A stretch of 64,000 nt of DNA from Dehalococcoidia bacterium (lineage in GTDB: Bacteria > Chloroflexota > Dehalococcoidia > Lucifugimonadales > UBA3495). Shown here piece after piece: positions 1 through 64,000 of the stretch. The first letter of the stretch is position 1; every line of letters starts with the position of its first letter. The notes below the pieces were generated by a model, which worked only from the letters and a program-made list of their open reading frames with translations, searched no databases and was not told where the DNA came from. The stretch is from contig DAOULH010000011.1 of assembly GCA_034420475.1 (NCBI GenBank), positions 12,762 through 76,761 on the forward strand, read 5' to 3'. The position numbers were made by a program, and so were the translations under genes.

Positions 1-146
1 CGGACAGCATCGGGCAGATGTTCCGCGTTGGGATAGTCCTGGCCGGCCTCCAGGAGCAGAACCGAGCGGTTGGGGTCCTCCGACAATCGACTCGCAACCA
101 CGGAACCTGCGGAACCGGAGCCCACGACAATCACGTCATACTTCAT
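1..146 (-). CDS. GMC-family (choline dehydrogenase-like) oxidoreductase, N-terminal fragment; runs off window edge
   Basis: Manual translation from ATG at 146 (minus): [39 protein letters not shown], a GxGxxG FAD-binding start followed by the RLSED..VLLLEAG motif typical of GMC enzymes. Not in ORF track because truncated. Confidence 0.8.
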
Positions 147-222
147 GGCCAAGCCCTCGCTTGCGGTTTCGGATGGGCGATTCTACACTATCGCACCGAC
201 AAGAACTGTCCTGAGGTTGATG

Positions 223-1035
223 ATGGCAACCCCCAAAACACCGGCCGATATTCCGATGCTACCCTACCGCCGGCAGGGCGAGATTGACTATGCCAGCCTG
301 GAGTTCGACCCCAATGAGAAGAATGTGACCCCTGACGCCATGGAACAGAACCTCGAACTGGCGGAAATACTTGGCCTCTTCCGCGCTCGTTTCACCGACT
401 TCAACCAGCGCCCCGATGTGTTTCTGGATAATGAAACCTTTATCTGCTACGACCCGAGCAACCTGAACGTGCGGGCTGCGCCCGACATATATCTGGCCTT
501 TGGCGTGGACGCGGTGGCGATTCGACCCCGCAAAATCTACCTGCCCTGGGAGGTGGGGAAGCCGCCCGACTGGGCGATGGAAATCGCGTCCGAGAGTACA
601 GCCAGCGCAGACGTCAACCGTAAACCTGCCATCTATGCAGCCATAGGCATCCCGGAATTCTGGCGCTTTGACCCCACTGGCGGGCGGTATCACGGGCAGC
701 CGATGTGGGCTGGCGAGTTGGTTGACGGGGAGTACCGGGAGCTGCCGCAAACCCGCGAACCCGATGGCATCCTCAAGGTGTACAGCCCGCTGCTGGGCAT
801 CAGCCTGTGTTGGGATGACAGCTGGCCCCGGGTGTATGACCCGGCCACCCAAACCTACGACCGGAATTGGCGGGCGGAACAAGCCTATGCAATCGCGGTC
901 CGGGATCAGCGGGACGCGGCGCGCGAAGAACGCGACGCCGCTCAGGCGGAAGTCGAACGGCTGCAGGAACTGCTGCGCCGGAGCAACGGCGAAGAAAATG
1001 AAAATGAAACTGAAGGAGATGCCACGCCATGCTGA
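223..1035 (+). CDS. Uma2/DUF820 family putative restriction-like endonuclease with C-terminal coiled coil
   Basis: ORF 70..1035; likely start ATG 223 after GAGG. Motifs APDIYLAFG, KPPDWAMEIASEST, YAAIGIPEFWRFDP. Confidence 0.8.
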   Translation: MATPKTPADIPMLPYRRQGEIDYASLEFDPNEKNVTPDAMEQNLELAEILGLFRARFTDFNQRPDVFLDNETFICYDPSNLNVRAAPDIYLAFGVDAVAIRPRKIYLPWEVGKPPDWAMEIASESTASADVNRKPAIYAAIGIPEFWRFDPTGGRYHGQPMWAGELVDGEYRELPQTREPDGILKVYSPLLGISLCWDDSWPRVYDPATQTYDRNWRAEQAYAIAVRDQRDAAREERDAAQAEVERLQELLRRSNGEENENETEGDATPC

Positions 1036-1565
1036 CCGACCCGCAGGAATTCCTGCGCTACTTTGACGGCATCCACCGCCGCACGGTGCGGGACATCCAG
1101 GCCCTGCCGGCTCCCGCCGAGTCGTGGGCGCCGCCGGCGGGCGAGGGCGAGAACGCGTGGAGCATCGCCCAGATCGTGCATCACATCTGCGAGTCGCGGA
1201 TGTACTTCGCACGGGCCTACCGCAATGAGGGGTGGCTGTACGACTGGGAGGTGCCCAGCACCGCGTCGCTGGACGATTGGGTCCCGGCGCTGGATGCCTC
1301 GGCAGCGGAGTTTCGCAGCCGCATCGAGGGCACGCCCGCGGACTGGCTGACCCGTCGCATCAAGATGATCGACACCGACGGGATGCTCAGCGGCTGGCGG
1401 ATCCTGATGATGCTGGTGGAACACGAGGTGCATCACCGCTCGCAGATCGACACCTACGCCGGTATGCAGGGCTGGGACGTGCCGCAGATCTACGGCCGGA
1501 CCCGCGAGCAGATTGACGAGTTGCAGGAAGGGCAGCGGGAACAGGCGGGATCTACCGACGATTAG
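1029..1565 (+). CDS. DinB/YfiT-like putative metalloenzyme
   Basis: WSIAQIVHHI and EHEVHHRSQI motifs; overlaps the Uma2 stop. Confidence 0.75.
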   Translation: MLTDPQEFLRYFDGIHRRTVRDIQALPAPAESWAPPAGEGENAWSIAQIVHHICESRMYFARAYRNEGWLYDWEVPSTASLDDWVPALDASAAEFRSRIEGTPADWLTRRIKMIDTDGMLSGWRILMMLVEHEVHHRSQIDTYAGMQGWDVPQIYGRTREQIDELQEGQREQAGSTDD

Positions 1566-1574
1566 CGACTGCGA

Positions 1575-2147
1575 TCAGGGGTTGATCGCGCCGCTGCGGT
1601 TCTGGACGATGAAAGTCTCGCGCCTTTCCAGGTAGTCGTCGACGAGGTTCAGCAGGGCTTGGGGGCGGTCTGCGGCGATGTCGTGGCCGGCGTCGTACAC
1701 GTAGGCGACGTTGCAGTTGGGAATGTGGCTGCGGTAGATGCTGGGGGCCGTCGGGTCGATTGTGTCGTCCGCCTGTCCGAAGACGGCTAGGGTGGGGCAC
1801 TGGATTTCGGCGAGGCGTGATTCCAGATCCTGAGAGGCGTCGGCCGGCTCGTCGGCGTGTCTAACCGCCAGGGGCGATACCAGGACCAGCGCCGTCACAC
1901 TGTCCGGAGATTGCAGCGCGTGGCGGATGGCCACCGACGCGGCGGACGAAACGCCGATCAGCCCGTATGGTCCGGACGTCAGCGGGGCCACCAGGGAAGC
2001 GATCTGCTCCTCAGCCCCGCTGCCCCAATTGTCCAGATGGGGTTCCAGCACCACCCATCGCTGCGCCAGGCCGTCGCGTAGAGCGGAGGAAGAATGGTCG
2101 AGTCCGTCGACGATGACGACGTTAGCGCGTACCGGTTCGGACGCCAC
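1575..2147 (-). CDS. Alpha/beta hydrolase fold protein
   Basis: Within ORF 1575..2267; likely GTG start 2147 with AGGAG RBS directly after the LLM stop. Motifs GVSSAA, IQCPTLAVFGQAD, DAGHDIAAD. Confidence 0.7.
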   Translation of the reverse strand: MASEPVRANVVIVDGLDHSSSALRDGLAQRWVVLEPHLDNWGSGAEEQIASLVAPLTSGPYGLIGVSSAASVAIRHALQSPDSVTALVLVSPLAVRHADEPADASQDLESRLAEIQCPTLAVFGQADDTIDPTAPSIYRSHIPNCNVAYVYDAGHDIAADRPQALLNLVDDYLERRETFIVQNRSGAINP

Positions 2148-2149
2148 GG

Positions 2150-3253
2150 CTACAACTCCTTGAGGCGAGGCAAGACCTCGCGGCCGAACAGGTCGATCTC
2201 GGCCATCACGTCGCGGTGGGTCAGGCTGGGCTGCTGGAAGAACAGGTCGATGACGCCGGTGCCGCACCGGTCGTGGTAGGCCTTGATCTGCTCGAAGACG
2301 GTATCAGGACCGCCGACGAAGGTGAGGCCGGGAGCGCCGCCCACGATGTCGCCGCTGGCGCTGCCGGCGAACACGTTGCGGTAGTCAACGTCCTGGCCGG
2401 AGCGGGAGGCCTGGATCACCTGGGACACCGAGGAGCGCAGCGCCATGCCGGGGGCGCGGCCCTCGTCGGTCTGCGCGTTAAACCAGTCCTGGGCTTCGCG
2501 GTCGGTTTCGGCCAGGTAGATGCTGCCGCGAAACACCAACTGGTCCGGTTCCGGCTGCCAGCCGGCCTCGTCGCACCAGTGGAGGTATTTTTCGGTGATG
2601 CCCGCCACCTGCTCCGAGGGCACGAAGGATACGCCGAGGCCCAACCCGTGCGCGGCAGCGTACTGCACCGCGTCGTCGCTGCGGGTGGCGACCAGGGCGG
2701 ACGGGAAAGGCTGCTGCACCGGCCGAGGCCACACGGCCACGGTGCGGTACTGGTAATAGCGTCCTTCCCAGGAGAAGGGTTCGGGTTCGGTCATGGCCTT
2801 CAATATCAGGTCCATGCCTTCGAGGAGGCGGCCCCGGCCTTCCGAGGGGTGGACGCCGTAGACCTGGTCCTCGTTGGGAGTGCCGCGCAGGAAGCCCATC
2901 ACCAGGCGGCCGTTGGTGATGTTGTCCAGCAGGGTCAGCTCTTCCGCCGCCCGGACCGGGTTGTTGAGGGGCAGCAGGGGGCCGAGCATGGCGATCTTCA
3001 CCGACTTGCATCGCTCCGCCACCGCGGCGGCCATAACCGCGGGCGTGCCGGTGGCGATGCGGCCGGAGTAGTGGTGCTCGGAGAAGCTGACCCACTCGAA
3101 GCCCATTTCCTCGGCGAACTCGCACTCTTCAATGCCGTCCTGGTAGCTCTGCACCGAGGTCGTGGGGTCGCTGTAGGACGGCGGCGTGGGCCAGGTGGGC
3201 GGGAAGTCCCGCCGGTGGGCGTACCCCATGGCGCCGAGATAGGATGCTTTCAT
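2150..3253 (-). CDS. Luciferase-like (LLM class) flavin-dependent monooxygenase
   Basis: FSEHHY, PVRAAEELTLLDNITNGRLVMGFLRG, GGPDTV..QI, IDLFGREVLP motifs. Confidence 0.9.
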   Translation of the reverse strand: MKASYLGAMGYAHRRDFPPTWPTPPSYSDPTTSVQSYQDGIEECEFAEEMGFEWVSFSEHHYSGRIATGTPAVMAAAVAERCKSVKIAMLGPLLPLNNPVRAAEELTLLDNITNGRLVMGFLRGTPNEDQVYGVHPSEGRGRLLEGMDLILKAMTEPEPFSWEGRYYQYRTVAVWPRPVQQPFPSALVATRSDDAVQYAAAHGLGLGVSFVPSEQVAGITEKYLHWCDEAGWQPEPDQLVFRGSIYLAETDREAQDWFNAQTDEGRAPGMALRSSVSQVIQASRSGQDVDYRNVFAGSASGDIVGGAPGLTFVGGPDTVFEQIKAYHDRCGTGVIDLFFQQPSLTHRDVMAEIDLFGREVLPRLKEL

Positions 3254-3332
3254 GCTGCGATGCTCCTGCGATCCTTCCTGGCGTTGCCGCCAACGTTGCT
3301 ATGCGGGTGCGCGTCAAGCGAGACTGACGACG

Positions 3333-3794
3333 TTAACGCTGGCCGCGCCGCTCCTCGAAGCTGGCGGTGATCGCCTGCTCGGCGCGCTTGCTGTGCTCGG
3401 CGATGAACTGTTCGAGGCGACGGATTTCGGCGGCAGTGTCCGATGCAGCGTCGTGCCGGGCGGTTTGTTGCTTCAATTGGCTGAGTTCCTTGCGGGCCTT
3501 GTCCACCTGCTCCACCGACTCCAGCGCAGCTAGTTCGTCCAGCGCAGCCTGCTTGATCGTAAGCACACGCCGGCGGTTCTCCTCGGCATCGCGCAGCCGC
3601 TCTTCGACCTCGCCCATGGCCGAGAGCGCCATTTCCAGCGGGGCGCGGCCGTAGATGGTCTGGCGGGGCAGCCGGCGCAACTGGGTGCGGAACTGGGCGA
3701 TGCTGGCGTCCAGCTGTTCTTCCTTGTGGCGAATTTCCGCCAGGGAGAGGCGCAGGGCCGCCATGGCTTGTTGCAGTTGAGAAACGGAAGACAT
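3333..3794 (-). CDS. Hypothetical all-alpha coiled-coil protein
   Basis: ORF 3333..3851; likely start ATG 3794 (MSSVSQLQQAM...). Heptad-rich, no recognisable motif. Confidence 0.6.
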   Translation of the reverse strand: MSSVSQLQQAMAALRLSLAEIRHKEEQLDASIAQFRTQLRRLPRQTIYGRAPLEMALSAMGEVEERLRDAEENRRRVLTIKQAALDELAALESVEQVDKARKELSQLKQQTARHDAASDTAAEIRRLEQFIAEHSKRAEQAITASFEERRGQR

Positions 3795-3807
3795 GATAGT
3801 AGATAAG

Positions 3808-3834
3808 CGTGGGGGCGAATGACTATTCGCCCCC
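3808..3834. repeat. GTRG-type REP-like hairpin, also a plausible terminator of the upstream minus-strand aminotransferase
   Basis: cGTGGGGGCGAAT-GACT-ATTCGCCCCC: perfect 10-bp stem 3811-3820 / 3825-3834. Confidence 0.5.
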
Positions 3835-3854
3835 GACTGAGTTTCGTGCACGAA

Positions 3855-4970
3855 TTAACTCTTGAAGCCGACCTTGGGCAGCACGCGCTCCAGGGCTTCC
3901 AGGACCTCGGTGATGTCATCCTTGGTCACCCAACCCAAGTGACCGATGCGGAAGCAATGGCCGGTGAGCTTGCCCTGGCCGCCGGCCAGGACGACGCCTT
4001 CGTCTTCACGCATCATGGACATGAACCGGCCGCCGTCGATGTCCTCGGGCATCTTGATGCCGGTGACGGTGTTGGAGGCGCGGGATTCGTCGTTGGCGAG
4101 AAGCTCGAGGCCCAGGGCCTTGACGCCGGCGCGGCAGTAAGCGGCAACCTCGGCGTGACGCTCGTACACGGTCTCCAGTCCTTCGCCAATGATGTGGTCC
4201 AGCCCCAACCGCAGGCCGTAGAGCAGTGCGACGTTGGGCGTCCACGGGGTCTGGCCGCGGGACAGAGACCGTTCGGCGGCCATCAGGTCGAAGTAGAAGC
4301 GGGGCATCTTGGCGTCCTGATAGGCTTCCCAGCCCCGGGCACTGATGCTGATGAAGGCCAGGCCAGGCGGGATCATAAAGCCTTTCTGGGAGCCGGTGGC
4401 CACGAGGTCGCAGTGCCAGCCGTCCACCGGGAGGGGGATGCAGCCCAGGCTGCTCACGGCGTCAACCAGCAGCAGCTTGTCGAACTCGCCCTTGACCACG
4501 CGGGCGATGGATTCCAGGTCGTGGGTAACGCCGGTGGAAGTCTCGTTGTGGGTGACGAGCACCGCCTTGATTTCGGAGTCTTTCCGGAGCTCGGCGCGGA
4601 TGGCCTCGGGGTCGATGGCGTCGCCCCACTCGAAGTCCATGCGGGTCACGTCGGCGCCGTAGCCCTCGGCGATCTGCACGAAACGGTCGCCGAAAGACCC
4701 AGCGGTGGCGGCGATGACCTTGTCGCCGGGGGACAAGGTATTGACCACCGCGGCTTCCAGTGCGCCGGTGCCGCTGGAGGTGAGGATATAGAGGTCATTG
4801 TTGGTCATGAAGACCTGCTTGAGACCGGCGGTGGTGGCCTCGATCAGCTCCTTGAACTCGGGACCCCGGTGGTTGATCATGGGCAGGGACATCTCGTCGA
4901 CGATGTCGTCGGGGATGGGAGTGGGACCGGGGGTACGCAGGTTCTGGGGCGCAATCTTGGTCAAGGTCAT
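3855..4970 (-). CDS. Class V PLP aminotransferase (alanine-glyoxylate/serine-pyruvate type)
   Basis: LRTPGPTP, THNETSTGV, LVDAVSSLG, TGSQKGFMIPPGL (PLP Lys), FRIGHLG. Confidence 0.9.
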   Translation of the reverse strand: MTLTKIAPQNLRTPGPTPIPDDIVDEMSLPMINHRGPEFKELIEATTAGLKQVFMTNNDLYILTSSGTGALEAAVVNTLSPGDKVIAATAGSFGDRFVQIAEGYGADVTRMDFEWGDAIDPEAIRAELRKDSEIKAVLVTHNETSTGVTHDLESIARVVKGEFDKLLLVDAVSSLGCIPLPVDGWHCDLVATGSQKGFMIPPGLAFISISARGWEAYQDAKMPRFYFDLMAAERSLSRGQTPWTPNVALLYGLRLGLDHIIGEGLETVYERHAEVAAYCRAGVKALGLELLANDESRASNTVTGIKMPEDIDGGRFMSMMREDEGVVLAGGQGKLTGHCFRIGHLGWVTKDDITEVLEALERVLPKVGFKS

Positions 4971-5105
4971 TGGGAAAGCTCCTGGGAGTCACGCAAAGGC
5001 GCGAGGTCCGGTTTTATGAGGTGAATCAGTCCCCGGCATAGCGCGTGTTGGGACGGCGAATAACAGCGTGATTTGTTCACACGCAGCCATTATTATAGCA
5101 AGGAT

Positions 5106-5738
5106 TTACGAATCCGTTCCGGGCACGCCCGTTTCGTCGCCCTCGCTGCCGGGGTCGCCGAGCAGGAATTCGCCCACGGTCAGCACCACGTCAGGGAAGG
5201 CGCGGGGGCTGATCCGGCCGTCGGCCGGGACTATCCGGCTGCTCCGGTAAGCGCCATCAACCGGGTCGTGGAAGGCTTCGACTTCGCGGGCGGGTACGTT
5301 GGCGATCCACACCTCGGGGATGCCGGCGGCAGCGTAGAGGGGTAGTTTCACGTCGTGGTCGGAACGCAGAGAGCTGTCTGCGATCTCGATCACCAACAGC
5401 ACGTCAGCCGGCGTGGGCCGGTTCCTGTGATAGTCCTCGCGGAGACGGACGATTGCGATGTCGGGTTCAGGAAGACCGTAATTGTTGAGGCGGACTGAGC
5501 TTTGTACGCGGACCCAGGCGCGGTCGCCTATTCGGAGGATCAGATCTTTGCTCAACCGGGTGGTTCCGTCTTCGTGGGGTGGTCCGATGGGAGGCATTAC
5601 GAATATTTCTCCGTCCAGCAACTCGACGCGCTCTTCTTCGGCCAGGATGCCGGCCTCGGCCATGGCGCAGTATTCTTCCACGGTGAAGCGGCGCCGGGTC
5701 GGCGCGGCGGTTTGTGCTGGCAAGGCGGTTGTCGTCAT
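5106..5738 (-). CDS. Uma2/DUF820 family endonuclease (tandem copy 1)
   Basis: RRRFTVEEY, ERVELLDGEI, PEPDIAIV, LLVIEIADSSL..D..VKLPLYAAAGIPEVW. Confidence 0.85.
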   Translation of the reverse strand: MTTTALPAQTAAPTRRRFTVEEYCAMAEAGILAEEERVELLDGEIFVMPPIGPPHEDGTTRLSKDLILRIGDRAWVRVQSSVRLNNYGLPEPDIAIVRLREDYHRNRPTPADVLLVIEIADSSLRSDHDVKLPLYAAAGIPEVWIANVPAREVEAFHDPVDGAYRSSRIVPADGRISPRAFPDVVLTVGEFLLGDPGSEGDETGVPGTDS

Positions 5739-5747
5739 GGCGTCACC

Positions 5748-6332
5748 TTATTCAAGGAGGAAGTCGCCCACGGTCAGTTCGACGTCGGGGAAGGCGCGGG
5801 GGCTGATCCGGCCGTCGGCCGGGACTATCCGGCTGCTCCGATAAACGCCGTCAACCGGGTCGTGGAAGGCTTCGACATGGCGGGCGGGTACGTTGGCGAT
5901 CCAAACCTCCGGAATGCCCGCTTCAGCGTAGCGGGACAATTTGGCCTCACGGTCGCGCCGTAGCGAGCTATCGGATACTTCAACGATCAGTAGCACGTCG
6001 GTGGGGGTGGGATGCGCCCGGTGGTAGCCGTCTCTCAATCGCAGCACGGCGATGTCGGGAACGGGTAGGTTCAGATCATCGAGCTGAACCGGGCCTTGAA
6101 CCCGGACGCGAGCACGACCTCGCAACGAAAACTTGAAAAAATCATCGAATTGGTCTGTGCCGTCCGCGTGAGGTGGTCCGATGGGGGGCATGATGAATAT
6201 TTCTCCGTCGAGCAACTCGAGACGCTCCTCGGGATGAAAAATGCCGGCTTGGTCCATGGCAAGAACTTCGTCCACGGTGAAGCGGCGCCGGGTCGGCGCG
6301 GCGGTTTGTGCTGGGGCGGCGGTGGTCGTCAT
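5748..6332 (-). CDS. Uma2/DUF820 family endonuclease (tandem copy 2)
   Basis: RRRFTVDEV, ERLELLDGEI, PVPDIAVL, LLIVEVSDSSL..DREAKLSRYAEAGIPEVW. Confidence 0.85.
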   Translation of the reverse strand: MTTTAAPAQTAAPTRRRFTVDEVLAMDQAGIFHPEERLELLDGEIFIMPPIGPPHADGTDQFDDFFKFSLRGRARVRVQGPVQLDDLNLPVPDIAVLRLRDGYHRAHPTPTDVLLIVEVSDSSLRRDREAKLSRYAEAGIPEVWIANVPARHVEAFHDPVDGVYRSSRIVPADGRISPRAFPDVELTVGDFLLE

Positions 6333-6348
6333 GGCGTCACCTTGCGGG

Positions 6349-7632
6349 CTAGATGCTGCCGGAGAGCTGGTTGATCACCAACCCGGTGGGGAGTTTGGGG
6401 TAGAAGAAGGTGGACTTGGGCGGAAGGCGGTTGCCGGCGCTGACGATCTGGCGGAAGGGTTCCAGCGGGAAGGGCTTGAGCAGGATGGCCGCCTGCTGCT
6501 CGCCGACGTTGACCTGCTGGACGATGGCCGCCTGGTCGGGGCTGTAGTCGATGTGCTGGGCCAGGGCGTCTCCGAGTACCGGCAACAGCACCCGCTCCTG
6601 CAGCACCCACGCTTCGGATACCGCCAACTGGCCCCATGAGGTCCAGTCAATATCCGACCGCAGGGTGTGGATGGTTGGTGGGGCGTCGGCCCAGAAGACG
6701 GCGAAGCAGTGGGAGTTTTCGCCGATGCGGGCAACGTCGGCCACTGCCGCCTCGGGCGTGATGTCGGGGTTCAGGGGACGCGAGTCGAAATACTCGTCCA
6801 TCCCGGCGCGCACGGCGTCAAGCTGCTCGGCCGACATGCCGCCGGCGACGCGGTGGTAGGGCAGCAGGAGCAGGCCGGGGTCGTCGAACTCGACCAGGGT
6901 CATCATCACGTAGTTGCTGGCGGCCGCGTCGTCGGTTTGCTCAGCGTCGGGGCGGCTGCGCCGGTAGCGGAGCGCGGCCTCGTAGCGATGGTGGCCGTCG
7001 GCGAGGAAGACGGGGCGACCGGCAAAGCTGTCGATGATGTTCGACTGGATCGCCGGTTCGCCGATGTGCCAGAACTCGGCGGTTCCGCCGGCGGGCGTGG
7101 CCGCGGTCGCGTCCGCAGGTACGGCGACGATGGCATCGAATATGCGTTGCAGGTCGCCGGCCGCGTCGCGGTACAGGGACATGATGGGGCTGAACTGGGC
7201 CTGGCAGGCGTCCAGCAGCGCCACCCGATCCAGCACCGACGGCTCGCGGGTGAACTCGTGGGGCAGAACGGAGCCGGCGTCGTAGTCCTCGACCAGCACG
7301 TCGGCGAACAGCCCCAGGTGCTGGTAGCGGCGTCCGCCAAAGTCGTAGGCGTGCCGCATCAGGTAGAAGGAGGCCGCGTCGTCCTGGCGTATGACGCCGT
7401 CGGCGAGCCAGCGTTGGAACAGTCCTGCGGCCTGCTGATAGCCGGCCTGCGGGTCCACCGGGTCCGGTTGCTCGCCGCCCTCGAGATGGACCGCGTTGTA
7501 GGGGCTGCGCTGCTGCAACTCGGTCTTCAGCTGCGGTCCGATCATGTCGTAGGGCGGGCAGATGACAGAGGACAGGTTGCCCACTGAGGTGGGATCGTAG
7601 CGGCAGCCGCGGAAGGGTTTGATGGTGGCCAT
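6349..7632 (-). CDS. DUF1015 domain protein
   Basis: N-terminal IKPFRGCRY, PPYDMI, LPHEFT, FLADGHHRYEAA and C-terminal LPPKSTFFYPKLPTGLV, all characteristic of DUF1015. Confidence 0.85.
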   Translation of the reverse strand: MATIKPFRGCRYDPTSVGNLSSVICPPYDMIGPQLKTELQQRSPYNAVHLEGGEQPDPVDPQAGYQQAAGLFQRWLADGVIRQDDAASFYLMRHAYDFGGRRYQHLGLFADVLVEDYDAGSVLPHEFTREPSVLDRVALLDACQAQFSPIMSLYRDAAGDLQRIFDAIVAVPADATAATPAGGTAEFWHIGEPAIQSNIIDSFAGRPVFLADGHHRYEAALRYRRSRPDAEQTDDAAASNYVMMTLVEFDDPGLLLLPYHRVAGGMSAEQLDAVRAGMDEYFDSRPLNPDITPEAAVADVARIGENSHCFAVFWADAPPTIHTLRSDIDWTSWGQLAVSEAWVLQERVLLPVLGDALAQHIDYSPDQAAIVQQVNVGEQQAAILLKPFPLEPFRQIVSAGNRLPPKSTFFYPKLPTGLVINQLSGSI

Positions 7633-7848
7633 GGCAGGTTAGGCTCCGGGTTCTCGGTTGGGTTGCATTATACGATAGCGGGCCGGGTCGGCATTGGAGT
7701 GTGTCCCGTGGCTCTGCGTCGGCCGAGCAGACGGTGAAGCTCGGTGCGCATGGTATATTGCGAATAAGTAAGGACTGAGCGAGTACGACAAGTCGCGACC
7801 ACCCGGAGCTTGGATCAGCTGTGCAAGCCGTATGAAGGGCAGGCTATC

Positions 7849-9237
7849 GTGAAAAAGGGATTACTGTTCAATGTTGTAGCGTTGCTGATGGCGCTGTCGT
7901 TGGCATGGGGCGGCCTGGCTGCGGCCGTCAGCGCCTACGGGACCGATGCCCCTTTGCAGGCCGCCGTGATTACGCGCGCGCCACTCTCGGCGGTTGACGA
8001 TGTTGATGAGGATGACGAGGGGGATGACGCTGTTCCTCCCACGGACAACGATGGGATCCAGACGCCGTACACCGACAACGACGGGGTAGACACCACCGAC
8101 AACGACAACATCGACACGCCATATACGGACAACGACGGTGTTGATACCCCCATCGTAACGGACGGCGATGGCACGGACAGCGACGGTATAGATACTCCAC
8201 CCACGGACGGCGACGGGTTTGACACACCTTACACCGATGGCGATGGCGTGGACACCACGGATAACGATGGGATCGAGACGCCGTATACGGACAACGACGG
8301 AGTAGACACCACCGACAACGATAACATCGACACGCCGTACACGGATAACGACGGGAACGATACGGTGGAGGACACCGACGATGATGGCACCGACAGCGAC
8401 GGTATCAACACGCCGGCGACGGACGATGACGGGGTAGAAACGCCGTACACGGATGGGGACGGAGTGGATACCACGGACAACGATGGGATCGAGACGCCGT
8501 ACACCGACAACGACGGCGTGGATACTACTGACAATGACGGCATCCATACGCCGTACACTGATAACGACGGTGTCGACACCCCCGTTGTGACCGACAACGA
8601 TGGCACTGACAGTGATGGCATAAACACACCGACAACTGACGGTGACGGTATAGAAACTCCGTACACCGACAATGACGGCGTGGATACCACCGACAACGAT
8701 GGGATCGAGACACTGTACACTGACAACGACGGCGTGGATACCACCGACAATGACGGCATCCATACGCCATACACTGATAACGACGGCGTCGACACTCCCG
8801 TTGTGACCGACAACGACGGCACGGACAGTGACGGTATAGACACGCCGACGACTGACAATGATGGGGTAAATACTCCCTACACCGACAATGACGGTGTGGA
8901 TACCACGGATAACGACGGTATAAACACTGCAACCGCCACCGATAATGATGGTACGGACAGTGATGGCGTCAACACTCCAGCAACTGACAACGACGGTGTA
9001 GACACGCCCACGCCCTCGCCGGTGACACCCTCGCCGGTAACGCCCTCGCCGGTAACGCCCTCGCCGGTGACACCCTCGCCGGTGACGCCGTCGCCAGTAA
9101 CACCCTCACCAGTAACGCCTTCGCCCGCAACGCCATCGCCCGCAACGCCATCGCCCGCAACACCCTCACCGGTAACGCCGTCGCCACAGACACCAATTTC
9201 TGGCAGCGATGACTCGGATGACGACAGCGGCAGCTAA
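7849..9237 (+). CDS. Secreted acidic Asp/Thr-rich tandem-repeat protein (36 TDxDx units, 12 TPSP units)
   Basis: ORF 7810..9237; likely GTG start 7849 giving signal peptide VKKGLLFNVVALLMALSLAWGGLAAAVSA. Repeats are conserved at protein level with synonymous codon variation, which supports this strand and frame. Confidence 0.8.
   Translation: MKKGLLFNVVALLMALSLAWGGLAAAVSAYGTDAPLQAAVITRAPLSAVDDVDEDDEGDDAVPPTDNDGIQTPYTDNDGVDTTDNDNIDTPYTDNDGVDTPIVTDGDGTDSDGIDTPPTDGDGFDTPYTDGDGVDTTDNDGIETPYTDNDGVDTTDNDNIDTPYTDNDGNDTVEDTDDDGTDSDGINTPATDDDGVETPYTDGDGVDTTDNDGIETPYTDNDGVDTTDNDGIHTPYTDNDGVDTPVVTDNDGTDSDGINTPTTDGDGIETPYTDNDGVDTTDNDGIETLYTDNDGVDTTDNDGIHTPYTDNDGVDTPVVTDNDGTDSDGIDTPTTDNDGVNTPYTDNDGVDTTDNDGINTATATDNDGTDSDGVNTPATDNDGVDTPTPSPVTPSPVTPSPVTPSPVTPSPVTPSPVTPSPVTPSPATPSPATPSPATPSPVTPSPQTPISGSDDSDDDSGS
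8041..9009 (+). repeat. Coding tandem repeat, TD(N/G/S/D)D(G/N) units of 5-11 aa
   Basis: Counted 36 units in the translation, with a 72-aa higher-order period. Confidence 0.9.
9010..9189 (+). repeat. Coding 15-bp tandem repeat, 12 x TPSP(V/A/Q)
   Basis: ACRCCNTCRCCNGTR-like units counted directly in DNA: 7 TPSPV, 3 TPSPA, 1 TPSPV, 1 TPSPQ. Confidence 0.95.
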
Positions 9238-9243
9238 CACTCC

Positions 9244-10464
9244 ATGGCCACTGAGCCCGCGATAAGTTCCTCAGACATTCTGAATGATCTCCGCGCCGGC
9301 GGACCTGAGACCAGTTGCGGCGATCTGCATGATACCGACTGGGCCTGGCAGGTGTATTGCCGTCAGCACGGAAAGCCGGAGGCAAATCCGCTGGAGGTGC
9401 GGGTCCTGGAGATCTCACGGGTTAGGGGCGGAACTGCCCGGGCGACGTATGAAGCGGAGTGGCCGGAAGACGTCTACATCCCCAACCAGCGGTTCACCCT
9501 GTTGCAGGAAGAAGTCGGGGAAGTTCGGGTCTTTCGTTTCCCTGATGATCCGGACCTGCCCGGGCTCGCCAGGGCCGCCAATCCCGAAACCGCGCTCACG
9601 CTCGTCAAGAAGCACGTGATGTCCATTCCTCCACGGAGGATAAGGGTGGAAGTGGTCCGGTATCGGCCGGGCAATCATGCGGTGCTGCGTCACCGGCTCG
9701 GCAAGGCCAGGTTCTACGCCCGCGTGATGAAGCCGCCCGCGATGGCCGCATTTTTGGACGCGGCCGAACTGGTGGCCCGCTCGAGTTTTTCGGTGCCCAG
9801 GATCGCCGGGCGCTGGCGCGAGGGGGCGGTGGTGTGGACGTCTGAAATACCGGGGCAAAACCTCCGGCAATACATCCGAGCCGGCAAACAGCTGAACCCC
9901 GACGCTCTGTTGGATGGCCTGGAGAGCCTATGGTCCGTTCCGGCGGAGGCAGGCAACGGTCGTCCCTTCAATCTGTCCGGCCGCTACCGCGGCGCTAAAC
10001 GGGAGATCAAAAACGCCGTGCGGGACCACGTTGAAGCCCGCTGGGAGTTTGACCGTGCGGTTGCGGCCCTGGATCCCTTCATCCGGTCCTGGCAGCCCAC
10101 GAGCACGGCCCACAATGACTTCTACGACGACCAGATGCTGGTATTACCGGATGGGCGCCTGGTGCTGGTGGACTTCGAGGAAACGGGCCCCGGGGATCCG
10201 ATGCTGGACGTGGGCAATTTCCTGGCCCATCTCCGGTGGAGCGCCATGACCGGCACCGAGAAGCGGGCGGCCATCAGGATGGAGTACCACGGAATCTTCA
10301 AAGACGCTGCCCTGGACCGCTTCGGCTGGGACGAGCATGAACTTGCCCGGCGCGAGGGTATCTGCCTGTTCCGGACGTGCATCTTTCCGGTGATACGGCC
10401 GAGACCGGACTGGGCGGAGAGACTGCAACGTGGCCTCGCCCTGGTAATTGAGGCGATAGGCTGA
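9244..10464 (+). CDS. APH/choline-kinase-fold phosphotransferase
   Basis: HNDFYDDQML (Brenner-like HxD loop) and LVDFEETGPGDPMLDVGNFLAHL. Starts 6 bp after the repeat-protein stop. Confidence 0.75.
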   Translation: MATEPAISSSDILNDLRAGGPETSCGDLHDTDWAWQVYCRQHGKPEANPLEVRVLEISRVRGGTARATYEAEWPEDVYIPNQRFTLLQEEVGEVRVFRFPDDPDLPGLARAANPETALTLVKKHVMSIPPRRIRVEVVRYRPGNHAVLRHRLGKARFYARVMKPPAMAAFLDAAELVARSSFSVPRIAGRWREGAVVWTSEIPGQNLRQYIRAGKQLNPDALLDGLESLWSVPAEAGNGRPFNLSGRYRGAKREIKNAVRDHVEARWEFDRAVAALDPFIRSWQPTSTAHNDFYDDQMLVLPDGRLVLVDFEETGPGDPMLDVGNFLAHLRWSAMTGTEKRAAIRMEYHGIFKDAALDRFGWDEHELARREGICLFRTCIFPVIRPRPDWAERLQRGLALVIEAIG

Positions 10465-10527
10465 AAGCAACACCCGGGCATTGCGCCGGGAACGGCTGCT
10501 CGGAATGCAGCGCGTAGCGGGTCGCGG

Positions 10528-11481
10528 CTAGTCGTTCGGGATTAGCGGCATCACCTCGCGGGAGAAGCGTTCCATGGCCTCCTGCTGCTGGGCGGCGCTG
10601 TCGGCGGGGAAGCTGAAGATGAAGTGCCGCACGCCCAGGTCCTGGTACTGGCGGAGGTCGGCGGCGATCTGCTCGGGGATGCCGGACACCATGCGACGGT
10701 CAGACTGCGGCGCGTCGTGGAAGACGCAGTCGGTGCTGAAGACCAGGTCCACGGCATCCTCGGCGCGGCCGGCGCGGGCGCTGACGCGGCGCAGGCGGGC
10801 GATCTTTTCGGCCAGTTCCTCGGGCTCGAGGATGGCCGGCGGACGCAGGCCGATGGGCATCCAGCCGTCGCCCAGGGTAGCGGCGCGGCGGATGGCCGGG
10901 TTGGTGTGGCCGCCGATCCAGATGGGCGGGTGCGGTTTCTGCACGGGCTTGGGCAGGAAGCCGGCGCCGCTGATGTCGTAGTGCTCGCCGTGGAACTCGG
11001 GGTTGTCGGAGGTCCAGAGTTCCTTGAAGATCTGGATGTACTCGTCGGTGACCTGGCCGCGCTGAGCGTAGGTGTCGAGGCCCATGGCCTGGAACTCCTC
11101 TTCCATCCAGCCGACGCCGGCGCCCAGGATCAGGCGGCCGCCGCTGAGCACGTCCAGGGTGGCCAGGATCTTGGCGGTGAGCACGGGGTTGCGGTAGGGG
11201 AGGATGAGCACGTGGGTGCCCAGCTTGACGCGGGTGGTGCAGCCGGCCAGGAAGTTCAGCGCGGCCAGGGGCTCGAAGTAGGTGTTGTCGCGCTGGAAGG
11301 GGGCCACGCCGTCGGCGGCGTAGGGATAGAAGGACGAGACCTCGTGGGGGATGATGATGTGGTCGCTGACCCAGACGTGGTCGAAGGACAGGTCCTCGGC
11401 GCGCTGGGCGAGGCTGCGCAGGTTATCGGGAGAGGCCATGGTGCCCCGGCTGGGCAGGGAGCATCCAAAGGTGACGGGCAT
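10528..11481 (-). CDS. LLM-class, probably F420-dependent oxidoreductase (Rv2161c/TIGR03619-like)
   Basis: Likely start ATG 11481 (MPVTFGCSLP). HVWVSDHII, FEPLAALNFLAGCT, ATLDVLSGGRLILGAGVGW, PIWIGG. Confidence 0.85.
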   Translation of the reverse strand: MPVTFGCSLPSRGTMASPDNLRSLAQRAEDLSFDHVWVSDHIIIPHEVSSFYPYAADGVAPFQRDNTYFEPLAALNFLAGCTTRVKLGTHVLILPYRNPVLTAKILATLDVLSGGRLILGAGVGWMEEEFQAMGLDTYAQRGQVTDEYIQIFKELWTSDNPEFHGEHYDISGAGFLPKPVQKPHPPIWIGGHTNPAIRRAATLGDGWMPIGLRPPAILEPEELAEKIARLRRVSARAGRAEDAVDLVFSTDCVFHDAPQSDRRMVSGIPEQIAADLRQYQDLGVRHFIFSFPADSAAQQQEAMERFSREVMPLIPND

Positions 11482-11593
11482 GGGATTTGCCTCCGTGGTG
11501 GTATGCGAGGTCAGGTTCGGCTGGCTGAATTGGGCCGATGCTATACTACCCAATACCGTACCCGCAACCGCGCTGCGATTGCCGAGAAAGCCA

Positions 11594-12046
11594 ATGCCGC
11601 CCCGAATCCGACGCGAGGCTCCGACCCGACGTGATGCCCGCATCCACAAACATCTGGCCCAGGCCAAAGAATATTGGATCAACGCGCCCCTGGAATTGTC
11701 CCGAGGAGACGTCTGCCAAGCCGGCGAGAAGGGTTGGGGCGCTGTCGCCCAATTGACCAAAGCGGTGGCTGCGCTGCGCGGCTGGGATCACTACGACCAC
11801 GTGGCAGTGCTGGAAGCAATCACCGCGCTGGCCGGGGAACTGCCGGAGCAGGCGGAGCGCATCTACCGCGGCAAGGGCGCGGCGGAAAGGTTGCACGGCA
11901 ACTTTTACGAAGTGTACATGACTGCTGACGAAGCGGTGTTCGCATTGGCCGATGCCCGCCCGCTCCTCGGAATTCTCTGGGGTCTGCTGCCCGTCGAGTA
12001 CACGGGAGGGGCAGGTTTCGCCGAATGGGTTGAGAGGGAAGAATAA
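11594..12046 (+). CDS. PaREP1-like (HEPN-fold) protein, tandem copy 1
   Basis: Likely start ATG 11594. GDVCQAGEKGWGAVAQLTKAVA..RGW.H..H and AERLHGNFYE motifs. Confidence 0.7.
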   Translation: MPPRIRREAPTRRDARIHKHLAQAKEYWINAPLELSRGDVCQAGEKGWGAVAQLTKAVAALRGWDHYDHVAVLEAITALAGELPEQAERIYRGKGAAERLHGNFYEVYMTADEAVFALADARPLLGILWGLLPVEYTGGAGFAEWVEREE

Positions 12047-12048
12047 CC

Positions 12049-12501
12049 ATGCCGCCCCGAACCCGTCGCGAAACGCCAACCCGCCGGGATGCCCGCATTC
12101 GCAAGCACTTGCCGAAGGCCAAAGAATATTGGTCTAAATGGCCGGCGTATCTGGCCGAGGGCGATCTTTGCCAGGCCGGCGAAAAGGGTTGGGGAGCCGT
12201 GGCTCAACTGGCCAAAGCGGTGGCGACCCACCGAGGATGGAACCATTTCGGCCACGAAGAGATCCGGGTCGTCATTCGCCAACTCGCCGACGAATCCAAT
12301 AACCGTGAAGCCATCAGGCGGTCTTTGATGTACGCCGAAGTGCTGCACGGCAATTTTTATGAAATCAATCTGGATCAGGTGGACACAGAGTTGGCGCTGA
12401 CGGATGCGAAGTTCCTGATGTCAGTGTTGTGGAACCTTCTGCCGCAGGAGTACACGGACGGGATGTCGTTTGACGATTGGATTACATCCGGTGACAATTG
12501 A
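12049..12501 (+). CDS. PaREP1-like (HEPN-fold) protein, tandem copy 2
   Basis: GDLCQAGEKGWGAVAQLAKAVATHRGWNHFGH and AEVLHGNFYE. Confidence 0.7.
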   Translation: MPPRTRRETPTRRDARIRKHLPKAKEYWSKWPAYLAEGDLCQAGEKGWGAVAQLAKAVATHRGWNHFGHEEIRVVIRQLADESNNREAIRRSLMYAEVLHGNFYEINLDQVDTELALTDAKFLMSVLWNLLPQEYTDGMSFDDWITSGDN

Positions 12502-12504
12502 AGC

Positions 12505-13647
12505 ATGAGCGCATTTTCCAGCCATACCATTCCCAACCGCGTTGTCGTCGCCATGAGCGGCGGCGTCGACTCTTCCGTGGCCGCGCTGCTGCTGCACCGG
12601 CAGGGCTGCGACGTCATCGGCGTGACGATGAAGCTGTACGACATCGACCAGGCGGACCTGCCGGAGTACTACCGGGGCTGCTGCACGCTGGACGACGTGG
12701 AAGACGCCCGCGCCGTCTGCCGCATCCTGGGCGTGCCTCACTATGTGCTGAACGTGCAGCGGGAGTTCCGCGCCTTCGTCATCGACTATTTCCGCCGGGA
12801 GTACGAGAACGGGCGGACGCCTCACCCGTGCATTGCCTGCAACGACAAGATCAAGTTCAGCTTCCTGGCCCAGCGCGCCCGGATGCTCCAGGCGTCACAC
12901 GTCGCCACCGGCCACTACGCGCGCATCGAGGCTGACGCGGCCGGCGGGTGGGCGCTCAAGCGCGGCGTGGACGCGGACAAGGACCAATCCTACGTGCTGT
13001 TCGGGATGCGGCAGGAGCAGTTGGCGGCTACCCTCATGCCCGTGGGTCACTACCCGAAGTCGGAGATCCGCCGCCTGGCAATGGAGGCCGGGTTCCCCAA
13101 CGCGGACAAGCCGGACAGCCAGGACATCTGCTTCATCCCCACCGGCGACTACCGGGAGTTCCTGCGGGAGCGCACCGACGAGCGCCCTGGCGACATCGTG
13201 GACGCCGACGGCAACGTGCTGGGGGCTCACCAGGGCATCCAGTACTTCACCGTGGGCCAGCGCCGCGGCCTGGGCCTGTCCGGTGGTCCGCCGCGTTTCG
13301 TGATCCGGCTGGAACCGGATACACGCCAGGTGGTGGTAGGCTCCGAAACGGACCTGTACCGGGACACGCTGTACGCTGATCCGGTATCGTGGGTTTCCGC
13401 TGTTCCCCCGGTCGGGCCGGTGGATGTGACCGTCAAGATACGCTACAAGTTCGCGGAGGCGCCGGCCACTGTTACCGCCATCGGTGACGGCGCGCTGGTT
13501 CGGTTCCGGGAACCGCAGCGGGCGATCACCCCGGGGCAGGCGGCGGTGTTCTACCAGGGCGATACCGTCCTGGGCGGCGGCCCCATCGCCGGCCACGAAC
13601 CGGCGACGCATACCGAAATCGCGGACGCCGCGCTGGTCAATGCCTGA
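12505..13647 (+). CDS. mnmA: tRNA 2-thiouridine(34) synthase MnmA
   Basis: AMSGGVDSS PP-loop, TPHPCIACN, ATGHYAR, KDQSYVL, KPDSQDICFI, AITPGQAAVFY. Confidence 0.97.
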   Translation: MSAFSSHTIPNRVVVAMSGGVDSSVAALLLHRQGCDVIGVTMKLYDIDQADLPEYYRGCCTLDDVEDARAVCRILGVPHYVLNVQREFRAFVIDYFRREYENGRTPHPCIACNDKIKFSFLAQRARMLQASHVATGHYARIEADAAGGWALKRGVDADKDQSYVLFGMRQEQLAATLMPVGHYPKSEIRRLAMEAGFPNADKPDSQDICFIPTGDYREFLRERTDERPGDIVDADGNVLGAHQGIQYFTVGQRRGLGLSGGPPRFVIRLEPDTRQVVVGSETDLYRDTLYADPVSWVSAVPPVGPVDVTVKIRYKFAEAPATVTAIGDGALVRFREPQRAITPGQAAVFYQGDTVLGGGPIAGHEPATHTEIADAALVNA

Positions 13648-14281
13648 CCTGTCCCTGGAAACGGACTTCCGTGTCCAGGGCCATCGTCTGATCGCCGGCG
13701 TGGACGAGGCCGGGCGCGGGCCGCTGGCCGGGCCGGTGGCAGCCGCCGCCGTCATCCTGCCTCCGGACCTGAGGGGCGATGAGCCGTGGCTGGCGGCAAT
13801 CGACGACAGCAAGCGGCTTTCGGAGCGGCGGCGCACGGAGGCCGCAGCATTGATACGAGAGAACTCCCTGGCTTGCGCGGTGGAACTGATCTCACCCGAG
13901 ATAATCGACCACATCGGCATCGGCCAGGCCGTGATCAGAGCGATGTTGACGGCGGTGGACCGTCTGCGACCGGCCCCCCACGCCCTGCTGATGGACTGGG
14001 TGCCCATCAAGGAGTGCCCGCTGCCGCATCGGACTGTGGTCAAGGGGGATGCGAAGTCGCTGTCCATAGCGGCGGCCAGCATCCTGGCGAAGGTGGCCCG
14101 CGATGAGTTGATGGTTCGCGCAGAGGGCTGCTACCCGGGATACGGGTTCGCCAAGCATAAGGGCTATGCCACGCGCGCGCACCTGCGCAGCCTGTCTGAA
14201 CTGGGGCCGAGCCCCATACACCGACGTTCCTTCAGCCCGTTGCGACAGGGCCGGCTGCTCTCCGATGCCGACGCCCGATGA
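13640..14281 (+). CDS. rnhB: Ribonuclease HII
   Basis: Start ATG 13640 overlapping the mnmA stop. AGVDEAGRGPLAGPV, DDSKRLS, VKGDAKSLSIAAASILAKVARD, HKGY, IHRRSF. Confidence 0.95.
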   Translation: MPDLSLETDFRVQGHRLIAGVDEAGRGPLAGPVAAAAVILPPDLRGDEPWLAAIDDSKRLSERRRTEAAALIRENSLACAVELISPEIIDHIGIGQAVIRAMLTAVDRLRPAPHALLMDWVPIKECPLPHRTVVKGDAKSLSIAAASILAKVARDELMVRAEGCYPGYGFAKHKGYATRAHLRSLSELGPSPIHRRSFSPLRQGRLLSDADAR

Positions 14282-14669
14282 CCCCCGGGAGGCTTCCGCA
14301 CTCTCCTCGCGCCGGATTGGCAAAATCGGCGAGGAGTTGGCGCGGCATCACCTTGAGGCCAGGGGGTACTGCGTCGTTGCGACCAACTACCGCTGCCGGT
14401 GGGGCGAGATCGACCTGGTAGCCCGCGAGGGGCGGGAGTGGGTTTTCGTCGAGGTGCGCACGCGCCGGAGCGGCGCCTACGGCTCGCCCGAGGAGTCGCT
14501 GACCCAGACCAAAGCATACCGCCTCATCCTGGCGGCGCAGGACTTTCTGTTGCGTCATGCAGAAGCCGATGCGGACCCGGAGTGGCGCATCGACCTGGTG
14601 GCCGTTCGTTTGGGCGCGGGTCGGAGGGTGATCAGCATCCAGCACCTGACCAGCGTGGTTTCGGAATAG
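14265..14669 (+). CDS. yraN: YraN family (UPF0102) protein
   Basis: GKIGEELA, NYRCRWGEIDLVA, FVEVRTR; follows rnhB as is common. Confidence 0.9.
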   Translation: MPTPDDPREASALSSRRIGKIGEELARHHLEARGYCVVATNYRCRWGEIDLVAREGREWVFVEVRTRRSGAYGSPEESLTQTKAYRLILAAQDFLLRHAEADADPEWRIDLVAVRLGAGRRVISIQHLTSVVSE

Positions 14670-14751
14670 CGGCCGACCACGGCTGCAATCCTGCCAGTCT
14701 CCACCGTGTGATTTGTCGAGCCGGAGGCCCACTATGACAACCAAACCCGCT

Positions 14752-14776
14752 GCTCATGGTGAGCCTGTCGAACCAT
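14752..14776. repeat. Half copy of a GTGAGCCTGTCGAACC-type REP-like element
   Basis: GCTCATGGTGAGCCTGTCGAACCAT matches a widespread intergenic palindrome family recalled from general knowledge; single copy in this window. Confidence 0.4.
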
Positions 14777-14779
14777 CAA

Positions 14780-15028
14780 CCACCGCGACGAACATACTTC
14801 TACAAGCTCATAACGAGCGGAAAAGGGTCAGGCGGTGATTTTGCAATCATCCTGGGCCGGACACCAGGACCTTTCCAAAGTCCTTACCCCCGGCGATCAA
14901 TCGTCAGAGTCAGGACGTGTATGCGCAAGCTGCTCACCATCGGCAACGCCATCGTCAAATCCAACACCCCTGGCAAAACCCTGGTGCTGCCGCTGCCGCC
15001 TGACTCCTTGACCTTCAAGACAGTTGCT
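14780..15028 (+). pseudogene. Degenerate 3' remnant of an IS110-family transposase
   Basis: Translation RTYFYKLITSGKG...TCMRKLLTIGNAIVKSNTP resembles the IS110 C-terminus (RAFYxRLxxxGK...ACMRKLLTILNAMVK..TPW). No N-terminal DEDD domain present. Confidence 0.55.
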
Positions 15029-15140
15029 GATTCTGACGTTCCCTCGTCGCAAACCGGGTCGCCGCAAACCGGGTCCGTATGGGGGCCTGGTCCTTTCTGG
15101 GCTGTACCCGTCTGACGCTCACGCCGCTTTGCCTGCGGTC

Positions 15141-15149
15141 TGTTATACT
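15141..15149 (+). promoter_or_regulatory. Extended -10 promoter for aprA
   Basis: TG-T-TATACT about 95 bp upstream of the aprA ATG; GAGGAG RBS precedes the ATG. Confidence 0.5.
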
Positions 15150-15242
15150 GCCCGTCGCCGCTTTCGGGCCGGGCGCAGGTTTGCCACCGCCTCGGTCCGC
15201 ATCGCATGTACATAGATCACCACAGAGGAGACCGATCTCAAG

Positions 15243-17102
15243 ATGGCTGAACCAACTACCCGCATCGTTGAAAGCGACGTCCTGATCATCGGCGGCGGCA
15301 TGTCCGGCTGCGGCGCGGCAATCGAGGCTCGCTATTGGGGCGGCGACGACCTGCGCATCGTCATGGTGGACAAAGCCGCCACCGACCGCAGCGGAGCCGT
15401 AGGCGAGGGTCTGTCCGCCATCAACATGTACATGGGGATGCGCCACGGCTGGAACCAGCCGGAAGACTACGTCGAGTACGTCCGCAACGACATGATGGGT
15501 ATCTCCCGCGAGGACCTGGTGTACGATGTGGCCCGCCACGTTGACAGCAGCGTCCACATGTTCGAGGAGTGGGGCCTCCCCTTCTGGTACGACGACGAAG
15601 GGCTGTACGTCCGCGAGGGCCGCTGGCAGGTTATGATCCACGGCGAGGCCTACAAGCCCATCGTGTCCGAGGCAACCAAGAAAGTCATCGGACCCGAAGA
15701 CCACTTCGAGCGGGTGTTCATCTCCCACCTTTTCACCGACGCCGACGACTCGAACCGGATCGCCGGGGCAGTCGGCTTCGGCGTCCGCGAGGACGTGATC
15801 TACATCTTCAAGGCGCGCTCGGTCATCAGCGCCGCCGGCGGCGCCACCGCCCTGTTCCGTCCCCGCAGCGTCGGTGAGGGGATGGGCCGCACCTGGTACT
15901 CCATCTTCGACACCGGCTCAGTGTATGGACTGGTGATCCCGGTGGGGGCAGAGATGACCCAGATGGAGCACCGCTTCGTCCCCAGCCGTTTCAAGGACTC
16001 CTACGGACCGGTGGGCGCATGGTCCCAGCTCTTCCGCGCCGACCTGACCAACGCCGCCGGCGACAACTACTTCATCAACCGGCTGCCCGAGCTCAAGAAG
16101 TACGACCCCTACGGATCCGCGTTCCCCACCCCCACGCCGCTGCGCAACCACCTGCTCTGGACGGAGATCCAGGCCGGCAACGGCCCCATCCAGCTGAAAA
16201 CCCCGGAGGCCATCGACGCGTTGGCCGCCGGCGACGAGGAACGCAAGCGGGAGATCATCGTCGAAGCGTGGGAAGACTTCCTGGACATGACCATCTCCCA
16301 GGCCATCCTCTGGGCGGCGCACAACATCGCCCCCGAAGAACGTCCTTCGGAGGTCGTGCTGGCCGAGCCGTACATCATGGGCAGCCACAGCGGTGAGTCC
16401 GGCGCGTGGGTCAGCGGTCCCGAGGACGTTGCGCCCGACGGATACCACTGGGGCTACAACAAGATGACCACCGTGCAGGGTCTGTTTGCCGCCGGCGACG
16501 GCGTCGGAGCCTGCCCGCACAAGTTCTCGTCCGGTTCGTTCACCGAGGGACGACTGGCCGGGAAGTCTGCCGTGATCTACGCCATGGACCACCCAAACCA
16601 GCCCAGGACCGACGACCGCCAGATCGACGAGCTCAAGCGGCAGGTCTGGGCGCCGATGGTCACCTTCGAGGAGAACCAGTACGCTTCCTCCAACCCCGAG
16701 GTGAACCCCAACTACCTGCTGCCCAGGCAAGGCCTGTTCCGCCTGCAAAAGCTGATGGACGAGTACGTGGCCGGCGTATCCGCTGGGTTCACCACCAATG
16801 AGAACACCATGCTGCGCGGCTTGGAGCTCCTGGGCATGTTCCGGGAAGACCTGGAGAAGCTGGGCGCCCGCAACCGCCACGAACTGCTGCGCTGCCACGA
16901 GCTCATCCACCGCGCCTGGGTCGGCGAGGCCCACCTGCGCCACATGCTGCACCGCAAGGAAACCCGTTGGCCGGGCTTCTACTACCGCAGCGACTACCCC
17001 GAAATGGACGAGGGCAGCTGGAAGGTGTTCGTCAACTCCCGCTACGACGCCGAAAAGGGCGAGTGGAGCGTGTTCACCCGCGACTGCCCGCAGGTGTTTT
17101 AG
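15243..17102 (+). CDS. aprA: Adenylylsulfate (APS) reductase alpha subunit
   Basis: DVLIIGGGMSGCG, DKAATDRSGAVGEGLSAIN, VREGRWQVMIHGE, RFKDSYGPVGAW, EPYIMGSHSG, HKFSSGSFTEGR, ETRWPGFYYRSDYP, FVNSRYD. Confidence 0.93.
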   Translation: MAEPTTRIVESDVLIIGGGMSGCGAAIEARYWGGDDLRIVMVDKAATDRSGAVGEGLSAINMYMGMRHGWNQPEDYVEYVRNDMMGISREDLVYDVARHVDSSVHMFEEWGLPFWYDDEGLYVREGRWQVMIHGEAYKPIVSEATKKVIGPEDHFERVFISHLFTDADDSNRIAGAVGFGVREDVIYIFKARSVISAAGGATALFRPRSVGEGMGRTWYSIFDTGSVYGLVIPVGAEMTQMEHRFVPSRFKDSYGPVGAWSQLFRADLTNAAGDNYFINRLPELKKYDPYGSAFPTPTPLRNHLLWTEIQAGNGPIQLKTPEAIDALAAGDEERKREIIVEAWEDFLDMTISQAILWAAHNIAPEERPSEVVLAEPYIMGSHSGESGAWVSGPEDVAPDGYHWGYNKMTTVQGLFAAGDGVGACPHKFSSGSFTEGRLAGKSAVIYAMDHPNQPRTDDRQIDELKRQVWAPMVTFEENQYASSNPEVNPNYLLPRQGLFRLQKLMDEYVAGVSAGFTTNENTMLRGLELLGMFREDLEKLGARNRHELLRCHELIHRAWVGEAHLRHMLHRKETRWPGFYYRSDYPEMDEGSWKVFVNSRYDAEKGEWSVFTRDCPQVF

Positions 17103-17103
17103 T

Positions 17104-17706
17104 GTGACTGCTGAAGCGCCAACTCCTGACCCGGTAGGCCAGCTGGAACGGGTTACCCATCGCACCAAAGCAGTGGCCAGCGGCGTAACCCAGGCTCAGG
17201 CTGCGGACGCGACGCCCTGCTCCCAGTGGAGCGTGCTGGATTTGTTCAACCACCTCATCGGCGGGCTGGAGTTCACCGCCGGCTGCATCACCGGCGACGT
17301 GCCCGACATTCGCCCCAACGAGGCCGAGAGCAGTTATCAGGGCGAAACCGACATTGCCGTTCTGATCCGGGCCTACCACGCCGCAGTTGATCGCGCGCTG
17401 GAACTCGCCGCCAACCCCGACGCCCTGGAGCGGACGGCAATGACCCCCTTCGGCGAGATGCCGGTAGCGCGCATTATGATGGGCACGGTGCTGGATCAAC
17501 TTGTCCACTGTTGGGATCTGGCCCGGGCCACCGGGCAGGACACTACCCTGGACGGCGAGATGGTCGAGTTCGCCTACGGGATGCTGGTGTCCGGCGGCTT
17601 TGCCGATATGGGCCGGCAGGCCGGCTTTGTCGGCGCCGCGGTCGCCGTGCCTGATTCCGCCAGCACGCAGGATAAGATGATCGGCTACATGGGCCGACAG
17701 CCCTAG
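17104..17706 (+). CDS. TIGR03086/MDMPI-like (DinB superfamily) metal-binding protein
   Basis: GTG start 17104. TPCSQWSVLDLFNHL and DQLVHCWDLARATGQ. Confidence 0.8.
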   Translation: MTAEAPTPDPVGQLERVTHRTKAVASGVTQAQAADATPCSQWSVLDLFNHLIGGLEFTAGCITGDVPDIRPNEAESSYQGETDIAVLIRAYHAAVDRALELAANPDALERTAMTPFGEMPVARIMMGTVLDQLVHCWDLARATGQDTTLDGEMVEFAYGMLVSGGFADMGRQAGFVGAAVAVPDSASTQDKMIGYMGRQP

Positions 17707-17718
17707 CCGAAAGCGGCC

Positions 17719-18048
17719 ATGGCCTACGACGAATCGCTGGCCGCCCGGGTCAAGGAAACTCTTTCCGGACACCCTGATATTGCCGAGCGCAAGATGTTCG
17801 GAGGCTTGGCGTTCATGCTGGCCGGCAATATGTGCTGCTGCGTGACCGACCAGGGTTTGATGGTACGAGTTGGACCGGAGGGCTACGAGGAAGCGTTGGC
17901 CCTGCCCCACGCCGGCGTCATGTCCATGACCGGTCGACCGATGCGCGGCTGGGTGCTGGTGCAACCGGCAGGACTGGAGTCAGACGCCGGCTTGAACCAG
18001 TGGGTAGGACGAGGCGCCGAGTTCGCCGCTACCCTGCCGGCGAAATAG
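17719..18048 (+). CDS. TfoX/Sxy N-terminal domain protein
   Basis: MAYDESLAARV, ERKMFGGLAFML.GNM, LMVRVG, RPMRGWV.V. Confidence 0.85.
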   Translation: MAYDESLAARVKETLSGHPDIAERKMFGGLAFMLAGNMCCCVTDQGLMVRVGPEGYEEALALPHAGVMSMTGRPMRGWVLVQPAGLESDAGLNQWVGRGAEFAATLPAK

Positions 18049-18060
18049 CATGTCCGGGTG

Positions 18061-18369
18061 TCAGTCGTCAGCGGGAGCCGGCGCCGCCGGTTCAGCGTTC
18101 GGCAACGGAACAATGGCCTGGCTGCCGTCGGCGTGCACGTGCCGGTAAAGCAAGCTGATTGCCTTCAACAACTCCTGGTGCCGGCGTTCATTGGCCTCTT
18201 CCATTTCTCGGAACCGCCGGTCAATATCCTTGTCCCGACGGTTAGTGTCGCGGATGTACCAGCCGACAATCAGAGATATGACCAGTGAAAAGTAGGCAAA
18301 CCAGATGCCGGCGAAAATCCCCAGCACTTGCCACAGGTCTGAATACGTCACTAGGTTAGCGGTTTCCAC
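18061..18369 (-). CDS. Small hypothetical protein: N-terminal TM helix plus short coiled coil
   Basis: Hydrophobic LWQVLGIFAGIWFAYFSLVISLIVGWYI then charged helix; GGAG-like RBS upstream. Confidence 0.55.
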   Translation of the reverse strand: METANLVTYSDLWQVLGIFAGIWFAYFSLVISLIVGWYIRDTNRRDKDIDRRFREMEEANERRHQELLKAISLLYRHVHADGSQAIVPLPNAEPAAPAPADD

Positions 18370-18476
18370 TCATTCCCCGCTTGGCGTGGCTTATCGTTCT
18401 TCGCCCCGCCGGCTTCGCTTTATCGTATCATCACCTCGGCAACCGGACAATCGCCACACTGATGGAGAACCATCTG

Positions 18477-19322
18477 ATGCAAGCCATCGATATGCACATC
18501 CACGTGCCCCGTGAACCGGGGCTGCCCGAGATCGAAATTGAGGCGGAACTGTTGCGTTACTTCCGGGCGCCGCCGCCGCCCACGGATCCGGCGGAGATGG
18601 CCGACAAGTTCCGCGAACTGGACCTGTTCGGCGTGATTTTCTCGGTGGACACCACCACCAACACCGGCGAGAAACCGGACAGCAACGACTGGGTAGCCAG
18701 CATCGTCAACTCACACCCCGAGCAGTTCATGGGGTTCGCCTCGGTGGACCCGTGGTTGGGCAAGGCAGCCTGCTACGAGCTGGAGCGGTCGGTGAAGGAG
18801 CTTGGGCTGAAGGGGTTGAAACTGCATCCCATTCATCAGGCCTTTTTCCCCAACGACACAAAGTTTTACCCGTTATATGAGGTGGCCGACGGTCTGGGCA
18901 TCCCGGTGCTGTTCCACTCCGGGTTCGCCGGCGCTGGCTCGGGCACGCCGGGCGGCAGCGGCCTCAAGCTGAAATACAGCCAACCCATACCCTGCTTTGA
19001 CGACGTGGCCGCCGACTTCCCGAACATGACCATCATCATGGCCCACCCCGCCTGGCCCTGGATCGACGAGCAAATCGCCGTGGCCCTGCATAAATCCAAC
19101 GTCTTCCTGGATCTGTCCGGCTGGATGCCCCGGTTCATACCGGAAACACTGATCCGGGAGACCAATACGCGGTTACAGGACAAGGTGATGTTCGGTTCCG
19201 ACTACCCGTTCATCCAGCCGGACAACTGGCTGGCGGATTTCCAGAACCTCCAAATGCGCGACCACGTGATCCCCAAGGTGCTCCTGGAAAACGCCCGCCG
19301 CGCGCTCAACGTCCCCGCCTGA
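18477..19322 (+). CDS. Amidohydrolase_2 family protein
   Basis: AIDMHIH, GLKLHP, VLFHSG, IIMAHPAWPW, DLSGW.P, FGSDYP. Start 18477 after GGAG. Confidence 0.88.
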   Translation: MQAIDMHIHVPREPGLPEIEIEAELLRYFRAPPPPTDPAEMADKFRELDLFGVIFSVDTTTNTGEKPDSNDWVASIVNSHPEQFMGFASVDPWLGKAACYELERSVKELGLKGLKLHPIHQAFFPNDTKFYPLYEVADGLGIPVLFHSGFAGAGSGTPGGSGLKLKYSQPIPCFDDVAADFPNMTIIMAHPAWPWIDEQIAVALHKSNVFLDLSGWMPRFIPETLIRETNTRLQDKVMFGSDYPFIQPDNWLADFQNLQMRDHVIPKVLLENARRALNVPA

Positions 19323-19464
19323 TTGCAGTGCCGCGAGTTTCGGGTGCATCCCGGCCCGGGTAAGACCGGGTTGCGTGAAGTCGGCGGAGCCTGAATGGTC
19401 AGGCAATCCCCACGGCGAGGCCGGGCGTATGCGGTATGGAATACCAAGATTAGAGGTTGCCACC

Positions 19465-20931
19465 ATGACGAAATGGGTCGCCGCCATCGCCATCCTGCTC
19501 ATTATTGTCGGTTCGTTCGCTTTCGAGGCGAGAAGCGCCGATGCCCAACAGGCGATCACCGTCACCGAACAGGGCGTCGAAAACCAGTTTCCCGATGGCT
19601 TGCGCTTCTACCTGCAAGCCGAAAGCTCCAGTCCGATTGAGGAAATCCGCGTCTACGTCCGCAAGCTGGGTCAGTCCAGCCGCAGCGTGTATCGCACCGT
19701 GGAGTTTGAGCCGGGCGAGCGCATCTCCGGCGAGGCCCTGTTCCAGAGCAAGACGGCCAACGAGTTTATACCCGCGGGAACCCGGCTTTCGTATTACTTT
19801 GACATCCGCACGGCCGATGGGCAAAGGCTGGAAACCGAGCCGGACGTCCTGGTGTACCTGAACCGCGGCCTGGACTGGGATAAGGTTTCTGATGACCTGA
19901 TCAACGTCTACTACTACCGTCATACGAGTCAATCGGAGGAGCGGGCCCAACAGGTGCTGGAGGTCGCCGCGGACACCTACGCCCACATGGGGCCGATCTT
20001 GGGCGTGGAGTTGACCGAGCCCATGAACCTGGTGGTCTATTCGGACTACGCAGACATGCGCGTCGCCCTGCCACCCAAGTCCCGGGTGGCTGCGCAACAA
20101 CTGCGCACCCTGGGCCAGGCGTTCACCAACGAGCGGACGTTGTTGGTCGATGGATCCAACGACGTGTTTATCGGCGACAATATACTGAGCACCACGGCCC
20201 ACGAGTTCACGCACCTGCTGGTGGCAGACGCCGCGGGAACCGCCTTCGGCCAGGTTCACGTGTGGTTGAACGAAGGCCTGGCGGTGTATTCGGAAGGCGA
20301 GGACAACACGGATTTTGGCCGGTTCGTGAACACCGCCATACGCAACGACGCTGTGCCGCCGCTGGCCAGCCTGCGCACCTACTCCGGCACACCCGAGGAA
20401 ACGCTGCGCAACTACGGTTTGGGCCACTCTGTGGTGACGTACATGCTAGACACTTACGGCACGGAGAAAATGACCCGGCTGTTTGACGCCATCCGCACCA
20501 TGCACAACTTCGAAAAGTCGTTGGAAGCGGCCTACGGGCTCACCATCATAGAACTGGACAACGAGTGGAGGGAATCGCTGGGCCTGTCCCCGCGCGAATT
20601 GTCCACGCCGGTGTTGCCGGCTTTCCAGGCGATACCCACCCGTCGCCCGACACCGACACCCGCGGGGTTGGCTCAGCAGGCCCCGGCGCCTCAGGCCCCG
20701 GCGTCGCCGACTGCTGCGCCCGTGCCCACCAGCGAACCGGCGCCCACGTACACACCCATGCCGGCTCCCACCACCACAACGCCGTCCACAACGCCGTCCG
20801 GAGGCGGCTGCAGCGCGCCGCCTCCGGGACCAACGAGCCGGAACCTTCCCACGGAACTGGCGTCGGCCGCGCTGCTGGCCGGGCCGCTGGGGCTGCTGGC
20901 TTTGGGTGCAGCACGGCGGCGACGGCGGTGA
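19465..20931 (+). CDS. Peptidase MA-like zinc metallopeptidase, exported, with Pro/Thr linker and C-terminal GGGC-TM-basic tail
   Basis: Signal peptide MTKWVAAIAILLIIVG...ADA; AHEFTH (HExxH) and WLNEGLA; C-terminus SGGGCS...AALLAGPLGLLALGAARRRRR. Confidence 0.8.
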   Translation: MTKWVAAIAILLIIVGSFAFEARSADAQQAITVTEQGVENQFPDGLRFYLQAESSSPIEEIRVYVRKLGQSSRSVYRTVEFEPGERISGEALFQSKTANEFIPAGTRLSYYFDIRTADGQRLETEPDVLVYLNRGLDWDKVSDDLINVYYYRHTSQSEERAQQVLEVAADTYAHMGPILGVELTEPMNLVVYSDYADMRVALPPKSRVAAQQLRTLGQAFTNERTLLVDGSNDVFIGDNILSTTAHEFTHLLVADAAGTAFGQVHVWLNEGLAVYSEGEDNTDFGRFVNTAIRNDAVPPLASLRTYSGTPEETLRNYGLGHSVVTYMLDTYGTEKMTRLFDAIRTMHNFEKSLEAAYGLTIIELDNEWRESLGLSPRELSTPVLPAFQAIPTRRPTPTPAGLAQQAPAPQAPASPTAAPVPTSEPAPTYTPMPAPTTTTPSTTPSGGGCSAPPPGPTSRNLPTELASAALLAGPLGLLALGAARRRRR

Positions 20932-21007
20932 GCGGAAACAACTGACCAACTGAACCAGAACATTGTCTGACCGGGGGTTCTTCCCCGCCGGCCCAGGAGG
21001 TATTGAT

Positions 21008-21988
21008 ATGCGCGCAGTCTGGTATGAGGAAAACGGTGACGCCTCAGTGTTGCAAGTAGGCGAGATGCCTGACCCGGAGCCAGGGCCCGGCGAGGTGCGG
21101 ATTCGGGTGGTCACGTCGGGAGTGAACCCGTCGGACTGGAAACGGCGTCAGGGCACGTCCGCTCGGATCAGCCACCCTCGCATCATCCCCAACCAGGACG
21201 GCGGCGGCATCATCGACATGGTCGGTGACGGCGTGCCCGAGAGTCGCATCGGCGAGCGGGTATGGCTCTACCAGTCGCAGTTCGGGAGAGCATTTGGCAC
21301 GGCGGCGGAGTACACGGTGCAGCCGTCGAACCGGGCCGTCCGGATGCCGGACAACGTGGACTTCACGCTGGCGGCCGGCCTGGGTGTGCCCGCCCTCACC
21401 GCGCACCGCTGCGTGTTCGCCGACGGGCCGTTGGGCGGCAAGACCGTCCTGGTGCCCGGAGGCGCGGGCGCCGTGGGCAACATGGCGCTGCAAATGGCGA
21501 AACTCGGCGGCGCCGAACGCATCATCAGCACCGTGAGCGGCGACGCCAAGGCCGAAATCGCCCGGCAGGCCGGCGCGCAGCACACCGTCAACTACCGCGC
21601 CGAGGACACGGCGGCGCGTATCCTGGAAATCACCGACGGCGCAGGAGTCGACCTGATCGTCGAGGTGGACTACTCCGGCAACTTCGCCGTGAGCCAGCGG
21701 ATCATCAAGCGGGGCGGCAGCATCGCCATCTACGCCGCCGGAGACGGGCCGGCGCCTCCCTTCGAGTTCCCCGTAAGCAACGTCAACGTTCGCCACGTCC
21801 TGGTCTACGACATGCCCGAGGAAGCCAAGACTACCGGGGTCGAAGACACCAACCGCTGGCTGGCATCCGGAGAACTCGTAGGAATGGACGGCCCCCACTT
21901 CCCGCTGGAAGACACCGCCGGCGCCCACGAAGCAGTCCGCGCGGCCATCGTCGGCAAGGTGGTGATCGACGTCAGCGACGGCAAGTGA
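21008..21988 (+). CDS. NADPH:quinone reductase (MDR/zeta-crystallin family)
   Basis: GVNPSDWK, PNQDGGG.I, GTAAEY, LVPGGAGAVG. Confidence 0.88.
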   Translation: MRAVWYEENGDASVLQVGEMPDPEPGPGEVRIRVVTSGVNPSDWKRRQGTSARISHPRIIPNQDGGGIIDMVGDGVPESRIGERVWLYQSQFGRAFGTAAEYTVQPSNRAVRMPDNVDFTLAAGLGVPALTAHRCVFADGPLGGKTVLVPGGAGAVGNMALQMAKLGGAERIISTVSGDAKAEIARQAGAQHTVNYRAEDTAARILEITDGAGVDLIVEVDYSGNFAVSQRIIKRGGSIAIYAAGDGPAPPFEFPVSNVNVRHVLVYDMPEEAKTTGVEDTNRWLASGELVGMDGPHFPLEDTAGAHEAVRAAIVGKVVIDVSDGK

Positions 21989-22033
21989 TCGTCGGGCTTG
22001 CCCCACTGTGGAGCCGAAAGCCGGACCAATCGT

Positions 22034-22501
22034 CTAGCGATTTTCGAACCGGGCGGGCCGCTCCACCATCGCCCGCTCCAGGGCAACCTTCAGCCGCTCG
22101 CTGAAGAACCGGCTGGTGGACGATATGATGCGGTGTTCCTGGCGGTCCTCCCGCTGAGTGGGCAGCGTCACGATGACGTGGTACACCTTGAACTTGTTGG
22201 ACCGGATGCGATTGCTCCACCAGGTCACCGCCACCGCCATCAGCACCACTAAGATCCCCATGGTCAGCCAGGCGCCGGCGAACCCGCCCACCGCGGCCAC
22301 GGCGAACCCGATGATTCCGCCGCCGCCCACGGTGCGCCACCAGCGGATCGGCGGCCGGTCCGATTCCTCCTCGACGATCTCCATGTCAACGGCAAGGATG
22401 TCCTCGATGCGGTACTCCTTGCCTTCGGGCTCGATGAACCGCTCGTAGGTGACGAGCACTCCGTGCTCTCTGAACAGGACCCGGTCTTTCGATACCGCCA
22501 T
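22034..22501 (-). CDS. Hypothetical membrane protein (DUF6232-like)
   Basis: Beta-rich N-terminus, two TM helices, C-terminal YHVIVT..II.S...F...L..AL. Confidence 0.5.
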   Translation of the reverse strand: MAVSKDRVLFREHGVLVTYERFIEPEGKEYRIEDILAVDMEIVEEESDRPPIRWWRTVGGGGIIGFAVAAVGGFAGAWLTMGILVVLMAVAVTWWSNRIRSNKFKVYHVIVTLPTQREDRQEHRIISSTSRFFSERLKVALERAMVERPARFENR

Positions 22502-22530
22502 GGGCCTTGCTCCTTCAGACTCCGGTACGG

Positions 22531-23301
22531 CTACTGCGCCGTGGTGCCGCCGTCGATCACCAGCTCCGACCCGGTCATGAACGACGACTCGTCCGACGCC
22601 AGGAAGACGATGCCGTAGGCGATGTCATCGGCATTGCCCACCCTTCCCATGGGGATCTGCTCGTTGATCCAGGTGAAGTGCCGTTCGTTCTCGTAGCTGC
22701 GAGCCGTCAACGGGGTGCGGCAGTAACCGGGGTGAATGGAGTTGGCGCGGATATTATCCCCGGCATACTGGATGGCCGTGGACTTGGTCAAAAGGCGAAT
22801 CGCGCCCTTGCCAGCATGATAGGCAGTTGACGTGGGGCTGCCCACCAGGCCGTAAATGGAGGAAATGTTGACGATGGAACCGCCCCCGGCCTTGAGCATC
22901 TCCGGAATGGCGCACTTGGTTCCCAGGAATGTGCCCTTGCCGTGAACGTCCATCTGCCCGTCCCACGCCTCTTCGGTGGTTTCTTCCACCGTGTAGCGGG
23001 CGCCGGAGCCGGCGTTATTCACCAGCACATCGAGCTTGCCGAACGCGGCCACGGTGGCGGCAACGGCATCGATCCAGTCCTGCTCCTGGGTCACGTCGAG
23101 CTTGACGAAGATGGCATCGCCGCCGGCGGCCCGGATCTGCTCGGCGGTGCGTTCGCCGCCCTCCGTGTTGATGTCGCCCAATACGACCCTGGCGCCCTCG
23201 CGGCAAAACATACGCGCCGCCGCCCCGCCAAAGCCCATCAACTCGCCCTCTACACCGCTGGCGGCTCCACTGATGAGCGCAACCTTGCCTTCCAATCGCA
23301 T
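22531..23301 (-). CDS. Short-chain dehydrogenase/reductase
   Basis: KVALISGAASG, LVNNAG, NISS, YHAGKGA (YxxxK), IRANSIHPG. Confidence 0.92.
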   Translation of the reverse strand: MRLEGKVALISGAASGVEGELMGFGGAAARMFCREGARVVLGDINTEGGERTAEQIRAAGGDAIFVKLDVTQEQDWIDAVAATVAAFGKLDVLVNNAGSGARYTVEETTEEAWDGQMDVHGKGTFLGTKCAIPEMLKAGGGSIVNISSIYGLVGSPTSTAYHAGKGAIRLLTKSTAIQYAGDNIRANSIHPGYCRTPLTARSYENERHFTWINEQIPMGRVGNADDIAYGIVFLASDESSFMTGSELVIDGGTTAQ

Positions 23302-23442
23302 CGTGCAACCTCCTGCCTTCGACGTCTTGCCTGTCGGACGCCGGCATTATAGCAGGGGTAACTGCGGTTTCAGGGCCGGCGCCACAGCTACGGGCAAGAC
23401 GGCTATCGGCGCCGCCCTGCCCCGCGGAGACTGCCAAGCGGT

Positions 23443-23448
23443 TATAAT
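23443..23448 (+). promoter_or_regulatory. -10 box (TATAAT) upstream of the MBL hydrolase
   Basis: Perfect TATAAT in a divergent intergenic region, about 57 bp before the ATG; GGAGG RBS follows. Confidence 0.45.
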
Positions 23449-23504
23449 GCGCGCCGTATAGTATTGAATACTATTGCCGCTCCCGCGCCAGGAGGAACCC
23501 TCAA

Positions 23505-24638
23505 ATGCCCGACTACTTCACCGAGATCGATGTCCTCCGTAACGGCGACTCCGCCGGCAACGGCATGACCCTGCGGCTGACCGATGGGTACGGGCGAACC
23601 ATTCACACCGTCGCCGTCCCCCAGGAAGGGCACTCCCATACCGGTCCGACCTGGGCGTACATCTTCGAGAACGAAGGACTCACGCTCATCGATCCCGGGG
23701 CGGAAGCATCTTTCCACCTGCTGCAGTCCGGTATGGCCCTGGGCGGGCTGGAAGTGCGGGACATCGAGCGGGTGATCATCACCCACGGCCACGCCGACCA
23801 CGACGGCGGTGTGGCCCGCGTCATCGAGCAGTCGGGAGCCGAGCTGTGGGCGCACGACATCTACCAGCCACTGCTGCCCTTTGACCCCAGGGACCTGCAA
23901 ATGGCCACCAATTCGCCGATCAAAGAGGCCATGTGGACCACAGCGCGAGCCAATGGGTTCGCGCATTCCGATTCCGAAGAGCGCCAACGCTACATGGCTT
24001 CCCGTCGCACTCACCACGTCGGTCACCCGATAACGCACGGCGAGCAGCAGGGCATCCTGACCTACATGCACGCCCCCGGTCACTCGCCCGACGAAATCTG
24101 CGCCGTCATCGGCAACGGGACGGGCAGCGACATCGTCTTCACCGGCGATCACGTGCTCCCTGAAATCAGCCCCCATCCCACCATGAAGACCGATTACAGC
24201 GGCGAGGTGCGCCGCAACCTGCCCCTTCACTACCAGGACCCCGACGACTCCTACGGCTTGCTGACCTACCTGCGCTCACTGCAGCGGGTGGCCGACCTGG
24301 GAACCGAGGTGGCGATCCTGCCGGCCCACCGGCTCTACAACAACCACAAGTTCAACTTCCAGACCGCGCAACGGGCCTCCGACCTGATCCGGTTCCATGC
24401 CCGCCGGCTGGGCCGCATCCTGGTTACGGCCGGCCCGGAACCCCAGCCCCTGGAAGACGTGACCCGCCGGACCTTCGAGCGCCGCAAGCTGGAAGGCGGC
24501 AACTTCTTCGCCGCCCTCACGGAAGTAGTCGCCCACGTGGAACTCCTGGAAGACTCCGGCGACCTGGAGATCACGGATGAACTGCGCCTGCGTCGCACCG
24601 GCCGGGAGAACTACCAGGAGCTACTGCGGGCGCTGTAA
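23505..24638 (+). CDS. Metallo-beta-lactamase fold hydrolase
   Basis: ITHGHADHDGG (HxHxDH), APGHSPD, FTGDHVL, ILPAH. Confidence 0.88.
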   Translation: MPDYFTEIDVLRNGDSAGNGMTLRLTDGYGRTIHTVAVPQEGHSHTGPTWAYIFENEGLTLIDPGAEASFHLLQSGMALGGLEVRDIERVIITHGHADHDGGVARVIEQSGAELWAHDIYQPLLPFDPRDLQMATNSPIKEAMWTTARANGFAHSDSEERQRYMASRRTHHVGHPITHGEQQGILTYMHAPGHSPDEICAVIGNGTGSDIVFTGDHVLPEISPHPTMKTDYSGEVRRNLPLHYQDPDDSYGLLTYLRSLQRVADLGTEVAILPAHRLYNNHKFNFQTAQRASDLIRFHARRLGRILVTAGPEPQPLEDVTRRTFERRKLEGGNFFAALTEVVAHVELLEDSGDLEITDELRLRRTGRENYQELLRAL

Positions 24639-24652
24639 CGGGAACGATAACC

Positions 24653-25057
24653 ATGCCTCAGATGTCCCCCATGCAACCATACGATGAACTCATTGAGACC
24701 ATCGAAGACTACCGCCTCCAGTCTCGCGAGTTTCTGGAGCGCAGCCGCCGCTACCTGGCCGACGACGACCTGCATCAGGCTTCGGAAAAAGGCTGGGGCG
24801 CCGCAGCCTGGATGGCCAAGGCCGTGGCAACCGCCCAAGAGTGGCAATACGACAAGCACGAGCATTTCGGCGAAGTGCTCTATCAGGCGGGCAAGCTAAC
24901 CGGAGACGACCGGATACGGTCCCTACGGGCTATCGCCAACAGCCTCCACGGCAACTTCTACCAGCGCAAGCGGTTCCTGCATTCTGACGACATCGCTGAT
25001 TCGCTGGACGAAGTAGCAATTCTGCTGGACTTGCTGGAGCCGCTGACGCACCGCTGA
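24653..25057 (+). CDS. PaREP1-like (HEPN-fold) protein, third copy
   Basis: DDLHQASEKGWGAAAWMAKAVA and ANSLHGNFY. Confidence 0.75.
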   Translation: MPQMSPMQPYDELIETIEDYRLQSREFLERSRRYLADDDLHQASEKGWGAAAWMAKAVATAQEWQYDKHEHFGEVLYQAGKLTGDDRIRSLRAIANSLHGNFYQRKRFLHSDDIADSLDEVAILLDLLEPLTHR

Positions 25058-25082
25058 ACCCCATTACACGGAGAGGATCATT

Positions 25083-25865
25083 ATGTCTCTGGAAGGAAAA
25101 GTTGCCCTGGTCACCGGCGCCGGGCGCGGCATGGGTCGAGCAACGGCGCTGGCATTGGCAGGCGACGGGGCTGATGTTGCCGTCACCGACATTCTGGCGG
25201 ACGCCGTGGAAGAAACGTCCACCGACGTCCGGGCCACGGGACGCAACAGCGTTGCCATCGCGGCCGACATCGGCGATGGCGCCGACATTGACCGGGTGAT
25301 CGCCGACACCGTGAGCGCGTTGGGGCGGGTGGACATCCTGGTCAACAACGCCGGAGTCACCCGCTACCTCGACATCATGGACATCACCGAGGAGGACTGG
25401 GACCGCATCCACCGGGTGAACGCCCGCGGTGCGTTCTTCGTCATGCAGCGCACCGCCCGCCAGATGATCGACCAGGGCGGCGGCGGGCGCATCGTCAACA
25501 TCGCCTCCATCGCCGGCAAGGGTTATCGCGGCACCTCCAACGCGGCCTACGCCGCCAGCAAGGGCGCCGTCATATCCATGACGCTCATCGCGGCGCACCA
25601 GTTGGCGCGGTACGACATCAACGTCAACGCCATCTGCCCCGGCTCGACCATCACGGCCATGTCCACCAGCACCATGGAGCAGCGCGCGGCCGAGATGGGC
25701 ATATCCGTGGACGAGTTGCAGTCCCAACGGGCGTCCAACATCCCCATCGGCCGCGCCAACGAGCCGGAAGACATCGCGGCCATGGCCGCGTTCCTCGCCA
25801 GCCCGGGCGCGCGGAACATCACTGGCCAGACCATCAACGTGGACGGCGGGCTGGTGATGCACTAG
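25083..25865 (+). CDS. Short-chain dehydrogenase/reductase
   Basis: TGAGRGMG, LVNNAG, NIAS, YAASKGA, NVNAICPG. Confidence 0.92.
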   Translation: MSLEGKVALVTGAGRGMGRATALALAGDGADVAVTDILADAVEETSTDVRATGRNSVAIAADIGDGADIDRVIADTVSALGRVDILVNNAGVTRYLDIMDITEEDWDRIHRVNARGAFFVMQRTARQMIDQGGGGRIVNIASIAGKGYRGTSNAAYAASKGAVISMTLIAAHQLARYDINVNAICPGSTITAMSTSTMEQRAAEMGISVDELQSQRASNIPIGRANEPEDIAAMAAFLASPGARNITGQTINVDGGLVMH

Positions 25866-25936
25866 ACCCGCGCTCGCCCTTATCCCGACGAGCCAGCAGC
25901 CAAATAATCTTACGCGAATACGCCCCGTTTCCAGGA

Positions 25937-26710
25937 TCAGGACACCAGCACGGCCGGGCGGGATTCCGTTGTCAGTTGCGCCTCCAGCTCAGCGGTGCGG
26001 CGCGCCATCGCATCCAGATCGGCGCTGAATTGCGCCAGCGTATCGGCGTGCTCCTGGCGAGCCCGGCGCACCTTCTTCAACTCGCGATAGACGGCCCAAG
26101 CCGTCAAGAGGGGACCGATTACCAGCCCCACTATCGAGATCGCCCCCAGCGCAAAGCGGACCCCAGTGCCGGCAGCAATCGACCCCGTGGCGCCCCCGCC
26201 GGCGGCGGCAAACCTGGGCACAAATCCGACAACGCGAGGGCCGAAAGCCAGGAAACGGCTCGTCACCGGACTCGCCAGGCGCAGGATGCTGCCGGAGGAA
26301 GTTTTCCATACGGTAGAGGCGGCAAAGCTGGCGCCGTAGCGACCCACAATAAAGGCCGACGATCCTCGGGGCGCCCGGTGCAACAGCGATTGTTTGTTCC
26401 GGAAGGGGAGACTCAGCGGTATGCGGAATAGACGCTTGACCTTGGCATCGGGTTCCGGTTGAGGCTGCAAAACCTCCGGCAGGGGCGGGTCCGGCAAGCC
26501 AAGTTCGGCGCACAGCTGGCACTGATGCTGGTACTCAACCTGCATCGATTCAACGTGCTCCTGTCGGGCCAGATCCAGTTCCCGATGCAGTCGGGTCAAT
26601 TGGCGGTGGGCGCGTACCTTGACCACGGCCTGGATCACCGCGCAGATGCCGGCCATGACTATGGCCGCGATGATGGACGTGGTGAGAACCGTTACGATAT
26701 TCGAGCCCAT
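25937..26710 (-). CDS. Hypothetical membrane protein with coiled coils and a Gly/Ala-rich hydrophobic hairpin
   Basis: ORF 25937..26755; likely start 26710. TM at the N-terminus, second hydrophobic segment AAGGGATGSIAAGTGVRFALGAISIVGLVIGPLLTAWAV. Confidence 0.5.
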   Translation of the reverse strand: MGSNIVTVLTTSIIAAIVMAGICAVIQAVVKVRAHRQLTRLHRELDLARQEHVESMQVEYQHQCQLCAELGLPDPPLPEVLQPQPEPDAKVKRLFRIPLSLPFRNKQSLLHRAPRGSSAFIVGRYGASFAASTVWKTSSGSILRLASPVTSRFLAFGPRVVGFVPRFAAAGGGATGSIAAGTGVRFALGAISIVGLVIGPLLTAWAVYRELKKVRRARQEHADTLAQFSADLDAMARRTAELEAQLTTESRPAVLVS

Positions 26711-26780
26711 GACGTGCAGATAATTTGACCTCGGGAATATAGTACAGGTTATCACCGGCCGACACCGGCAGCGCTGGGCA

Positions 26781-27428
26781 CTACAGGCTGTAGCTGCCGA
26801 TGACGCGCCATTGCAGGTCGGTCGCCCATCGCCCGCCGGACCAGTCGTCGCCGGCCGCGTTGGACTCGAAGCGGGTCAGCGTCAAGCGCCACGCCCGGGT
26901 GATCTGCGACACCTTGAGCTCGTCGGTAACGGATCGCGCGAACTCGATGGCGCTGTCAAAGACCGAGTCGGGCAGGTTCGCGTGGGCCAGCAGCGGCATC
27001 TGGGGAGGAAAGTCGGGGCCGTAAACGCGCCGCGGACCGCCCGCACCCGAATTACGCTCCAAAAGGTCGGCCACCATCGACTGCAACCGATACAGCGATT
27101 CGTTGACTACCTCCGGCGAGAAATCAAGCCAGATGTTGCCGTCGTCGTCAGTATTGCGCGTGGCGGTGATCCCGCGGTTGAAGAGCGGAAACTTGGGAGA
27201 AACCCGGCGATAACGCTCTGCCAGCTGTTCCAGTTCTCGCGCCAGCAGGCTCTCAGCGTCCGGATCATCGGCCCCGTCAAAGGGAAAATAGTCCGACATC
27301 AGCATGTGCATCATGTGCATCTCGGCGGCCCAGCAAGCGAACTGGCCGCAAATCAACTGACGCGCCCGATAAGCGCGGGCAGTGAAGTCGGGGTCGGTGA
27401 GCAGGCTGACGCCGTAGCGAACTGACAT
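26781..27428 (-). CDS. Hypothetical protein, possible degenerate 2H phosphoesterase (2'-5' RNA ligase-like) fold
   Basis: YGVSL.TDP start, then two spaced pseudo-motifs HMLM and PQMPL where 2H enzymes have HxT; similarity judged by eye. Confidence 0.4.
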   Translation of the reverse strand: MSVRYGVSLLTDPDFTARAYRARQLICGQFACWAAEMHMMHMLMSDYFPFDGADDPDAESLLARELEQLAERYRRVSPKFPLFNRGITATRNTDDDGNIWLDFSPEVVNESLYRLQSMVADLLERNSGAGGPRRVYGPDFPPQMPLLAHANLPDSVFDSAIEFARSVTDELKVSQITRAWRLTLTRFESNAAGDDWSGGRWATDLQWRVIGSYSL

Positions 27429-27519
27429 CGAGTAGATTCCTGACCGGGCCGATAAAGTTATGGAAACAGTCTAGCGGGGCCTGCCCGTCGGGGCAACGGC
27501 GAACGCGGCAGCGTTACAA

Positions 27520-27563
27520 TTTAGGTAGTTTAACGTTCCCGTTTAGGTGGTTTAACTTTCCCG
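27520..27563. repeat. Two tandem imperfect 22-bp AT-rich direct repeats
   Basis: TTTAGGTAGTTTAACGTTCCCG (27520-27541) / TTTAGGTGGTTTAACTTTCCCG (27542-27563), 20/22 identical. Confidence 0.85.
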
Positions 27564-27590
27564 TCATTCCGGCGAAAGCCGGAATCCAGG
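27563..27590. repeat. dRS3-like palindrome GTCATTCC-N-GGAATCC
   Basis: GTCATTCCGGCGAAAGCCGGAATCCAGG; a second copy lies in reverse orientation at ~60048-60076. Confidence 0.6.
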
Positions 27591-27658
27591 AAGCCCTCGC
27601 ATCTGGAAATCCCGTTTATCCCGTCCATCCATGCAAAGAAACCACCTGAAATGAAACG

Positions 27659-28609
27659 CTACCGTTGTCCGCCGCCCAAAGCCTTCTTGACGCCCCGGTA
27701 CATACGTCGGAACGGACGCCGCCGGTTGTGCAGGTTGTGGGCGATCAGGGGAGCCAGGGTGGGATTGGCCGCCACCAACGGCGCAACCCATTTGCGCAAC
27801 TCGGCCATGGTGGGAGGTTTCTCATCCCAGGTCGGCACCAGGGAATCGAGGGGATGCCATTGCTTGCGGCCCGACAGCCGGGTCATCACTGTGCCGCCGG
27901 CTTCCTGCACGGCCACGGCGCCGCCCAGCATGTCCCACATCCGCGGCGCGCCGATCACGGCAAACTGCATCACCCCCAGGGCGGTCATCGCCAGTTCGTA
28001 GGCGATGCTGCCGGTGACGCGGGGCTGACCCAGCGGCTGCCCTTTCAGCCCCTTGCCCACCCGCGTGGACGCGCCGAAAGAGCCGGGCAGACCGATGAGA
28101 CGATCTCCACGGGGCTTCTCCGCCTGGTACACCGATACCGGCTCACCGTCCGCAAAGGCTCCACCGCCGACGTGACAATGGACCACCACGCCGGAAGCGC
28201 TCGCGGAAGGCCAGGGAATATACACCGCGCCAGCCAGCGGCCGGCCCCGATGCAGCACGCCGATTGACGAGGCATATACCGGCAAGCCGTTCATGAAGTT
28301 GGTGGTCCCGTCCAGAGGGTCCAGCACCCACAGGAAATCGGCGGCGGTCCGCTCGCCGTCGGCGCTGGCGTCGTCTTCCTCGCCCAGTATGCCGTGCTCC
28401 GGGAACCGTCGGCGAATTTGCCCTTCCAGGTAGGCTTGGGTTTCCTTGTCGGCGGCGGTCACCGGGTCCTGCTGGGCCTTGTCCTTATACTCGACGCTGA
28501 GCGCGCGCCCGAAGTGGCCGGCCAACAGGTCGCCCGCGCCGCGGGCGAATTCCACTGCGGCGGCTTCGATCTCGACGCCGGTCGATTCTGAGATCTGTTT
28601 CGCTGCCAT
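27659..28609 (-). CDS. Inositol monophosphatase family protein
   Basis: C-terminal part of ORF 27659..29629; likely start ATG 28609. DPVTAADKETQ, ILGEE, WVLDPLDGTTNF, MWDMLGG. Confidence 0.88.
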   Translation of the reverse strand: MAAKQISESTGVEIEAAAVEFARGAGDLLAGHFGRALSVEYKDKAQQDPVTAADKETQAYLEGQIRRRFPEHGILGEEDDASADGERTAADFLWVLDPLDGTTNFMNGLPVYASSIGVLHRGRPLAGAVYIPWPSASASGVVVHCHVGGGAFADGEPVSVYQAEKPRGDRLIGLPGSFGASTRVGKGLKGQPLGQPRVTGSIAYELAMTALGVMQFAVIGAPRMWDMLGGAVAVQEAGGTVMTRLSGRKQWHPLDSLVPTWDEKPPTMAELRKWVAPLVAANPTLAPLIAHNLHNRRRPFRRMYRGVKKALGGGQR

Positions 28610-28704
28610 ACTATTGGCGATTGTACACCATCCTCGCATGGCGTCCGGGAGATCGTATGCGGGATGGTTACGTTCAACTCGCCGCAGTTTAGAGTAGGAT
28701 CGGC

Positions 28705-28713
28705 TGTTATAAT
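28705..28713 (+). promoter_or_regulatory. Extended -10 promoter (TG-T-TATAAT) for SDR
   Basis: Perfect extended -10 about 29 bp upstream of ATG 28742; GAGG RBS. Confidence 0.55.
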
Positions 28714-28741
28714 CCCGTGCAACATTCGAGGAGGCCCGGTA

Positions 28742-29533
28742 ATGGATCTGCAACTGAACGGTAAGGTGGCGATAATCGGCGGCGCCAGTCGCGGACTGGG
28801 CCGCGCCTGCGCCGAAGTATTGGCGGAAGAGGGAGCCCGCGTTGCCATGTGCGCGCGAACTCCGGGTCCGCTGGAACAGGCTGCGGACGAGATCCGCGCC
28901 GCCACCAGCGCCGATATCTTCACCTACGCCGGCGATCTGGACAACGAGGAGACCATCGCCGAGCTGGTGGCGGGCGCGGCCGCGCACTTCGGGCAGATTG
29001 ACATCATGGTCAACAACTCCGGCGGGCCTCCCCAAGCCTACGCCAAGGATTCCACCGAAGAACTCTGGCAGGTCTCCGCCAACCGCTCGCTGTTCTTCTT
29101 CGCCCGCATGACCCGGGAGGCCTTGCCCCACCTGCGCGCCCAGGGCGGCGGCCGGATCATCAACATCCTGGCCAGCACCGTTTACACCCCCATCCCCAAC
29201 CTTGCCCTTTCCGCCGCGACCCGAATGGGCGTGATCGGGTTCATGAAAAACCTCGCCGACGACCTGGGACACGAGAACATCCTCATCAACAACGTCTGCC
29301 CCGGCAGCATCATGTCGGATCGCATGATGGAGAACGTCGAAGACCGGGCGCGCACGCAGGGCATTCCGCTGGAAGACGCCCTGGCCCAGCGGGCGGAGCA
29401 GACCGCCCTCAAGCGCATCGGCGAGCCCCGGGAGTTGGCGTATCTGGTGGCATTCCTCGCTTCTTCCCGCTCCAGCTACATCACCGGCACCACCATGCTG
29501 GTGGACGGCGGCCTGGTCCGCTCGGTGATGTAG
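28742..29533 (+). CDS. Short-chain dehydrogenase/reductase (FabG-like, atypical active site)
   Basis: IGGASRGLG, MVNNSGGP, LALSAATR (SxxxR in place of YxxxK), INNVCPG. Confidence 0.88.
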   Translation: MDLQLNGKVAIIGGASRGLGRACAEVLAEEGARVAMCARTPGPLEQAADEIRAATSADIFTYAGDLDNEETIAELVAGAAAHFGQIDIMVNNSGGPPQAYAKDSTEELWQVSANRSLFFFARMTREALPHLRAQGGGRIINILASTVYTPIPNLALSAATRMGVIGFMKNLADDLGHENILINNVCPGSIMSDRMMENVEDRARTQGIPLEDALAQRAEQTALKRIGEPRELAYLVAFLASSRSSYITGTTMLVDGGLVRSVM

Positions 29534-29558
29534 GCTAACCTGTGATGCAGGGCAATCC

Positions 29559-29918
29559 GTGACCACTCGGAACCGTCCCACTCCGCCGCCGGAGCCGGAA
29601 ACCCCCGAAGAGTATGTGGACCGGGGCAACCGCTACAGCCGGAACGGGGTGTACGAACGCGCCATCGCGGACTACACGGCGGCAATCGAACTGGATGCCG
29701 CGTGTGCCGACGCCTGGTTCAACCGGGGCGTCTCCTGGTACGAAGTCGGAGAGTACCAGCAGTCCATCGACGACCTGACCCAGGCCATCCGGCTGGACCC
29801 GGACGACGACAACTACTACTCCCGCCGATCACTGTCCTACCTGTTCAACGACCAGCCGGAGGAAGCCCAGGCGGATATGGACACCAGCGAGGAGATCCGT
29901 CTCCGCTCCTGGCAGTAG
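29559..29918 (+). CDS. Small TPR-repeat protein
   Basis: YVDRG...YERAIADYTAAIELD..AWFNRG...YQQSIDDLTQAIRLDP..YYSRR: about three TPR units. Confidence 0.85.
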   Translation: MTTRNRPTPPPEPETPEEYVDRGNRYSRNGVYERAIADYTAAIELDAACADAWFNRGVSWYEVGEYQQSIDDLTQAIRLDPDDDNYYSRRSLSYLFNDQPEEAQADMDTSEEIRLRSWQ

Positions 29919-30040
29919 CACGCGCCCCAGGGCCTTTCGCTTTTCCCTTTGTCGTCATTTGTATGTGGCGTGTACCGCACAGATAGGCCAGTCTGTGGGG
30001 CAGGTGTGACGGGCATGGGATTTCAAGTGCGTAACTCCTA

Positions 30041-30072
30041 TGTCATTGCAAGCGCAGCGTGGCAATCTCGTG
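30041..30072. repeat. GTCATTGCGAG-family REP-like element, single arm
   Basis: TGTCATTGCAAGCGCAGCGTGGCAATCTCGTG; partner arm decayed. Confidence 0.7.
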
Positions 30073-30195
30073 GGGTACCCAGCCGTGGTCAGGGGAAATG
30101 GATCACCTCGTGCCACCATTAGTCGCGTTGACAACCCCGATGCCGCACCATAACATCGCGCCATTCGAGCGCGCTGGATCTGCTGCAGGAATGCC

Positions 30196-31296
30196 GTGAA
30201 AGCTTCATATTTCGGTTGCATGGGCTACGCTGAGCGCGACCGGTTCCCCGCCGGTTGGCCGGTGCCGCCGGCCTTTCACGACCCCGAGGTCTCCCTGCGT
30301 TCGTATCAGGAAGGCATGGAGGAGTGCGAGCTCGCCGAAGACCTCGGCTTCGACTGGATCAGCCTTTCCGAGCATCACTACTCCGGCAACCGCACCACAC
30401 CCAACCCTGCGGTGATGGCCGCTGCCGTCGCCGAGCGCTGCCGCACGGCAAGGATCGCCCTGCTTGGCCAGCTGCTCCCCATCAACAATCCGGTTCGCGT
30501 CGCCGAAGAAATCGGTATGCTGGACAATCTCACCGGCGGCCGCCTGGTGGCCGCGTTCATGCGCGGCACCCCCAGCGAGGACCAGGTGTACGATCTCAAC
30601 CCTTCCGAGGGCCGCGAGCGGTTGATCGAAGCCATGGATCTGGTGTTGAAGGCCCTCACCGAGCCGGAGCCCTTCTCCTGGGAGGGCCGCTACTACCAGT
30701 ACCGCACCGTATCCGTTTGGCCCTGGCCGGTGCAACGCCCGCTGCCGCCTCTGCTTGTGGCCACCCGCAGCGCCGATACTGTCCAGTTTGCCGCGTCCCG
30801 CCGCCTCGGGCTGGGCATCTCCTACGAGCACCCCGACGATATGGCCAACGTCGTCGAAGATTACCGGCGTTGGTCCAGCGAGGCCGACTGGCAACCCGGC
30901 ACCGACGACATTGTCTATCGCGGCGGAATTTGCCTGGCCGAGACCGACGAGCAGGCGCACGCTCTGCGCGACCGCGTACACAACGCCGGCGGCGGACGCG
31001 GAATGAACATCGGCCGCTCCCTTGCGCAGGCGGTGCAGGCGGCTCGATCCGGACGAGCGTCGCCGACACCCGACGCGCCGGCGTCTCCTCCGCCGTCCGG
31101 CGGCGCGCTGCGAACCCAGCTCAACTTCGTCGGCAGTCCCGACACCGTGGTGGAACAGCTCCGCGCCTACTACGAACGGTGCGGCGTGGGCGTCGTCGAT
31201 CTCGCCTTCCAGCAACCCGGTCTCAACCACCAGGATGTGATGGCCGAAATCGAACTCTTCGGCCGCGAGGTCCTTCCCCGCATCCATGAATTCTGA
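30196..31296 (+). CDS. Luciferase-like (LLM class) monooxygenase, paralog of 2150..3253
   Basis: MKASYFGCMGY start, LSEHHY, PVRVAEEIGMLDNLTGGR, GRYYQYRTV.VWP, ELFGREVLP. Confidence 0.9.
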   Translation: MKASYFGCMGYAERDRFPAGWPVPPAFHDPEVSLRSYQEGMEECELAEDLGFDWISLSEHHYSGNRTTPNPAVMAAAVAERCRTARIALLGQLLPINNPVRVAEEIGMLDNLTGGRLVAAFMRGTPSEDQVYDLNPSEGRERLIEAMDLVLKALTEPEPFSWEGRYYQYRTVSVWPWPVQRPLPPLLVATRSADTVQFAASRRLGLGISYEHPDDMANVVEDYRRWSSEADWQPGTDDIVYRGGICLAETDEQAHALRDRVHNAGGGRGMNIGRSLAQAVQAARSGRASPTPDAPASPPPSGGALRTQLNFVGSPDTVVEQLRAYYERCGVGVVDLAFQQPGLNHQDVMAEIELFGREVLPRIHEF

Positions 31297-31449
31297 CGTC
31301 AAGGTGTTGGCGTCAAGTTGCGATAGGAATCCACACGCTTATAATAGATGGGAGCGGTAGATGTACTGCCAATTCAAGCGGGCTTGACCCGGAATTGCAG
31401 TGCCGTCAAAAGCGTGTCCGTACGACCCTGGTAGGTTGAACTTCTCGAG

Positions 31450-31932
31450 TTGAGCGCTATGACATCCTCTCACGGTGCAGTTTCACCATCGGTGGCAGCC
31501 TCGGCTGAGGAAGACAGAATCCGGTACAAGATATCCAGCATCATTGCTGACGAATTAGGGCTGGTCAGAGCGCTCCGATTGAACAGCCGCTACGAGGGGA
31601 TTTGCCCGGAGTTGATGGCGGCAATCGAGGGAGCAGAAGCTCGCGGCGTGGTCAGCGAGGAAGAAGTGGATGACCTATGGGTCTCCGACATCATTATTCG
31701 CGCCCAGCGATCCAGCGACCGGCAACAGGTTCACGCCGTGCTTGAGGTGTCTTTCACAATCAACAACCGCGACGTAAACCGTGCCTACCAGCGAGGGCGG
31801 GTACTATCCGCAGTTACGGAGGGTGAAGTGGTGGCGGCGGTGATCGGTGGGGTGGCAGAATCTCAGCAACGCCGCCGGGCACAGGAACGGGGTGTAAGAG
31901 TGGTGATACCCTCAATGTTCAGGACCCAATAA
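31450..31932 (+). CDS. Hypothetical protein, possible PD-(D/E)xK-like domain (DUF3782-like C-terminal module)
   Basis: TTG-start ORF with SDIIIRA...VLEVS..I...DV.RA..R..VL..V...V.AAVIG, a pattern recalled from coiled-coil/nuclease-fold proteins. Confidence 0.45.
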   Translation: MSAMTSSHGAVSPSVAASAEEDRIRYKISSIIADELGLVRALRLNSRYEGICPELMAAIEGAEARGVVSEEEVDDLWVSDIIIRAQRSSDRQQVHAVLEVSFTINNRDVNRAYQRGRVLSAVTEGEVVAAVIGGVAESQQRRRAQERGVRVVIPSMFRTQ

Positions 31933-31945
31933 CCCGGAGACCATC

Positions 31946-32820
31946 ATGGCTGACTTCAACACCGGCAGCGTTCGCGCCAACGGCATCAACTTCCACTACC
32001 TCGAGATGGGCGACGGCCCCCTGGCCATCTGCCTCCACGGCTTCCCCGACCACGCGTACTCCTTCCGTCACCTCCTGCCGGACCTGGCGGCCGCCGGGTC
32101 CGCGCCGTGGCACCGTTCATGCGCGGCTACGCGCCCACGGAAGCCCCAGCCGATGGCCGATACCATTCGGCCTTGATGGCTCGCGACGCCGTCGAGCTCA
32201 TCGGCGCGCTGGGAGCCGACCGTGCCTACCTGATCGGCAACGACTGGGGAGCCGGCGCCGTGGTGGGGGCCACCGCCCTCGCCCCCGAAAAGGTCATCAA
32301 GCTGGTGACCATCGCCTCCGGCCGCGTCGACCGCGAGCTCAGCATGGAGTTCCAGTACCTCCACGGCACCTGGCACGGGTTCTTTTTCCAGATGCCCCAC
32401 GCCGAGGAAGTCGTTGCCCACAACGACTACGCTTTCGTGGAGGAGTGGTGGCGCTGGGCATCCCCGGAGTGGGACATTCCCGCCGAGTCCCTGGAGAGCA
32501 TAAGGTCAACCTTCCGCAAGCCCGGCGTCGTCCAGGCCGCCCTGGGCTACTATCGCGCCCGCTACGACGCCTCGCAGGTGGACGACCAGGTGTGCGCCGA
32601 CCAGGCGGTCATCGCGGCCGGCCCCATCCGCGTGCCGACCCTGGCCCTCCACGGCACCCGAGACCGGCCCAAGCGGCTGGAGTCCTTCCTCAGCTCGGGC
32701 ATGTACTCCTATTTCTCCGGCGGCCTGGAGAAGGTCATCATTCCCGGCACCGGCCACTTCATGCACCAGGAACGCCCCGAAGAGGTCAACCCCAAAATCA
32801 TCAAGTTCCTGACCCGCTGA
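31946..32820 (+). pseudogene. Alpha/beta hydrolase (soluble epoxide hydrolase-like), frameshifted near 32099
   Basis: ORF 31946..32176 carries LHGFPDH; ORF 32107..32820 continues APFMRGY..GNDWGA..GTGHFMHQE. Inserting one T in GGGTCCGC restores G-F-R-A-V-A-P. Confidence 0.75.
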
Positions 32821-32836
32821 ACCCGGCCCATCTGCT

Positions 32837-32921
32837 TGTCATTGCGAGCGCAGCGCGGCAATCTCGTCAGTGGAACGGCGGCACATCGGGCCTGTAATTG
32901 CGAGCGCAGCACGGCAGTCCC
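32837..32921. repeat. Two tandem GTCATTGCGAG-family arms
   Basis: TGTCATTGCGAGCGCAGCGCGGCAATCTCGTC (32837-32868) and decayed TGTAATTGCGAGCGCAGCACGGCAGTCCC (32893-32921). Confidence 0.75.
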
Positions 32922-33021
32922 ACTGCTGCCAACAACACCCCAAGACTGGTACGCTGGCACAATTCCGCAGGGGCGGATAACCATCCGCTCCCACTTTTTC
33001 ACCCGATATGCCGATCCAAGT

Positions 33022-34170
33022 CTAGCCTCGGAAGGGCCGGAAGAACTCCCGCACCTCGTGGGCCAGCAGTTCCGGCTCCTCCAGCGCGGCGAAGTGGCCG
33101 CCCCGGGGCATCTGCGTCCACCGCAGGACGTCCCATGACCGTTCCGCCCATTCGCGCGGCGGCTTGGCGATCTCCTGCGGGAACATCGCCATCCCCGCCG
33201 GCGTGGGCACCTTTTCCCCTTCCGCCATCTCCCACACCGAGCTCTGGTTCTCTTTGTACATCCGCACCGACGACCCTATGGTGTTGGTCACCCAGTAGAT
33301 GGTCACCGTGGTCAGCAACTCGTCCTTAGTGTAGGTGCTCTCCACGTCGCCGTTGCAGTCGCTCCACGTCCGGTACTTCTCCACGATCCATGCCGCCAGG
33401 CCGGCCGGGGAGTCGTTGAGTCCGTAGGACAACGTCTGCGGCTTGGTGCCCTGGATGTGGCTGTACCCGCCCTCGCTCTGCTGCCATCGCTCTCGCTGGT
33501 CCGAGTGCGCCTGCTCCGCGTCGGTCAGCGGCCGCGACCCCGGCCCCAGGTACGGCGTCGGCCGCGTGATGGAGGTCAGGTGCACGCCGATCATCTTGTC
33601 CGAGTGGGCATACCCCAACCGCGACGTGACGCCGGCGCCGATGTCACCGCCCTGCGCCGCGAACTTCGGATAGCCCAGGTTCTCGGTCATCAGCTTGGCC
33701 CACAGGTCCGCCACCTTCTGCACCTGCATCCCCGGTTCCTGCGACGCCTGCGAGAACCCGAACCCGGGCAACGAGGGCGCGATCACGTCGAAAGAATCTG
33801 CCGGATCCCCGCCGTGTCCGCCCGGATCAGCCAGCAAGGGGATGATCTTCGTCATCTCGAAAAAGGTGCTCGGCCACCCGTGGGTGATCACCAGCGGCAT
33901 GGGGTTCGGCCCGGCGCCGTTCTCCTTGATGAAGTGGATGCTCAGCCCGTCAACCTCCGACTTGTAGTGATTGAACGCGTTGAGCTTCTTCTCCTGCGCC
34001 CGCCAGTCGAAGTCCGTCCGCCAGTACTCCACCAGTTCCTTGATGTAATCCAGATTGGAGCCGTACTCCCACCCCGTGCCGGGCATCTCGTCGGGCCATC
34101 GGGTGTGCTCCAACCGCCGGCGCAGGTCCTCCAGCACATCGTCGCTGATCGCAATCTCAAAAGGCTCCAT
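33022..34170 (-). CDS. Epoxide hydrolase, microsomal type (EHN domain)
   Basis: L.RRL..TRWP, WRTDFDWR, ITHGWPSTF, PSLPGFGFS, QGGDIG, RGGHFAALEEP. Confidence 0.93.
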   Translation of the reverse strand: MEPFEIAISDDVLEDLRRRLEHTRWPDEMPGTGWEYGSNLDYIKELVEYWRTDFDWRAQEKKLNAFNHYKSEVDGLSIHFIKENGAGPNPMPLVITHGWPSTFFEMTKIIPLLADPGGHGGDPADSFDVIAPSLPGFGFSQASQEPGMQVQKVADLWAKLMTENLGYPKFAAQGGDIGAGVTSRLGYAHSDKMIGVHLTSITRPTPYLGPGSRPLTDAEQAHSDQRERWQQSEGGYSHIQGTKPQTLSYGLNDSPAGLAAWIVEKYRTWSDCNGDVESTYTKDELLTTVTIYWVTNTIGSSVRMYKENQSSVWEMAEGEKVPTPAGMAMFPQEIAKPPREWAERSWDVLRWTQMPRGGHFAALEEPELLAHEVREFFRPFRG

Positions 34171-34250
34171 GCCATCTCTCCTTCTATGGGTTCAGTCTGG
34201 GCGTCCGCTATGGACGCCCCTTCGCGCGCACCCAGTTTTCCGCAAACCCC

Positions 34251-34341
34251 TCTTTGCGAGGAGCGAAGCGACGTGACAATCCCGTTGGTGTAACGGCGTT
34301 CCTTGCCCCAACGAGATTGCCGCGCTTCGCTCGCAATGACA
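34251..34341. repeat. Complete REP doublet (long arm, spacer, short arm)
   Basis: TCTTTGCGAGGAGCGAAGCGACGTGACAATCCC ... ACGAGATTGCCGCGCTTCGCTCGCAATGACA. Confidence 0.85.
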
Positions 34342-34377
34342 GGTTCAGCGAAACTGGGTGCGCATGAACGTCGCCGC

Positions 34378-35394
34378 TCACGCCTCTATCCGGTACACCC
34401 GCACCGCCGTGTCGTGGAACGCCGCCGCGCGCTCCGAGGCCGAATATCCCTGCGACAGCCGCTTGAAGCCGTTGTACATCACGTGGTACGAGAAGGACAC
34501 CTTGTCCACCGGGAAATTGCTCTCGAACATGCAGCGATCCGGCCCGAAACTGTCCAGGCAGTGTCGCATCCAATCTCCGACGGAATCGGCAATCTCCTCG
34601 GAACCCACGGGCGTCTCCCGCGTGTGCCAGTCAAACCCGATGCGCGGCATCCCGATCCCGCCCAGCTTCATGATGATGTTGGGCTCCGTGCCCACGGCCG
34701 CAATGCCGCTGCGCCACTGCGGGATGACCTCGTCGTCCCGGTTGGCGAAGGGCCCGGTGCGCATCATGCCGCCGATATGGTTGAGCACTATGGTCAGGTC
34801 CGGGACCTGGCGGGCAAACTCGGCCAGTTCCGGCAGTTGGGGAAAGTACACCGACGTCTCGAGGATCAGGCCCATGTCCTGCAAAACCCGCGCCCCGGCC
34901 AGGTAGTCGTCGCGCTGCAGCAGACCCTCCACTTCCCGGTTTTCCACGTCCGGATGGGGATCCCAGCCCACCGAATGCCTTATCCCGCGGAAGCGATTTG
35001 GACTCGCCGCCTGCAGCGCTTCCAGCACCGGACGGACGCCGTCGCCCATTTTCAGATCGGCCCGGCCGATGATGGCTGCCGCAGCCCGGCCATCGCCGTG
35101 GGCGCCCGTCGCGCTCTCGTCGGCGATGGCCTGGACGAATTCCACCTCGCCCACCGGACGCAGCTCTTCAGGCCCGTCGGTGCGGTACTCCGAACGCGCC
35201 TCGACGAAAACCGTGGACCGCACGTTATGTCCGCTGTTGATGTCCGCCGCCAAATCAGGCAGCAGGTATTGCTGGTAATCCACCGGCTCCGGGCGTTGCA
35301 CCCAGAAATGGTGATGCGGGTCACAGATCGGGAGCTCAGGTTCCAGGATTGGTTCCGTCGTCAGGGCCAGCCATTCATTGCCACTTGGCGGCAT
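34378..35394 (-). CDS. Amidohydrolase_2 family protein (L-fuconolactonase-like)
   Basis: ICDPHHHFW, FRGIRH, VLNHIG, KLGG, MFESNFPVDK. Confidence 0.88.
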   Translation of the reverse strand: MPPSGNEWLALTTEPILEPELPICDPHHHFWVQRPEPVDYQQYLLPDLAADINSGHNVRSTVFVEARSEYRTDGPEELRPVGEVEFVQAIADESATGAHGDGRAAAAIIGRADLKMGDGVRPVLEALQAASPNRFRGIRHSVGWDPHPDVENREVEGLLQRDDYLAGARVLQDMGLILETSVYFPQLPELAEFARQVPDLTIVLNHIGGMMRTGPFANRDDEVIPQWRSGIAAVGTEPNIIMKLGGIGMPRIGFDWHTRETPVGSEEIADSVGDWMRHCLDSFGPDRCMFESNFPVDKVSFSYHVMYNGFKRLSQGYSASERAAAFHDTAVRVYRIEA

Positions 35395-35463
35395 GATCGC
35401 ACCTCCGCGTTCGGGTTCCGGGGGTAGTCAGGCGGATGATAACACGGCGCAAACTCAATCCGA

Positions 35464-36459
35464 TCAGTCGCTTGAAATGGCAAGCGCACCCACAGCCACG
35501 GTGCCCACGTCAATGGGCAACGGCTCCCAGGTGACGCCCCGGTCGCCGCTGCGGTACAGCTTTCCGCCGTCGGTCCCGCCGTAAACCGTGTTCGGCTCCT
35601 GCGGGTCCCACTCAAAAGCCACCATCATGTCAGTCGGGTCGTCGCCCTCGCCGACACCCTGGACCAGTTCCCAACTGCGCCCGGCATCGGTAGAGCGATA
35701 GAACTTGGGACTCCCGCGCCGCGCGTTCTCCGAAACGGTCACCAGCACCACGTCCGCGTCGTCGGGCGCGGCGGAGATGTGCAGCGTGTACCGCCGGTCC
35801 AACCCGTCGTTGATCATCTCCCAGGTTTCTCCGCCATCGTCCGAGCGGTAGGGCGCCACCGCGGTCGCCACGTAGATCCGGTCAGCTCGGTCCGCGCTCA
35901 GATTGACGCAATGGATGTCGTCGTTCAGGCCATCCAACTGCTTCCAGCTTGCCCCGCCGTCCCCCGAACGCACCATTCCGCCCACCTCGATGCCGGCGTA
36001 CAGGTCGTTCACCGAGCCGGGCGCCGCCCGCAGGTCGCGCACGTGCGAATCCCGCGTGGGCGCGTGAAACCCCCACTGCGTCGATTCCGGCACCGCGCGG
36101 AACGTGTCGAACTCATTCCAGGTCGCCCCGCAGTCGGCGGACCGCCAGATCTCCGCCGGCTCGCTGCCGACATACACGGAGTCGGCGTCATCGGGATGGG
36201 CCAGCACGCTGTGCGCGTAATCGGTCGGGTACGCCCTCAGGTGTTCCCACGTCACGCCGCCGTCGTCCGTCCGGTACACCCCGGCCTCGTAGGCGGCCAG
36301 GTACGCCCGCGATGATGCCACCGGACTCGCGCTGAGACGCGCCGCCGCGTGCTCCAAAGGCGTCACCGGCCCCTGCTTCCAGGTCTTGCCGCCGTCGTCG
36401 CTGGTGACGGCGCATACCCCGTCGTGCATTCCCACGTAGATTCTCTTGGTTCCGGCCAT
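35464..36459 (-). CDS. BNR/Asp-box repeat beta-propeller protein
   Basis: Seven S/T-x-D-x-G-x-S/T-W boxes (SDDGGKTW, TDDGGVTW, SADCGATW, SGDGGASW, SDDGGETW, STDAGRSW, SGDRGVTW). Start 36459 after AGGAGG. Confidence 0.85.
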   Translation of the reverse strand: MAGTKRIYVGMHDGVCAVTSDDGGKTWKQGPVTPLEHAAARLSASPVASSRAYLAAYEAGVYRTDDGGVTWEHLRAYPTDYAHSVLAHPDDADSVYVGSEPAEIWRSADCGATWNEFDTFRAVPESTQWGFHAPTRDSHVRDLRAAPGSVNDLYAGIEVGGMVRSGDGGASWKQLDGLNDDIHCVNLSADRADRIYVATAVAPYRSDDGGETWEMINDGLDRRYTLHISAAPDDADVVLVTVSENARRGSPKFYRSTDAGRSWELVQGVGEGDDPTDMMVAFEWDPQEPNTVYGGTDGGKLYRSGDRGVTWEPLPIDVGTVAVGALAISSD

Positions 36460-36630
36460 GTCAGTCCTCCTTGCGCGGGAAATCGCTCCGTTTCGTATGC
36501 ACGAATATACCAGACGCACCGTAGGGTCTCACCGTGACAAAGCGATGGCGTGCCGGGAGCGGGTATAATTCAGTCCAACGTCGGCCGAGTAGCCTAACGG
36601 CCACGCACAACACGCCCGGCGAGGTTCAGC

Positions 36631-37338
36631 ATGACCACCGCCAAAACGCCAAAAGCCCCATCCACATATCAGCTGCCGGAACCGCCCAAGACTCCGGACG
36701 AAAGAATGACCGCCTCCCGTCACCTGTCCATCACCGGCAGCGCCCACTTCCTGGCTCAACACTTGGGCAATCCCGAAACCACTGTCATCGGCGCCGACTT
36801 GTACAACACGCCGGTTGCACCGGCTGAACTGGCTGACATGACCGACGCGCCCTACCCTGATCTCATGGTGGCCTTCGACGCTGACCCAGCGGCGTACGTG
36901 GCCCGCAACGGATACGTCATATCGGAGCAGGGGAAGCCGCCCGACTTTGTGCTGGAGGTGGCCTCTCGCTCCACCGGACGGCGGGACACCGTAGATAAGC
37001 GCATCATCTACGCCCAGCTCGGCATACTGGAGTACTGGCGGTTTGACGAAACGGGACGGCATCACGTGGCCCGCCTGGCCGGGGACCGTCTGGTGGAAGG
37101 CCAATATGTGCCCATTCCAATCGATGATCTGCCAGACGGGAGCCTTCAGGGCCGGAGCGCCGTCCTCAACCTGTACCTGAGGTGGACGAACGGACTACTG
37201 GGTTGGCATGACCCTGCCACCGGCCAGCACATCACCACGCTGTCCTCCGAACGCGAAGCCCGCATCCGGGCCGAATTCAGGGTCGAGGAACTCGAAAGCC
37301 AGCTCCACCAACTGCGCGGCGAACGATCACAGGCATGA
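36631..37338 (+). CDS. Uma2/DUF820 family endonuclease
   Basis: YPDLMVAF, GKPPDFVLEVASRST...D..K..YA.LGI.EYWRFD; same subtype as 223..1035. TATAAT at 36564-36569. Confidence 0.85.
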   Translation: MTTAKTPKAPSTYQLPEPPKTPDERMTASRHLSITGSAHFLAQHLGNPETTVIGADLYNTPVAPAELADMTDAPYPDLMVAFDADPAAYVARNGYVISEQGKPPDFVLEVASRSTGRRDTVDKRIIYAQLGILEYWRFDETGRHHVARLAGDRLVEGQYVPIPIDDLPDGSLQGRSAVLNLYLRWTNGLLGWHDPATGQHITTLSSEREARIRAEFRVEELESQLHQLRGERSQA

Positions 37339-37393
37339 ATGCCCGATCCCGCCAGCCTCGCCGCAACTCGTTCCACCGTCCAGGAGTACAGAC

Positions 37394-37840
37394 ATGCCTC
37401 GCCCATTGACCACCCAGGAAGCCCACGAGTTCCTCGACAGCAAACCCGGCTGGATCGTGTTGACCACCATCGGACCGGACGGCTTCCCCCACACGGTGCC
37501 GCTGGGCTACTTCCGGCTCGGCGATGAAATCCTGATGGGAGTGCGCGCCAACACGCGCAAGCAGCGCAATATTCAGTACAATCCCAACGTCAGCCTGCTG
37601 CTGGAAACCGGGAGCACCATGCAGGACATCAAGGGGCTGATGGTGCAGGGCACGGCGACAGTCCACGCCGAACCCGACGAGATACTGCACTACTCCCGAG
37701 AAGCAGCCAAACGTCGCGGGGTGCCCGAAGCCGACCTGCCCACGGAACCTCGTCCGGGCGCGGCGTACATCAGGGTCACCCCGGTGCGCATCCGTTCGTG
37801 GGACTACTCCGAGGACCCGCCCCGCGAGCGGCGGCGCTAG
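37394..37840 (+). CDS. Pyridoxamine 5'-phosphate oxidase-like (split barrel, possibly F420-binding) protein
   Basis: LTTIGPDGFPHTVP, KQRNIQYNPNVSL, SWDY. Confidence 0.82.
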   Translation: MPRPLTTQEAHEFLDSKPGWIVLTTIGPDGFPHTVPLGYFRLGDEILMGVRANTRKQRNIQYNPNVSLLLETGSTMQDIKGLMVQGTATVHAEPDEILHYSREAAKRRGVPEADLPTEPRPGAAYIRVTPVRIRSWDYSEDPPRERRR

Positions 37841-37904
37841 TTTCCAGGGGCCACACCTATTGCAACCGACCGGTCAGTCTCACACGTATCCGTCGTCGTA
37901 CCAT

Positions 37905-37997
37905 TGTCATTGCGAGCGAAGCGCGGCAATCTCGTCGGGACAAGGAAGGCCGCCACGGGAACGGGATCGCCGCGTCGCTGTGCTCCTCGCGATGACA
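37905..37997. repeat. Complete REP doublet (short arm, spacer, long arm; inverted relative to 34251)
   Basis: TGTCATTGCGAGCGAAGCGCGGCAATCTCGT ... GGGATCGCCGCGTCGCTGTGCTCCTCGCGATGACA, between convergent genes. Confidence 0.85.
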
Positions 37998-38019
37998 AAC
38001 CGGCTACGGGTCAGACCGG

Positions 38020-39870
38020 TCAGCGCGGAATGTTCCGGTTGACCCACTCCAGTTCCTCCGCCTCCGAGTCGAAGTAACCGAAGCGGTGGAAGAGGCCGGT
38101 CTTGCCGCGGGCGCTGCGTATCTCTGCCCGCTTGGCGTCGGTTGCCGCCGCGTCCACGACCATGGCGTCCGCATCGATCACGACGCCGTATTCGTTCCGC
38201 GCCGCCTCGGTCGAAACAAAGCCGTCCTTAACGTCATCCAGCACCAACTCGGCCTCGCGGTCCAGGGGGTCACCCCACCCACCGCCGCCGGCCGTGCAGA
38301 TCCGCACCAGGTCGCCGCGCTTCCAGTGGTTGTCGTCGGAGAAGGCACGAATCTCGCGTTCTTCGGGTGTCCCCGGATTGAGGATCACGCGCGATAGTCC
38401 GCCGCCCACGCCCCAGGCTGGGAACCGGTTGTTCTCCACACGCAGCCCGAACGTCCCTTCGTCGGCCAGCAGCCGCACGTCACGGATCACGCCGCAGCCG
38501 CCCCGGTACTTGCCCGGCCCGCCCGAGTCGGTCGCGATGGCGTACCGTTCCAACCGCAACGGGTATTCCATCTCCATGAACTCGCCGGGGTAGTTCTCGT
38601 TGTGCCGCTGGTAAATCGCGTCCAGCCCGTCGCCAAACGGACGCGCCCCGTGTCCCACCGCGATGCCATCGGTGCACAGCAGCCAGTTCCCGGTTCCGCT
38701 CTCCTTCATGCGCCAGTACGCGATCACGTACACGGCCGCCGCCGCCATGACCTTGCCCTCCGTGGCCTGGGCAACCACCGCCCGCACCGCACTCTTCAGC
38801 TTGGTGAAGGTGTGGGCACGACAACCCAACGCCGCCGGCCATTCCGGCCGCAGGATGCTGCCCTGTCTCAACTGCACGTCGTCAATCCCGGCCAGCAGCC
38901 CGTGGTTGGCCATGAGCGAGGTGTCGAACTGGTGGAAATACTGGCCGAAATAGGCTTTGAGCGCGCCGTTGCTGGCGATGAAATTGATGGAGCCGTCGGC
39001 CTGGTCATCGCTGTCCGTGGCGTCCAGCAGTATCTCATCACCGCGGCGGATCAGCTTGATGTGGAAAGAGTGCCAGTGCTCGCCGACCCCGGCGTGGTCC
39101 ATGTAGTCGCGCACCGAGTACTCGCCCTCTGGAATCATCTCCAGCGTCTTGTCTCGCACCAGCCGCCCGGTGTCCGCCTGATCCTCGGCAATGGCCGCCA
39201 CCATTATGTCCCGCCCGTAACGCTCGAACATCTCCAGCAGGCGCTCCTGCGCGCGACTGGCCGCCGACATCAACGCCCGCGAGTCTCCCTCCAGCAGGTC
39301 GGGGTACCTGGAGTTGCGCAGGATGATGCGGTAGGCCTCTTCGTTCAACCTGCTGGCGTCGATGATCTTGATCGGCGGCACCAGCGTCCCGTCGTGGAAA
39401 ATCTCGGTGTTGGCCGGCCCGATGCTTCCCGGCCGCGAGCCGCCCAGATCCCAGAAATGTGCGAAGGAATGGCAGTAGGCCACCACCTCACCGTGGAAAA
39501 ACACCGGCGCGATGAACACCATATCCGGCGTGTGGGTGATGCTCCCCTGGGACAGGTACGGGTCGTTGTACCAGTACAAGTCGCCAGGCTTCATCTGCTC
39601 CACCGGATAGTAGTCCCATACGCACCCCAGGATGTCGCTGCCCATGGTGTCGCCGTAGATTTCCCTCCCGCCCGCGTCCAGGAAGCTCACGGTGTAGTCT
39701 TTCTTCTCCCGAATGAACGCCGACATCGCCGTGCGCTCGATGATCAGCTCACACTCCAACCGCGCGGCCCGCAGCGAACCTCGTATCAGTTGCCGGGTCA
39801 CCGGATTGACCGGCTGGGCCTTGTCGGATTGGTTCGAGAGAACGTCGGTGTGGCGTTCGGTGATAGTCAT
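38020..39870 (-). CDS. Hydantoinase B / oxoprolinase family subunit
   Basis: RTAMSAFIREKKD, NDPY...HTPD, HFWDLGG.RPGS, DSGG.GKYRGG.G, TAGGGGWGDP. Confidence 0.92.
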   Translation of the reverse strand: MTITERHTDVLSNQSDKAQPVNPVTRQLIRGSLRAARLECELIIERTAMSAFIREKKDYTVSFLDAGGREIYGDTMGSDILGCVWDYYPVEQMKPGDLYWYNDPYLSQGSITHTPDMVFIAPVFFHGEVVAYCHSFAHFWDLGGSRPGSIGPANTEIFHDGTLVPPIKIIDASRLNEEAYRIILRNSRYPDLLEGDSRALMSAASRAQERLLEMFERYGRDIMVAAIAEDQADTGRLVRDKTLEMIPEGEYSVRDYMDHAGVGEHWHSFHIKLIRRGDEILLDATDSDDQADGSINFIASNGALKAYFGQYFHQFDTSLMANHGLLAGIDDVQLRQGSILRPEWPAALGCRAHTFTKLKSAVRAVVAQATEGKVMAAAAVYVIAYWRMKESGTGNWLLCTDGIAVGHGARPFGDGLDAIYQRHNENYPGEFMEMEYPLRLERYAIATDSGGPGKYRGGCGVIRDVRLLADEGTFGLRVENNRFPAWGVGGGLSRVILNPGTPEEREIRAFSDDNHWKRGDLVRICTAGGGGWGDPLDREAELVLDDVKDGFVSTEAARNEYGVVIDADAMVVDAAATDAKRAEIRSARGKTGLFHRFGYFDSEAEELEWVNRNIPR

Positions 39871-39871
39871 T

Positions 39872-41932
39872 TCACTCTCCGGTGGCGCGCATGATGCAGT
39901 TGCCGTATCGGTCAATGCGGGTTTCCCAGCCCGGGTTGATCACCACGGTGGAATCCATGCCCTCCAGGATGGCCGGTCCCCCGATGGTGGCTTCCGGATG
40001 CAACCGCTCTCTGCGGTAGATGGGACACGAAACGAAACCCGGCACCTCATCAAAGTACACTCGGCGCCGGTCTACCACGGCGTCCGCGGGATCGCCGGTG
40101 CCGGATGGCAACACCGGCATGGACACATCACCCAGCAGGCCGGATGCAGTCACGCGCAGCGTCACGATTTCCACCGACTGGTCCAGCGAAAACCCGTACA
40201 GCTGGGAGTGGCGGCGGTGGAATTCCTCGATCATCGCCGCCAGTCCGCTCTGATCGACCCGCGTGCCGCCGTAGGGGATAGTCAGTTCCGAACCCTGGTG
40301 CTCGTAGCGCAAGTCGGCCGACCAGGACAGCAGACGGCCTGAACTGGCGACGCCTTCCGTCTCCAGCCACTGCTGCGCTTCCTTTTCCAGCCCGTCGAAA
40401 ATCGCCGCCATGCCTTGCAGATTGTAGTCCGGCGGCTGTTGCAGCGACGTTCGGGCGTAGTCGTTCTTGAACTCTGCCACCAGCAGCCCGTAAGCCGACG
40501 CTATCCCCGGATGCGGAGGCACCACCACGGTCGTCACTCCCAGCAGGTTTGCCACCTCGATGGCGTGCATCGGGCCGGCTCCGCCGTAGGCCACCAGGGC
40601 GAACTCCCGGGGATCGTAGCCGCGCTCCACGCTGATGTTGCGAATGGCGCCCACCATGGCGTTGTTGGCGATTTGCAGGACGCCGCTGGCCGCAGCCGCA
40701 ACGTCCATGCCCAGCGGCGACGCCACCGCCAGGCGGATGGCATCCGCCGCAGCCTCAGCATCCAGCGTCAACTGCCCACCGGCAATGCTGGGACTGACCC
40801 GCCCCAGGACCAGGTTGGCGTCGGTCACGGTAGGCAGGTTCGATCCCCGGCCGTAGCAGGCCGGCCCGGGGTCCGCGCCGGCACTGGCCGGCCCCACCGT
40901 CAGGCTCCCGTAGGGCGAAACCTCGGCGATGCTGCCGCCGCCGCAACCGATGGTCGCAATGTCCAGCATGGGCAACTGCACCGGCCAATCGCCCAGCCGG
41001 CCGTTCAGCGTCAGACCCGGCCGCCGGTCCTGCACCAGCGAAACGTCGGTGCTGGTGCCGCCCATGTCGAAGGATATGCAGTTGGCAACTCCCGTGGCCT
41101 CGGCAATCTGCAGGGTAGCCATCACGCCGGCCGCCGGCCCGGACAGCGCGGTGTACACCGGCTGCTGCACCGCAGTGTCCGCGCCGATGATCCCGCCGTT
41201 AGACTTCATAATCGACAGCGACGCTTTGGTTCCGAACGAGTGCAGCGAGTTCTGCAAATTCTCGATGTAGGTGCTCACCCGGGGCGTTACGTAGGCGTTC
41301 AACACGGTGGTGATGGCCCGCTCGTACTCCCGGTAAACCGGCAGGACTTCAGAAGACAACGACACCGCCACCCCCGGCAGCTCTTCCTGCAATATCTCCC
41401 TTGCCCGCCGCTCGTGGGCCGGGTTGGCATAGGAATGGAGAAAGGCGACCGCGACGGCTGCGACGCTCTCGCGAGCGAAATGCCGGGCCGCCTGCCGCAC
41501 TCCGTCCTCGTCCAATGGCTCCAGGATCTCGCCGTCAAAAGCGGTCCGCTCGTTCACCTCAAGGCAGTCGCGGGGACGGACCGGGCGCTGGGGTTTCACC
41601 CACGAGTTCGGGTTGGCCAGGCGGGGCGTGCCGTGCCGCGCTATTTCCAGCACGTACCTGAAGCCCTCGGTGACCAGCAATCCCACCGGGGCTCCCCGGT
41701 TTTCCAGCACCGAGTTGGTGGCAATGGTGGTGCCGTGGAAAATGTGATCCACCTCACCGGCGCTCACGCCGTGGGCCGCCAGGATTTCGCTGATCCCGGT
41801 CATGAACCCCACCGACGGGTCGCTCGGAGTGGACGGGGTCTTGTGGACCCACTGCGCGTTGGACGCCGTGTCACAAAGAACGATGTCGGTGAAAGTCCCA
41901 CCGACATCAACCGCTACCGAATACGAAGGCAT
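39872..41932 (-). CDS. Hydantoinase A / oxoprolinase family subunit (ATP-dependent)
   Basis: VDVGGTFTD, HGTTIATN, MKSNGG, LSGPAAGV, FDMGGTSTD, GPASAGADPGPACY, TVTDANLVLG. Confidence 0.93.
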   Translation of the reverse strand: MPSYSVAVDVGGTFTDIVLCDTASNAQWVHKTPSTPSDPSVGFMTGISEILAAHGVSAGEVDHIFHGTTIATNSVLENRGAPVGLLVTEGFRYVLEIARHGTPRLANPNSWVKPQRPVRPRDCLEVNERTAFDGEILEPLDEDGVRQAARHFARESVAAVAVAFLHSYANPAHERRAREILQEELPGVAVSLSSEVLPVYREYERAITTVLNAYVTPRVSTYIENLQNSLHSFGTKASLSIMKSNGGIIGADTAVQQPVYTALSGPAAGVMATLQIAEATGVANCISFDMGGTSTDVSLVQDRRPGLTLNGRLGDWPVQLPMLDIATIGCGGGSIAEVSPYGSLTVGPASAGADPGPACYGRGSNLPTVTDANLVLGRVSPSIAGGQLTLDAEAAADAIRLAVASPLGMDVAAAASGVLQIANNAMVGAIRNISVERGYDPREFALVAYGGAGPMHAIEVANLLGVTTVVVPPHPGIASAYGLLVAEFKNDYARTSLQQPPDYNLQGMAAIFDGLEKEAQQWLETEGVASSGRLLSWSADLRYEHQGSELTIPYGGTRVDQSGLAAMIEEFHRRHSQLYGFSLDQSVEIVTLRVTASGLLGDVSMPVLPSGTGDPADAVVDRRRVYFDEVPGFVSCPIYRRERLHPEATIGGPAILEGMDSTVVINPGWETRIDRYGNCIMRATGE

Positions 41933-41950
41933 GATCCGCTCGCCGCCCGC

Positions 41951-43099
41951 TTACTTGGCAAACAGGGCCGCAATCCGCTCTCCGACGATCTGATCCTCAC
42001 CCTCATTCAGTCCGAACATGTGGATGGTGATGCAGTCCTCTCCGTCCCTGACCCGCGTCCAGATCGGCGGGTCGCCCTCCTTGAGCCGGTCCCGCAGATC
42101 GTAAATATCGAAGCCGGCCACATCCGCGTCCACCCGGATGTTCAGCCCGTAGGGCTGGTGGCCGATGACGTTGTCCATCATCTCGGCGTTCAGTCCCGCT
42201 ACGCCGTCAATAGCGCTGAAAATGACCCGGGTCCGCCGCTCCGCATCGGCCAGCCGATCCTCGTGGTTCATGGTCATCCAGACCTGCACCGCCGCCACCG
42301 CGCCCATCATCTCCTGCCGGTCCACCTTCTGCGGCCGTCCCACGCCGCGCACCCGCCGGCCTTCGTAGCTGGCGAAGGCCTGGAGTCCGATCTTGCGGAT
42401 CATCTCCTCGGAACCCAGCGCCAGCCCGGTGGACTGCGGCGCGCCCATGTACTTGGCCGCGATGCACTGGAAATCGGCGCCCATCCGCACGTACTTGCCG
42501 AAGTTCTCCAGCGGATAAATCTGGCCCGCCGCGTCCACCGTGACCAGCACGTCGTGGGCGTGGGCAATGGCAATGGTGTCCTCCAGGGACAGCGCGTTGG
42601 GGTCGTACTCCTGCTCCACCGCGTAGTAGTGCACGGCGGCCGTGTTGGGCCCGATGGCCTTTTCCAGGTCTTCGGCGGTGGTCTGCTCCTCCGAACCGAA
42701 CATGACCAGCCTGGCGCCGGCCAGTTCCAGGCAGCGGTCGTACCAATACCTCTGCCGGGTCTGGATGAGGATCTCGTTCTTCATCCCGTCGGTGTTGGGC
42801 AACTGCTGGATGCGATCATCGTCGTCGCCGGCCATCGCCGCGGCCGTGGCCAGCATCAGCGCTGAACCCGCGCCCGACGTGATGTAAGCCGCCGGCACGT
42901 TGGTCATGCGGGCAATGGCCGCGCCGGCCGCCTCCTGCAACTCCATGAGCGGGATGTACGCGCCGTCGGCCTGCGCCATCGCCTCCCGCACTTCCGGGAT
43001 CGGCGTGGAGCCGCCCAGCATGGTGACGCTGCCGGTGGCGTTGATGACCGGAACCGCGCCCAGTTCCTTGTAGATATTTCCCCAATCGGCGGTGGTCAT
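41951..43099 (-). CDS. SelA-like PLP-dependent enzyme (DgaE/D-glucosaminate-6-P ammonia-lyase-like)
   Basis: VINATGSVTMLGGS, ITSGAGSAL, VDAAGQ, AAKYMGAPQSTG (PLP Lys), GRPQKVDRQE. Confidence 0.75.
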   Translation of the reverse strand: MTTADWGNIYKELGAVPVINATGSVTMLGGSTPIPEVREAMAQADGAYIPLMELQEAAGAAIARMTNVPAAYITSGAGSALMLATAAAMAGDDDDRIQQLPNTDGMKNEILIQTRQRYWYDRCLELAGARLVMFGSEEQTTAEDLEKAIGPNTAAVHYYAVEQEYDPNALSLEDTIAIAHAHDVLVTVDAAGQIYPLENFGKYVRMGADFQCIAAKYMGAPQSTGLALGSEEMIRKIGLQAFASYEGRRVRGVGRPQKVDRQEMMGAVAAVQVWMTMNHEDRLADAERRTRVIFSAIDGVAGLNAEMMDNVIGHQPYGLNIRVDADVAGFDIYDLRDRLKEGDPPIWTRVRDGEDCITIHMFGLNEGEDQIVGERIAALFAK

Positions 43100-43126
43100 G
43101 GTCAGGCTCCTTTTGGCGGTATCAAC

Positions 43127-44002
43127 CTATCGGTGGCGTGGCTCGATTGGCTCGTTGCTGCCTTCCGGCGGCACGGTCCAGGGGTTTTCGCCGGTCAGCC
43201 GCGCTATTTCTCCGTAAATGCGGTTCAAGTCGTCGGTGACACGGTTAGCCATGTCAGTATAGTCGGAGATGGGGGTGAGCAGCGGGCCGTAGCGGGTGCC
43301 GCCAGCATAGTTGTTGAGCTGGAGCAGGTTGCTGCGGGGCCGCAAGTCCAAATTCGGGTCGTTCGCCCGGATGTCCCCCAGCAGCAAGTCAAGCGCGTGG
43401 GTGTGAGAGTATTCGTGCCCCTGTGCCGAGATGAGGGCTTTCATAGCGTGTTCCAACACCTGGTGCGCGTTGTACGCTGCATTTTTGTTTTCCCTTCTCA
43501 AGTCAAGCAAATCATGCATGCTTTGATAGTGCATGTTCGCGTCGGCGATGCGGAGTCGGCGTTCCATGGGCTCGTCACAATAGTCAAGGTCGTCGGGCGC
43601 GTCACCGCGGGAGAAATCATCCGGGTTTCGGGGCACGATGATGCCATCCCGTCGAGCGAACCGCGCGACGTGGTTCAGGGTGTGGACACTCTTGCGCTCG
43701 TACTCGGCGCGGGTCAGATAAACGAAATCAACCGACGTGAAATCGTTATATGCTTGCTCAACCAGTTTACGGCCGATGATCTCGATGTCGGTCCTCCGCT
43801 CCAGGCCGGGAATCTCCGGCTCAATAATCATCAGGTCGATGTCGGAGCGGTCAGTCCAGTCAGCCCGCGCCCGCGAGCCAAACAGGATGACGCATTCAAC
43901 GTCAAAAGCGTCCCGCAATGCCTGGGCGACGCCCAATGCCCTGGCGTCCGGCCCCGCTTGGCCGGGCGCGGCTTGCGTTATGTCGACAATGGGAGTGGTC
44001 AT
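43127..44002 (-). CDS. Fused minimal nucleotidyltransferase (MNT) plus HEPN domain protein
   Basis: N-terminal ILFGSRARADWTDRSDIDL (GS..DxD); C-terminal AHQVLEHAMKAL, HTHAL..L, LNNYAGGTRY. Likely start ATG 44002. Confidence 0.8.
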   Translation of the reverse strand: MTTPIVDITQAAPGQAGPDARALGVAQALRDAFDVECVILFGSRARADWTDRSDIDLMIIEPEIPGLERRTDIEIIGRKLVEQAYNDFTSVDFVYLTRAEYERKSVHTLNHVARFARRDGIIVPRNPDDFSRGDAPDDLDYCDEPMERRLRIADANMHYQSMHDLLDLRRENKNAAYNAHQVLEHAMKALISAQGHEYSHTHALDLLLGDIRANDPNLDLRPRSNLLQLNNYAGGTRYGPLLTPISDYTDMANRVTDDLNRIYGEIARLTGENPWTVPPEGSNEPIEPRHR

Positions 44003-44004
44003 AG

Positions 44005-44802
44005 TTATTCGCCCGTGAAAACGGGCGGCCGCCGTTCGCGGAACGATGCCGCCGCCTCGGCCACGTCGTGCGGCGCGCGCCGGGCGAACACGATGCTGTG
44101 CGTCTCGTACTGGAGCTGGTCGTCCAGCGTGGTGTCCAGGCTGCGCTGCAACGCCCGTTTCGACATCTGCATGGCCACCGGCGGCCACATGGCGATCTGC
44201 CCGGCCAGATCCATCGCCTCGCCCAGCAGGTTCTCCGACGATGTAAGCCGATCCAGCAACCCCAGCCGGAACGCCTCTTCCGCGTCCACCGTGCGGCTGG
44301 TGAAAACCAAGTCGAACGCCCGACTCGACCCGATAATGCGGGGCAGGAAGTAGGACAACCCCGAGTCAGGGCTGAGGCTGCGCTCGATGAACACCGTCTT
44401 GAAGCGGGTGTTCTCGCAGCCCACCCGCATATCGCAGGCCAGCGCCAGGCCCATGCCAGCCCCGGCGGCAACGCCGTTCACCGCGGCGATGGTTGGCTTG
44501 TTCAGGTCCCGGTAAACCATCAGCGCCTGCCGGCCCACCCAGTTGTATTCGTCCAGCCGCTCGCCCCGGCTGGCGTGCTCGTCGTTGGGGCGCGCGCCCG
44601 TCAGATCGGCGCCGGAGCAGAACCCGCGACCTTCGCCGGTGAACACGACAACCCGCACTCCGTCGTCGTCCCGCAACTCAGCGCACGCCTCCATCATGTC
44701 ATGGTGCAGGTGCCGGTCGATGGCGTTGAGCTTCTCGGGCCGGTTCAGGGTGACCAGCGCGATCTGGCCGTCGCGGTCGACACGCAGGTTGTCGTACCCC
44801 AT
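44005..44802 (-). CDS. Enoyl-CoA hydratase/isomerase family protein
   Basis: TLNRPEKLNA, FCSGADL, PTIAAVNGVAAGAGMGLALACD, AEEAFRLGL. Confidence 0.92.
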   Translation of the reverse strand: MGYDNLRVDRDGQIALVTLNRPEKLNAIDRHLHHDMMEACAELRDDDGVRVVVFTGEGRGFCSGADLTGARPNDEHASRGERLDEYNWVGRQALMVYRDLNKPTIAAVNGVAAGAGMGLALACDMRVGCENTRFKTVFIERSLSPDSGLSYFLPRIIGSSRAFDLVFTSRTVDAEEAFRLGLLDRLTSSENLLGEAMDLAGQIAMWPPVAMQMSKRALQRSLDTTLDDQLQYETHSIVFARRAPHDVAEAAASFRERRPPVFTGE

Positions 44803-44803
44803 G

Positions 44804-46162
44804 CTATTTCACCGCCAACATGTCGCACGCCAAGCCCAGCATGATCTTGGTGCCGCTCACCAGGCTCTTGATACCCGCCGATTCGTTCGTGCCGTGCGAG
44901 TAGTTGAGCATCGGGTCATCGTCCGGGTGGGAGCCGGAGAAGCCGTAGGTTACCGTGCCCAGGGGCCGGGTGAACCGCGAGTCGGTAAATCCGTTGCTGA
45001 TGGCCGGCACCCATTGGATGTTGTCCCGCTGCAGGGCCTGCCCGGTGACACGCCGGATGCTGTCGGACAGGGGCGAGTCAAAGGGTGACGAGTTGGGCCT
45101 AGCCATGTAGTCGATCTCGTACGAAACCCCCGGGACGTCGGCCAGCACCTCGTCCAACTGCTGCCTCACGTAATCGTCATCCTGGTGGGGCAGCGTGCGC
45201 ACGTCGCAGGTCAGCCGGATCGATTCCGGCACGCTGTTGGACTTGATGCCGCCGCGCACCATGGTGGGCGTCAGCGTCATGCGCGACAGCGCCCGCAGCA
45301 TGGACGCAAAGCGCGGGTTGTCAGTCTCAATCTCCGCGATGATGTCGTCCACATTATCGGCGGACGGCTTGTGTTCAATAGCAAAGGTTGAGAGGTGGTC
45401 GAAAATGACTCCGGAAGTATCCCGGTCGGCCTCAAATCCCTCGATGGAGGACAGCGCGCGGCTCAGCCGGTACAGCGCATTCGTCCCCTGCCAGGGCACC
45501 GAGGCGTGGGAACTGGTTCCCTTCACGTCGATCTCCACCTGGAGGCGGCCCTTTTCTCCCACGCCCAGCACGTAGGTCAGCGCGCCCGCCGCTTCGATGG
45601 GAGTGCCGCCGCCTTCGTTCACCGCGAACGGAGCCGCCAGCTTTTCCGGATAGTTGTCCGCCAGCCAGCCGAACCCGTACCGGCCGCCGTGTTCCTCGTC
45701 GGCGCCGGCCGCCAGGATCAGCCCGTCCTCCAGCTCGATGCCGTTCCGCTTCAGGATGCGTACCGCCATCAGTTGCGCCGTGAGCAATCCCTTGCAGTCC
45801 GTCGCGCCCCGCCCGAACACGCGGCCGTCGGCGATGGTCGCGCTGAAAGGCGGAAACCGCCACTTCGACTCGTCCTCAACCGGAACGACGTCGGTGTGCG
45901 ACATGAACATCAGGCCGGCGTTGCCCGAGCGGCCCTCCAGGCGCGCTATGAGGTTTCCCCGGTTGGGCGCCGACTCCAGGATCTCCGACTCGATGCCGTC
46001 TGCGGCCAGGAAGTCGCGCGCCAGCTCGCACACCGGCGTCTCGTCACCCGTGGGCATGAAACCCGTGTTCACCGACGGGATGCGCACCAGCGCCTGTTCG
46101 AGGGCGATGATGTCATTTTCGGCTTCGTCAACCTGGCGGAAAAGGTCAGTTAGGTCAGGCAT
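44804..46162 (-). CDS. M20/M25/M40 family metallopeptidase/deacylase
   Basis: SHTDVVP, GRGATDCKG, ADEEHGG, NEGGG, HGTNE. Likely start ATG 46162. Confidence 0.9.
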   Translation of the reverse strand: MPDLTDLFRQVDEAENDIIALEQALVRIPSVNTGFMPTGDETPVCELARDFLAADGIESEILESAPNRGNLIARLEGRSGNAGLMFMSHTDVVPVEDESKWRFPPFSATIADGRVFGRGATDCKGLLTAQLMAVRILKRNGIELEDGLILAAGADEEHGGRYGFGWLADNYPEKLAAPFAVNEGGGTPIEAAGALTYVLGVGEKGRLQVEIDVKGTSSHASVPWQGTNALYRLSRALSSIEGFEADRDTSGVIFDHLSTFAIEHKPSADNVDDIIAEIETDNPRFASMLRALSRMTLTPTMVRGGIKSNSVPESIRLTCDVRTLPHQDDDYVRQQLDEVLADVPGVSYEIDYMARPNSSPFDSPLSDSIRRVTGQALQRDNIQWVPAISNGFTDSRFTRPLGTVTYGFSGSHPDDDPMLNYSHGTNESAGIKSLVSGTKIMLGLACDMLAVK

Positions 46163-46334
46163 CGCCGGTTCCTCCTCGCCATGCCCCTTCGAAGGCTCCT
46201 GGCGCGTCGCCGTGAGTCTATGCAGGGGGCCGGCGGGTGTCAATGCAGGTCGTTCCGTGTCGCCATACCCGCAGGCTTTGCATTTATAATGGTGCCATCA
46301 TCACGCCGTTTGGGCCAATTTGCTGACACCGCCT

Positions 46335-46637
46335 ATGATCGACTTCAGCCAAGTAACCGGCTTCCAGTGGGACCGAGGCAACGACAGGAAAAATCTTCTT
46401 TCACATGACGTTACTCAGTTTGAAGCAGAGCAAGTTTTCGCAGACCCGTGGTTGCTGATTTCGGAGGACATCGACCACAGCCAAGACGAGATGAGGTATA
46501 ACGCTCTCGGTTTCATCCGCAACGGGCGTTTTTTGCACGTAACCTTCACGATGCGCAACTTCAATACTATCATCCGTATCATATCGGCCCGCGACACGGA
46601 CGAACAGGAGGAAACCATTTATGTCCAAGGAACTTAA
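46335..46637 (+). CDS. brnT: BrnT family toxin
   Basis: FQWDRGN..KN..H.V...EAEQVF, HS.DE.RY.ALG, VTFT.R...IRIISAR. TATAAT at 46285-46290. Confidence 0.85.
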   Translation: MIDFSQVTGFQWDRGNDRKNLLSHDVTQFEAEQVFADPWLLISEDIDHSQDEMRYNALGFIRNGRFLHVTFTMRNFNTIIRIISARDTDEQEETIYVQGT

Positions 46638-46815
46638 ACCCATCCCTCATTTCGAAACCGAAGCCGAAGAACGCCATTTCTGGGAGACCCACAGCTCGGT
46701 TGACTATGTTGATTGGAGCAAAGCCCGCCGCGCCCGGTTCCCCAACATCAAGTTCTCATCGCCGGAAGAGTTGGCTAAAGCCGCCGGGACGGAGGATGAG
46801 GCCGCCGCCGACTAG
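46621..46815 (+). CDS. BrnA/CopG-like antitoxin, C-terminally truncated (no ribbon-helix-helix)
   Basis: KPIPHFETEAEERHFWETHSSVDYVDWSKA...FPN matches the N-terminal half of this antitoxin type; the expected TISLRL..YQSLI RHH is absent. Overlaps the toxin stop. Confidence 0.7.
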   Translation: MSKELKPIPHFETEAEERHFWETHSSVDYVDWSKARRARFPNIKFSSPEELAKAAGTEDEAAAD

Positions 46816-46960
46816 ACCTCCTGCGGACAGGCAAGCAACCAGCCGGCGCGATAAAGCCGGCGAGATTCCCAACGGCCCCGCTATGGCATCGGCGGGGCTG
46901 TTAGCGTTATATTTAGGCCGCGCCCGGACGCACCTGACGCGCTTGCCGGCGGCGGCAACT

Positions 46961-48613
46961 ATGACCACCTCAACCCAAGTCTATTACCGCAAGTGGCGGC
47001 CCGGCACCTTCTCCGACCTGGCGGGCCAGGAGCATGTGGGCAACACGCTCCGGCAGGCAGTGATGCAGGGCCGCGTCAGCCACAGCTACCTGTTCTGCGG
47101 CACCCGCGGCAGCGGCAAAACCACCACCGCTCGGGTTCTGTCCAAGGCCGTCAACTGCCTGAACCCGCAGGACGGCGACCCCTGCGATGAGTGCGCCATC
47201 TGCGTGTCCATCAACGAGGGCCGCAACCTGGACATCATCGAGCTGGACGCGGCCAGCAATCGCGGCGTGGAGGAGATCCGCGAGATACGCGATAAAGTCC
47301 ACTTCCAGCCGGCCCAGAACCGGCGCAAGGTTTACATCATCGACGAAGCCCACATGCTCACCCGCGAGGCTTCCAACGCCTTCCTCAAGACCCTGGAAGA
47401 ACCCCCGGCCCACGTCATTTTCATCCTCTGCACCACCGAAGCCGACCGCATCCTGCCCACCATCCTGTCTCGGTGCCAGCGGTACGACTTCCGCCGCCTG
47501 CCCGGTCAGACCATCTACGACCGCCTGGCCTACGTCACCGACCAGGAAGGCGTGGCGATACAGCCCGACGCCCTGCGCATGGTGGCGCGCAACGCCGGCG
47601 GCTCCATGCGCGACGCCTTGAACATGCTGGAGCAGTTGGCGGTCTCCGCCGGCCGGGAAATTACGCTCGCCGATGTTGAAGAAGCCCTGGGGCTGGTGCG
47701 CAGCGACGCCTACCTGATCCTGGCCCAGAAGATGCTGGCCGGAGACACTTCGGGTTCGCTGGAAACCATCAACGAGGTGGTGTGGGAAGGCGGCGAGCCG
47801 CGCCAGTTGCACCGGCAGACCCTGGAGATCCTGCGCTCCATACTGCTGCTGTCGTGGGACGCCGGCGACACCCTGGACCTCCCGCCGGATGTTCTGTCCG
47901 CCCTCAAAGCAGAGGCGCAGAAACACGACGCTGCGACAATACTGTGCGCCGTCCGGATCTGGGGCGAGGCCAACTTGCGCTACGACGCTCCGTCCACGCT
48001 GCCCCTGGAAATCGCGGCGGCGGAGATTTGCCGGAAGGACGTCGTCGCGGCAACTCCTCAACCCCCGGCGCCCGCCCCGTCGTCACCCCCTGCGCAATCC
48101 CGCCAGCCACGCCGGGAGGCTCCGCCCGCCAGTTCGCCGGCCCGTGATTCCCGCCCGACCGCCCCGCCACCCGCGCGGCCGTCGCCTCCCGCCAATGCCC
48201 AACCTCCCGCACGCTCGACCACGCCGGCGGTCGCCCCAGACAGCCTCCAGGGTCGATGGGAGCAGGCGGTCCGGCAGCTGGGCCGCGTCAAGGGCAGCAA
48301 ATACAACCTGGGCGCTCTGCTACGCGATTGCCGGCCCAACAGCGTCCACCTGTCCGATGATGCCTCGACCCTGGTGCTGCCCTTCGCCAACTCTGCCAAT
48401 CTGGACCGGATGCAGGAAGAACTCAACGACCCACGGGTTCGTGATACCATTGAGCAGGCTATCGAACAGTGCTTCGGCGAACGCCACCCGTTTACGGTCA
48501 CCCTGGCCGGAACCAACGGCGACAGCGACCGCCCGGCGCGTAATTCCATGCAGGACAGCCCTCTATACCGCACCGCCATCGGCCTGGGAGCGCGTCCAAT
48601 CGAGGAAAACTAG
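46961..48613 (+). CDS. dnaX: DNA polymerase III subunit gamma/tau
   Basis: YRKWRP, GTRGSGKTT, NCL..PCDEC..C, ELDAASNRG, IIDEAHML, LKTLEEPP, SRCQ. Confidence 0.97.
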   Translation: MTTSTQVYYRKWRPGTFSDLAGQEHVGNTLRQAVMQGRVSHSYLFCGTRGSGKTTTARVLSKAVNCLNPQDGDPCDECAICVSINEGRNLDIIELDAASNRGVEEIREIRDKVHFQPAQNRRKVYIIDEAHMLTREASNAFLKTLEEPPAHVIFILCTTEADRILPTILSRCQRYDFRRLPGQTIYDRLAYVTDQEGVAIQPDALRMVARNAGGSMRDALNMLEQLAVSAGREITLADVEEALGLVRSDAYLILAQKMLAGDTSGSLETINEVVWEGGEPRQLHRQTLEILRSILLLSWDAGDTLDLPPDVLSALKAEAQKHDAATILCAVRIWGEANLRYDAPSTLPLEIAAAEICRKDVVAATPQPPAPAPSSPPAQSRQPRREAPPASSPARDSRPTAPPPARPSPPANAQPPARSTTPAVAPDSLQGRWEQAVRQLGRVKGSKYNLGALLRDCRPNSVHLSDDASTLVLPFANSANLDRMQEELNDPRVRDTIEQAIEQCFGERHPFTVTLAGTNGDSDRPARNSMQDSPLYRTAIGLGARPIEEN

Positions 48614-48634
48614 CAGGAGGCTCCGTACCTAATC

Positions 48635-48937
48635 ATGATGAACCGCAAGATGATGCGCCAGGCCCAGCAGCTGCAGAACCGGTTGGCCAAGGCCCAGCAG
48701 GAACTCGAAGAGATGAGCGTCGAAGGTTCCGCCGGCGGTGGCGTCGTGCGCGTGACCATGACCGGCAAGCAGGAAGTCACCTCGGTAATCATCGAGCCTG
48801 AAGCGGCCGAAGACGTCGACCTGCTCCAGGACCTTGTTGCCGCTGCCGTCAACGACGCCTTCAACCGCACCCAGGAACTCGCCGCCCAGAAGATGGGAGC
48901 GGTGACCGGCGGCCTGAACATCCCCGGCCTGTTCTAG
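48635..48937 (+). CDS. ybaB: YbaB/EbfC nucleoid-associated protein
   Basis: MMRQAQQLQ, GSAGGG.V.VTMTG, LQDLVAAAVNDA, GLNIPGLF. Confidence 0.95.
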   Translation: MMNRKMMRQAQQLQNRLAKAQQELEEMSVEGSAGGGVVRVTMTGKQEVTSVIIEPEAAEDVDLLQDLVAAAVNDAFNRTQELAAQKMGAVTGGLNIPGLF

Positions 48938-48946
48938 ACCGGCCGG

Positions 48947-49327
48947 ATGACCGGTCAGCGGAGCGGACGTCAGTCCTGGGAAAGGCGCAGACTGCCGGAG
49001 ACCATCACCGCCGGCGGCGTCACCCGATGGCTGACCAGACATTTACGCGAGAACCCGCACGACGGGGTTACCGCCGCCAGGATTCAACACGTCCTTGAGC
49101 ATTGGGTTGCCCGTGGACGGTGTACAAACAGCGAAGGCAGTACAACCATGACGTACTGGGGATCCGTTCCCGGCAGGCGAGTTATGTTGAGGGTTCCGGT
49201 TTCGCTGGACGACGAAGAGATCATAACCGCCACTTTTGACAGCAGAGCCGCCCGAAGGATCAGTCAAGAAGGTCACCCCTGGTTTCAACGCCATTGCCAG
49301 GACCTGGAGGTGAGAGATGCAAGTTAG
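48947..49327 (+). CDS. Putative DUF4258/RelE-BrnT-fold-like toxin (hypothetical)
   Basis: LTRHLRE..GVT...IQHVL then beta strands TYWG, MLRVPVS, EIITA, echoing the DUF4258 layout; lower GC than flanks. Confidence 0.5.
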   Translation: MTGQRSGRQSWERRRLPETITAGGVTRWLTRHLRENPHDGVTAARIQHVLEHWVARGRCTNSEGSTTMTYWGSVPGRRVMLRVPVSLDDEEIITATFDSRAARRISQEGHPWFQRHCQDLEVRDAS

Positions 49328-49721
49328 TTATTACCCTGAAGACGACGTACTCATACTCATCGCGTCGTCGCAAGGCGGTGGCGGCGGCACTTTACGAGAC
49401 GATTTTGGAGTCATCTTCGTTATAGACGGCGAAGATGAAGGTGATGAGAACGTCACAAGAGTCGACGTCCATGGCGCAACCCGTTTTCTTCCGCTCGACA
49501 CTGAGCGGGGATACGACGCCGACACCGACACGCTGACGCTGGGCGACAAGCCTGACGCAGATTATCGCGTGGTGGACAACGGCGACTTCGTCAGTTACCG
49601 GCAGTGGTTTGACGATGGGAGTGAATGGGACGTGGTAGCAGTGGATTTGCGGCGGGCCTCGGTGCATCTGGCGCCGGTTCTGGCCGCCCGGCCGCGGCCG
49701 GCGCCGGTCGGCCGGGGATAA
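49317..49721 (+). CDS. Putative tandem DUF2283-like antitoxin
   Basis: MQVSYYPEDDVLIL...VTRVDVHGA and a second unit GYDADTDTLTL...VVAVDLRRAS; overlaps the upstream ORF by 11 bp. Confidence 0.55.
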   Translation: MQVSYYPEDDVLILIASSQGGGGGTLRDDFGVIFVIDGEDEGDENVTRVDVHGATRFLPLDTERGYDADTDTLTLGDKPDADYRVVDNGDFVSYRQWFDDGSEWDVVAVDLRRASVHLAPVLAARPRPAPVGRG

Positions 49722-49750
49722 CCGGCAACGGGGGCATCAGCGCAAGCATC

Positions 49751-50374
49751 ATGGTCAGCGAATATAACCCCGGCACCGCGCGGTCCTTAAGCCGGCTGAT
49801 TGACGAGCTCAACCGGCTGCCCGGCATCGGCCCCAAGAGCGCCCAACGCATTGCCGACCACGTGATCCGCTTGCCGGGCGAGGAGGCGAGGTCACTGGCC
49901 GACGCAATCCTGGAGGCTCGGGACAGCCTCGTGTTTTGCGACCAGTGCCGTAACCTCACCGACGCCTCTCCCTGCGAGATCTGTTCCAATCCCCAGCGCA
50001 ACCAGGACCAGATCTGCGTGGTGGAAGAACGGCGCGACCTCGTGGCCCTGGAACGGACCCGCTCCTACCGGGGGCTGTACCACGTGCTCCACGGCGTGCT
50101 CTCGCCGCTCAACGGCGTCGGTCCGGAGGACATCCACCTGCCGCAACTGTTCGACCGCCTGCGCGAATCCGACAGCCCTTTCCAGGAACTGATCGTAGCC
50201 ACCAACCCGACGCTGGAAGGCGATGCCACCGCCGACTTCATCAACCGCCGGCTGGCCGGCGCCGGCATCCGCATCACCCGCCTCGCCCGGGGACTGCCCG
50301 TGGGTGGCTCGCTGGAGTTTGCCGACGAGACCACGCTGAGCCGCGCCCTGGCCGGCCGCAGCACCCTGGACTAG
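49751..50374 (+). CDS. recR: Recombination protein RecR
   Basis: LPGIGPKSAQR, C..C..CEIC zinc finger, YHVLHG.LSPL.G.GP, ATNPTLEGDATA, LA.GLPVGG.LEFADE.TL. Confidence 0.97.
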   Translation: MVSEYNPGTARSLSRLIDELNRLPGIGPKSAQRIADHVIRLPGEEARSLADAILEARDSLVFCDQCRNLTDASPCEICSNPQRNQDQICVVEERRDLVALERTRSYRGLYHVLHGVLSPLNGVGPEDIHLPQLFDRLRESDSPFQELIVATNPTLEGDATADFINRRLAGAGIRITRLARGLPVGGSLEFADETTLSRALAGRSTLD

Positions 50375-50390
50375 CGCGGCGGACCGAGCA

Positions 50391-51152
50391 ATGACCTCGC
50401 CCCGTACCTACCGCGCCCTGGGCATCACTCTGCGCCGCTCGCCGGTGCGCGAGGCCGACCTGCTCTCCGTAATGTACACCCGCGAACACGGCAAGCTGGA
50501 ATTGCTGGCGCGTGGAGCGCAACGCCTGACCAGCAAGCTGATGGGACACCTCGAACCCCTGACCCTGGTCAGCGTCTCCGTCGCCCGCGGCCGTTCCATG
50601 GACCAGGTCACCGAAGCCGAGGTAATCGACGCTTTCCCCAACGTTAAAAATGGTTACGAGAATTCGGCTCGCGGGCTCTACGTCGCCGAACTCGTCGACG
50701 GTTTCAGCGCCCTGTCCGCCGCCAACGCCGAACTGTTCGACCTTGCCGTGCAGACCCTCCAAGTACTCGGCGCCGCAGCCAACGCGGATCTCGCACTGCG
50801 CTACTTCGACCTGCAACTGCTGAGGCTGTCGGGCTTCATGCCGGAACTCTACAACTGTGTGGAGTGCGGCGCGGAGCTGGAACCTGACCGCCATCGGTTC
50901 GCCGTCGGAGCCGGAGGCGCGTTGTGCATCGATTGCGGCCCGACTGACGTGGTGGTGCGGCCGCTATCGTTGTCGGCGTTGAAACTGCTCCGGCTGCTGC
51001 ATCGTACGGAAACGGTTGAAGATTTGCCGGAGTTATCCATCCCGCCCCCGCTGGAGCGCGAGGTTCGCGAAACTCTGGCAGCGACGCTGCAGTATTGGCT
51101 GGACCGCAGGGTCCGTTCTCAGGAATTTTTGGAAACTGCAAAATTTGCATGA
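50391..51152 (+). CDS. recO: DNA repair protein RecO
   Basis: VREADLL...TREHGK...ARGA....SKL.GHLEP, PEL..CVECG..C..C zinc finger. Confidence 0.92.
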   Translation: MTSPRTYRALGITLRRSPVREADLLSVMYTREHGKLELLARGAQRLTSKLMGHLEPLTLVSVSVARGRSMDQVTEAEVIDAFPNVKNGYENSARGLYVAELVDGFSALSAANAELFDLAVQTLQVLGAAANADLALRYFDLQLLRLSGFMPELYNCVECGAELEPDRHRFAVGAGGALCIDCGPTDVVVRPLSLSALKLLRLLHRTETVEDLPELSIPPPLEREVRETLAATLQYWLDRRVRSQEFLETAKFA

Positions 51153-51167
51153 AAGTCGTTTCGCTGG

Positions 51168-51218
51168 TTGTTGACCCATCAACAATCAATCACGTAAAAA
51201 CCGTCACAACAGGTTGTG
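51168..51218. promoter_or_regulatory. Two perfect inverted repeats (candidate operators) in the AT-rich recO-accC spacer
   Basis: TTGTTGA-CCCA-TCAACAA (51168-51185) and CACAAC-AG-GTTGTG (51205-51218). Confidence 0.45.
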
Positions 51219-51401
51219 TAAAATATCCTTCATCCGATTGGGTGCATAAATCAACTGCCGCAGAAATTCGAGCGGTATTTTGGAGCGAATTTCCCTGGTG
51301 CAGCAGCCCGCGATTGGGCCGGCCGAAAATAATCTCATTGCTTGCGATGACGAGCAGCCTGCGCCGGAACGGCGCCCTGGGAGTGTTTTGAGGGTATATG
51401 T

Positions 51402-52982
51402 ATGTTCAATAAGGTATTGGTGGCTAATCGCGGCGAGATCGCCGCTCGCATCATCCGCACCTGCCAGCGCCTGGGCATCGCGACCGTGGCCGTGTATTCC
51501 GAGGCCGACTCCGGCGCAATGCACACCCGCATGGCCGACCAGTCGGTGTGCATCGGCGGAGCCGTGGCAAAGGACTCCTACCTCAACGTCGATGCCGTTC
51601 TGGACGCCTGCCGCGCCACCGGCGCCGAAGCCATCCACCCGGGCTACGGTTTCCTCTCCGAGAACAGCGAACTGTCGCGACGCTGCAAGACGGAAGGAGT
51701 GACGTTCATCGGCCCGGGCGAAGAGGTGCTCAACCAGATGGGCGACAAGCTCTCCGCCCGTCGCGTCGCCCGCAAATCCGGCCTGCCGGTCATGCCCGGC
51801 ACGGAGGAACCCGTCAGCGATGACGAGGCCATCGCCAAGGCGTGGGAACTGGGCTTTCCCATGATGGTGAAGGCGACCGCCGGCGGCGGCGGCATCGGCA
51901 TCCATGTCGTCCACTCGATGGCCGAGTTGGAACCGATCATCGAACGCACCCGCAAGACTGCCCAGGCGGCCTTCGCCGACTCCAGCCTCTTTTACGAACG
52001 CTACCTGGAAGGGGCATCACACATCGAGGTGCAGCTGATCGCCGATCAATACGGCAATGTACTCCATCTGCACGAACGGGATTGCTCCATCCAGCGCCGT
52101 AACCAGAAGCTTATTGAGGAGACACCGGCTTCCTCCAAGCTGTCGCCTGAGGTGCGGGAACAGATCGGACGCTTGTCCCGCCAACTCGGCCGGGAAGTCG
52201 GCTACACCAACGCCGGCACCGTGGAGTTCCTGGTCGCCCCGGACGGTCACTTCTACTTCCTGGAGATGAACCCGCGGTTGCAGGTCGAGCACGGCGTATC
52301 CGAGCTCCTGACCGGACGGGACATCGTTGAACTTCAGTTGCAGTCCGCAGTCGGCGCGCCGTTCACCATCAGGCAGCGTGACATCCACGCCAGAGGCCAC
52401 GCCATTGAAGCGCGCGTGTATCCGGAAGACCCGGACACCTGCCTTCCCAACGTCGGCGTGGTCACCGACGTGCATCTCCCGGAAGGCGACAACATCCGCG
52501 TGGACACCGCCCTTTACGTCGGTTACGAGGTTTCGCTACACTACGAGCCGCTGCTTGCCAAGGTGATGGCCTGGGGACCCGACCGGGACGCGGCAATCGC
52601 CACCCTGGATTCCGCTCTGGCGGACTTCCGGCTGGAAGGCGTCAAGACCAACGTCCCGCTGCTGCGAGACGTGCTGGCCAGCCCGGAGTTCAATTCGGGC
52701 GGATACCATACCGGGACCCTCCCCACCATTCTTGAGCGGCGGCTGCAAAATCAAGGCACAAAATCCAACGGGCGCCACAACGTGAACATAGGCACTAACG
52801 GCTTAACCCTTGAAGCGTCCGCGTCGGATCTGGATCCTCGCGCGTTGGCGGCGGCCATCGGCGTCGCTGCCGTGTACGCGGCTCAGAGTCAGGGCGCGTC
52901 TGCCGGCGGTGACGGTTCCCGTTGGCGCACGCAGGGCCGCCGCGAGCTGTTCCGGTCGCGGCTCGGCAGTGGGTCCTGGTAA
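51402..52982 (+). CDS. accC: Biotin carboxylase subunit of an acyl-CoA carboxylase, with C-terminal extension
   Basis: KVLVANRGEIA, IHPGYGFLSEN, KATAGGGGIG, ERDCSIQRRNQK, FLEMNPRLQVEH, YEPLLAKV. Confidence 0.92.
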   Translation: MFNKVLVANRGEIAARIIRTCQRLGIATVAVYSEADSGAMHTRMADQSVCIGGAVAKDSYLNVDAVLDACRATGAEAIHPGYGFLSENSELSRRCKTEGVTFIGPGEEVLNQMGDKLSARRVARKSGLPVMPGTEEPVSDDEAIAKAWELGFPMMVKATAGGGGIGIHVVHSMAELEPIIERTRKTAQAAFADSSLFYERYLEGASHIEVQLIADQYGNVLHLHERDCSIQRRNQKLIEETPASSKLSPEVREQIGRLSRQLGREVGYTNAGTVEFLVAPDGHFYFLEMNPRLQVEHGVSELLTGRDIVELQLQSAVGAPFTIRQRDIHARGHAIEARVYPEDPDTCLPNVGVVTDVHLPEGDNIRVDTALYVGYEVSLHYEPLLAKVMAWGPDRDAAIATLDSALADFRLEGVKTNVPLLRDVLASPEFNSGGYHTGTLPTILERRLQNQGTKSNGRHNVNIGTNGLTLEASASDLDPRALAAAIGVAAVYAAQSQGASAGGDGSRWRTQGRRELFRSRLGSGSW

Positions 52983-52983
52983 C

Positions 52984-53418
52984 TTGACCACCATCAGAGT
53001 ACGCGTCGGTGACCGGTGGTACACCGTTGAAGTGGGCGACCTGACCCGGTCGCCCGTTCCAGTCACCGTTGACGGAGAGAGCATCGACGTCGACATCGAC
53101 GTCGCTGCCGCCCCTTCGCCTCCGCGCCGGGGGCGACCGGCTGGCGGCCTTTCCGTACCCGAAGCGCCCGCTGCGGCTGCCGCGTCATCCGGCGCTCCCA
53201 TCGATGACGACGTGCTGCGCTCACCCATGCCGGGACGGGTGATGTCGGTCATGGTGCGCCCCGGCGATACGGTCAGCGCCGGCGACGAGGTGTGCGTGGT
53301 GGAAGCGATGAAGATGGAGCAGAGCATCCTGGCCCACCGCGATGGCGTGGTGAAAACCGTGTTCGTTCAACCCCTCGATTCCGTCAACGCCAACGACCCT
53401 TTGGTAGAATTGGAATGA
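52984..53418 (+). CDS. accB: Biotin carboxyl carrier protein
   Basis: SPMPG, EAMKME biotinylation motif. Start uncertain (TTG 52984 or GTG 52969). Confidence 0.85.
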   Translation: MTTIRVRVGDRWYTVEVGDLTRSPVPVTVDGESIDVDIDVAAAPSPPRRGRPAGGLSVPEAPAAAAASSGAPIDDDVLRSPMPGRVMSVMVRPGDTVSAGDEVCVVEAMKMEQSILAHRDGVVKTVFVQPLDSVNANDPLVELE

Positions 53419-53743
53419 CCCTCAGCATCCAGGACAGTCCGCCACGACCAAAAAGACCGGACGCCGTCCCCTCGAACTGGTGCCGGTCGATAAATGGTCG
53501 AAGTGCCTCGTATGTGAGCGTATCAGTCCCTCTTCTTCCATATCTTCTCGCCGTGCCAGTCCGCAAACTCCTCCTGCCTGATTCAGGTTATTGCCCTCGG
53601 ATGGTCACCCCACACGGTCCATGCGTGTCGTCTTTCCCATTCCGAAGCAATCTTCGGCCGGATCCGACTGCAAATGCCAAGTCTCATAGCCGGCAACATC
53701 GTATGGGAACGTCGCAATCGCAAGGCATCGGCGGCCGAAAAGA

Positions 53744-53772
53744 TTGACAATCCGCGGGGTATTGCGTAACCT
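53744..53772 (+). promoter_or_regulatory. Sigma70-type promoter for the tRNA-tuf cluster
   Basis: TTGACA (53744-53749), 17-bp spacer, TAACCT (53767-53772). Confidence 0.65.
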
Positions 53773-53798
53773 ATATTTCGATTGGCGAAAACCGGAAG

Positions 53799-53824
53799 GC
53801 CCCGGAAGTTGCCGGGGCTTTTTT
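53799..53824 (+). terminator. Intrinsic-terminator-like hairpin between the promoter and tRNA-Thr
   Basis: GCCCCGG-AAGTTG-CCGGGGC followed by TTTTTT. Confidence 0.55.
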
Positions 53825-53872
53825 AGCGCATTGCGCGGTCTGGCTGGTCGGGCTCCACGGAGCCAACCCCGC

Positions 53873-53948
53873 GCCCCGGTGGCGCAATTGGCAGCGCAGC
53901 CGATTTGTAATCGGCAGGTTAGGGGTTCGAGTCCCCTCTGGGGCTCCA
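53873..53948 (+). tRNA. tRNA-Thr(TGT)
   Basis: GCCCCGG acceptor, GCCGA-TT-TGT-AA-TCGGC anticodon arm, GGTTCGAGTCC T-arm, encoded CCA. Confidence 0.95.
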
Positions 53949-53994
53949 AATCGAAACCGTCGCATCTGGATCACGGGTCCGGGAGTTAACAAAT

Positions 53995-54082
53995 GGAGGG
54001 GTGGGTGAGTGGTTAAAGCCACCAGACTGTAAATCTGGCGCCCTGACGGGCTTCGCAGGTTCGAATCCTGCCCCCTCCACCA
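53995..54082 (+). tRNA. tRNA-Tyr(GTA)
   Basis: GGAGGGG/CCCCTCC acceptor, CCAGA-CT-GTA-AA-TCTGG, long variable arm, GGTTCGAATCC, CCA. Confidence 0.96.
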
Positions 54083-54107
54083 CTTTATCGAAATCAGCAT
54101 TCCATCC

Positions 54108-54182
54108 GCCCAAGTAGCTCAGAGGTAGAGCACGTTCTTGGTAAGAACGGGGTCGGCGGTTCGATTCCGCCCTTGGGCTCCA
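54108..54182 (+). tRNA. tRNA-Thr(GGT)
   Basis: GCCCAAG acceptor, CGTTC-TT-GGT-AA-GAACG, GGTTCGATTCC, CCA. Confidence 0.96.
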
Positions 54183-54263
54183 CCGGCGTCAGCAACCCGC
54201 AGGGACGTCCCGCGGGCCGGAACCAAGGAACCACCAACAAGGAGCAAGGAGTAACCCGCCACC

Positions 54264-55448
54264 ATGGCTAAGCAAGTCTTCGACCGTTCCAAGCCCCACG
54301 TCAACGTGGGAACCATCGGTCACGTTGACCACGGCAAGACCACCCTGACCGCCGCTATCACCAGCGTGCTGGCCCAGGAGAACAACGCCAGCTTCCGCAG
54401 TTTCGACAGCATCGACAACGCGCCGGAGGAACGGGCCCGCGGTATCACCATCGCCATCGCCCACGTGGAATACGAGACCGCGAACCGGCACTACGCCCAC
54501 GTTGACTGCCCCGGCCACGCCGACTACATCAAGAACATGATCACCGGCGCCGCGCAGATGGACGGCGCGGTCCTGGTCGTGTCCGCTCCCGACGGCCCGA
54601 TGCCCCAGACCCGGGAGCACATCCTGTTGGCGCGCCAGGTCGAAGTGCCCTCCATCGTCGTGGCTCTGAACAAGGTCGACATGATGGACGACGAAGAGTT
54701 GCTGGAACTGGTGGAGCTCGAAGTGCGCGAGCTGCTCAGCACCTACGACTTCCCCGGCGACGACACCCCCATCGTCCGCGTCAGCGGCCTGAAGGCGCTG
54801 GAAGGCGACGCCGATGCCATGGAGCAGGTGCGTGAACTGGTCGCCACCATGGACGACTACATCCCGCAGCCGTCCCGCGTCACCGACCAGCCGTTCCTGA
54901 TGCCCATTGAGGACGTATTCGGCATCAAGGGCCGCGGCACCGTGGTCACCGGCCGCGTCGAGCGCGGTCAGCTGAACGTCGGCCAGGAGGTAGAAATCAT
55001 CCGCTCTGGCGACGTGCGCAAGACGGTTGCCACCGGCCTGGAAATGTTCCACAAGCTGCTGGATACCACCGAGGCCGGCGACGCCGTAGGCGTGCTGCTG
55101 CGCGGCGTGGACCGCGACGAGGTGGAACGCGGCCAGGTGCTGGTAGCGCCGGGCTCCATGCGCCCGTACCGCCGCGCCGAGGCTGAGGTGTACGTGCTGA
55201 GCCAGGCGGAAGGCGGCCGACACACCCCCTTCTTCACCGGCTACAAGCCCCAGTTCTATATCCGCACCAGCGACATCACCGGCGAGATCGCCCTGCCCGA
55301 CGGTGTGGAAATGGTGATGCCCGGTGACAACATCACTATGACCGTCAGCCTGATCACGCCGATTGCCGTGGAGGAAGGACTTCGGTTCGCCATCCGCGAG
55401 GGCGGCCGCACTGTCGGCGCCGGCGTGTTCACCCGATTGCTGGAGTGA
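54264..55448 (+). CDS. tuf: Elongation factor Tu
   Basis: [52 protein letters not shown]. Confidence 0.99.
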
Positions 55449-55452
55449 TCCC

Positions 55453-55623
55453 ATGGCCCGCAAGTCCACCGACGCCCGGCAGGTCATCACCTTGCAGTGC
55501 ACCGACTGCCGTGAGCGCAACTACTCGACCATCAAGAACCGGCGCAGCCACACCACCCGCATGGAATTGCGGAAGTACTGCAGCCGCTGCCGGGGCCATC
55601 AGGTCCATCGGGAAGTGAGGTAG
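55453..55623 (+). CDS. rpmG: 50S ribosomal protein L33 (zinc-binding C+ form)
   Basis: [13 protein letters not shown]...[16 protein letters not shown]. Confidence 0.95.
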
Positions 55624-55629
55624 CGGCCC

Positions 55630-55884
55630 GTGGCCCGCGCATCGACCAGACGACCGTCGCCGATCTCTCCCCGCGCGGTGGGGAGAGTCGGCCCCATCGG
55701 CTTCCTGCGTGAAACCGCTTCCGAACTGCGGAAATCGGTCTGGCCGAGCAAGGAAGAAACGGCCCGGCTCACGGTCATCGTCATTGTGCTGGCCGTGATC
55801 ATGGGCTTCTTCCTCGGCCTGTTGGACCGGGTTTTTGACTTCGGGATGAGCTTCGTCATCGGCCTGCGGCAATTGCCTTTCTGA
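55630..55884 (+). CDS. secE: Preprotein translocase SecE
   Basis: FLRETASELRKSVWPSKEE plus one TM helix; position between rpmG and nusG. Confidence 0.92.
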   Translation: MARASTRRPSPISPRAVGRVGPIGFLRETASELRKSVWPSKEETARLTVIVIVLAVIMGFFLGLLDRVFDFGMSFVIGLRQLPF

Positions 55885-56013
55885 CCCTGCCCGGGTCCGG
55901 CGTGCTCACGCCTCGCTGCGGGATCTTCCGGAGACCGCTTTCAGCGCCGGCGTCAATTAGATTGGCCGGCGCTCTCTGGGGCCGCTCCATTCTCACCCAC
56001 TGAGATTGAAACA

Positions 56014-56574
56014 ATGACCACAACGCATCCCGACGATCTGCGCTGGTACATCGTCCACACCTATACGGGACAGGAAGACATGGTCAAGCGGAACCTTGAC
56101 CTGCGTCGACAGAGCCTCGGCATGGACGACCGGATCACTCGCGTCGAGGTCCCGGCCGAGGACGAGATCACCCGCAACAAGGGAGAGCGAACCAAGCAGC
56201 GCCGCAAACTGTTCCCGGGCTATATCCTGGTCCAGATGGTCATGGACGACGAGGCCTGGTTCCTGGTGAGAAATACCACCGGCGTGACGGGTTTCATCTC
56301 CGCCGAGGAAGAGGGCGGCGACCGCCCGCGTCCGGTTCCCCTGGACGACCGTGAGGTCGACGACATCCTGGACCGCGTCGCCTCCGGCGAGCCGCGCGCC
56401 GTCATCGGAATGACCCAGGGAGACATGGTGCGGATCTCCGAAGGCCCCTTCGCCGACATGCTCGGCCGCGTTGAAGAGGTGGATGAACACCGGGGACAAG
56501 TCACCGTTATGATCTCCGTTTTCGGCCGCGAGACCCCGGTGGAACTGGACTTCACCCAGGTTGAAAAGACCTGA
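56014..56574 (+). CDS. nusG: Transcription antitermination factor NusG
   Basis: WYIVHTYTGQE, LFPGYILV, VRNTTGVTGF, GPFAD, FGRETPVELDF. Confidence 0.97.
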   Translation: MTTTHPDDLRWYIVHTYTGQEDMVKRNLDLRRQSLGMDDRITRVEVPAEDEITRNKGERTKQRRKLFPGYILVQMVMDDEAWFLVRNTTGVTGFISAEEEGGDRPRPVPLDDREVDDILDRVASGEPRAVIGMTQGDMVRISEGPFADMLGRVEEVDEHRGQVTVMISVFGRETPVELDFTQVEKT

Positions 56575-56637
56575 TCCCACTCCCGGAAAGCGGACGCTGG
56601 TCCGCGCGCATAAAATCAGGACAACCGGAGGCCATCA

Positions 56638-57066
56638 GTGGCAAAGAAAGTACTCGCCGTCATCAAACTCCAGCTGGAAGCGGGCAAAGCCACGCCCGCG
56701 CCGCCGGTCGGCCCGGCATTGGGTCAGCACGGCGTCAACATCATGGCCTTCGTCAAGGAGTACAACGAACGCACCGGCAGTCAGTCGGGCACCATCGTGC
56801 CCGTTCACCTGACCGTGTACCAGGACCGCTCCTTCACCTTTGTCACCCGCACCCCTCCGGCTTCGGACCTGTTGCGCCGCGCCGCCGGCATAGAGAAAGG
56901 ACAAGGCGACGCCCGCGCGCCCATCGGCGTAACTGTCACCAACGAAGTCCTGCGCGGCATCGCCGAGGAGAAGCTGAAGGACCTCAACGCCAACTCCGTC
57001 GAACAGGCCATGAACATCATCGCCGGCACCGCCCGCAGCATGGGAATCACCGTCGAAGACGACTGA
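56638..57066 (+). CDS. rplK: 50S ribosomal protein L11
   Basis: [31 protein letters not shown]. Confidence 0.98.
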
Positions 57067-57113
57067 CCGTATCGACCTTCAGTTCCCGGAAACGCTACCA
57101 GGGAGAATCGAAT

Positions 57114-57827
57114 ATGCCCAAGCACAGCCGACGCTACACCGCCGTTGCCGAGCGTGTTCCGGAGGACAGCGTTTACCAGCCTCGAGAAGCCATCGACCTG
57201 GTAAAGGAACTCTCCACCGCCAAGTTCGACGAGACCATGGAAGTCCATCTCCGCACCAATGCCGACGTGCGCCACGCCGAGCAGCAGGTTCGCGGCGTCA
57301 CCGTGCTTCCCCACGGCTTGGGCAAGCAGGTGCGCGTGCTGGTGTTCGCCAACGGCGAGGCCGCCGACATCGCCCGCCAGGCCGGCGCCGATTACGTGGG
57401 CGACGACGACTTGATCGCTCAGATCGAAGGCGGCTGGATGGACTTCGACGTGGGACTGGCGATCCCCGAAGTTATGTCCAAAATCGGCCGACTGGGACGC
57501 TTCCTGGGCCGCCGTGGCCTGATGCCCAACCCCCGCACCGGCACCCTGGTGCCCGCCCGGGATCTGCCCCGCGTCATCCAGGAGTCAAAGGCCGGACGCC
57601 TGGAGTTCCGCACCGACCGGACCGCTATCATCCACGGCCAGTTCGGCAAGTCCTCCTTTGAGACCGACGCTTTGATGGACAACCTGACCGTGTTCATGGA
57701 CTCGGTCATGCGCGAACGCCCGGACGCAGTCAAAGGCGCTTTCATCAAGTCCGCCTACATCACTTCGTCCATGGGCCCCGGCCTCTCCGTTGACGTGGGA
57801 ACGCTCCAGGGGATGAAGCCGGAGTAG
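57114..57827 (+). CDS. rplA: 50S ribosomal protein L1
   Basis: AKFDET, QQVRG..LPHGLGK, LGRRGLMPNPRTGT, SSMGPG. Confidence 0.98.
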   Translation: MPKHSRRYTAVAERVPEDSVYQPREAIDLVKELSTAKFDETMEVHLRTNADVRHAEQQVRGVTVLPHGLGKQVRVLVFANGEAADIARQAGADYVGDDDLIAQIEGGWMDFDVGLAIPEVMSKIGRLGRFLGRRGLMPNPRTGTLVPARDLPRVIQESKAGRLEFRTDRTAIIHGQFGKSSFETDALMDNLTVFMDSVMRERPDAVKGAFIKSAYITSSMGPGLSVDVGTLQGMKPE

Positions 57828-57920
57828 AACCTTTGCCGCCATGCGACGCACCGCTCCCGGCCGTTGCCAATTCCCGGAGGGGATGCTAGACTGATTCACA
57901 CAATCGAATACCATTACCAC

Positions 57921-57980
57921 GCCCGAGACAGCGGGTTCCCCATGGGAATAATGGCGGCAACCGCCGCCCGCCGAGGCCCA
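57921..57980 (+). ncRNA. L10 leader (rplJ autoregulatory RNA)
   Basis: CCCGAGACAGCGGG ... CCCGCCGAGG matches the CCGxAGACAGCAGG / CCTGCCGAGG kink-turn core of L10 leaders, upstream of rplJ. Confidence 0.7.
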
Positions 57981-58110
57981 GTGCCGGATTGATCCGGCGC
58001 GCTTGTGGATGATCAACGCCGCTGGCCCAAAGGCTACGCGCGCCGAATTGCCCGCGCCCTCGTCTCAGAGCGCGGGTTTTATTTTGACCGTTCTAATCCA
58101 GGAGCAGACC

Positions 58111-58650
58111 TTGCCAACCCAGGAAAAAATCGACCGCGTAGCCGAGTTGAAGGATAAGTTGGAACGCAGTTCCATCATCATCTCCACCGGCTACTCCGGC
58201 ATGAACGCCAACCAAATGGTGGACCTCCGGCGCAGGATGCGCGACGGCGGCGTCGAGTTCGTCGTGGTGAAAAACAGCCTGCTCAGCCGCGCCGCCGACG
58301 CCGCCGAAATCCCCCAGCTCAAAGACGTCGTAACGGGTCAGACTGCCATCGCGCTGGGATACGATGATGCGGCCACAATCGCCAAGGCGGTCAATCAGGC
58401 GGCCCAGGCCAGCGCCGGCGCGCTCGCAGTCCACGGCGCCGTGGTGGGCCAGGGCGAAGCCATGCAGCCCGCGGACGTTTCGCGCCTGGCGGATTTGCCT
58501 CCGCGTCCCGTCCTCGTGGCCCAGTTGCTGGGCACCATGCAGTCGCCGCTCTATGGCTTGGCCAGCGTGCTCAACGCCACGATCAGCAGCTTGGCCTACG
58601 TCCTACAGGCCCGGATTGACCAACTGCAGCCGGCGGAAGCTGCGGAATAG
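58111..58650 (+). CDS. rplJ: 50S ribosomal protein L10
   Basis: TTG start after AGGAG: PTQEKIDRVAEL, Y.G.NA.QM..LR, VVKN.L, LA.LP. Confidence 0.92.
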   Translation: MPTQEKIDRVAELKDKLERSSIIISTGYSGMNANQMVDLRRRMRDGGVEFVVVKNSLLSRAADAAEIPQLKDVVTGQTAIALGYDDAATIAKAVNQAAQASAGALAVHGAVVGQGEAMQPADVSRLADLPPRPVLVAQLLGTMQSPLYGLASVLNATISSLAYVLQARIDQLQPAEAAE

Positions 58651-58660
58651 GAACGAGCCA

Positions 58661-58697
58661 CTCTCACCCTAGCCCTCTCCCATCAAGGGAGAGGGGA
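58661..58697. repeat. CTCACCC..CCCTCTCC..GGGAGAGGG-type REP-like hairpin between rplJ and rplL
   Basis: CTCTCACCCTAGCCCTCTCCCATCAAGGGAGAGGGGA resembles a widespread intergenic repeat class; single copy here. Confidence 0.5.
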
Positions 58698-58729
58698 CAA
58701 TGCGAAACAACCATCAGGAGGCATCAATC

Positions 58730-59122
58730 ATGGCAGTGAACCAGGAAGTTCTCGAGGCGATCAAGGGTATGAGCGTGATGGACCTGGCCGATCTGGTCAA
58801 GGCCATCGAGGAAGAGTTTGGCGTCTCCGCTGCGCCGGTGGCGGTTGCCGCGGCCCCGGCGGCCGGCATAGTCACCGACGACGCCCCGGCCGGCGCCGGC
58901 GACGACGAGCAGACCGAGTTCACCATCACCCTGGCCGACTTCGGCGCCAACAAGATCAACGTCATCAAGGCCGTGCGCGAGGTTACCGACCTCGGTCTGC
59001 GCGAGGCCAAGGAGCTGGTCGAGTCGGCCCCGGCTCGCGTCCGCGAGGGCGTGAACAAGGAAGACGCCGACAGCATCAAGTCCAAGCTGGAAGAGGCTGG
59101 CGCCACGGTCCAGGTCGCCTAG
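58730..59122 (+). CDS. rplL: 50S ribosomal protein L7/L12
   Basis: [45 protein letters not shown]. Confidence 0.98.
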
Positions 59123-59153
59123 TCGAACGCCGCAAGGCTCTTTTCGACAGCAC

Positions 59154-59182
59154 CAGGGGGCGGGTGTCACACCTGCCCCCTG
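59154..59182 (+). terminator. Stable hairpin downstream of rplL
   Basis: CAGGGGGCGGGTGT-CAC-ACCTGCCCCCTG followed by TCGTTTG. Confidence 0.55.
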
Positions 59183-59229
59183 TCGTTTGCCTGGTGTACA
59201 ATGCCGCCAGTTCAATCGGGAGGCCCAGC

Positions 59230-60033
59230 ATGGATCTGCAACTTGACGGCAAGACGGCGATAGTTACCGGAGGCAGTCGCGGCATCGGCAAAGCGGTGGC
59301 CCGGGTGCTGTCCGGCGACGGATGCAGCGTAGTCATCACCGGCCGTTACGCGGACACCCTGTCGGAGTCGGCCGAGGACATCGCCGGCGACACCGGCGGC
59401 AAGATCGTTCCCATCGTTTCCGACATGACCAGCACCGACCAGGTGAACGCCATGGTCGCCCAGGCCGCCGAAGCGCTGGGCGGGCGCATCGACATCCTGG
59501 TGAACAACGCCGCCGCGCCGGGCGGCCTCGCTCGCGGTTCGCTGGCCGAGATCCGCGACGAGGACGTGATGCTGGACCTGGACACCAAGGTCATGGGCTA
59601 CCTGCGCTGCGCCCGCGCCGTGGCGCCGTATATGCAGCAGCAGGGCTGGGGCCGCATCGTCAACGTCGGCGGCCTGTCGGCGCGCCGGGCGGAGGGGAAC
59701 CTCAGCGCCGGCGTGCGCAACTCCGGTCTGTCCAACCTGACCAAGTACCTGGCCGAGGAACTGGGGGGCGACGGCGTCTGCGTCAACCTGGTCCATCCCG
59801 GCACCACGCGCACCGAGCGCAGCGGCCCGATGTACGCCGAACAGGCCGAACGCGAGGGCACCACCGTCGAAGAGATCGAACGCCGCGCTGCCTCCCGCAA
59901 CTCCACCCGTCGCATCGTCGACGCCGAGGAACTGGCGTGGGTGGTGGCCTTTTTCGCTTCGCCACTCAGCATCGCCATCAGCGGCGAGACCATCGCCGCC
60001 GGCGGCGGTTCCGGCACCAACGTTTACCACTGA
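59230..60033 (+). CDS. Short-chain dehydrogenase/reductase (atypical active site), related to 28742..29533
   Basis: MDLQLDGKTAIVTGGSRGIG, LVNNAA, VNLVHPG. Confidence 0.88.
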   Translation: MDLQLDGKTAIVTGGSRGIGKAVARVLSGDGCSVVITGRYADTLSESAEDIAGDTGGKIVPIVSDMTSTDQVNAMVAQAAEALGGRIDILVNNAAAPGGLARGSLAEIRDEDVMLDLDTKVMGYLRCARAVAPYMQQQGWGRIVNVGGLSARRAEGNLSAGVRNSGLSNLTKYLAEELGGDGVCVNLVHPGTTRTERSGPMYAEQAEREGTTVEEIERRAASRNSTRRIVDAEELAWVVAFFASPLSIAISGETIAAGGGSGTNVYH

Positions 60034-60047
60034 CCAGTCAGGCACAA

Positions 60048-60076
60048 CCGGATTCCTGCTTGCGCAGGAATGACGA
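60048..60076. repeat. dRS3-like palindrome, second copy (reverse orientation)
   Basis: CCGGATTCCTGCTTGCGCAGGAATGAC = reverse complement of GTCATTCCTGCGCAAGCAGGAATCCGG. Confidence 0.6.
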
Positions 60077-60097
60077 CTTTCGCAGGAGCCAAATAAC

Positions 60098-60412
60098 ATG
60101 ATCAAAGTCACCGTTTTCTACGAGAACGAGGAAGGCAAGTCCTTCGACTTCGACTACTACTGCAACACGCACATGCCCCTGGTGCAGGAGCGCCTGACCA
60201 CCTTCGGGATGCGCTACTACAATGTGGAAAAGGGCATCTCCGACACCGACCCCAACGCGCCGCCGATGTACACGGCCGTCGGCTACCTGTTTTTCAACGA
60301 CGTGGACGGCGTGCACGAGGGCTTCAAGACCCACGGCCGGGAGCTGGTCGGCGACGTACCGAACTTCACGGACATCAGCCCCAAGTTCCTCATCAGCGAG
60401 CTGATAGCGTAA
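60098..60412 (+). CDS. EthD family reductase-like protein
   Basis: MIKVTVFY...FDFDYY...HMPLV ... DVPNFTDI.P...ISE. Confidence 0.88.
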   Translation: MIKVTVFYENEEGKSFDFDYYCNTHMPLVQERLTTFGMRYYNVEKGISDTDPNAPPMYTAVGYLFFNDVDGVHEGFKTHGRELVGDVPNFTDISPKFLISELIA

Positions 60413-60510
60413 CCGGACGCTGACGATAGCAAAAATGGGGGGCGGCCAGTTGGTCGCCCCCACGTCTATGCAGATCCGTTTCGTTCCGGTGATTTTGGGA
60501 GACACATACC

Positions 60511-62190
60511 ATGGATCAAGCCGTTGATGCCCTGGCTGAGCGCGCCATACGGGAGCATTGGGAGTTCGTGCCCACCGCCGGCAGCCGTATCGGCCGGCAC
60601 GAGTACGATGGTCGGCTGCCCGACTTCACCTCCGGGCGTATGGCTCGTCGCATCGAAGAGCTGCACCGGTCCCTGGGCCAACTCTCCGCGCTGCCCGGAT
60701 CCGACGGGTCCATCGCCGATGACGACGGGCGGATGGACCGCCTGTCCCGCAGCCTGCTGGAGATGTTCCTGCGCCGCGAGCTGTTCAGCCTGGAGGAAAT
60801 GCGGACGCTGCACAACAACCCGCAGCGGCAGGTCGGATACATCGGCGTCGGCAGCTACGTCCAACGGGACTACGCGCCGTTGCCGGACCGCCTGCGGTCG
60901 GCAACCTCCGTCCTCCGGCAGGTTCCGGACTTCCTGGCGACGCTGAATGGGATCACGGATACCGAGCTGGGAGAACCCATTCGCGAGATGGCCGTCGAAG
61001 CCTACCGGGGCATGGCGTCCTTCTATAACACCGGCCTGGCAGATGCCTCCGCTCAATGCGCGGCCATCGCTCCTGACGTGGCCGCCGAATTCGACGCGGC
61101 CCGCAAAACTGCCGGAGCCGCGGTGATTGATTTTGCCCAGCGGTTGCAGGACCGTAAAATCCGCCCCGAGTTCGCCATCGGACGCGACCTGTACCGCCGG
61201 ATGCTGGAGGTGGGAGAGGGCGTGAACACGCCGCTGCTCGACGTCCTCTCCATCGGCCAGGCCAACCTGGAGCAGAACCTGCGCCGGCTCGACGAAGCGG
61301 CGGCCCGTTTCTTGTCCCAAATCGGCGCGCCGGGCAAGTCGGTTCGGGAGGCCGTCGCCCAGGTGGCCGCCAACCATCCCGCCGCGGATGCCCTGATACC
61401 GGAAACGCGGGCCATGCTGGAGGATATCCGCCAGGCGCTGATCGACCACGACATCATCGCCGTGCCCTCGGAGGAGCGCTGCCAGGTCACCGAGACGCCT
61501 TCCTACATGCGCTACGCCTTTGCCGCCATGGACTCCCCCGGCGGCCTGGAGGAGGTCGCCACCGAGGCCTTCTACTACGTGACCCCGGTGGAGCCCGACT
61601 GGACGCCGCGCCAGCAGGAAGAGTGGCTGACCAACTTCAACTACCGTACCCTGAAGATCATCAGCGTCCACGAGGTGTACCCCGGGCACTTCGTCCACAA
61701 CCTGCACAACCGCCACGGTGGCGGCCTCCCGCTTATCAACCGCGTCGCCACGTCCTACGCCTTCACCGAGGGCTGGGCGCACTACACCGAGGAGATGATG
61801 CTGGAGACCGAGTACGGCCGCGACGACCCGGCGCTGTGGCTCACCCAATTGCTCGAAGCCCTGGTCCGCAACTGCCGCTACCTCTGCTCGCTGGGCATGC
61901 ACACCCAGGGCATGACCGTGGACGAGGCGACGCAGTTCTTCCAGGCCCACGCCTACATGGAGGAGCATCCGGCCCGCCGGGAGGCGCTGCGCGGCACTTT
62001 CGATCCCGGCTACCTGAACTACACCCTGGGCAAGCTGATGCTGCTCAAGCTCCGCCAGGACTGGCGTCGCCAGGAAGGGTCAGCCTACAGCCTGCGGCGG
62101 TTCCACGACGCCGCGCTGTCCTGGGGCGCGCCACCCGTGCCGCTGCTGCGCCAGGCGATGCTCAACGAGCCGGACGGTCCGATACTCTAA
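60511..62190 (+). CDS. DUF885 domain protein (M32-like metallopeptidase fold)
   Basis: SVHEVYPGHF, AFTEGWAHYTE, YLNYTLGKL...LR, FHDAAL..G. Confidence 0.88.
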   Translation: MDQAVDALAERAIREHWEFVPTAGSRIGRHEYDGRLPDFTSGRMARRIEELHRSLGQLSALPGSDGSIADDDGRMDRLSRSLLEMFLRRELFSLEEMRTLHNNPQRQVGYIGVGSYVQRDYAPLPDRLRSATSVLRQVPDFLATLNGITDTELGEPIREMAVEAYRGMASFYNTGLADASAQCAAIAPDVAAEFDAARKTAGAAVIDFAQRLQDRKIRPEFAIGRDLYRRMLEVGEGVNTPLLDVLSIGQANLEQNLRRLDEAAARFLSQIGAPGKSVREAVAQVAANHPAADALIPETRAMLEDIRQALIDHDIIAVPSEERCQVTETPSYMRYAFAAMDSPGGLEEVATEAFYYVTPVEPDWTPRQQEEWLTNFNYRTLKIISVHEVYPGHFVHNLHNRHGGGLPLINRVATSYAFTEGWAHYTEEMMLETEYGRDDPALWLTQLLEALVRNCRYLCSLGMHTQGMTVDEATQFFQAHAYMEEHPARREALRGTFDPGYLNYTLGKLMLLKLRQDWRRQEGSAYSLRRFHDAALSWGAPPVPLLRQAMLNEPDGPIL

Positions 62191-62210
62191 GGCTTCGGGC
62201 GTACCCGGGT

Positions 62211-62302
62211 TGTCATTGCGAGGAGTGAAGCAACGTGGCGATCTCGCTCCCGTAACGACGACCGTTGACTCGACGAGATTGCCGCGCTTCGCTCGCAATG
62301 AC
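62211..62302. repeat. Complete REP doublet (long arm, spacer, short arm)
   Basis: TGTCATTGCGAGGAGTGAAGCAACGTGGCGATCTC ... CGAGATTGCCGCGCTTCGCTCGCAATGAC, between convergent genes. Confidence 0.85.
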
Positions 62303-62359
62303 CAAGGGAAGAACTTTAAGACGCTGCGCTCCGGGCGATCACGGAACGGGCATCCGACT

Positions 62360-62881
62360 TTAAACCACCCGCGCCCCCAGGATCCGGCCGATGTGGTCCA
62401 GCGCCCAGCGGTGGGCGTCGGCGTCAAAGGATGCGACGCAGTCGGTGGGCACCTCCACGGCGTAGTCGCGGTTACGGGCGTCGGACGTGGTGTGCATCAC
62501 GCAGATGTCGGTGCACACCCCGCACACGATGATCTTGTCGGGGTTGAGGGCGGCCAGCCGTTCGGCCAGGTCGGTGTTGAAGAACCCGCTGTAGCGGTTC
62601 TTGGGGATGACGTTGCCGTCGCCGACCCATTCGGCCAGTTCCGGGATGACCTCCGGCTCCTCCGTCCCGATGACGCAGTGCACCGGGAACATCTGGAACT
62701 CCAGGTCGTCGGGCAGGTGGTGGTCGGAGACGAACAGGATGGCGGAGCCGGCATCCGCCTCCCGCCGCAGCAGGGTCCGCACCGGCTCGATGATGCCGCG
62801 GGCATCGTCGCCACAATAGAGGTTGTGCCCCGGCTCCATGAACCCGCGCACCATGTCGACTACCAGGACTGCGTTGGGCAT
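62360..62881 (-). CDS. Isochorismatase-family cysteine hydrolase (nicotinamidase-like)
   Basis: LVVDMVRGF, D.H, FPVHCV.GT, KNRYSGF, GVCTDICV, DARNRDY. Start 62881 after GGAGG. Confidence 0.9.
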   Translation of the reverse strand: MPNAVLVVDMVRGFMEPGHNLYCGDDARGIIEPVRTLLRREADAGSAILFVSDHHLPDDLEFQMFPVHCVIGTEEPEVIPELAEWVGDGNVIPKNRYSGFFNTDLAERLAALNPDKIIVCGVCTDICVMHTTSDARNRDYAVEVPTDCVASFDADAHRWALDHIGRILGARVV

Positions 62882-63048
62882 GGCGTTCACCCTCCTTGCC
62901 TCACCGACGGCAATTGCCTGAAACGAGATGGTCAGGATTATAGAACATTCCCAACCCCGCAGATCCTCCAAGCCGGCGAATTGACACAGGCGCCCGGAGT
63001 AGTGTAAGGAGACGCGGAGGAGTTTTTGGCGAAGTAGTGGGTACTGTC

Positions 63049-64000
63049 ATGACTAGCGGGTGGCATTTCCAACCTCTGGCGCCGGGCTATACGGTCAGGG
63101 AGCCGATTGCAGGAGCGTTTTTCGCCAGCGACGCCGTGAGCGAGCCAGGTGAGGCATTGGTGCGCGAAGGCATTCAGAACTCTCTGGACGCCGCCTTGCA
63201 AGGTGTCAAAACACTGGTGCGCATCTCTTTAGTCACCGAAAACGAGGCTTCAGACCGGCGGGAAGTGAGCCCGTACTTTACCGGCACAGCCGCACATTAC
63301 GAAGCAGACCGGAACGGTTTGCGCAAAGAGGACTTGCCAGGCAGGAACGAATCTTGCACGGTACTGATTTTCGAAGATTTCGGTACCAGCGGTTTGCAAG
63401 GCGATCCGGCGGCCCCTTATCCTCCCGAACAGCATGAAGAGAACAATTTCTATCACTTCTTCCGAGCTGAGGGTTTGTCGGACAAAGATCCCGGCAAGCG
63501 CGGCAGTTGGGGATTGGGTAAAGACACCTTTTTCAGGGCGAGCAGAGTAAATACCGTATTCGGATTGACGGTACGGAGCGATGATGATCGTCGCTTACTG
63601 ATGGGGAAAACTGTCTTGAAATCCCATGTGGTCGATGGCAATCGTTGTCAGGACGGGTATTTCGGGGCCAGAGCTGAAAATGGAAATATGGTGATTCCCA
63701 TTGAGAGCCCCGATGCCATCGAGCAATTCCAGCAGGTGTTCCGCTTGTACCGAGGGAATGACTCCGGCCTATCGATTGTCGTGCCTTGGTTTGACCCGGA
63801 GGTAACAGAACACGCCTTGCTCCAAGCGGTTGTCAAGAACTACTCCTACGCTATTCTCTCGGGGGATCTTGACGTAATCGTTAAAACTGCCGGTATTGAG
63901 ACGTGGATTGAGAAAGACAACTTGATAGCGGAGGCTCAGAAGTTCCCTGAGCAAACCGATATGCTGCCCGCAATCGAATTGGCACAGTGGGCGCTGAGCG
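63049..64000 (+). CDS. GHKL/MORC-like ATPase, N-terminal part; runs off window edge
   Basis: Manual translation is open for 317 codons from ATG 63049: ALVREGIQNSLDA (N box), IFEDFGTSGL (G1), GSWGLGK (G2). Not in ORF track because it has no stop in the window. Confidence 0.75.
   Translation, partial: MTSGWHFQPLAPGYTVREPIAGAFFASDAVSEPGEALVREGIQNSLDAALQGVKTLVRISLVTENEASDRREVSPYFTGTAAHYEADRNGLRKEDLPGRNESCTVLIFEDFGTSGLQGDPAAPYPPEQHEENNFYHFFRAEGLSDKDPGKRGSWGLGKDTFFRASRVNTVFGLTVRSDDDRRLLMGKTVLKSHVVDGNRCQDGYFGARAENGNMVIPIESPDAIEQFQQVFRLYRGNDSGLSIVVPWFDPEVTEHALLQAVVKNYSYAILSGDLDVIVKTAGIETWIEKDNLIAEAQKFPEQTDMLPAIELAQWALS

Follow-up and report, generated by a model that had tools for sequence, protein, structure and literature searches.

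Disordered repeat surface proteins encoded beside a dedicated enzyme are known from the SRR adhesins with GtfA/B (accessory Sec) and the SD-repeat proteins with SdgA/SdgB. GtfA/B and SdgA/SdgB are cytoplasmic and modify Ser/Thr residues of the repeats before export; to our knowledge, such dedicated pre-export modification of repeat surface proteins is known for glycosylation, not for phosphorylation. In the Bacillus spore coat, the atypical kinase CotH is encoded beside the repetitive CotG/CotB proteins, which it phosphorylates at many sites for their assembly into an outer layer. The targets of Fam20C (phosphophoryn with its DSS repeats, osteopontin, and caseins) are Asp/Ser-rich, disordered, and secreted, and their function needs dense phosphorylation at acidic sites. 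Finally, two proteins with the APH fold, LxmK (class V lanthipeptide) and TvaE (thioamitide), bind or phosphorylate peptides of ribosomal origin.

Here, a gene pair from a Dehalococcoidia bacterium is described, in which an acidic Asp/Thr-repeat protein is encoded directly upstream of an APH-fold kinase (Table 1). Coordinates are positions within the window, i.e., the whole 64-kb stretch of DNA that was analysed, where the pair occupies 7849-10464. The first-pass annotation had placed the kinase gene 6 bp downstream of the repeat gene, with a DUF1015 gene divergent from the pair and an LLM gene convergent with it, and both the sequence and Pfam bear this arrangement out. The repeat ORF starts with GTG at 7849; an alternative in-frame TTG at 7810 is also open, but homologous proteins begin where 7849 would lie, with MKK, MKR, or VRK ahead of the hydrophobic segment. 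In the window, both genes lie in the same frame, with the TAA stop (9235-9237) plus two codons between them. Stop-codon readthrough was nevertheless rejected as a general mechanism because the frame relation between the genes varies across loci. The plus strand of 7633..7848 shows no sigma-70-type consensus. The spacer between the convergent kinase and LLM genes is 63 nt long and contains the hairpin at 10473..10490, a possible terminator; terminator-like sites are no more numerous than expected from shuffled sequence. Rfam recognised only three tRNAs in the window, far from the pair. A defence system was also considered and rejected, as PADLOC returned no matches.

Table 1. Coordinates of the gene pair, its parts, and its flanks in the 64-kb window
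Feature	Position	Strand	Remarks
DUF1015 gene	6349-7632	minus	Divergent from the pair
Divergent intergenic region	7633..7848	+	Putative promoter and 5′ UTR for both genes, by position only
Repeat-protein gene	7849..9237	+	462 aa plus stop; acidic Asp/Thr-repeat protein, predicted secreted
Sec-type signal peptide or N-terminal anchor	7849..7935	+	aa 1-29, VKKGLLFNVVALLMALSLAWGGLAAAVSA; by sequence inspection
Conserved A-A-V-I-T-R-A-P motif	7960..7983	+	Contains R43
Poly-acidic run DDVDEDDEGDD	7996..8028	+	aa 50-60; in nearly all homologues
TDxDG array, 34 motifs	8041..9006	+	Core T-D-x-D-G-phi-D-T/S; spacings 10, 8, 11, 5 aa
TPSP(V/A) block, 12 units	9010..9186	+	Thr/Pro-rich extended linker
Ser/Asp C-terminal tail	9199..9234	+	SGSDDSDDDSGS
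Spacer CACTCC	9238..9243	+	6 nt from repeat-gene stop to kinase ATG at 9244; consistent with translational coupling
APH/choline-kinase-fold kinase gene	9244..10464	+	406 aa; Pfam APH, AlphaFold, Foldseek
Strand beta3 ARFYARVMKP	9706..9735	+	Invariant R160 at the expected position of the ATP-binding Lys; equivalence to Lys inferred
Catalytic loop H290-N-D292-F-Y-D-D-Q297	10111..10134	+	Brenner-type motif, Gln replacing Asn
Metal-binding D310-F-E312	10171..10179	+	Equivalent of DFG/choline-kinase DFE; conserved stretch GPGDPMLDVGNF next
GC-rich hairpin	10473..10490	.	Terminator-like site on the minus strand; possible shared terminator
F420-type LLM gene	3′ end 10528	minus	Convergent with the pair

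A species-representative genome set holds 246 confirmed kinase loci, 80 of which were examined; their kinase homologues show 47-92% identity. It had been proposed from the window sequence that the pair is a self-contained two-gene unit, and the test set in advance was whether kinase homologues consistently have a repeat-protein gene upstream. A TDxDG-repeat gene was found directly upstream on the same strand at 73/80 loci (73/78 informative); the rest comprise three loci with a related acidic Thr/Asp/Pro protein in that place, two truncated by a contig end, and two without a partner. The 73 loci carry 2-119 TDxDG motifs each, in one plus-strand frame no more than 2.6 kb upstream; the opposite strand has none, and the remaining ~11 kb has 0-3. 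In the reverse look-up, an APH gene lies immediately downstream of 4/4 repeat-protein homologues (SLH-, fn3-, LysM-, and plain-type). About 45 of 69 loci have an intergenic gap of 0-13 nt, the modal value being 5-6 nt. All-against-all ORF clustering of the 80 loci revealed no third conserved gene within 7 kb on either side (a lyase, transferase, phosphatase, or exporter as a third partner was rejected on these grounds), and the next commonest family, DUF1015, occurs at 11 loci. DUF1015 and LLM were likewise rejected as parts of the system, being kept only in ~12 close relatives with rearranged order. Moreover, two fusion clusters, P0198 and P0207, which share less than 50% identity, unite both halves in frame in one polypeptide. 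With the neighbourhood kept in both search directions, the flanks unconserved, and two fusions, the pair is a real, conserved two-gene module. It occurs in Chloroflexota of the Dehalococcoidia/SAR202 type and in other members of the phylum, sponge symbionts among them. Short-read assemblies break at the repeat gene, and the partner is thus probably under-reported in MAG catalogues and easily missed.

The same data bear on whether the adjacency has any functional meaning, since the kinase might have a housekeeping substrate that has nothing to do with its neighbour, a fast-evolving surface protein encoded on the same transcript. The functions of both proteins are putative, one of three kinase paralogues in one genome is partnerless (L069), and at L027 the kinase gene is intact after a mobile-element insertion removed the partner. 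However, the pairing is kept where all flanking genes differ and is found from either gene, the 0-13 nt spacing is conserved, and two divergent in-frame fusions exist, making a meaningless adjacency very improbable.

The anatomy of the repeat protein agrees with its first description as a signal-peptide protein built of TDxDx units, 12 TPSP units, and an acidic tail, with no anchor. By inspection, its N-terminus comprises V-KK, a hydrophobic stretch of 16-22 residues, and an AVSA end; the order is KK, then LLFNVVALLMALSLAW, then GGLAAAVSA followed by Y, with a putative small-x-small site between the last two residues. A W-G/S-G motif of this N-terminal segment recurs in homologues. In the AlphaFold model, the helix 2-30 (pLDDT 73-94) is the sole confident element. 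Asp makes up 22.9% and Thr 18.4% of the protein, and the mature part contains 114 acidic residues versus a single basic one, R43, and no Cys. There are 36 TDxD motifs, of which 34 are TDxDG, and the array has a higher-order unit of 72 aa repeated four times. Tandem Repeats Finder detects a 216-bp unit (x4.1, 8039-8915, score 949), within which a 54-bp unit is nested, and a 15-bp unit (x11.7) at 9010-9185, nucleotide identity between the 216-bp units being 0.76-0.88. Elsewhere in the window, the motif pattern occurs once in all six frames, so that its presence at the array exceeds chance. No Pfam or NCBIfam domain passes the threshold in the repeat protein, and no C-terminal hydrophobic anchor was detected; a Pfam Luciferase_3H match was rejected as below cut-off and compositional. 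The pLDDT of ~40 throughout the repeats indicates predicted disorder, and the TPSP block (pLDDT 66-71) lacks secondary structure in the model. A folded Ca-binding solenoid was rejected on this pLDDT of ~40, a value that says nothing about the Ca2+-bound state.

A motif logo built from 1398 sites in 70 loci reads T-D-x-D-G-phi-D-T/S, with Thr at position -1 conserved at 94% and Thr/Ser at +6 at 96%. Position -2 (five residues before Gly) is Gly, Pro, Thr, or Tyr, and Asp is outside the five commonest residues there. The DxDxDG-like motif read initially from the window therefore has to be replaced by this one, and Pfam TSP_3 finds no match in the window protein (E <= 0.01) or in six relatives (E <= 1). 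An Arg stands 2-16 aa ahead of the first acidic run in 57/70 partners, and in 63/70 the final 12 residues are at least 50% Ser+Asp; 52 of the 70 end in Ser and 16 in Asp. Cys accounts for 0.2% of residues across the family. Partner variants in other lineages carry LysM, SLH, or fn3 domains, after which the poly-acidic run is also found. These variants support the secreted location suggested earlier, and the repeat protein is therefore taken to be extracytoplasmic.

The product of the second gene matches Pfam APH (PF01636) with 41 bits against a cut-off of 23.2, and its AlphaFold model has a pLDDT of 84.9 and a pTM of 0.80. Of the kinase homologues, 23/24 match Pfam APH as well. Among the 228 matches that Foldseek gave in the PDB at E <= 0.001, the best 50 are almost all APH-fold kinases. 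The top match is a mycobacterial maltokinase (E 1.3e-11, TMq 0.47, identity 15%); methylthioribose, choline, and glucosamine kinases are also among the best 50 of 228. The alignments with maltokinase and actinobacterial glucosamine kinase span the whole chain, including the extra N-terminal domain, while TM-scores of ~0.47 speak for the generic fold only. By sequence, no solved homologue is close (best E-value 0.08). The kinase has no signal peptide.

Residue conservation was scored on an alignment of 24 homologues. R160, the putative counterpart of the ATP-binding Lys, lies on the model strand 155-162, with a basic residue at 163; the putative alphaC Glu (E174) is not conserved. The catalytic loop has N, D, Y, D, D, and Q in all 24 sequences, and the same holds for D310 and E312; the loop H is nearly invariant. 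The invariance of the catalytic-loop Asp, Gln, and DFE ligands at 47-92% identity argues for retained catalysis. The model of the peptide Ser/Thr kinase LxmK (NF038156) is the top curated family for 24/24 kinases (best E 1.2e-08), but the window kinase scores 30.5 bits against a cut-off of 315, over residues 284-341 only, that is, the catalytic core. A sister clade reaches up to 59.7 bits, and the SrkA-like and CotS models come next. The NCBIfam models for maltokinase (TIGR02457) and GlcN kinase (NF041273) match neither the window kinase nor the 24 members at E <= 0.1, and Pfam CotH has no match in the window kinase. Judged from sequence, the kinase is a new APH-superfamily clade with conserved putative catalytic residues.

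The structural affinities suggest that the enzyme could be a small-molecule kinase acting on a sugar, an amino sugar, a choline/ethanolamine-type or another hydroxyl compound, with the product decorating or processing the repeat protein (for example, through its phospho-sugar or phospho-alcohol modification) or serving a linked envelope chemistry. Besides the nearest structures, weak Pfam Choline_kinase matches over the D310-F-E312/GPGDPMLDVGNF stretch in 20/24 kinases point this way, and so do the DFE motif and the catalytic-loop Gln, which we take to recall maltokinase/choline-kinase signatures. Thr/Pro-rich linkers are, moreover, commonly O-glycosylated. On the other hand, the 80 loci have no conserved transferase of any kind (nucleotidyltransferase, glycosyltransferase, or other) within 7 kb on either side, the repeat protein is the sole conserved partner down to translational coupling and fusions, and the curated maltokinase and glucosamine-kinase models miss the window kinase, leaving the resemblance at the level of the generic fold. 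A small-molecule substrate is accordingly unlikely on balance, though it is the strongest competitor.

The LxmK affinity, for its part, recalls a RiPP-like pathway. LxmK-like phosphorylation of Thr residues in a multi-core precursor, here the repeat protein, with elimination or excision to follow, would then yield small modified peptides. The substrate is indeed highly repetitive, with short near-identical units, and its gene stands directly upstream of the modifying enzyme. Yet the LxmK score is one tenth of the cut-off; a lyase, cyclase, protease, or exporter is not conserved nearby at the 80 loci; Cys is absent from the window protein and nearly so from the family; and a Sec-type signal on the partner, with LysM, SLH, and fn3 domains in other lineages, is typical of surface proteins. 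Such a pathway is hardly probable.

A different role is suggested by TvaE, which is among the Foldseek matches listed and was solved with a leader peptide (PDB 8jsu), illustrating that APH-fold proteins can be peptide-binding subunits. The kinase-fold protein may thus be mainly a binding partner instead of a multi-site kinase. As a cytoplasmic escort, it would bind the emerging acidic tail or the Arg motif, maintain the polyanion in an export-competent or metal-free state, or pass it on to the translocon, with at most one regulatory phosphorylation. The atypical ATP site (R160 for Lys, alphaC Glu not conserved) fits this, the kept short tail and single-Arg motif look like docking elements, and tight translational coupling would co-localise synthesis. 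However, the invariant catalytic-loop Asp and Gln and DFE metal ligands argue for retained catalysis, and a single docking site leaves the conservation of Thr within the repeats unexplained; a mainly escorting function is improbable.

The reading taken as most likely is modification of the repeat protein itself by the neighbouring enzyme. The conservation of the repeat Thr/Ser, their acidophilic context, the predicted disorder, and the kept S/D tail make this protein substrate-like; the T-D-x-D context is acidophilic in the manner of CK2-type sites. The conservation of the pair and the LysM, SLH, and fn3 variants of the partner also speak for this reading, as do, on the enzyme side, the conserved catalytic residues, the lack of a signal peptide, LxmK as the best curated family, and TvaE among the Foldseek matches listed. 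In its specific form, to which we give somewhat less than an even chance, the reading holds that the pair is an operon-like module of an exported disordered polyanion and a dedicated cytoplasmic APH-fold kinase, which phosphorylates its partner before export. The presumably co-transcribed first gene would give a product with, in order, a Sec-type N-terminus, the single-Arg motif, the poly-Asp/Glu run, TDxDG motifs in varying number, the Thr/Pro linker, and the Ser/Asp tail. The second, translationally coupled gene would give a kinase dedicated to this product and acting as an acidophilic protein Thr/Ser kinase. The pre-protein might be phosphorylated while still in the cytoplasm, ahead of Sec export or in its course. 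Candidate sites are the invariant Thr that precedes D-x-D-G, the Thr/Ser that follows this motif, and/or the tail Ser. A parallel would be the SRR and SD-repeat adhesins, which are glycosylated in the cytoplasm. Outside the cell, in the presence of seawater Ca2+, the product may serve as a cation-binding, extended surface or matrix protein, which in other lineages LysM or SLH domains would tether to the wall. Direct phosphorylation of the repeat protein and Ca2+ binding would both be plausible.

Several observations speak against a kinase acting on this protein. The top Foldseek matches among the best 50 of 228 (maltokinase, methylthioribose kinase, and choline kinase) are small-molecule kinases, and weak Pfam Choline_kinase matches occur in 20/24 members; the LxmK score of the window kinase lies far below the cut-off and covers the catalytic core only; the ATP site departs from the norm, R160 standing where the beta3 Lys is expected, the alphaC Glu not being conserved, and Gln taking the place of the catalytic-loop Asn; and with a pI of 5.1-9.7, the kinase is not consistently basic, as binding of a polyanion might require. 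The positive-inside rule places the kinase domain of the fusion proteins outside, which misfits a cytoplasmic ATP-dependent step. We also know of little bacterial precedent for phosphorylation ahead of Sec export. The strongest version, in which a dedicated acidophilic APH-fold kinase densely phosphorylates an exported, disordered Asp/Thr-repeat protein into a phosphophoryn-like Ca2+-binding surface or matrix polymer of sponge-associated Chloroflexota, is rather doubtful. A mineral-related role, as raised in the first-pass annotation, finds no support: the only hosts confirmed here, Aplysina aerophoba and Ircinia ramosa, presumably build no calcareous skeleton.

Searches of the literature on the motif, on sponge Chloroflexota repeats, and on APH-type protein kinases found nothing on the pair, in line with the initial view that no such architecture had been described, and searches by the accessions of the window's sample likewise gave no result. 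Within the reach of these searches, the module is undescribed, while its mechanism is what we infer. If the kinase acts on its neighbour, the pair would be a bacterial counterpart of the eukaryotic secretory phosphoproteins, and if dense phosphorylation is true, the first bacterial “secretory phosphoprotein” system; the polymer could then serve attachment, cation handling, or host-matrix interaction in sponge-associated Chloroflexota. The module marks a large uncultured Chloroflexota group that includes dominant sponge symbionts, and it may therefore bear on life in the host matrix. Whatever the mechanism, neither the kinase clade nor the TDxDG module has a curated family, so both are worth defining as families.

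The locus resembles each of its closest known counterparts in part. Thrombospondin type 3 repeats are short and Asp/Gly-rich with D-x-D-G, like those of the window protein, and TDNDG occurs in those of thrombospondin-4 (PMC2200072). The spacing there is DxDxDG, whereas the window repeat reads DxDGxD, is Cys-free, and is predicted to be disordered. The TreS/GlgE context of the maltokinase Mak/Pep2 is absent at the pair. The window kinase shares its fold with LxmK and TvaE, but, unlike in LxmK systems, no lyase/cyclase partner is conserved at the 80 loci, and the repeat protein is Cys-free, ~460 aa long, and predicted to be exported. The SDDSDDDS tail resembles, by inspection only, the DSS repeats of phosphophoryn; Fam20C, however, is a eukaryotic Golgi-lumen kinase of an unrelated family. 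As with CotH, an atypical kinase lies beside a low-complexity repetitive protein, but the kinase-like fold of CotH differs, and CotG is basic, Ser/Lys/Arg-rich, and assembled inside the mother cell, whereas the window protein is acidic and predicted to be Sec-exported. Compared with the SRR and SD-repeat systems, SecA2/SecY2 and Gtf genes are not conserved within 7 kb of the pair, an LPXTG anchor is lacking in the window protein, and the partners end in an S/D tail rather than a sorting signal. The repeat is T-D-x-D-G instead of SASx or SD, the lineage is Chloroflexota, and the enzyme has a kinase fold in place of the glycosyltransferase fold of GtfA/B and SdgA/SdgB. The logic proposed for the pair, modification of repeat Ser/Thr by a dedicated cytoplasmic enzyme before export, would nevertheless be the same.

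Genome comparison shows robustly that the pairing of an acidic Asp/Thr-repeat protein gene with an adjoining APH-fold kinase gene is real. A degenerate-pattern scan, run with one genome per species, confirmed kinase loci in 246 cases, of which the 80 best were fetched with 7-kb flanks. In 73 of the 80, between 2 and 119 TDxDG-type motifs lie in a single frame of the plus strand no more than 2.6 kb upstream of the kinase gene; the opposite strand carries none, and the remaining ~11 kb, read in all six frames, 0-3. The first-pass annotation had proposed to test whether a repeat protein is the conserved upstream neighbour of kinase homologues, and these counts bear this out.

There are seven negative loci. 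Two (L045, L054) are truncated by contig ends, and three (L066, L070, L072) encode an acidic Thr/Asp/Pro-rich partner (the repeat protein upstream of a kinase homologue) in which the strict motif is missing. Another, L069, is the third kinase paralogue of one genome. In L027, an IS630-like transposase and another gene are inserted upstream of the kinase; this mobile-element insertion apparently removed the partner in recent times. Positions 3956-6440 of L027 are occupied by a 421-aa gene together with an IS630-like transposase pair in place of the repeat gene, and the kinase ORF is intact. L066, L069, and L070 belong to one metagenome-assembled genome (MAG), OY764543.1, labelled Trueperaceae, whose three kinase copies match the query with equal identity. 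The partners of two copies are acidic, TP/D-rich, and devoid of TDxDG; upstream of the other copy, on the opposite strand, lies an RCC1-like gene.

The two genes appear to form a unit of their own, as the first-pass annotation had it. All-against-all clustering of ORFs from the 80 loci returned two widely shared families and no more, the kinase in 75 loci and, under low-complexity masking, the repeat protein in 46; DUF1015 came next, in 11 loci. The genes flanking the window pair recur in about a dozen close relatives only and are differently arranged there. Among loci with an unambiguous kinase start, about 45 of 69 have an intergenic gap of 0-13 nt, most often 5-6 nt. The two genes keep no fixed frame relation across loci, so the in-frame arrangement of the window genes is incidental. 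No promoter-like or terminator-like site was found between the two genes in the window. A reverse look-up starting from SLH, fn3, LysM, and plain repeat-protein homologues found an APH gene directly downstream in four cases out of four. Moreover, in two protein clusters sharing less than 50% identity, P0198 (706 aa; locus L083, 6001-8121) and P0207 (632 aa), an acidic signal-peptide protein is fused in frame to the kinase, the halves being joined by an Arg-rich linker (RTKRRRRS or RTRRPRRAPPP). That the adjacency is without meaning is, with such close spacing and such fusions on record, very improbable, even with L027 and L069 counted in its favour.

All 80 loci come from MAGs, labelled mostly as Dehalococcoidia, SAR202, or Chloroflexota, with some Caldilineaceae or Anaerolineales and one Trueperaceae; the last label looks doubtful, and the genome may be mis-binned. 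Several loci belong to sponge symbionts: SB0661_bin_34 (L043) is reported as a Chloroflexota symbiont of Ircinia ramosa, and the APA_bin genomes originate from Aplysina aerophoba (PMC11706023). A kinase identical to that of the window is present on L081, a 55.6-kb ENA short-read scaffold. Since this scaffold starts a short way upstream of the kinase gene, the assembly breaks within the repeat gene; partner genes are probably under-represented in short-read MAGs.

Features of the window bearing on the gene pair and its surroundings
Feature	Position	Strand	Remarks
Uma2-family (PF05685) tandem paralogues	5106-5738; 5748-6332	minus	N-termini near-identical, MTTTA.PAQTAAPTRRRFTV
Repeat protein gene	7849 (GTG)-9237	plus	ORF, 462 aa
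R43 motif A-V-I-T-R-A-P	7960-7983		only basic residue of the 433-aa mature protein
216-bp unit	8039-8915		repeat gene; 4.1 copies, 54-bp unit nested inside (Tandem Repeats Finder)
15-bp unit	9010-9185		repeat gene; 11.7 copies (Tandem Repeats Finder)
Kinase gene	9244-10464	plus	406 aa; starts 6 nt past repeat-gene stop (TAA CACTCC ATG); Pfam APH above threshold
Kinase R160	within 9706-9735	plus	invariant; occupies expected beta3 ATP-binding Lys position
Kinase C374, C379	10363-10380	plus	two invariant Cys (C-x4-C), C-lobe helix
LLM ORF	10528-11760	minus	410 aa by mechanical call; long, poorly matching N-terminal extension
PaREP1/PaREP8-family (PF05942) tandem genes	11351-12046; 12049-12501	plus	
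tRNA cluster	53873-54182	plus	Thr(TGT), Tyr(GTA), Thr(GGT)

The gene order described in the first-pass annotation, with DUF1015 divergent upstream and an F420-type luciferase-like oxidoreductase convergent downstream, was recovered, as were the signal-peptide repeat protein with its TPSP units and acidic tail and the adjacent APH kinase. About a dozen relatives likewise have Uma2 homologues flanking the pair. PF05942 bears an archaeal family name and is found here in a Chloroflexota genome; its genes are kept in close relatives, L081 having two copies of 150 aa each. The LLM is called as 317 aa in L081, so its true start in the window is probably near 11480; part of the 410-aa ORF overlaps the first PaREP1 call.

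The window repeat protein begins with a basic/hydrophobic N-terminus (VKKGLLFNVVALLMALSLAWGGLAAAVSA) and contains 34 TDxDG motifs and 12 TPSP units before the C-terminal tail SGSDDSDDDSGS; Asp makes up 22.9% and Thr 18.4% of its residues. Past the N-terminal helix, acidic residues number 114, R43 is the only basic residue, and Cys is absent. Elsewhere in the 64 kb, scanned in six frames, the motif pattern occurs only once more. In an AlphaFold model built on a 20-sequence alignment, residues 2-30 form the sole confident helix; pLDDT is ~40 over the TDxDG repeats and 66-71 over the TPSP block, which lacks secondary structure, the Ca2+-bound state lying outside what the model addresses. The repeats fall outside all Pfam and NCBIfam families, TSP_3 included.

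Partners extracted from 70 related loci have a common ordered architecture. An N-terminal segment of K/R and hydrophobic residues, often with a W-G/S-G motif, is followed by a short one-Arg motif, A-V-I-[S/T/P]-R, the conserved Arg standing 2-16 residues ahead of the first acidic run in 57 of the 70. Then come a poly-Asp/Glu run, TDxDG motifs in variable number, a Thr/Pro-rich block (TPSPA, TPTPD, TVTPQTATPA, and others), and finally a short Ser/Asp tail: Ser and Asp together account for at least 50% of the last 12 residues in 63 of 70, and the chain ends in Ser in 52 partners and in Asp in 16. The repeat core is T-D-x-D-G-phi-D-T/S (phi, hydrophobic), which corrects the DxDxDG-like motif raised initially: when every locus is given the same weight, the 1398 DxDG sites show conservation of 94% for Thr(-1), 91% for Asp(+5), and 96% for Thr/Ser(+6). 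Array length evolves fast; one relative, its kinase 92% identical, has a partner of 236 aa versus 462 aa in the window. In other lineages the acidic module stands behind LysM, SLH, or fn3 domains or a ~350-aa domain without assignment, and this joining to LysM/SLH/fn3 domains places the family outside the cytoplasm. The repeat protein is a polyanion, probably exported and predicted to be disordered, in which certain Thr and Asp positions are invariant. The ~350-aa domain follows the signal peptide and precedes the acidic module in L004, L017, L020, L022, L030, L034, L047, L053, L056, L071, and L077; its conserved stretches include YFD..A.Y.ILT.YGS.TE..LADFL, SNTLGHVHG.NTQ.ETVCTV, LGY.R.GWRK, and YE.RAY.MTAQAFDLYR, and its sole match is a weak fn3.

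Kinase homologues (575 matches in total) are uniform in length at ~406 aa and score at least 447 bits among the 120 matches listed. The kinase has no signal peptide and is of cytoplasmic type with conserved catalytic residues: 24 aligned members, 49-92% identical to the window protein, conserve the catalytic loop H-N-D-F-Y-D-D-Q, the D-F-E metal site, many Arg, and two Cys. In these members, the alphaC Glu is not conserved and the catalytic-loop Asn is replaced by Gln. A full HMM scan over 1.84 billion representatives gave 73 proteins at E <= 1e-30, with the family proper on top and then a fall to ~120-170 bits, mostly for 750-830-aa proteins. Six scanned proteins of this sister clade (P0255-P0350) hold two or three APH domains, and one bears an ABC-transporter membrane domain. 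The kinase thus represents a new clade of the APH superfamily. For all 24, the top curated family is LxmK, the class V lanthipeptide kinase, at ~30 bits (cut-off 315) and over the catalytic core only. LxmK is also the top NCBIfam match of two scanned tandem-APH sister-clade members, where it reaches 59.7 bits and SrkA-like and CotS models come next. The nearest curated relatives lean weakly towards peptide/protein kinases.

The AlphaFold model of the kinase (pLDDT 84.9, pTM 0.80) has a generic APH fold in Foldseek searches against the PDB, with mycobacterial maltokinase as the top match (E 1.3e-11, TMq 0.47), then methylthioribose kinase, the thioamitide protein TvaE with leader peptide, choline kinase, corramycin and macrolide phosphotransferases, glucosamine kinase, and YtaA; a sequence search for solved structures found none close (best E 0.08). 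The structures nearest to the model are small-molecule kinases, which favours a small-molecule kinase supplying a decoration of the repeat protein; the lack of any conserved transferase in the 7-kb flanks of the 80 loci weakens this reading, which we consider rather unlikely. A RiPP-like pathway, to which LxmK would point, is scarcely probable, with no further conserved component beside the closely spaced pair.

The reading to which we tentatively incline, giving it somewhat less than an even chance, is that the kinase directly modifies the adjoining repeat protein before or during Sec export, the exported product binding cations. T-D-x-D is a classic acidophilic context. The kinase would phosphorylate Thr of T-D-x-D and/or Ser of the tail in its neighbour; the conserved tail and the Arg motif may serve for docking or processing, and R43 could be such a site. 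Outside the cell, clusters of Asp and phosphate would capture Ca2+ or other cations and so make the chain stiffer, and LysM and SLH variants would retain it at the wall. This predicted phosphoprotein and Ca2+-binding reading is reasonable. The mineralisation idea initially put forward gained no support. Against direct phosphorylation stand the atypical ATP site, the variable kinase pI (5.1-9.7), and the topology of the fusions, whose kinase domain is predicted by the positive-inside rule to lie outside the cell. An atypical ATP site would also suit a mainly non-catalytic kinase-fold escort, which is improbable given the conserved catalytic residues.

Among known families, only membership of the kinase in the APH superfamily is upheld. 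LxmK fails on score, partner genes, and Cys, and maltokinase on profiles; the repeats depart from thrombospondin type 3 in the TSP_3 profile and in spacing, and the SRRP/Sdr systems are set apart by the lack of Gtf, aSec, or LPXTG here. Literature searches found no description of the pair, and apart from the generic APH domain no curated family covers either protein. In its logic, the pair resembles known systems in which a dedicated modifying enzyme is encoded beside its repetitive surface substrate, namely the serine-rich repeat adhesins with GtfA/B, the Ser-Asp repeat proteins with SdgA/B, and CotG with CotH. The product of the pair would be similar to eukaryotic Fam20C substrates such as phosphophoryn.
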